A stretch of 15,990 nucleotides of DNA, from contig JBLFWS010000066.1 in NCBI GenBank assembly GCA_047611865.1, positions 1-15,990 of the forward strand. The letters are read 5' to 3'. The position numbers and the translations under genes were made by a program. Shown piece after piece: positions 1 through 15,990 of the stretch. The notes under the pieces were generated by a model. That model was not told where the DNA came from. It saw nothing but the letters and a program-made list of their open reading frames with translations, and searched no databases. Position 1 is the first letter of the stretch; every line of letters starts with the position of its first letter. The stretch is from Chlamydiales bacterium (lineage in GTDB: Bacteria; Chlamydiota; Chlamydiia; Chlamydiales; JBDQID01).

Positions 1-66
1 GCGAATTTAGGACTCTTCACAATGGAAAAAGCCAGAGTCCTAGAGCTAGCGTGTCGATCCCGATGA
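1..66 (+). CDS. C-terminal fragment of the group II intron-encoded reverse transcriptase/maturase (ANLGLFTMEKARVLELACRSR*)
   Basis: Frame +1 is open from base 1 to TGA at 64-66, just upstream of DV. The 'LGLFT' tail resembles the C-termini of bacterial IEPs that lack an endonuclease domain. Not in the ORF track because it is 5'-truncated. Confidence 0.75.
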   Translation, partial: ANLGLFTMEKARVLELACRSR

Positions 67-152
67 GGAAACTACTAACTGGAGAGCCGTATGCGTTAAT
101 AGCGCACGTGCGGTTCGGAGGGAGGGGCGGCGAAATCCATCCCTACCCCTAT
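1..152 (+). mobile_element. Group II intron, 3' end (partial): end of intron-encoded ORF, domain V (84-116), domain VI with bulged branch-point A (145), terminal AU (151-152)
   Basis: GAGCCGTATGCG-TTAATAG-CGCACGTGCGGTTC is a domain V with AGC catalytic triad and AC bulge. It is followed by GGAGGGAGGGGCGG-CGAAAT-CCATCCCT-A-CCCCTAT, a domain VI with the bulged A 8 nt from the AY end (IIB-like spacing). It does not have the short CGC-triad DV of class C. Confidence 0.95.
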
Positions 153-190
153 CTTTTCACTGTTTTGTATCTACCCCAACTTTAGCCAAC

Positions 191-219
191 TTGTCACAAA
201 TGTTTTTTTACTTTAGCGT
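191..219 (+). promoter_or_regulatory. Possible sigma70/sigma66-type promoter for yjbQ
   Basis: TTGTCA (191-196)-N17-TAGCGT (214-219), with an SD-like GGGAG at 239-243 before ATG 250. Confidence 0.35.
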
Positions 220-249
220 TGGATAATTAAGATATCCAGGGAGAAATTA

Positions 250-693
250 ATGCAAAATACCTCTACATGGCAACAAAGGGAATTGACACTTTCGGCAATG
301 CCTCGTGGTTATCATATCATTACCGATGAGGTGGAAGCTTGCCTTGCTGATATGCCGCCAGTTCAAGTAGGGGTCTTACATGTTTTCATGATGCACACAT
401 CTGCTGGTCTCACCATTAATGAAAATGCTGATCCAACAGTGCGTATGGACTTTGAAGAACATATGAACCGCGTCTGTCCTGAAAATGCCCCCTATTTTAA
501 ACATACATCTGAGGGGCCTGACGATATGCCAGCACACCTCAAAGCAGCTCTATTAGATACCTCCCTTCTTATTCCTGTGAAGGATGGACGATTGAAAATG
601 GGAATATGGCAAGGTGTATACCTCTGCGAGTTTCGCAATCGAGCAAGACCCAGAACTCTAACTCTAACCCTGCAAGGCCAACTGGAGATCTAA
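250..693 (+). CDS. yjbQ: YjbQ / UPF0047 family protein (secondary thiamine-phosphate synthase-like)
   Basis: Signature motifs HTSAGLTINENADPTVRMD, HTSEGPDDMPAHLK and GRLKMGIWQGVYLCEFR. Confidence 0.93.
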   Translation: MQNTSTWQQRELTLSAMPRGYHIITDEVEACLADMPPVQVGVLHVFMMHTSAGLTINENADPTVRMDFEEHMNRVCPENAPYFKHTSEGPDDMPAHLKAALLDTSLLIPVKDGRLKMGIWQGVYLCEFRNRARPRTLTLTLQGQLEI

Positions 694-1340
694 TGCCTTA
701 TAATGTTGATATCCCTGGTTTCATGAGTATCCCTGATTTGGAAGTCCTGGAGCAGCTGGCACAGCAGGTCCCCGCGAAAGGGATCATTGTCGAGATTGGT
801 TCTTTTATGGGCCGCTCCTCATGGACCTTAGCTAAATCTTGTGATAGTTCAGTACAAGTTCATTGTGTTGATCCCTGGCCGAAATACACTCTTACGGACG
901 AGGACCTGGAAAGTATGGCGGGCTATACGGAGGGGCTGAAATTAGAGTTCTCTACATTTAAAAAGAATGTTCAGGATTGTCCTAATATCACGGCCATAGA
1001 AGGTTGTTCTACCGAAGTTGAGTGGCCTGAAGATAAACTCATAGACTTACTTTTCATAGATGGCGATCATGAAAGTCCCGGCGTTGAAAACGACATGGAG
1101 TGTTGGTTTAAGAGGCTTAAACCTGAAGGGATACTTGTTGGGCATGATTTTAACCTTGCTAGCTTTCCGGATGTTTGTCGTGCTGTTATCAGCAAGGCAG
1201 AAAAGGAAAATCTAGCTTTTAAGCTCTTTGAGAGTAGCGCTATTTGGCTTATCGAAAAAGATTCAGATCTCTTCAAGCATTTAGGATGGACACCGAATGA
1301 AGAGACGATAGACAAAATTAAGCGGATTCTATATGGATAG
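693..1340 (+). CDS. Class I SAM-dependent methyltransferase (Methyltransf_24-like), 215 aa
   Basis: Motifs VEIGSFMGRSS (motif I), VDPW, DLLFIDGDH and LKPEGILVGHD. Start reassigned from 606 to ATG 693, which overlaps the yjbQ stop as TAATG and is preceded by GGAG. Confidence 0.88.
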   Translation: MPYNVDIPGFMSIPDLEVLEQLAQQVPAKGIIVEIGSFMGRSSWTLAKSCDSSVQVHCVDPWPKYTLTDEDLESMAGYTEGLKLEFSTFKKNVQDCPNITAIEGCSTEVEWPEDKLIDLLFIDGDHESPGVENDMECWFKRLKPEGILVGHDFNLASFPDVCRAVISKAEKENLAFKLFESSAIWLIEKDSDLFKHLGWTPNEETIDKIKRILYG

Positions 1341-1370
1341 GCTCTTTAAACGTCTTAAGAGCTATTATTT

Positions 1371-1712
1371 ATGACTATAACTTCTCTAGATTTGAGGCCA
1401 ATCGTAAACGAAAATTTCATTCGGGTTTTCTCTCGTATTGCTCCATTAACTGATGCAGACCGTGAATGCCTACATACAAGCAATACTAAAATTTTACTTA
1501 GGTGGGCTACAGTTTCTTCTAAGGAGTATACTCTTATGGAACCTCCCTGGCATTAAGTTCCAGGGAAATAACTGTGGATTCAGAAGGAAAGCTAGATGCA
1601 TTAATTTTTGATAATTATATCATAATTAAAAAAGGCCCTCGAAAAAGAAGGTGCTGCTGCATTTAATACACGAAGCTTAGACCTGAATTATCGCCCAAAT
1701 TGCACAGAATAG
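1371..1712 (+). pseudogene. Possible degraded orphan ORF: 61-aa ORF plus protein-like continuation in other frames
   Basis: ORF 1371-1556, then overlapping open stretches 1523-1666 (…LALSSREITVDSEGKLDALIFDNYIIIKKGPRKRRCCCI*) and ~1635-1712 (ALEKEGAAAFNTRSLDLNYRPNCTE*). No recognisable family. Confidence 0.3.
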
Positions 1713-1867
1713 TAATTTACCTCACAAAACAGCCAAATTAAAGTGAAAAATATAGGGCGTATATCTTTTAAATGCTTTATAGGCAGGACTTTATGCTCCC
1801 TTTAATTCTGAGTGTTAGCATAGAATTTCGAATTTTATAAAATTAAACCGACGAAATAGAGGGTTCC

Positions 1868-2686
1868 ATGCCTGGTATATTGAAGTTTCCTACTCAAAAA
1901 TTTATGAGATCCAACAGCGCTCCCATTCCGGTGCATCAAAGACCCGATAATACGGTGAACCAGCTTGTTAGATCTGCAATGAGTCAAATTGAATTGTCTA
2001 TAAAGGAGGTGCACTTCACTGAAGAGCCTTTGGCTACAGTGCAGACTTTTGAGATTGACAGGGAAGAGGTTTTATATAAAAGAGACATGCCGGCTATGAG
2101 AAAGATAGCTTTAATGATTATGCCTCGGAGAGGACCTTTGATGAAACCCACAGGCACAATTTCTTGTAATTCTAAAAAGAATACTTTTGCTAACGACTAC
2201 GATGCAAGAAACTATAGAAAAGAAATGGCATGTAAAGCTCCTGAAGAATCTCGAAAGCTCGGGCTCTTACGGTCGGAATTAGTTCTAGCTCTTTCAAGTC
2301 CCGCTAAAAGAACCGTTTTACCGCAGACTAAACGATACAAAAATGTGAAAAGCTATATCAAAAATCATAATGGCTGCTTGGGGCAAGCGGAAAAAGATTT
2401 AGAAAGAATCAAATCAAAATCCAGAGTTCTTTTTAACAATGAGAAGCTCAAAGCTACGAAGGCCCTTCTTCACGCAGAGAATGATCTGTCAGAAGAAGAA
2501 CTAGAAAAAAGAGCCTATATCTTCGCTGAACACAAGGTGGAAAGAACCTTTACTCGGCAAGCGGTACAATTAACAAACAAAGTTTTTTATCTTAAAGAAG
2601 GTATTGGCTTGCTGATAGAACAAAAAGAGATCTTGGAAAAGAACTCTCTTGCTATTAGGGCTTTGAGTAAAATGAATCTGATCTAA
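1868..2686 (+). CDS. Hypothetical protein, 272 aa, basic, with a predicted helical/coiled-coil C-terminal half
   Basis: Long ORF with SD-like AGAGGG at 1858-1863. No recognised family motif. Confidence 0.75.
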   Translation: MPGILKFPTQKFMRSNSAPIPVHQRPDNTVNQLVRSAMSQIELSIKEVHFTEEPLATVQTFEIDREEVLYKRDMPAMRKIALMIMPRRGPLMKPTGTISCNSKKNTFANDYDARNYRKEMACKAPEESRKLGLLRSELVLALSSPAKRTVLPQTKRYKNVKSYIKNHNGCLGQAEKDLERIKSKSRVLFNNEKLKATKALLHAENDLSEEELEKRAYIFAEHKVERTFTRQAVQLTNKVFYLKEGIGLLIEQKEILEKNSLAIRALSKMNLI

Positions 2687-2825
2687 ATTGCATTTTTAAA
2701 ATGTAGATTTTGAATTCTTTTATCCTATACACAAACAACTCGTCTAAGTAAGGAGAGTTTTGAACGATTCAAAATCAGGGGGAAATCCCCTTAAAATCAG
2801 ACCTCCCCTAATTTTAATTTCTACT

Positions 2826-3117
2826 GGGTTTAATTCCCCGTAGCTCTGCTGCGAACACTCTTTTCTTTTGTTTTTTTTGGAAAGGGGACTTACATTTGTG
2901 AAAATGTCAATTAGCTCCTTCTTATCCTAAGCACCAGAGGTGTGGCATTATGTAGGCCCGGTCGTAGCGAGCTTGCGAGCAAGGCCGGGTTTACAGGTAG
3001 AAAAAACAATTGGGAGTACCAGCGGTGCGACACTATCCTCAAACACCTTCAAAAGATGACTATTCTGGCAATAGGTAATTGTGAATACCCCGTCAGCTTG
3101 CTGCGGGGAAGTTTATT
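2826..3117. mobile_element. Non-autonomous hairpin-bounded element (IS200/IS605-type MITE/PATE-like), ~290 bp
   Basis: Related subterminal palindromes in direct orientation: TAATTCCCCGTAGCTCTGCTGCG (2831-2853) and AATACCCCGTCAGCTTGCTGCGGGGAAGTTTATT (3084-3117). No terminal inverted repeats and no transposase. Lies between convergent genes. Family assignment is by resemblance only. Confidence 0.6.
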
Positions 3118-3120
3118 ACA

Positions 3121-4061
3121 CTACCTAATCCGCTGGAAACTTTTATCCCTTCCAAAAAGTCCAGCTCCAGAATCGACACTTAGCAACCCGCGATCTATAG
3201 TTCCTGTTTCAGCGTAGTTTTCGAGCATTTCCCTATGGGCTTTTCTGTATTTTTCTGAATGCGCTCTTTCAGGGTAGAGGAGAGTCATTTTGAGGTACTT
3301 GATTTCATTACTCATTAAACGATAGTAGGTATTTTTTGGGGCATATTGTAGTGCAACGTGGATATGTCTCGATGCTACAAGAAGACACTTGGCGACTTCC
3401 GAAAAGGAGGGGTCGTTACCATGTAGCATCTTCAGTATTTTGGATGCCTCTGTTGCAAAGAAATGCCCGAATGTAAATTTAGGAAGTTGGTAATCTTTGT
3501 CCAGAGCAGAAGCTTGGAAATAAAAAAACCTTGCTTCTTGATCCCAGAGCCTTGTTTCGGCCCACATTCCCACATGGAAAAAGAAGCTTGCGGAAGCATC
3601 AGATTCCCTGAGTCTGTAAAGATTTTCTTGGGCCTCTTTCCCGAAGCCATCATTGTCCATTGCGATCAGCACTTTGAAAAGGTCGTGATGTGAAGGGCTC
3701 TATCAAGCATAAGCTCTAAAGTCCGGAGTTTGGATTGTGGATCAGAACTTAGTTCAAGGTCATTTTCCTGGTATTTTTTTAGCAGGATCTCATTGGCATT
3801 TTTTTCGATGCTTCTTTTCAAAGTTTTCCACTTTTCTAATCTTTCTGAGTTATAGCGGTATGTAGGAATACGATTCTTTTGGACGGTGACGCGGTTTTCG
3901 AGGGAAAGAATTGATTGGTAGCTGTTTTCTTGGGATGCGGATATCTGGTTAAAGATTTTTTCGATATCTAGGTACTCATTTCTTAGCTCAGCTCTGACAG
4001 AAGATGTCATTCCTGAAAACCAATTACTGGGGGAAAAGCTATTGAGAAAAGTAGGCCACAT
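3121..4061 (-). pseudogene. Split/frameshifted orphan TPR-like gene (ORFs 3666-4061 and 3121-3672), paralog of 4110-4838
   Basis: The first ORF aligns with the N-terminus of 4110-4838 (SPSNWFSGMTSSVR vs SPHTWISGMSSKQR; IPTYRYN vs IPKRRFN; TLELM vs KLELM). The second aligns with its C-terminus (KEAQ…SASFF…W…WDQEARFFYFQA vs KEAR…SSCFY…W…WHKEAMELYSKA). The two frames overlap between 3669 and 3699. Confidence 0.75.
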
Positions 4062-4109
4062 ATCCGTTATCCAAAAAAAGTTTTTACTAATTCGGGAGTG
4101 TAGTCAAGA

Positions 4110-4838
4110 TTAGGATTGTTCTGAATCTTTTGTCTTTTGTTTGATGGCTTTGCTATAAAGTTCCATTGCTTCTTTGTGCCAGCCCTGTCGTTTGCACCAA
4201 TCGGCGGCTTCCACGTAAAAACAAGAACTTTCATTATATTGGAGTAGCTTACCCGTATAGTCTCTGGCTTCTTTCTCCATCTGATTTGCCATCATCAATT
4301 GTATAAGATCAAAGGCTTTTTGAGCGGAAACCACAACTTGTCTTTGTACGGATATTCCACGAATTGTGAGTTGTCTGCTGAGGTTCATTTCACCCTGGCG
4401 AGCCAGTTGTTTGGCGTCTTGAAGATAAGATTTGTAGTTTTCGTAAAGAATAGGGGGCATCAACTCCAGTTTGCAAAACACAAGTTTAGCATGTTCCAGG
4501 TGGGAGTTGCTAATTAAGTCATGGAGGACAAGACCAAGTTCAGAGGCTTTAGTGTTTTGGTGGAGAATGATACAGAGGGCTTTTCTGTGAATACTCTGGG
4601 ATAAGTCACTTCGCATGGCGCGAATAGTTCTATTAAATCTTCTCTTTGGAATGGAGCTATTTTGTAGGATAACCTGCTGTTCCAAATTTACTAAGAACTT
4701 CCAGTCGGGAGTGGGCTTTTCGGAATGGTTTTTGAATATTGTAAGGGCTGATTCGTATTGACTTTTTAGATTAGATCTTTGTTTTGAAGACATCCCTGAA
4801 ATCCACGTATGTGGTGAAAGCAGAGACGTGATATCCAT
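4110..4838 (-). CDS. Hypothetical helical protein with C-terminal TPR-like motif, 242 aa
   Basis: ATG overlaps the rsmI stop (TAATG). FYVEAADWCKRQGWHKEAMELYSKAIKQ is TPR-like. Has an adjacent paralog. Confidence 0.8.
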   Translation of the reverse strand: MDITSLLSPHTWISGMSSKQRSNLKSQYESALTIFKNHSEKPTPDWKFLVNLEQQVILQNSSIPKRRFNRTIRAMRSDLSQSIHRKALCIILHQNTKASELGLVLHDLISNSHLEHAKLVFCKLELMPPILYENYKSYLQDAKQLARQGEMNLSRQLTIRGISVQRQVVVSAQKAFDLIQLMMANQMEKEARDYTGKLLQYNESSCFYVEAADWCKRQGWHKEAMELYSKAIKQKTKDSEQS

Positions 4839-5659
4839 TATTGAATCGTTTCTTTGTAAACATCTCGTTTGGGGACACCCCTGAGTTGGGCGACGACTTT
4901 GATAGCTTCTTTTTTGGAAACTCCGTAATCCTCTTCAACTAATTTGACATGTTCTTCCAAGCTAAGTGATGTCCAGTCTATGGACTCATTTTCTTTTCCT
5001 GATATCATCAGAACGATTTCACCTTTTGGAGCTTTTTCTTTGAAGCGAGAAATGAGATCCATAGCTTTGCCGCGAATGGTCTCTTCGAACTTTTTTGTTA
5101 ATTCTCTTCCAACAGAAACTTTTCTTTCAGCAGCAAGCTCGTGGATAATCTCGAGGGTTTTAATGAGCCTATTGGGAGATTCATAGCATATAGTGGTTCC
5201 ACGGTACTGCAAAATTTCCCGAAGAGTATTTGATAACTCTTGCTGTTTTTTTGGAAGAAAACCTACAAATTGAAACAGTTCAGTATTAAGGCCTGAGCAA
5301 CTCAATGCGGTCACGGCGGCACAGGCTCCAGGGATTGAAGTGACGGAAATGCCTTCTTCAACAGCCTTTTCTACAAGTCTCGTTCCGGGGTCAGCAATTC
5401 CCGGGGTCCCTGCATCAGAGATTAGAGCAATAGACTTACCGTCGTGTAAGTCTATTATAAGCTCATCCTCTCGGCTGGCTTCGTTGAACTTATGATAACT
5501 CTTCAACGGTTTCTTGATGTCATAATGCTTGAGAAGGACTGAGCTGTGGCGTGTGTCTTCGCATAAGATATAATCGCACGATTGCAGAACTTCTACAGCT
5601 CTGTAAGTCATGTCTGAAAGATTTCCTATAGGAGTAGCGACGAGATATAACACGGTCAT
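4838..5659 (-). CDS. rsmI: 16S rRNA (cytidine(1402)-2'-O)-methyltransferase
   Basis: Motifs LYLVATPIGNLSD, CEDTRHS, ISDAGTPGIADPG, YESPNRL, RELTKKFEE and KGEIVL. Confidence 0.97.
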   Translation of the reverse strand: MTVLYLVATPIGNLSDMTYRAVEVLQSCDYILCEDTRHSSVLLKHYDIKKPLKSYHKFNEASREDELIIDLHDGKSIALISDAGTPGIADPGTRLVEKAVEEGISVTSIPGACAAVTALSCSGLNTELFQFVGFLPKKQQELSNTLREILQYRGTTICYESPNRLIKTLEIIHELAAERKVSVGRELTKKFEETIRGKAMDLISRFKEKAPKGEIVLMISGKENESIDWTSLSLEEHVKLVEEDYGVSKKEAIKVVAQLRGVPKRDVYKETIQ

Positions 5660-5682
5660 AACCGATCAGAAAGTGAAAAAAA

Positions 5683-5753
5683 AGGTGGCACCCAGATTCG
5701 AACTGGGGATAAAGGCTTTGCAGGCCTCTGCCTTACCACTTGGCCATGCCACC
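5683..5753 (-). tRNA. tRNA-Cys (GCA), CCA not encoded
   Basis: Reverse complement GGTGGCATGGCCAAGTGGTAAGGCAGAGGCCTGCAAAGCCTTTATCCCCAGTTCGAATCTGGGTGCCACCT folds as a cloverleaf with anticodon GCA (5719-5721), TTCGAAT T-loop and U73 discriminator. Confidence 0.97.
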
Positions 5754-5780
5754 GTACTTTCTATGCTTGAAAGATCTGGA

Positions 5781-5810
5781 ATAATACGTGATAGCTTGAT
5801 ATACCGTCAA
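5781..5810 (-). promoter_or_regulatory. Sigma70/sigma66-type promoter for tRNA-Cys-rsmI
   Basis: On the minus strand, TTGACG (5810-5805)-N18-TATTAT (5786-5781), 27 nt upstream of the tRNA 5' end. Confidence 0.7.
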
Positions 5811-5835
5811 CAGAAACTCCAACTAAAGAGCTCTT

Positions 5836-7173
5836 GTGAAAGTAATTACGATAAAACAATTTTTTAATTTGACAGGGGAGTTGTGCTCTTCTGAGGCTAT
5901 TTTCCAGGGGGTCTCTGTCGATTCTCGAAATCTCAAGCCTGGAGATATATATTTTGCCTTACCTGGTGAAAGAGTAGATGGCCATCAATTTATTGGGTTA
6001 GCAGCTTCCAAAGGTGCAGTCGCAGCAGTTGTGTCTTATGACTATAGTGGTGAAGGCTTCGGTTTGCCTCTCATTAAACGAGAAGATGTCTTGAAAACTT
6101 TGCAGGATCTGGCTAGCAAAATCCTGGAGGAAAGAGGAAGTAGAGTCGTAGCTGTTACAGGATCTCATGGTAAAACGACTACAAAAGAATTCCTTACTAC
6201 CCTGATAAAAGAAAAATATACAGCTTCTTCTACGCTAGGAAATTATAACGGACAAATTGGACTGCCACTGAGTATTTTAAAGTCTGATGGGGCCGAAGAA
6301 ATCCTTGTCCTCGAAATGGGTATGAGTCAGGCAGGTGAAATTGCCAAGCTTGTCCAAATAGCTCCTCCCGAAGTTGCCGTGATCGGGAATGTCGACAGGG
6401 CCCATGCGGAGTTCTTCGATTCTATCGAAAGCATTAGCAATGCTAAAGCTGAAATTTTATCTAGTTCAAAAACGCGATTGGGGATTCTTAACAGGGATTT
6501 GACTTTTTATGAGCAGGTAGAATCCAAGGGAGAGTGCAGGAAATGCTCTTTTTCTACATCTAATAGAGATGCTGATTTCTTGCTAAGTTATGAGAAGGGG
6601 ATTTCCTCGATACTCCACAAAGGCAATACCGTTTTTACCGGAAGGGTCCCGGTCCCGGGTGTCTTTAATCTCGAAAACTTTTTGGCAGCAGCCATTGCTG
6701 CAAATGCTATGGGTGTCAGTTGGGAAGAAATAGGCAGGGCTTCAAAAAAGCTGAACTTACCGGAACGCAGGTTTCAGGAACTTCAAAAAGGAGAAATCCT
6801 TTTCATAGATGATGCCTACAACGCTTCGAGTCCTCTCGCTATGCGTGCAGCATTGTCCAGTATTCCGGCTCCTACTCACCAAGGAAGAAAGCTTGCCCTT
6901 TTAGGGGAAATGCTGGAGTTGGGGAAGTTTTCCGAAGATGCCCATAGGGAAGTCGGGGAGTATGCTCTGGATAAAGTTGAGCTGCTATTCTGCTACGGAG
7001 AGGGATGTAAAAGTATTGTAGATTTATGGAAAGCCAAAGGTAGAGACGCTCAATTATTTCTCAAGCAAGATGAACTGGTCGAAGCTCTCCATGAAATATT
7101 GATTCCTGGTGACGTTGTTTTAGTAAAAGGTTCTCGGGGTTGTGCTTTAGAAAAGGTCATCGAAAAGTTTTGA
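5836..7173 (+). CDS. murF: UDP-N-acetylmuramoyl-tripeptide--D-alanyl-D-alanine ligase
   Basis: Motifs DSR…GDIYFALPGERVDGH, VTGSHGKTTTKE, GNYNGQIGLP, VLEMGMS, DDAYNAS, LGEMLELG and LVKGSRG. GTG start. Confidence 0.96.
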   Translation: MKVITIKQFFNLTGELCSSEAIFQGVSVDSRNLKPGDIYFALPGERVDGHQFIGLAASKGAVAAVVSYDYSGEGFGLPLIKREDVLKTLQDLASKILEERGSRVVAVTGSHGKTTTKEFLTTLIKEKYTASSTLGNYNGQIGLPLSILKSDGAEEILVLEMGMSQAGEIAKLVQIAPPEVAVIGNVDRAHAEFFDSIESISNAKAEILSSSKTRLGILNRDLTFYEQVESKGECRKCSFSTSNRDADFLLSYEKGISSILHKGNTVFTGRVPVPGVFNLENFLAAAIAANAMGVSWEEIGRASKKLNLPERRFQELQKGEILFIDDAYNASSPLAMRAALSSIPAPTHQGRKLALLGEMLELGKFSEDAHREVGEYALDKVELLFCYGEGCKSIVDLWKAKGRDAQLFLKQDELVEALHEILIPGDVVLVKGSRGCALEKVIEKF

Positions 7174-7218
7174 TATAGAGTAATGTATCAAAAGGTGGAG
7201 TTGATATATTACTCTATA
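7174..7218. terminator. 18-bp near-perfect inverted repeat between convergent genes (probable bidirectional terminator or mini-MITE)
   Basis: TATAGAGTAATGTATCAA (7174-7191), 9-nt loop, TTGATATATTACTCTATA (7201-7218). 17/18 Watson-Crick pairs plus one G-T. Starts right after the murF stop. No U-tract. Confidence 0.55.
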
Positions 7219-7235
7219 CCAAATGAGGATAAAAA

Positions 7236-7526
7236 TTAGGTTGCGGATTCACTGTCTTCGATTTGATCGATGATCTCATCAAAGAGTTCTTCTATACTGC
7301 GATCTTTGTTTGTTGTTTGAGCATGTCTAGTCTCTTCAGAATCCTCATCATCTTCTAAAGTGCTGAGACCGTTATCTCTTGTTTTTTCACGAAGATTCTC
7401 AATGTTTTCTGCACGCAACTTCTCCTTTACGCTGCTGAATTCTTCGTCCGCATGTTCTACTGATTGGATAGGTGAGGAAAAAGCGAAACAAATACAAGCA
7501 AGTAAGACGGAACGATTTTTTAACAT
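7236..7526 (-). CDS. Small acidic secreted/periplasmic hypothetical protein, 96 aa
   Basis: GGAG 7 nt before ATG 7526 (preferred over 7541). Signal-peptide-like N-terminus MLKNRSVLLACICFAFSSPIQS followed by a D/E-rich body. Confidence 0.7.
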   Translation of the reverse strand: MLKNRSVLLACICFAFSSPIQSVEHADEEFSSVKEKLRAENIENLREKTRDNGLSTLEDDEDSEETRHAQTTNKDRSIEELFDEIIDQIEDSESAT

Positions 7527-7641
7527 AATATTTCTCCACATATTGTAATATCTAAATTAGGGGAATTATAAACAGATTAGGATCTATTTTTCTATAAGAA
7601 AGCTTGCCTTGCAACACTCAAGCTCCGAAGAAATCTTTAGC

Positions 7642-7669
7642 TTGCAAAATACAAAAATCCCTCTAAACT
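7642..7669 (+). promoter_or_regulatory. Possible internal promoter for mraY-murC/ddl
   Basis: TTGCAA (7642-7647)-N16 A-rich spacer-TAAACT (7664-7669), ~50 nt upstream of mraY. Confidence 0.45.
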
Positions 7670-7720
7670 TAGCAGTTTCTACGACTCCACATTTTAACTT
7701 CATAAGTACTGGCCCAAGAA

Positions 7721-8953
7721 ATGATTTTTTTTCTGATGAACTTCTTACGAAATTTTCTAGATCTGAAAATTCCTCTTGTCTTTGAGTATACTTCTACTCG
7801 CATGGCTTTGGCAGCCATAACAACACTCGGGCTTACCATATTTTTAGGCCCATGGTTTGTGCGTAAACTATACGAACTCAAAATCGGACAGACGATACGG
7901 ACTGATGAATGTCCTCTTCTTGGAGAGCTGCATGAGAAAAAGCAGGATACTCCTACCATGGGAGGGATTCTTATGCTTTCTTCTATGTTGATTTCGATGT
8001 TCCTGTGGATGGACCTCACACACTCGTTTACCCTTTTGCTCTTTGTGACGACTGTGTGCTTGGGTTCTCTAGGAGGATACGATGATTATCTTAAGTTGAA
8101 ATATAAAAGTACAGATGGCCTCGCAGGAAGAAAGAAACTACTCTTCCAATTTCTTCTCGTAGCAGGAATCTCCTTGTATCTCCTATGTCCAGCAATAACT
8201 TCTTCCATACATTTCGGAGACTGGTATGCACCTCCGGCAGCAAAAGAGTTCATTTATCAAGCTGACGGTGTGGGGGATGGGGGCTCAAGTTCACAACAGC
8301 GCTCTCTCAGCACAATTGAATATATCAGTAGGCTTTACGTCCCTTTCTTTAAAGGCTCCGTATACTCGTTCACAGGTTTTGGCATCTCTCTATTGTTTGT
8401 CTTATTCTTTTTCGTAATCACAGGTACCTCAAATGCTGTGAACTTAACGGATGGTTTAGATGGCTTGGCATCGGGATGTTTGATAATGGTGGCGAGTTCT
8501 TTTGCTATGATCGCCTTTGTTTCCAACAATATCGTTTTTGCGCGCTACCTTCATATTCTTTATATAGAAGGAAGTGGAGAGATCGCCATATACCTTTGTG
8601 GATTAGTGGGCGCATGTCTGGGATTCTTATGGTATAACGGACATCCTGCACAGGTTTTTATGGGAGATACAGGCTCCTTGACGTTGGGAGGAATCATCGG
8701 TGTCGCAGCTCTGTTACTTAAAAGAGAGCTTCTACTTTCGATTGTGGGGGGGGTTTTCGTAGCGGAAGCCATGTCGGTAATTCTGCAAGTAGCCAGCTAT
8801 AAACTGAGAAATAAAAAACGTATTTTCCTCTGCGCTCCACTGCACCATCACTTTGAATACAAGGGATGGCCTGAAACGAAAGTCGTTATCCGATTTTGGA
8901 TTATAGGATTGCTACTAGCCATCGTAGGTGTTGCCTCACTGAAGTTCCAGTAA
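7721..8953 (+). CDS. mraY: Phospho-N-acetylmuramoyl-pentapeptide transferase
   Basis: Motifs K…TPTMGG, GGYDDYLK, NAVNLTDGLDGLA, PAQVFMGDTGSL and APLHHHFE, with multiple TM segments. Confidence 0.98.
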   Translation: MIFFLMNFLRNFLDLKIPLVFEYTSTRMALAAITTLGLTIFLGPWFVRKLYELKIGQTIRTDECPLLGELHEKKQDTPTMGGILMLSSMLISMFLWMDLTHSFTLLLFVTTVCLGSLGGYDDYLKLKYKSTDGLAGRKKLLFQFLLVAGISLYLLCPAITSSIHFGDWYAPPAAKEFIYQADGVGDGGSSSQQRSLSTIEYISRLYVPFFKGSVYSFTGFGISLLFVLFFFVITGTSNAVNLTDGLDGLASGCLIMVASSFAMIAFVSNNIVFARYLHILYIEGSGEIAIYLCGLVGACLGFLWYNGHPAQVFMGDTGSLTLGGIIGVAALLLKRELLLSIVGGVFVAEAMSVILQVASYKLRNKKRIFLCAPLHHHFEYKGWPETKVVIRFWIIGLLLAIVGVASLKFQ

Positions 8954-8969
8954 GAAAGGATTGTTACTC

Positions 8970-10253
8970 ATGTCTTATGAAAATGTTCTAGTCGTCGGAC
9001 TGGGGATAAGTGGCAAATCCGCAGCAGCCTTACTTCTTAAAAATGGGAAAAATGTTGTCGGAATAGACGATAATATACAGGCAATACGCTCTTCTAAAGA
9101 AATAAAAGAGCTTGAAAAACAAGGCCTTATAACTAGAGCTCCGCAAAACCTCAAGCAACTGCCGAACATTGACCTAGTCGTTGTATCCCCCGGTGTTTCA
9201 CAAGATCACCCGTTACTTAAGGCCGCTAAAAAGGCTTCTATAGAAATCATCGGGGAAATAGAACTGGCTTGTCGATTCGTAAAGCAGAAAATCTTTGGTA
9301 TCACAGGAACTAATGGCAAAACTACTGTAACGATGATGGTGTCTCACGTTCTTAACGCATGCGGAATTCCGGCATGTATTGCAGGAAATATAGGTGAGCC
9401 TCTCTCCGCACAAATACTTAAGCACCCAGATAAAATACTCGTTACAGAATTGAGTTCATACCAACTAGATACTCTAAGTACACGAGCTCTAGATGCAGCA
9501 GTATTATTAAATATTTCTCCGGATCATCTTGATCGCTACAATTCATACGAAGATTATGTTCATTCGAAATTTCATATACAGCAATGCATAAAGGAAAAGG
9601 GGAGCTTCTACATTAACAAAGATTCAGCTTCTGAATGGAGAAAGTTTCTACTTGGCCCGTTTCTTGCTTTTAACGGAGAAGGTAAGGAAAACATTGAATA
9701 CATTTTACCGGTAAGGTATAGAAGAAGCGGGGGATATGAGTGGGAAAACCGCTCGGCTGCCTTTTCCTTATGTTACGAAGCAGGCGTTTCTCCACAGCAG
9801 TTTGAAAAAGAATTAGAGAATTTTAAAAAAGCTCCCCATCGGTTAGAATTTGTTCGAGAAATAAATGGGGTGGCTTTTATTAACGATAGTAAAGCTACAA
9901 ATGCTGAAGCTGTCGTTCGCGCTGTGGAGTCCATGCAAGGAAAAGTTATCTTAATTGCCGGGGGACAAGATAAAGGTCTCTCCTATAAGAGTTGGCCAGA
10001 GGTTTTCCAAGGAAAAGTGCGATGCGTATGTGCTATCGGGGAGACAGCCTCAAAGATAGCACAAGAACTGGACAAAGTTAGCGAAGTAAAAATCTTCGAA
10101 AGCCTTAATAAAGCTATTAACTTTGCCTCTAGTATCTCAAAAGCAGGAGAAACCGTTCTGCTATCCCCAGGGTGCTCGAGCTTTGATATGTTCAAAGATT
10201 ATGAGCAAAGAGGAGAGAAGTTTAAGCAAGCTGTTCATCAGCTGCAGAGGTGA
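8970..10253 (+). CDS. murD: UDP-N-acetylmuramoyl-L-alanine--D-glutamate ligase
   Basis: Motifs GLGISG, SPGV, ITGTNGKTT, ELSSYQL, NISPDHLDRY, NDSKATN and LLSPGCSSFDMF. ATG 8970 preferred over TTG 8961 because SD AAGGA is at 8956-8960. Confidence 0.97.
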   Translation: MSYENVLVVGLGISGKSAAALLLKNGKNVVGIDDNIQAIRSSKEIKELEKQGLITRAPQNLKQLPNIDLVVVSPGVSQDHPLLKAAKKASIEIIGEIELACRFVKQKIFGITGTNGKTTVTMMVSHVLNACGIPACIAGNIGEPLSAQILKHPDKILVTELSSYQLDTLSTRALDAAVLLNISPDHLDRYNSYEDYVHSKFHIQQCIKEKGSFYINKDSASEWRKFLLGPFLAFNGEGKENIEYILPVRYRRSGGYEWENRSAAFSLCYEAGVSPQQFEKELENFKKAPHRLEFVREINGVAFINDSKATNAEAVVRAVESMQGKVILIAGGQDKGLSYKSWPEVFQGKVRCVCAIGETASKIAQELDKVSEVKIFESLNKAINFASSISKAGETVLLSPGCSSFDMFKDYEQRGEKFKQAVHQLQR

Positions 10254-10265
10254 AGGAGAAATAAC

Positions 10266-10973
10266 ATGAGCCGTCGAGACACAATTCTCGTTGCAATACT
10301 GATCAACGCAGGCCTCTTGCTGATTTTATTTATTACAGCAATGACTTCTGAACATCCGCAAGCTGTAAATACTACAGATCCACAAGATCTTGTCCAAATA
10401 CCTCAATCTCAAACACAAAGAAATGACAAAAGAGATTCCATGGCACGTGATGAGGTAGACCAGGTAATCCGCCACGCTGAAAAACCGACACCGACCCAAC
10501 TGGCAGCTGCTACAATCGTACTCAAAGAAAAAAAAGAAGAGATAACCCCTCCAAAAACAGCTTCAGAATCCTCACCTGTACTTTTCAAAGACAAGGAAGA
10601 TGGTGATCAGGAATATGTGGAAATCACAGTTAAGCGTGGAGACTTCCTCGAAAGAATAGCCAGAGCGAATGCGACCTCTATCGAAACAATTATGAAATTA
10701 AACCACCTACCCAACACACAACTCCAGGTTGGTCAGGTTCTGATAGTACCCATTCCATCAGCCAAAGAGCTGAAAGAAAAACGTGTTGCAGCCAAAGAAA
10801 ATACTAACGACAGTTCTGATGAAGAAAGCTACTATACGGTGAAAAGAGGCGATAACCCATGGTTGATCGCGATGAAGCACCGCCTTAAGCTGGAAGATCT
10901 TTTGCGTATTAATGATCTTGACGATGCAAAAGCAAGAAAATTGAAGCCCGGCGACAAAATCAGAATTCGCTAG
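10266..10973 (+). CDS. Membrane-anchored tandem LysM-domain protein (chlamydial NlpD-like)
   Basis: N-terminal TM (MSRRDTILVAILINAGLLLILF) and two LysM repeats (ITVKRGDFLERIA…LQVGQVLIVP; YTVKRGDNPWLIA…LKPGDKIRIR). Position between murD and ftsW is as in Chlamydia. Confidence 0.92.
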   Translation: MSRRDTILVAILINAGLLLILFITAMTSEHPQAVNTTDPQDLVQIPQSQTQRNDKRDSMARDEVDQVIRHAEKPTPTQLAAATIVLKEKKEEITPPKTASESSPVLFKDKEDGDQEYVEITVKRGDFLERIARANATSIETIMKLNHLPNTQLQVGQVLIVPIPSAKELKEKRVAAKENTNDSSDEESYYTVKRGDNPWLIAMKHRLKLEDLLRINDLDDAKARKLKPGDKIRIR

Positions 10974-11044
10974 TACTCTGTTAAGTTTAAGATTGGCAGT
11001 GTACTAGTACTCCATTTCAAATCGTTCTTCGGGTAGAACAACCT

Positions 11045-12178
11045 ATGCAACGCTACCTTTTACTCATATGCGTCACTTTGATATTCGGGCTTGGCCTGGT
11101 GATGGTCTTTGATACATCCTCCGCTGATATTCTAGATCGTTCACTGAGCAAAAGCACTCATCATTCTGTGATCAGGCAGGTACTCTATGGTCTCATCGGC
11201 TGTTTTTCTGGTGGTGTAGCTTCTTTTATCGGATACCGTAATCTCCTCAAGCTTAGCTTACCCATTCTCTGCATTCTTTGTTTTTTACTTCTTCTGGTCT
11301 TTATTCCAGGAATTGGAAAAACAATCAATGGCGCCAGAAGATGGGTCGGGATAGCGTCCTACACAATGCAGCCTTCAGAGTTTGTGAAATTTGCTGTTCC
11401 TTTGTTCTACATCCATTACTTTATGAAAATCAAGGAAGGTGAGCTTGATCTGGAATCCTTCATAAAACTGGTTGGACCGCTACTCGTTCCGTTGGTGCTG
11501 ATATTTCTTGAGCCAGATACCGGAACTTCTGTCATCATCCTATTAACTATTTTTATGTTGGTAGTACTCACTGGGGTGAATAGAAAATTTTGGGTGTTGC
11601 CCATGGTTGTTGCTGTAGTAGTAGGAGGCAGCCTTGCCTACAATATGCCATATATTAGAGCCCGTGTTGCGGTTTTTCTTAATCCAGAATTAGATCGTTT
11701 GGGCAAAGGACACCAACCCTATCAGGCTAAAATTGCAGCAGGGTCCGGAGGCTTAACTGGAAAAGGTATTGGCAAAAGTCTTCAGAAACTCAATTACTTA
11801 CCTGAAGCTCAAAATGACTATATTGGAGCCATCTTTGCGGAAGAATTTGGGTTTTTAGGAGTTTTATTTCTTATTTTCCTGTACATGATTCTTGCCTACC
11901 TGGGATTTCATATTGCTTTTTCGGCAGTGGATAAAGAGGGGTTTTATTTAGCTGGGTCAATCACCTATCTTATTTGTATTCAAGCATTTCTGAATTTAGG
12001 TGTGGTTTCGGGATTACTGCCTAGCACGGGACTGAACCTTCCATTATTTAGTCAGGGAGGAACATCTCTTATGGCAAACATTATTGGAATTTCCATACTC
12101 TTGAATATCGCTGTTGTTTCAGAAAAATCCAAAAATCGTGTATACCGTAGAGCTATTAACAAAGGTATTCTGTCATGA
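11045..12178 (+). CDS. ftsW: SEDS family peptidoglycan glycosyltransferase FtsW
   Basis: Motifs NGARRW, QPSEFVK, EPDTGT, GSGGLTGKG, YLPEAQNDYI…EEFG and LPLFSQGGTS. Lies upstream of murG. Confidence 0.95.
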   Translation: MQRYLLLICVTLIFGLGLVMVFDTSSADILDRSLSKSTHHSVIRQVLYGLIGCFSGGVASFIGYRNLLKLSLPILCILCFLLLLVFIPGIGKTINGARRWVGIASYTMQPSEFVKFAVPLFYIHYFMKIKEGELDLESFIKLVGPLLVPLVLIFLEPDTGTSVIILLTIFMLVVLTGVNRKFWVLPMVVAVVVGGSLAYNMPYIRARVAVFLNPELDRLGKGHQPYQAKIAAGSGGLTGKGIGKSLQKLNYLPEAQNDYIGAIFAEEFGFLGVLFLIFLYMILAYLGFHIAFSAVDKEGFYLAGSITYLICIQAFLNLGVVSGLLPSTGLNLPLFSQGGTSLMANIIGISILLNIAVVSEKSKNRVYRRAINKGILS

Positions 12179-13293
12179 CAAAAAATATCCTCATTAGTGT
12201 TGGTGGTACCGGAGGACATGTGTTTCCGGCACAAGCTTTGGCGCGCCAGCTATATAAAACAGATCCGAATATCAATATCCTCTTCGTTGGCAGTGGGTTG
12301 GCATCCAATACATTTTTTTCTAAAAGTGAATTCAACTACCACGAGGTAACTTCAGGAACTCTTTCAAAAAAGAAGATTCTGGAGTCTATTAAAAATGGAG
12401 GATCTATTGCAAAAGGGATTTATCATAGCTGGAGAATCATGGGAAGCTATAAACCAGATGTAGTAGTTGGCTTCGGAAGTTATCATTCCTTTCCTGCTCT
12501 CGCAGCAGCAAAGATGAGGGGAGTACCTATAGTTCTACACGAAGGAAATAGTGTCCCTGGAAAGGTGAACAGTTTCTTCTCCAAATACGCAAGGGTAACC
12601 ACGGTAAATTTTCCTCAGACAGCGTATCACCTCAAAGGTAAAAGCTTACAAGTGAGCTTTCCCCTGAGAGAAGGGTATTCTACGAGCTTCGCTTCTACGG
12701 AAGACGCCCGAAAAAGTTTCGTCCTTCATCCTAATAAATTCACTTTTTTAGTTTTCGGAGGATCGCAAGGGGCCCTATCTCTTAACACACACTTTTGTTC
12801 CGCAGTAATGGACCTTGTAGATAGGACTAGCAATTTTCAGATAATCCACTTAACAGGTAATACTGAAGTGACAGAAGAGCTTCAAGATTTCTACCGACAA
12901 CTACCCATTGACGCATGTGTGAAGAATTTTGAAACTCGTATGGATTTGGCATGGCAGGCAGCAGACTTGGTAATAGCCAGAGCGGGAGCCTCCACCATAG
13001 CCGAACAAATTGAAATGGAAACACCTGGAATACTCGTTCCTTACCCCTTTTCCACAGATAAACATCAGGATAAAAATGCAGACCATATGGCAAATGAAAT
13101 CAAAGGGGCCATCAAACTAACGGAGTCAGAGTTGATGCCTACCAAGATGTCACAGGCTATTTCGAGTCTTGTAGATAATGACCATGCAAAACTGAAAGCT
13201 ATGCGGCATGCTTTGCGAGAATACAAAAATCAAAGCCGCGTCAGAGATTTAGGTTCCGTTGTATGTGAAATGGCTGGGTTAAAATTACGATGA
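12175..13293 (+). CDS. murG: Undecaprenyl-PP-MurNAc-pentapeptide beta-N-acetylglucosaminyltransferase
   Basis: Motifs GGTGGHVFPA, HEGNSVPGKVN, GGSQGA, RAGAST and HQDKNA. ATGA overlap with ftsW. Confidence 0.97.
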   Translation: MTKNILISVGGTGGHVFPAQALARQLYKTDPNINILFVGSGLASNTFFSKSEFNYHEVTSGTLSKKKILESIKNGGSIAKGIYHSWRIMGSYKPDVVVGFGSYHSFPALAAAKMRGVPIVLHEGNSVPGKVNSFFSKYARVTTVNFPQTAYHLKGKSLQVSFPLREGYSTSFASTEDARKSFVLHPNKFTFLVFGGSQGALSLNTHFCSAVMDLVDRTSNFQIIHLTGNTEVTEELQDFYRQLPIDACVKNFETRMDLAWQAADLVIARAGASTIAEQIEMETPGILVPYPFSTDKHQDKNADHMANEIKGAIKLTESELMPTKMSQAISSLVDNDHAKLKAMRHALREYKNQSRVRDLGSVVCEMAGLKLR

Positions 13294-15668
13294 CACAAGG
13301 ACCCTATCACTTTATCGGCATCGGTGGGATTGGAATGAGTGCTCTAGCACGTATTCTGATACAGAGAAATATTAAAGTCAGCGGCAGTGACATAACACGT
13401 AATAAAAATGTGATGGCACTAGAACAGCTAGGAGCACAGCTTAAACTTGGACATGATTCTTCTAATATAAAAAAAGGGATGACAGTCGTTTATAGCTCTG
13501 CAGTCAAGCAAGGAAATCCAGAGCTTCAGGCAGCGAAAACACAACAATGTACTCTGATACATCGCTCCGACCTTTTGAAAGATCTGATGAGTGGCTACCA
13601 CAGCTTGAATGTGACAGGAACGCATGGTAAGACGACGACCTCTTCGCTATTAGCAGCTGTAATGGTACACGCAGGATTTGACCCCTCCTACGCCATAGGA
13701 GGAATGCTTGCTGATTTTGAAAGCAATGGAACAAGCGGAGCGGGAAAGTACTTTGTCGCAGAAGCTGACGAGAGTGACGGGAGCTTCACCAAATATCCAT
13801 CGCACGGGGCAATCGTTACAAACCTGGAAAAGGAACACATGGATCACTATGGGAGTGAAAAAGCTCTCGAGAGTGCCTTCCAGGGTTTTATAACAGAGGT
13901 TTCCTCAAAGGAACTCCTCTTTACTTGTGGTGATGATCCGGGACTCCGAAAGATCTATCAGGGACAAGCTGTATGGTATGGTTTTGGAGAGAATTGTAAC
14001 CTGCGTACCACAAGCTATCATCATAAAGGTTGGGGAACGGTTTTTAATCTAGACTTTGAAGGTAATAAGTATTCCGATATAGAACTGTCACTTTCCGGAA
14101 AACACAACGTCCTTAACGCAACAGCGGTTTTCGGACTGGCATTGCGTCTAGGTATACCAGAAAATTCTATACGTAAAACATTCCGGGAATTTAAAGGTAT
14201 AGGGCGACGATGCCAGCTTCTAGGGGAATATCGTCAAGTTCGTATTCTTGATGACTACGCGCACCATCCTACAGAGATCTCAACGACACTCGAAGCTATA
14301 AAATCAGGAAGTGGAGAGCGTCGTGTAGTAGGTGTTTTTCAGCCCCATCGCTATTCCAGAACAAAAGACTGCATGGAGAGCTTTGCCTCAGTCTTCGATG
14401 CTGCCGACAAACTCTTGATAACAGATATATATGCGGCAGGAGAAGATCCTATTGAGGGGGTATCAGCAGAGGCAATACTTCAAGAAATTCAAAAAGCTTC
14501 AAAACTTCCTTGCCACTATGTTCCAAGAGATCAACTTAAAGACAAGCTTGTAGATTTACTCCGTCCACATGATATCGTAGTGACAATGGGTGCTGGCGAT
14601 ATAACAAATGTAGCCTCAGAGCTTGTCAATCACTTCAAAATATCTCCCCCAAAACAACTCACTGTAGCTATCCTAAAAGGTGGGCGCTCTAGCGAGCACG
14701 AGATATCTCTGGAGTCAGCAAAAAATGTATCACAATCACTAAACACAGATTTGTACGACCTAAAGGAAATCACGATATCAAAAGATGGCTACTGGAAAAA
14801 GTCTACTACAGCTTCAGAAAAACTTGTTTCACCAGGAGTTCTGGAAGATCTATACAGCTGCGATATCGTAATACCTGTACTACATGGTCCCTTTGGAGAA
14901 GATGGTATTGTACAAGGCTTCCTGGATACTCTGGGGATAGCTTATGTCGGATGCGACCATCGCTCTGCAGCACTATGCATGGATAAGGTAGTATGCAAGC
15001 GTATGGTGGAGGCCGTAGGTATACCTATCGTCCCATACACAACCTTTTCTCAGACAGAATGGCGCCATAGTCCACAAGAGATCCTGGAGCGAATCTCTAA
15101 GCAATTAAAATTCCCTCTTTTTGTAAAACCCTCCCACCTGGGATCAAGTATCGGGGTAAGCAAAGTAGAAGAAGAGAAAGACCTCAACACAGCAATAGAA
15201 CAAGCCTTTTCAGGGGATACCCATGTTCTAGTCGAAGAGGGAGTAGTAGGCAGAGAGCTGGAATTCGCAGTCTTAGGAAATGACAATGTAGAAGTCGCGG
15301 GACCAGGGGAGGTTTGTACCAACGGTAAAGTATACTCCTTCGAAAGCAAGTACGGCTCAAGCTCCATGAGCACCAATATACAGCCAGAGCTACCAGATGG
15401 CGTAGCAGAAAAAGGAAGAGCTCTAGCAAAAAAGGCCTACACAGCAGCACTCTGCACAGGCCTCGCACGTGTGGACTTTTTCTACGACGAAAAAGGGGAA
15501 TACTGGCTAAACGAAATAAACCCCCTACCAGGGTTCACCTCCATCAGCCTATATCCCAGCATCTGGAAAGCCAATGGCCTCGACAGCTCCGCCCTAATGG
15601 ACAAACTGCTAATCCTCGGTCTCGAAAGGTCTCGCTCACAAGAAAGGTCTCTCAACGTAACATCTTAG
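13290..15668 (+). CDS. murC/ddl: Bifunctional UDP-N-acetylmuramate--L-alanine ligase / D-alanine--D-alanine ligase
   Basis: MurC motifs HFIGIGGIGMSALA, GTHGKTTT, EADESDGSF, DDYAHHPTEI, FQPHRYSRT and MGAGDI. Ddl motifs GGRSSEHEIS, HGPFGEDG, MDK, GSSIGV, RVDFF and NEINPLPGFT. The fusion is characteristic of Chlamydiae. Confidence 0.97.
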   Translation: MTQGPYHFIGIGGIGMSALARILIQRNIKVSGSDITRNKNVMALEQLGAQLKLGHDSSNIKKGMTVVYSSAVKQGNPELQAAKTQQCTLIHRSDLLKDLMSGYHSLNVTGTHGKTTTSSLLAAVMVHAGFDPSYAIGGMLADFESNGTSGAGKYFVAEADESDGSFTKYPSHGAIVTNLEKEHMDHYGSEKALESAFQGFITEVSSKELLFTCGDDPGLRKIYQGQAVWYGFGENCNLRTTSYHHKGWGTVFNLDFEGNKYSDIELSLSGKHNVLNATAVFGLALRLGIPENSIRKTFREFKGIGRRCQLLGEYRQVRILDDYAHHPTEISTTLEAIKSGSGERRVVGVFQPHRYSRTKDCMESFASVFDAADKLLITDIYAAGEDPIEGVSAEAILQEIQKASKLPCHYVPRDQLKDKLVDLLRPHDIVVTMGAGDITNVASELVNHFKISPPKQLTVAILKGGRSSEHEISLESAKNVSQSLNTDLYDLKEITISKDGYWKKSTTASEKLVSPGVLEDLYSCDIVIPVLHGPFGEDGIVQGFLDTLGIAYVGCDHRSAALCMDKVVCKRMVEAVGIPIVPYTTFSQTEWRHSPQEILERISKQLKFPLFVKPSHLGSSIGVSKVEEEKDLNTAIEQAFSGDTHVLVEEGVVGRELEFAVLGNDNVEVAGPGEVCTNGKVYSFESKYGSSSMSTNIQPELPDGVAEKGRALAKKAYTAALCTGLARVDFFYDEKGEYWLNEINPLPGFTSISLYPSIWKANGLDSSALMDKLLILGLERSRSQERSLNVTS

Positions 15669-15671
15669 GAT

Positions 15672-15855
15672 ATGGGGTTTCATCCCAAACCCGATCAATG
15701 GGACCAGCCCCCTTGCATCCCCATGTAGCTGCCTTACGATATAGGCGTCGTTTTCATAAGGTAATGGGGTTTCACCCCAAACCCCAGCAAGGGAACTAGT
15801 CTCCTTGCATCCCCATGTATTTGCCTTACAATATAGGCGTAGCCTTCATAAGGGA
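15672..15855. repeat. Two tandem 92-bp palindromic REP-like units (15672-15763, 15764-15855)
   Basis: Ungapped alignment, 77/92 identical by manual count. Unit 2 contains GGGGT-TTC-ACCCC, GCAAGG…CCTTGC and GCCT…AGGC hairpins plus ATGGGG…CCCCAT complementarity; unit 1 has weaker versions of the same stems. Confidence 0.9.
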
Positions 15856-15868
15856 CGAAGTCCCGACA

Positions 15869-15990
15869 GTGCGCTTGTGATGGTATACGATAAGAGAGGT
15901 GAGAGTCCTCTTCAAGAAATGTTGCAATCTTGCAGCTGAAAGTAACTGCGTCACCGTGAGGTGGGGTGGAGAGCAACTGGAAGCGGATAT
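15869..15990 (+). mobile_element. Group II intron, 5' end (partial domain I)
   Basis: Starts GTGCG (GUGYG consensus) at 15869. Then AAGAGAGGTGAGAGTCCTCTT stem with GGUGARAGUCC motif (15898-15908), and AGTAACTGCGT-CACC-GTGA-GGTG-GGGTGGAGAGCAACT, an Ic1-like stem with GNRA theta loop (15952-15963) and AGC epsilon'-like bulge. Confidence 0.85.

Follow-up and report, generated by a model that had tools for sequence, protein, structure and literature searches.

A group II intron behind a DNA hairpin in a Chlamydiales contig, and a lineage of relatives with candidate shape-guided targeting

The window examined here, a stretch of 15,990 nucleotides that makes up the entire contig C66 of a 3.59-Mb, 272-contig Chlamydiales assembly (G000), runs at its right end into a group II intron that lies just behind a short DNA hairpin. 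This insertion site is real and represents one case of a lineage-wide pattern; the intron is IIC-like in action, and is neither IIC (class C) nor class E. It is probably a non-autonomous copy of an En-less lineage among the introns listed as 'Unclassified' (U1 or U2), equipped with a IIB/IIE/IIF-like ribozyme, that picks its targets as class C introns do. Sites behind hairpins, combined with a base-paired guide that is only short, suggest a second intron lineage that finds its landing sites by the shape of DNA.

The insertion site and the intron family of the host genome

The right-hand part of the window contains the following features.

13290–15668, + strand: murC-ddl fusion gene, upstream of the intron and on the same strand
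15667–15758 and 15759–15850, + strand: tandem pair of 92-nt units, 83% identical to each other, from a separate dispersed palindromic repeat family
15836–15868, + strand: head of a dispersed composite palindromic repeat (pattern search; 16 hairpin copies in the genome)
15852–15864, + strand: target hairpin GGGAC-GAA-GTCCC, with the loop ending at −10 relative to the splice site
15864–15868, + strand: IBS1 CGACA, complementary to EBS1 UGUCG (intron nt 171–175; EBS1 lies outside the window)
15869–15990, + strand: first 122 nt of the intron (GUGCG start, IA, IB with the α loop, IC), cut by the contig end; 95–100% identical to nine other 5′ ends
15920–15925, + strand: α loop UGUUGC, its partner α′ GCAAC lying in the terminal loop of ID3 in the full copy on contig C9

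The sequence-only reading had proposed a hairpin followed by GACA and an intron start, and the layout is borne out at exact positions, with GGGAC-GAA-GTCCC at 15852–15864, GACA at 15865–15868, and GTGCG from 15869. It had also placed the hairpin at the end of tandem REP-like repeats. The hairpin element does overlap the end of the second 92-nt unit, but it heads a second repeat family; the 92-nt family, with 19 pattern matches in the genome, adjoins the target and is not itself the target. Among the 16 genome copies of the target hairpin pattern, GACA follows only the one in the window, and the intron is present in that same copy only, giving an occupancy of 1/1 with the following GACA versus 0/15 without it. 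The window site is the most telling of the occupied sites. The hairpin has no U-tract and no terminator call, and a weak terminator-like match lies at 15730–15747. Its ViennaRNA energy is −2.9 kcal/mol, and the DNA fold of 15835–15868 reaches −6.0 kcal/mol (z −2.2; 5 of 200 shuffles equally good). The single window hairpin is thus only modestly beyond chance; the weight is carried by recurrence at other sites. The murC-ddl fusion, a gene arrangement typical of Chlamydiae, is a possible source of read-through transcription. Elsewhere in the window are a tRNA gene at 5683–5753 (−), a 23-bp inverted repeat, its arms 9 nt apart, at 7169–7223 after the gene at 5836–7173, and, within 1868–4838, three ORFs (272, 183, and 242 aa) that match no Pfam family.

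Nine other places in the genome match the 122 nt that begin at 15869 (95–100%), and eight others match the first 152 nt of the window (97–99%), so that with the window included there are 10 matches to the 5′ end of the family and nine to its 3′ end. Two copies, on C9 (751 nt) and C97 (about 590 nt), carry both ends within one element. The sequence after 15869 therefore continues into an intron and the two ends of the window belong to one intron family, as had been supposed; the recovery of a full intron, which had been proposed, is provided by the C9 copy already in the assembly. Contig C66 breaks inside the repeated intron, and the family is a multi-copy, ORF-less group II intron with a full copy of 751 nt. 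In three sequencing runs, the possible source, copies of the intron core are merged into three overlapping contigs whose depth is about 13-fold that of a flank (869/64, 127/10, 190/14), which is a rough guide to some 13 copies, as depth is not the same as copy number. The 26 of 237 run contigs listed include no full-length copy, and a contig crosses the deletion junction without an earlier break. The C97 deletion, the C127 truncation, and the private letters of C9 were likewise not seen among those 26 of 237 contigs, where variants may be dropped.

The C9 copy preserves the N- and C-terminal ends of a reverse transcriptase (RT) gene on either side of an internal deletion; compared with the lineage RT, the remnants are 43% identical over 42 aligned positions and 74% identical over 23 aa, respectively. 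A 5′-truncated copy at C86:12539–12358 (−) retains eight more RT codons than the deleted form (74% over 31 aa) and appears to be a trace of the full-length parent. An RVT_1 profile search of the contigs found no helper RT of the lineage in the assembly; its two matches each have an internal stop and are 31–33% identical to the lineage RT. The RT genes on C18 (L001) and C28 (L002) belong to another intron type, with a stop inside the family match in both; the C18 RT groups with class E, and there is no upstream hairpin at the C18 intron. A DNA search of plasmids gave only nine short matches, and a separate search listed no holder of the intron RNA.

Hairpins recur at the other host insertion sites, as the sequence-only reading had expected: a strict 5-bp rule holds at eight of the 10 assembled 5′ junctions. 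The C83 stem has one mismatch or a shift by two, and C20 is without a good hairpin. Occupied stems vary on both arms with pairing kept (GGGAC/GTCCC, GCACT/AGTGC, GCGCC/GGTGC, GCACC/GGTGC) and derive from several repeat families. The notion of homing to dispersed palindromes rather than to U-tract terminators consequently stands, but that of a single palindromic family does not. C-GAA-G DNA loops are highly stable, as the sequence-only reading had pointed out; other occupied sites carry T-GAA-A, GGTA, and GGTCA loops, so that C-GAA-G is not required. Thirty complete matches to the rule are left empty, among them all nine of the GCACC-AGCA family, so the targeting rule may be incomplete. The nearest upstream ORF is on the intron strand at eight of the 10 sites, and within about 400 nt at seven of these.

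At C9:29800–30840 and on C97, several small hairpins make up the target element, a long inverted composite with the intron at the inner hairpin, a layout through which the 3′ exon of one copy is the reverse complement of the 5′ exon of another. The genome has five Y1_Tnp matches; the C24 and C51 genes are flanked by other palindromes, and two tested proteins fall below the RAYT cut-off. These Y1 transposase genes (L123 on C24; L124/L127 on C51) lie between inverted palindromic repeats of other families, and that on C51 is interrupted by an insertion whose ends are inverted.

Ribozyme pairings and reverse transcriptase clade

The left end of the window holds the 3′ part of a second copy.

1–66, + strand: C-terminal remnant of the intron-encoded protein, second copy of the family, 76% identical over 21 aa to lineage RT P0001
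84–116, + strand: domain V (DV), with AGC triad at 85–87, 14 pairs, and an A/U-rich loop
117–152, + strand: domain VI (DVI) and 3′ end (..CCCCTAT), from the Rfam match, the fold, and junction comparison
153, + strand: IBS3 C, a C in 9/9 assembled 3′ junctions, pairing with the EBS3 G

Rfam Intron_gpII matches window 82–152 with 48.2 bits, and the family has the GUGYG...AY ends, DV with its catalytic triad, DVI, and EBS1–IBS1 pairing of a group II intron. The α–α′ pairing comes from visual inspection of a small number of aligned relatives, and no count is attached to it. The DV loop of the window copy is A/U-rich (GCGTTAATAGCGC) and is of GAAAA/GAGAA type in most relatives; the A/U-rich form is common to relatives in G236 and G133, and the ζ contact may be changed in window-type DV. 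The DV search of the lineage used an AGC-anchored pattern and is uninformative on CGC triads.

Covariation was assessed over 37 intron families, obtained by collapsing 66 sequences at 85%. Exon positions −1 to −5 covary with five adjacent EBS1 columns with which they pair (z 7.0–8.3); a sixth column has z 3.5, where the best other of 8761 tests reaches 4.2. In the host-genome family, EBS1 is UGUCG (nt 171–175, read from the copies on C9, C97, C61, and C83) and IBS1 is CGRCA at 10/10 junctions. EBS1 is altered in copy C20, and relative L010 is an exception in which EBS1 is UGUCG yet the exon ends in GAGAG. A TGTCG in DIII was considered as EBS1 and rejected, as alignment and covariation place EBS1 at nt 171–175. 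The sequence-only reading had asked whether EBS1 pairs with GACA; GACA does lie within IBS1, but IBS1 is 5 nt (CGRCA) rather than 4 nt and includes the last base of the stem. EBS3 pairs with the +1 base in all 18 families with a called 3′ end (G–C in 14, A–T in three, G–T in one), and δ–δ′ is C–G in 35/37 families and U–A in one. Both contacts are IIB-like.

Whether an EBS2 exists had been posed as a question. Column-wise covariation detected none in the lineage, and none in the class E-like controls either, a failed positive control. The strand from δ′ to δ is 23–26 nt long and nearly all paired, with a longest unpaired run of ≤4 in 34/37 families. An alignment-free test 5′ of EBS1 put the lineage at z −0.8 to 0.1 across four windows, without excess pairing, and the same test on 13 class E-like controls gave z values of 3.1, 0.9, 2.2, and 2.2; where the controls reach 3.1, the lineage stands at −0.2. 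With no EBS2 pairing detected in the covariation, strand-length, or alignment-free tests, EBS2–IBS2 is probably absent from the lineage, a conclusion of modest statistical power.

The RT trees were built on relatives with an intact RT; the window copy keeps RT remnants only and is tied to the lineage clade by these remnants and the RNA alignment. References were labelled from Miura 2022 Table_3 (PMC8919778) and Toro 2013 Table S2 (PMC3552965). They are few, with three distinct class C, one labelled class E plus L024, two to three F, and no labelled g6. In both a quick tree and an LG+G4 tree on 27/45 rows, the lineage forms one RT clade (SH-aLRT 99 and 99/99, respectively). Class C references form their own clade (100/99), and the lineage is also apart from the E, D, F, g1, A, and B references; assignments to class E, F, and g1 were rejected on these trees. 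Topology tests gave a marginal p-AU of 0.045 for joining the lineage with C and 0.157 for joining it with E, so that a sister relation to E is not rejected. The pBN3 intron RT, 60% identical to P0001, falls inside the lineage clade, and this intron is given as 'Unclassified' in the accessible part of Miura 2022 (PMC8919778). By RT sequence, the lineage appears to belong with these 'Unclassified' introns, U1 or U2. Two other 'Unclassified' introns, L112 and L113, lie outside the lineage clade; one seems to lie within a class C intron, and the other comes after a hairpin that has a T-run and resembles a terminator.

These results uphold the earlier view that the intron is not IIC, given its separate RT clade, AGC triad, 14-pair DV, full ID3, and 5-bp EBS1, and they speak against the companion suggestion of a class E-like intron, since the RT clade is apart from the class E references and holds a Miura 'Unclassified' intron; only the RNA has IIE/IIF-like traits. 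Class C introns, as described in the accessible parts of the sources, insert just after a DNA stem-loop, lack EBS2–IBS2, and use EBS3–IBS3 and an En-less RT (PMC7923331, PMC4424553, PMC8643678), and the hairpin shape is read by the ribonucleoprotein (RNP; PMC7923331, PMC8643678). The lineage likewise sits just after a stem-loop, with EBS3–IBS3, an En-less RT, and no EBS2–IBS2 found. In contrast to class C, its RT is outside that clade, its IBS1 is 5 bp instead of 3–4 and overlaps the stem foot, its domain I is larger and IIB-like, and it targets short palindromic repeats without U-tracts. IIC introns target intrinsic terminators or attC, whereas the host sites end in GRCA and the window hairpin has neither U-tract nor terminator call. 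IIC introns have a short DV, often with a CGC triad, unlike the 14-pair, AGC-bearing DV of the window intron.

In the accessible part of their description, IIE and IIF introns place α′ in the terminal loop of ID3 and have an extra ID3 bulge and an apparent EBS2–IBS2, EBS2 being dispensable for in vitro splicing (PMC3753933). The lineage shares the position of α′, an extra internal loop in the EBS1 stem, an En-less RT and, in relatives, a 5-nt DV loop; it differs in that no EBS2–IBS2 was found and in its separation from the E and F references, and the class E-like controls, unlike the lineage, are mostly without a hairpin.

Hairpins across the lineage

Relatives occur in 13/399 other genomes of the phylum (G000 apart) and at 80 loci from several phyla with RT identities of 49–100%; a close RT relative, L027, comes from a Chlamydiia record. 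Their 5′ ends were located from the GTGYG motif and an alignment of the conserved domain I, with hairpins ignored. Scoring covered 62 of these loci together with L010, L014, L023, and L106, of which L014 was included solely for the resemblance of its RNA; the other 18 loci were dropped, 17 because their start was not found or they were truncated at a contig end and one because its exon was too short. At 63/66 lineage sites, which are not independent of each other, a hairpin scoring −2 kcal/mol or lower (58 at −3) ends no more than 6 nt away, as against 3/19 controls of other classes and 91/198 upstream windows; the hairpins of L027, L028, and L058 are weaker than −2 kcal/mol. The last loop position falls between −10 and −13 in 29/37 lineage families, 3/19 controls, and 20/136 upstream windows. 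A hairpin shared among the collected 5′ exons, which the sequence-only reading had proposed looking for, is thus found. The controls comprise 11/30 class E-like loci with a placeable start, the G000 class E-like intron, and seven labelled references, four of whose exons are cut one base off; a control EBS1 covariation of z 8 (13 tested) supports the start placement there.

Different stems are used by one intron in one genome (L038–L040; L082/L086/L087). All five sites fetched after the rule was set (four in G133, one in G356) have hairpins by eye, as do three dropped loci recovered later (L041, L081, L100). Many lineage exons look to us like REP palindromes or IS200/IS605 ends, and the ORF before L023 is presumably TnpB. 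A four-copy relative in G133 (L159–L162) has a 5′ end that reads GTGCGCGC twice in tandem, and at L106 (pBN3 23112–30179) three tyrosine recombinase genes lie between two oppositely oriented copies of a lineage intron.

Hairpins beside such introns have been touched upon before. The accessible part of Miura 2022 places nearly half of the introns of types g6, U1, and U2 immediately downstream of predicted terminators, treating hairpins as terminators, with no EBS analysis, geometry, or repeat targeting in that part (PMC8919778). A role for an upstream hairpin was speculated by Sonbol for three CL1/E IIB introns at attC, in the accessible text (PMC7923331); in comparison with the lineage, these are single cases without covariation. 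REP-targeting IS elements, and a Pseudomonas putida group II intron found at REPs in 2/9 copies, appear in the accessible part of another report (PMC1525189); the palindromic landing sites are alike, and the IS elements are DNA transposons. Beyond the cited works, no report of hairpin or REP targeting by the lineage was found in a search of mostly open-access journals, and the accessible part of bioRxiv 10.64898/2026.10.21.760802 contained nothing relevant.

A candidate targeting mechanism and its alternatives

Structure-guided targeting is what we infer from these comparisons. The target would consist of a DNA hairpin plus 5+1 paired bases. The 3′ arm of the hairpin would lie at about −6 to −12, the place of IBS2 in IIA/IIB introns; as it occupies this position, the DNA's own 5′ arm may replace EBS2, so that a hairpin in single-stranded DNA would stand in for the EBS2–IBS2 helix and the RNP would read its shape. 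The stem foot would open to pair with EBS1, which engages 5 nt of the 5′ exon and sometimes 6. The lariat would reverse-splice and then be copied from a replication primer. Hairpins can presumably fold at replication forks, and En-less introns prime at such forks according to the accessible part of PMC4424553. Short palindromic repeats would supply many non-coding sites. In the host genome, the RT gene would have been deleted internally and the short form spread in trans; the helper was most likely its own full-length parent, lost or unbinned, and absent from the assembly.

It is rather unlikely that the RT and RNA instead read a short motif (e.g., R..A(−10)...CGRCA|C) within palindromes, the hairpin being incidental. 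Such sequence targeting would fit the A at −10 in 10/10 host sites, which could be a sequence contact, and the purine at −9; the host sites amount to only five to six distinct sequences, and C20 retains the 3′ arm sequence of the repeat without a good stem. Yet stems vary on both arms within one intron family, and conservation across exon positions −6 to −16 nowhere exceeds 24/37 families, while the loop position is held.

Descent as a divergent class C branch with inherited hairpin targeting is improbable. The closest solved RTs by sequence are that of GsI-IIC (6ar1) and 7uim, the latter of which we take to be class C as well. U1, U2, and g6 are put near class C in the accessible part of Miura 2022 (PMC8919778), and deep branches are poorly resolved. 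The separation into two clades (99/99 vs. 100/99) and the marginal p-AU of 0.045 for the joined topology tell against it, as does an RNA with a full ID3, α′ in its terminal loop, and a 5-bp EBS1. Membership of IIC is excluded, and the hairpin habit may be shared with class C by ancestry.

Very improbable is a survival bias, in which insertion occurs at any IBS1+IBS3 match and persists only in non-coding repeats: of 1403 empty CGRCA|C sites in the genome, 1160 are in ORFs, and the upstream windows of lineage loci are hairpin-rich themselves (91/198), but among the 243 empty sites outside ORFs of 100 aa or more only 42 have a hairpin, versus 8/10 occupied (Fisher p 5e-5, for sites that are not independent), a fixed loop distance of 10–13 nt is not predicted, and other classes are without the pattern (3/19).

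Targeting by hairpin shape and short pairing, the reading favored here, allows a tentative and somewhat doubtful extension, namely that the lineage is a distinct intron class that recognizes exons in a way of its own, through a 5-bp EBS1, EBS3, and a DNA hairpin in place of IBS2, on a IIB-like ribozyme. Its shape recognition might be independent of IIC or a IIB–IIC step, and it might be specialized for REP and IS200/IS605 single-stranded hairpins in many phyla.

IIC has been named, in the accessible parts of three sources, as the sole subgroup recognizing DNA stem-loops (PMC8643678, PMC12584367, PMC7306698), and there is partial prior art in that unclassified types beside predicted terminators were seen in what is accessible of Miura 2022 (PMC8919778). 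A widespread second lineage with measurable geometry would make the loss or gain of EBS2 testable, and would also let hairpin reading by RNA versus protein be tested. A poorly described RT clade gains a concrete target rule, and palindromic repeats would emerge as a niche for retroelements.
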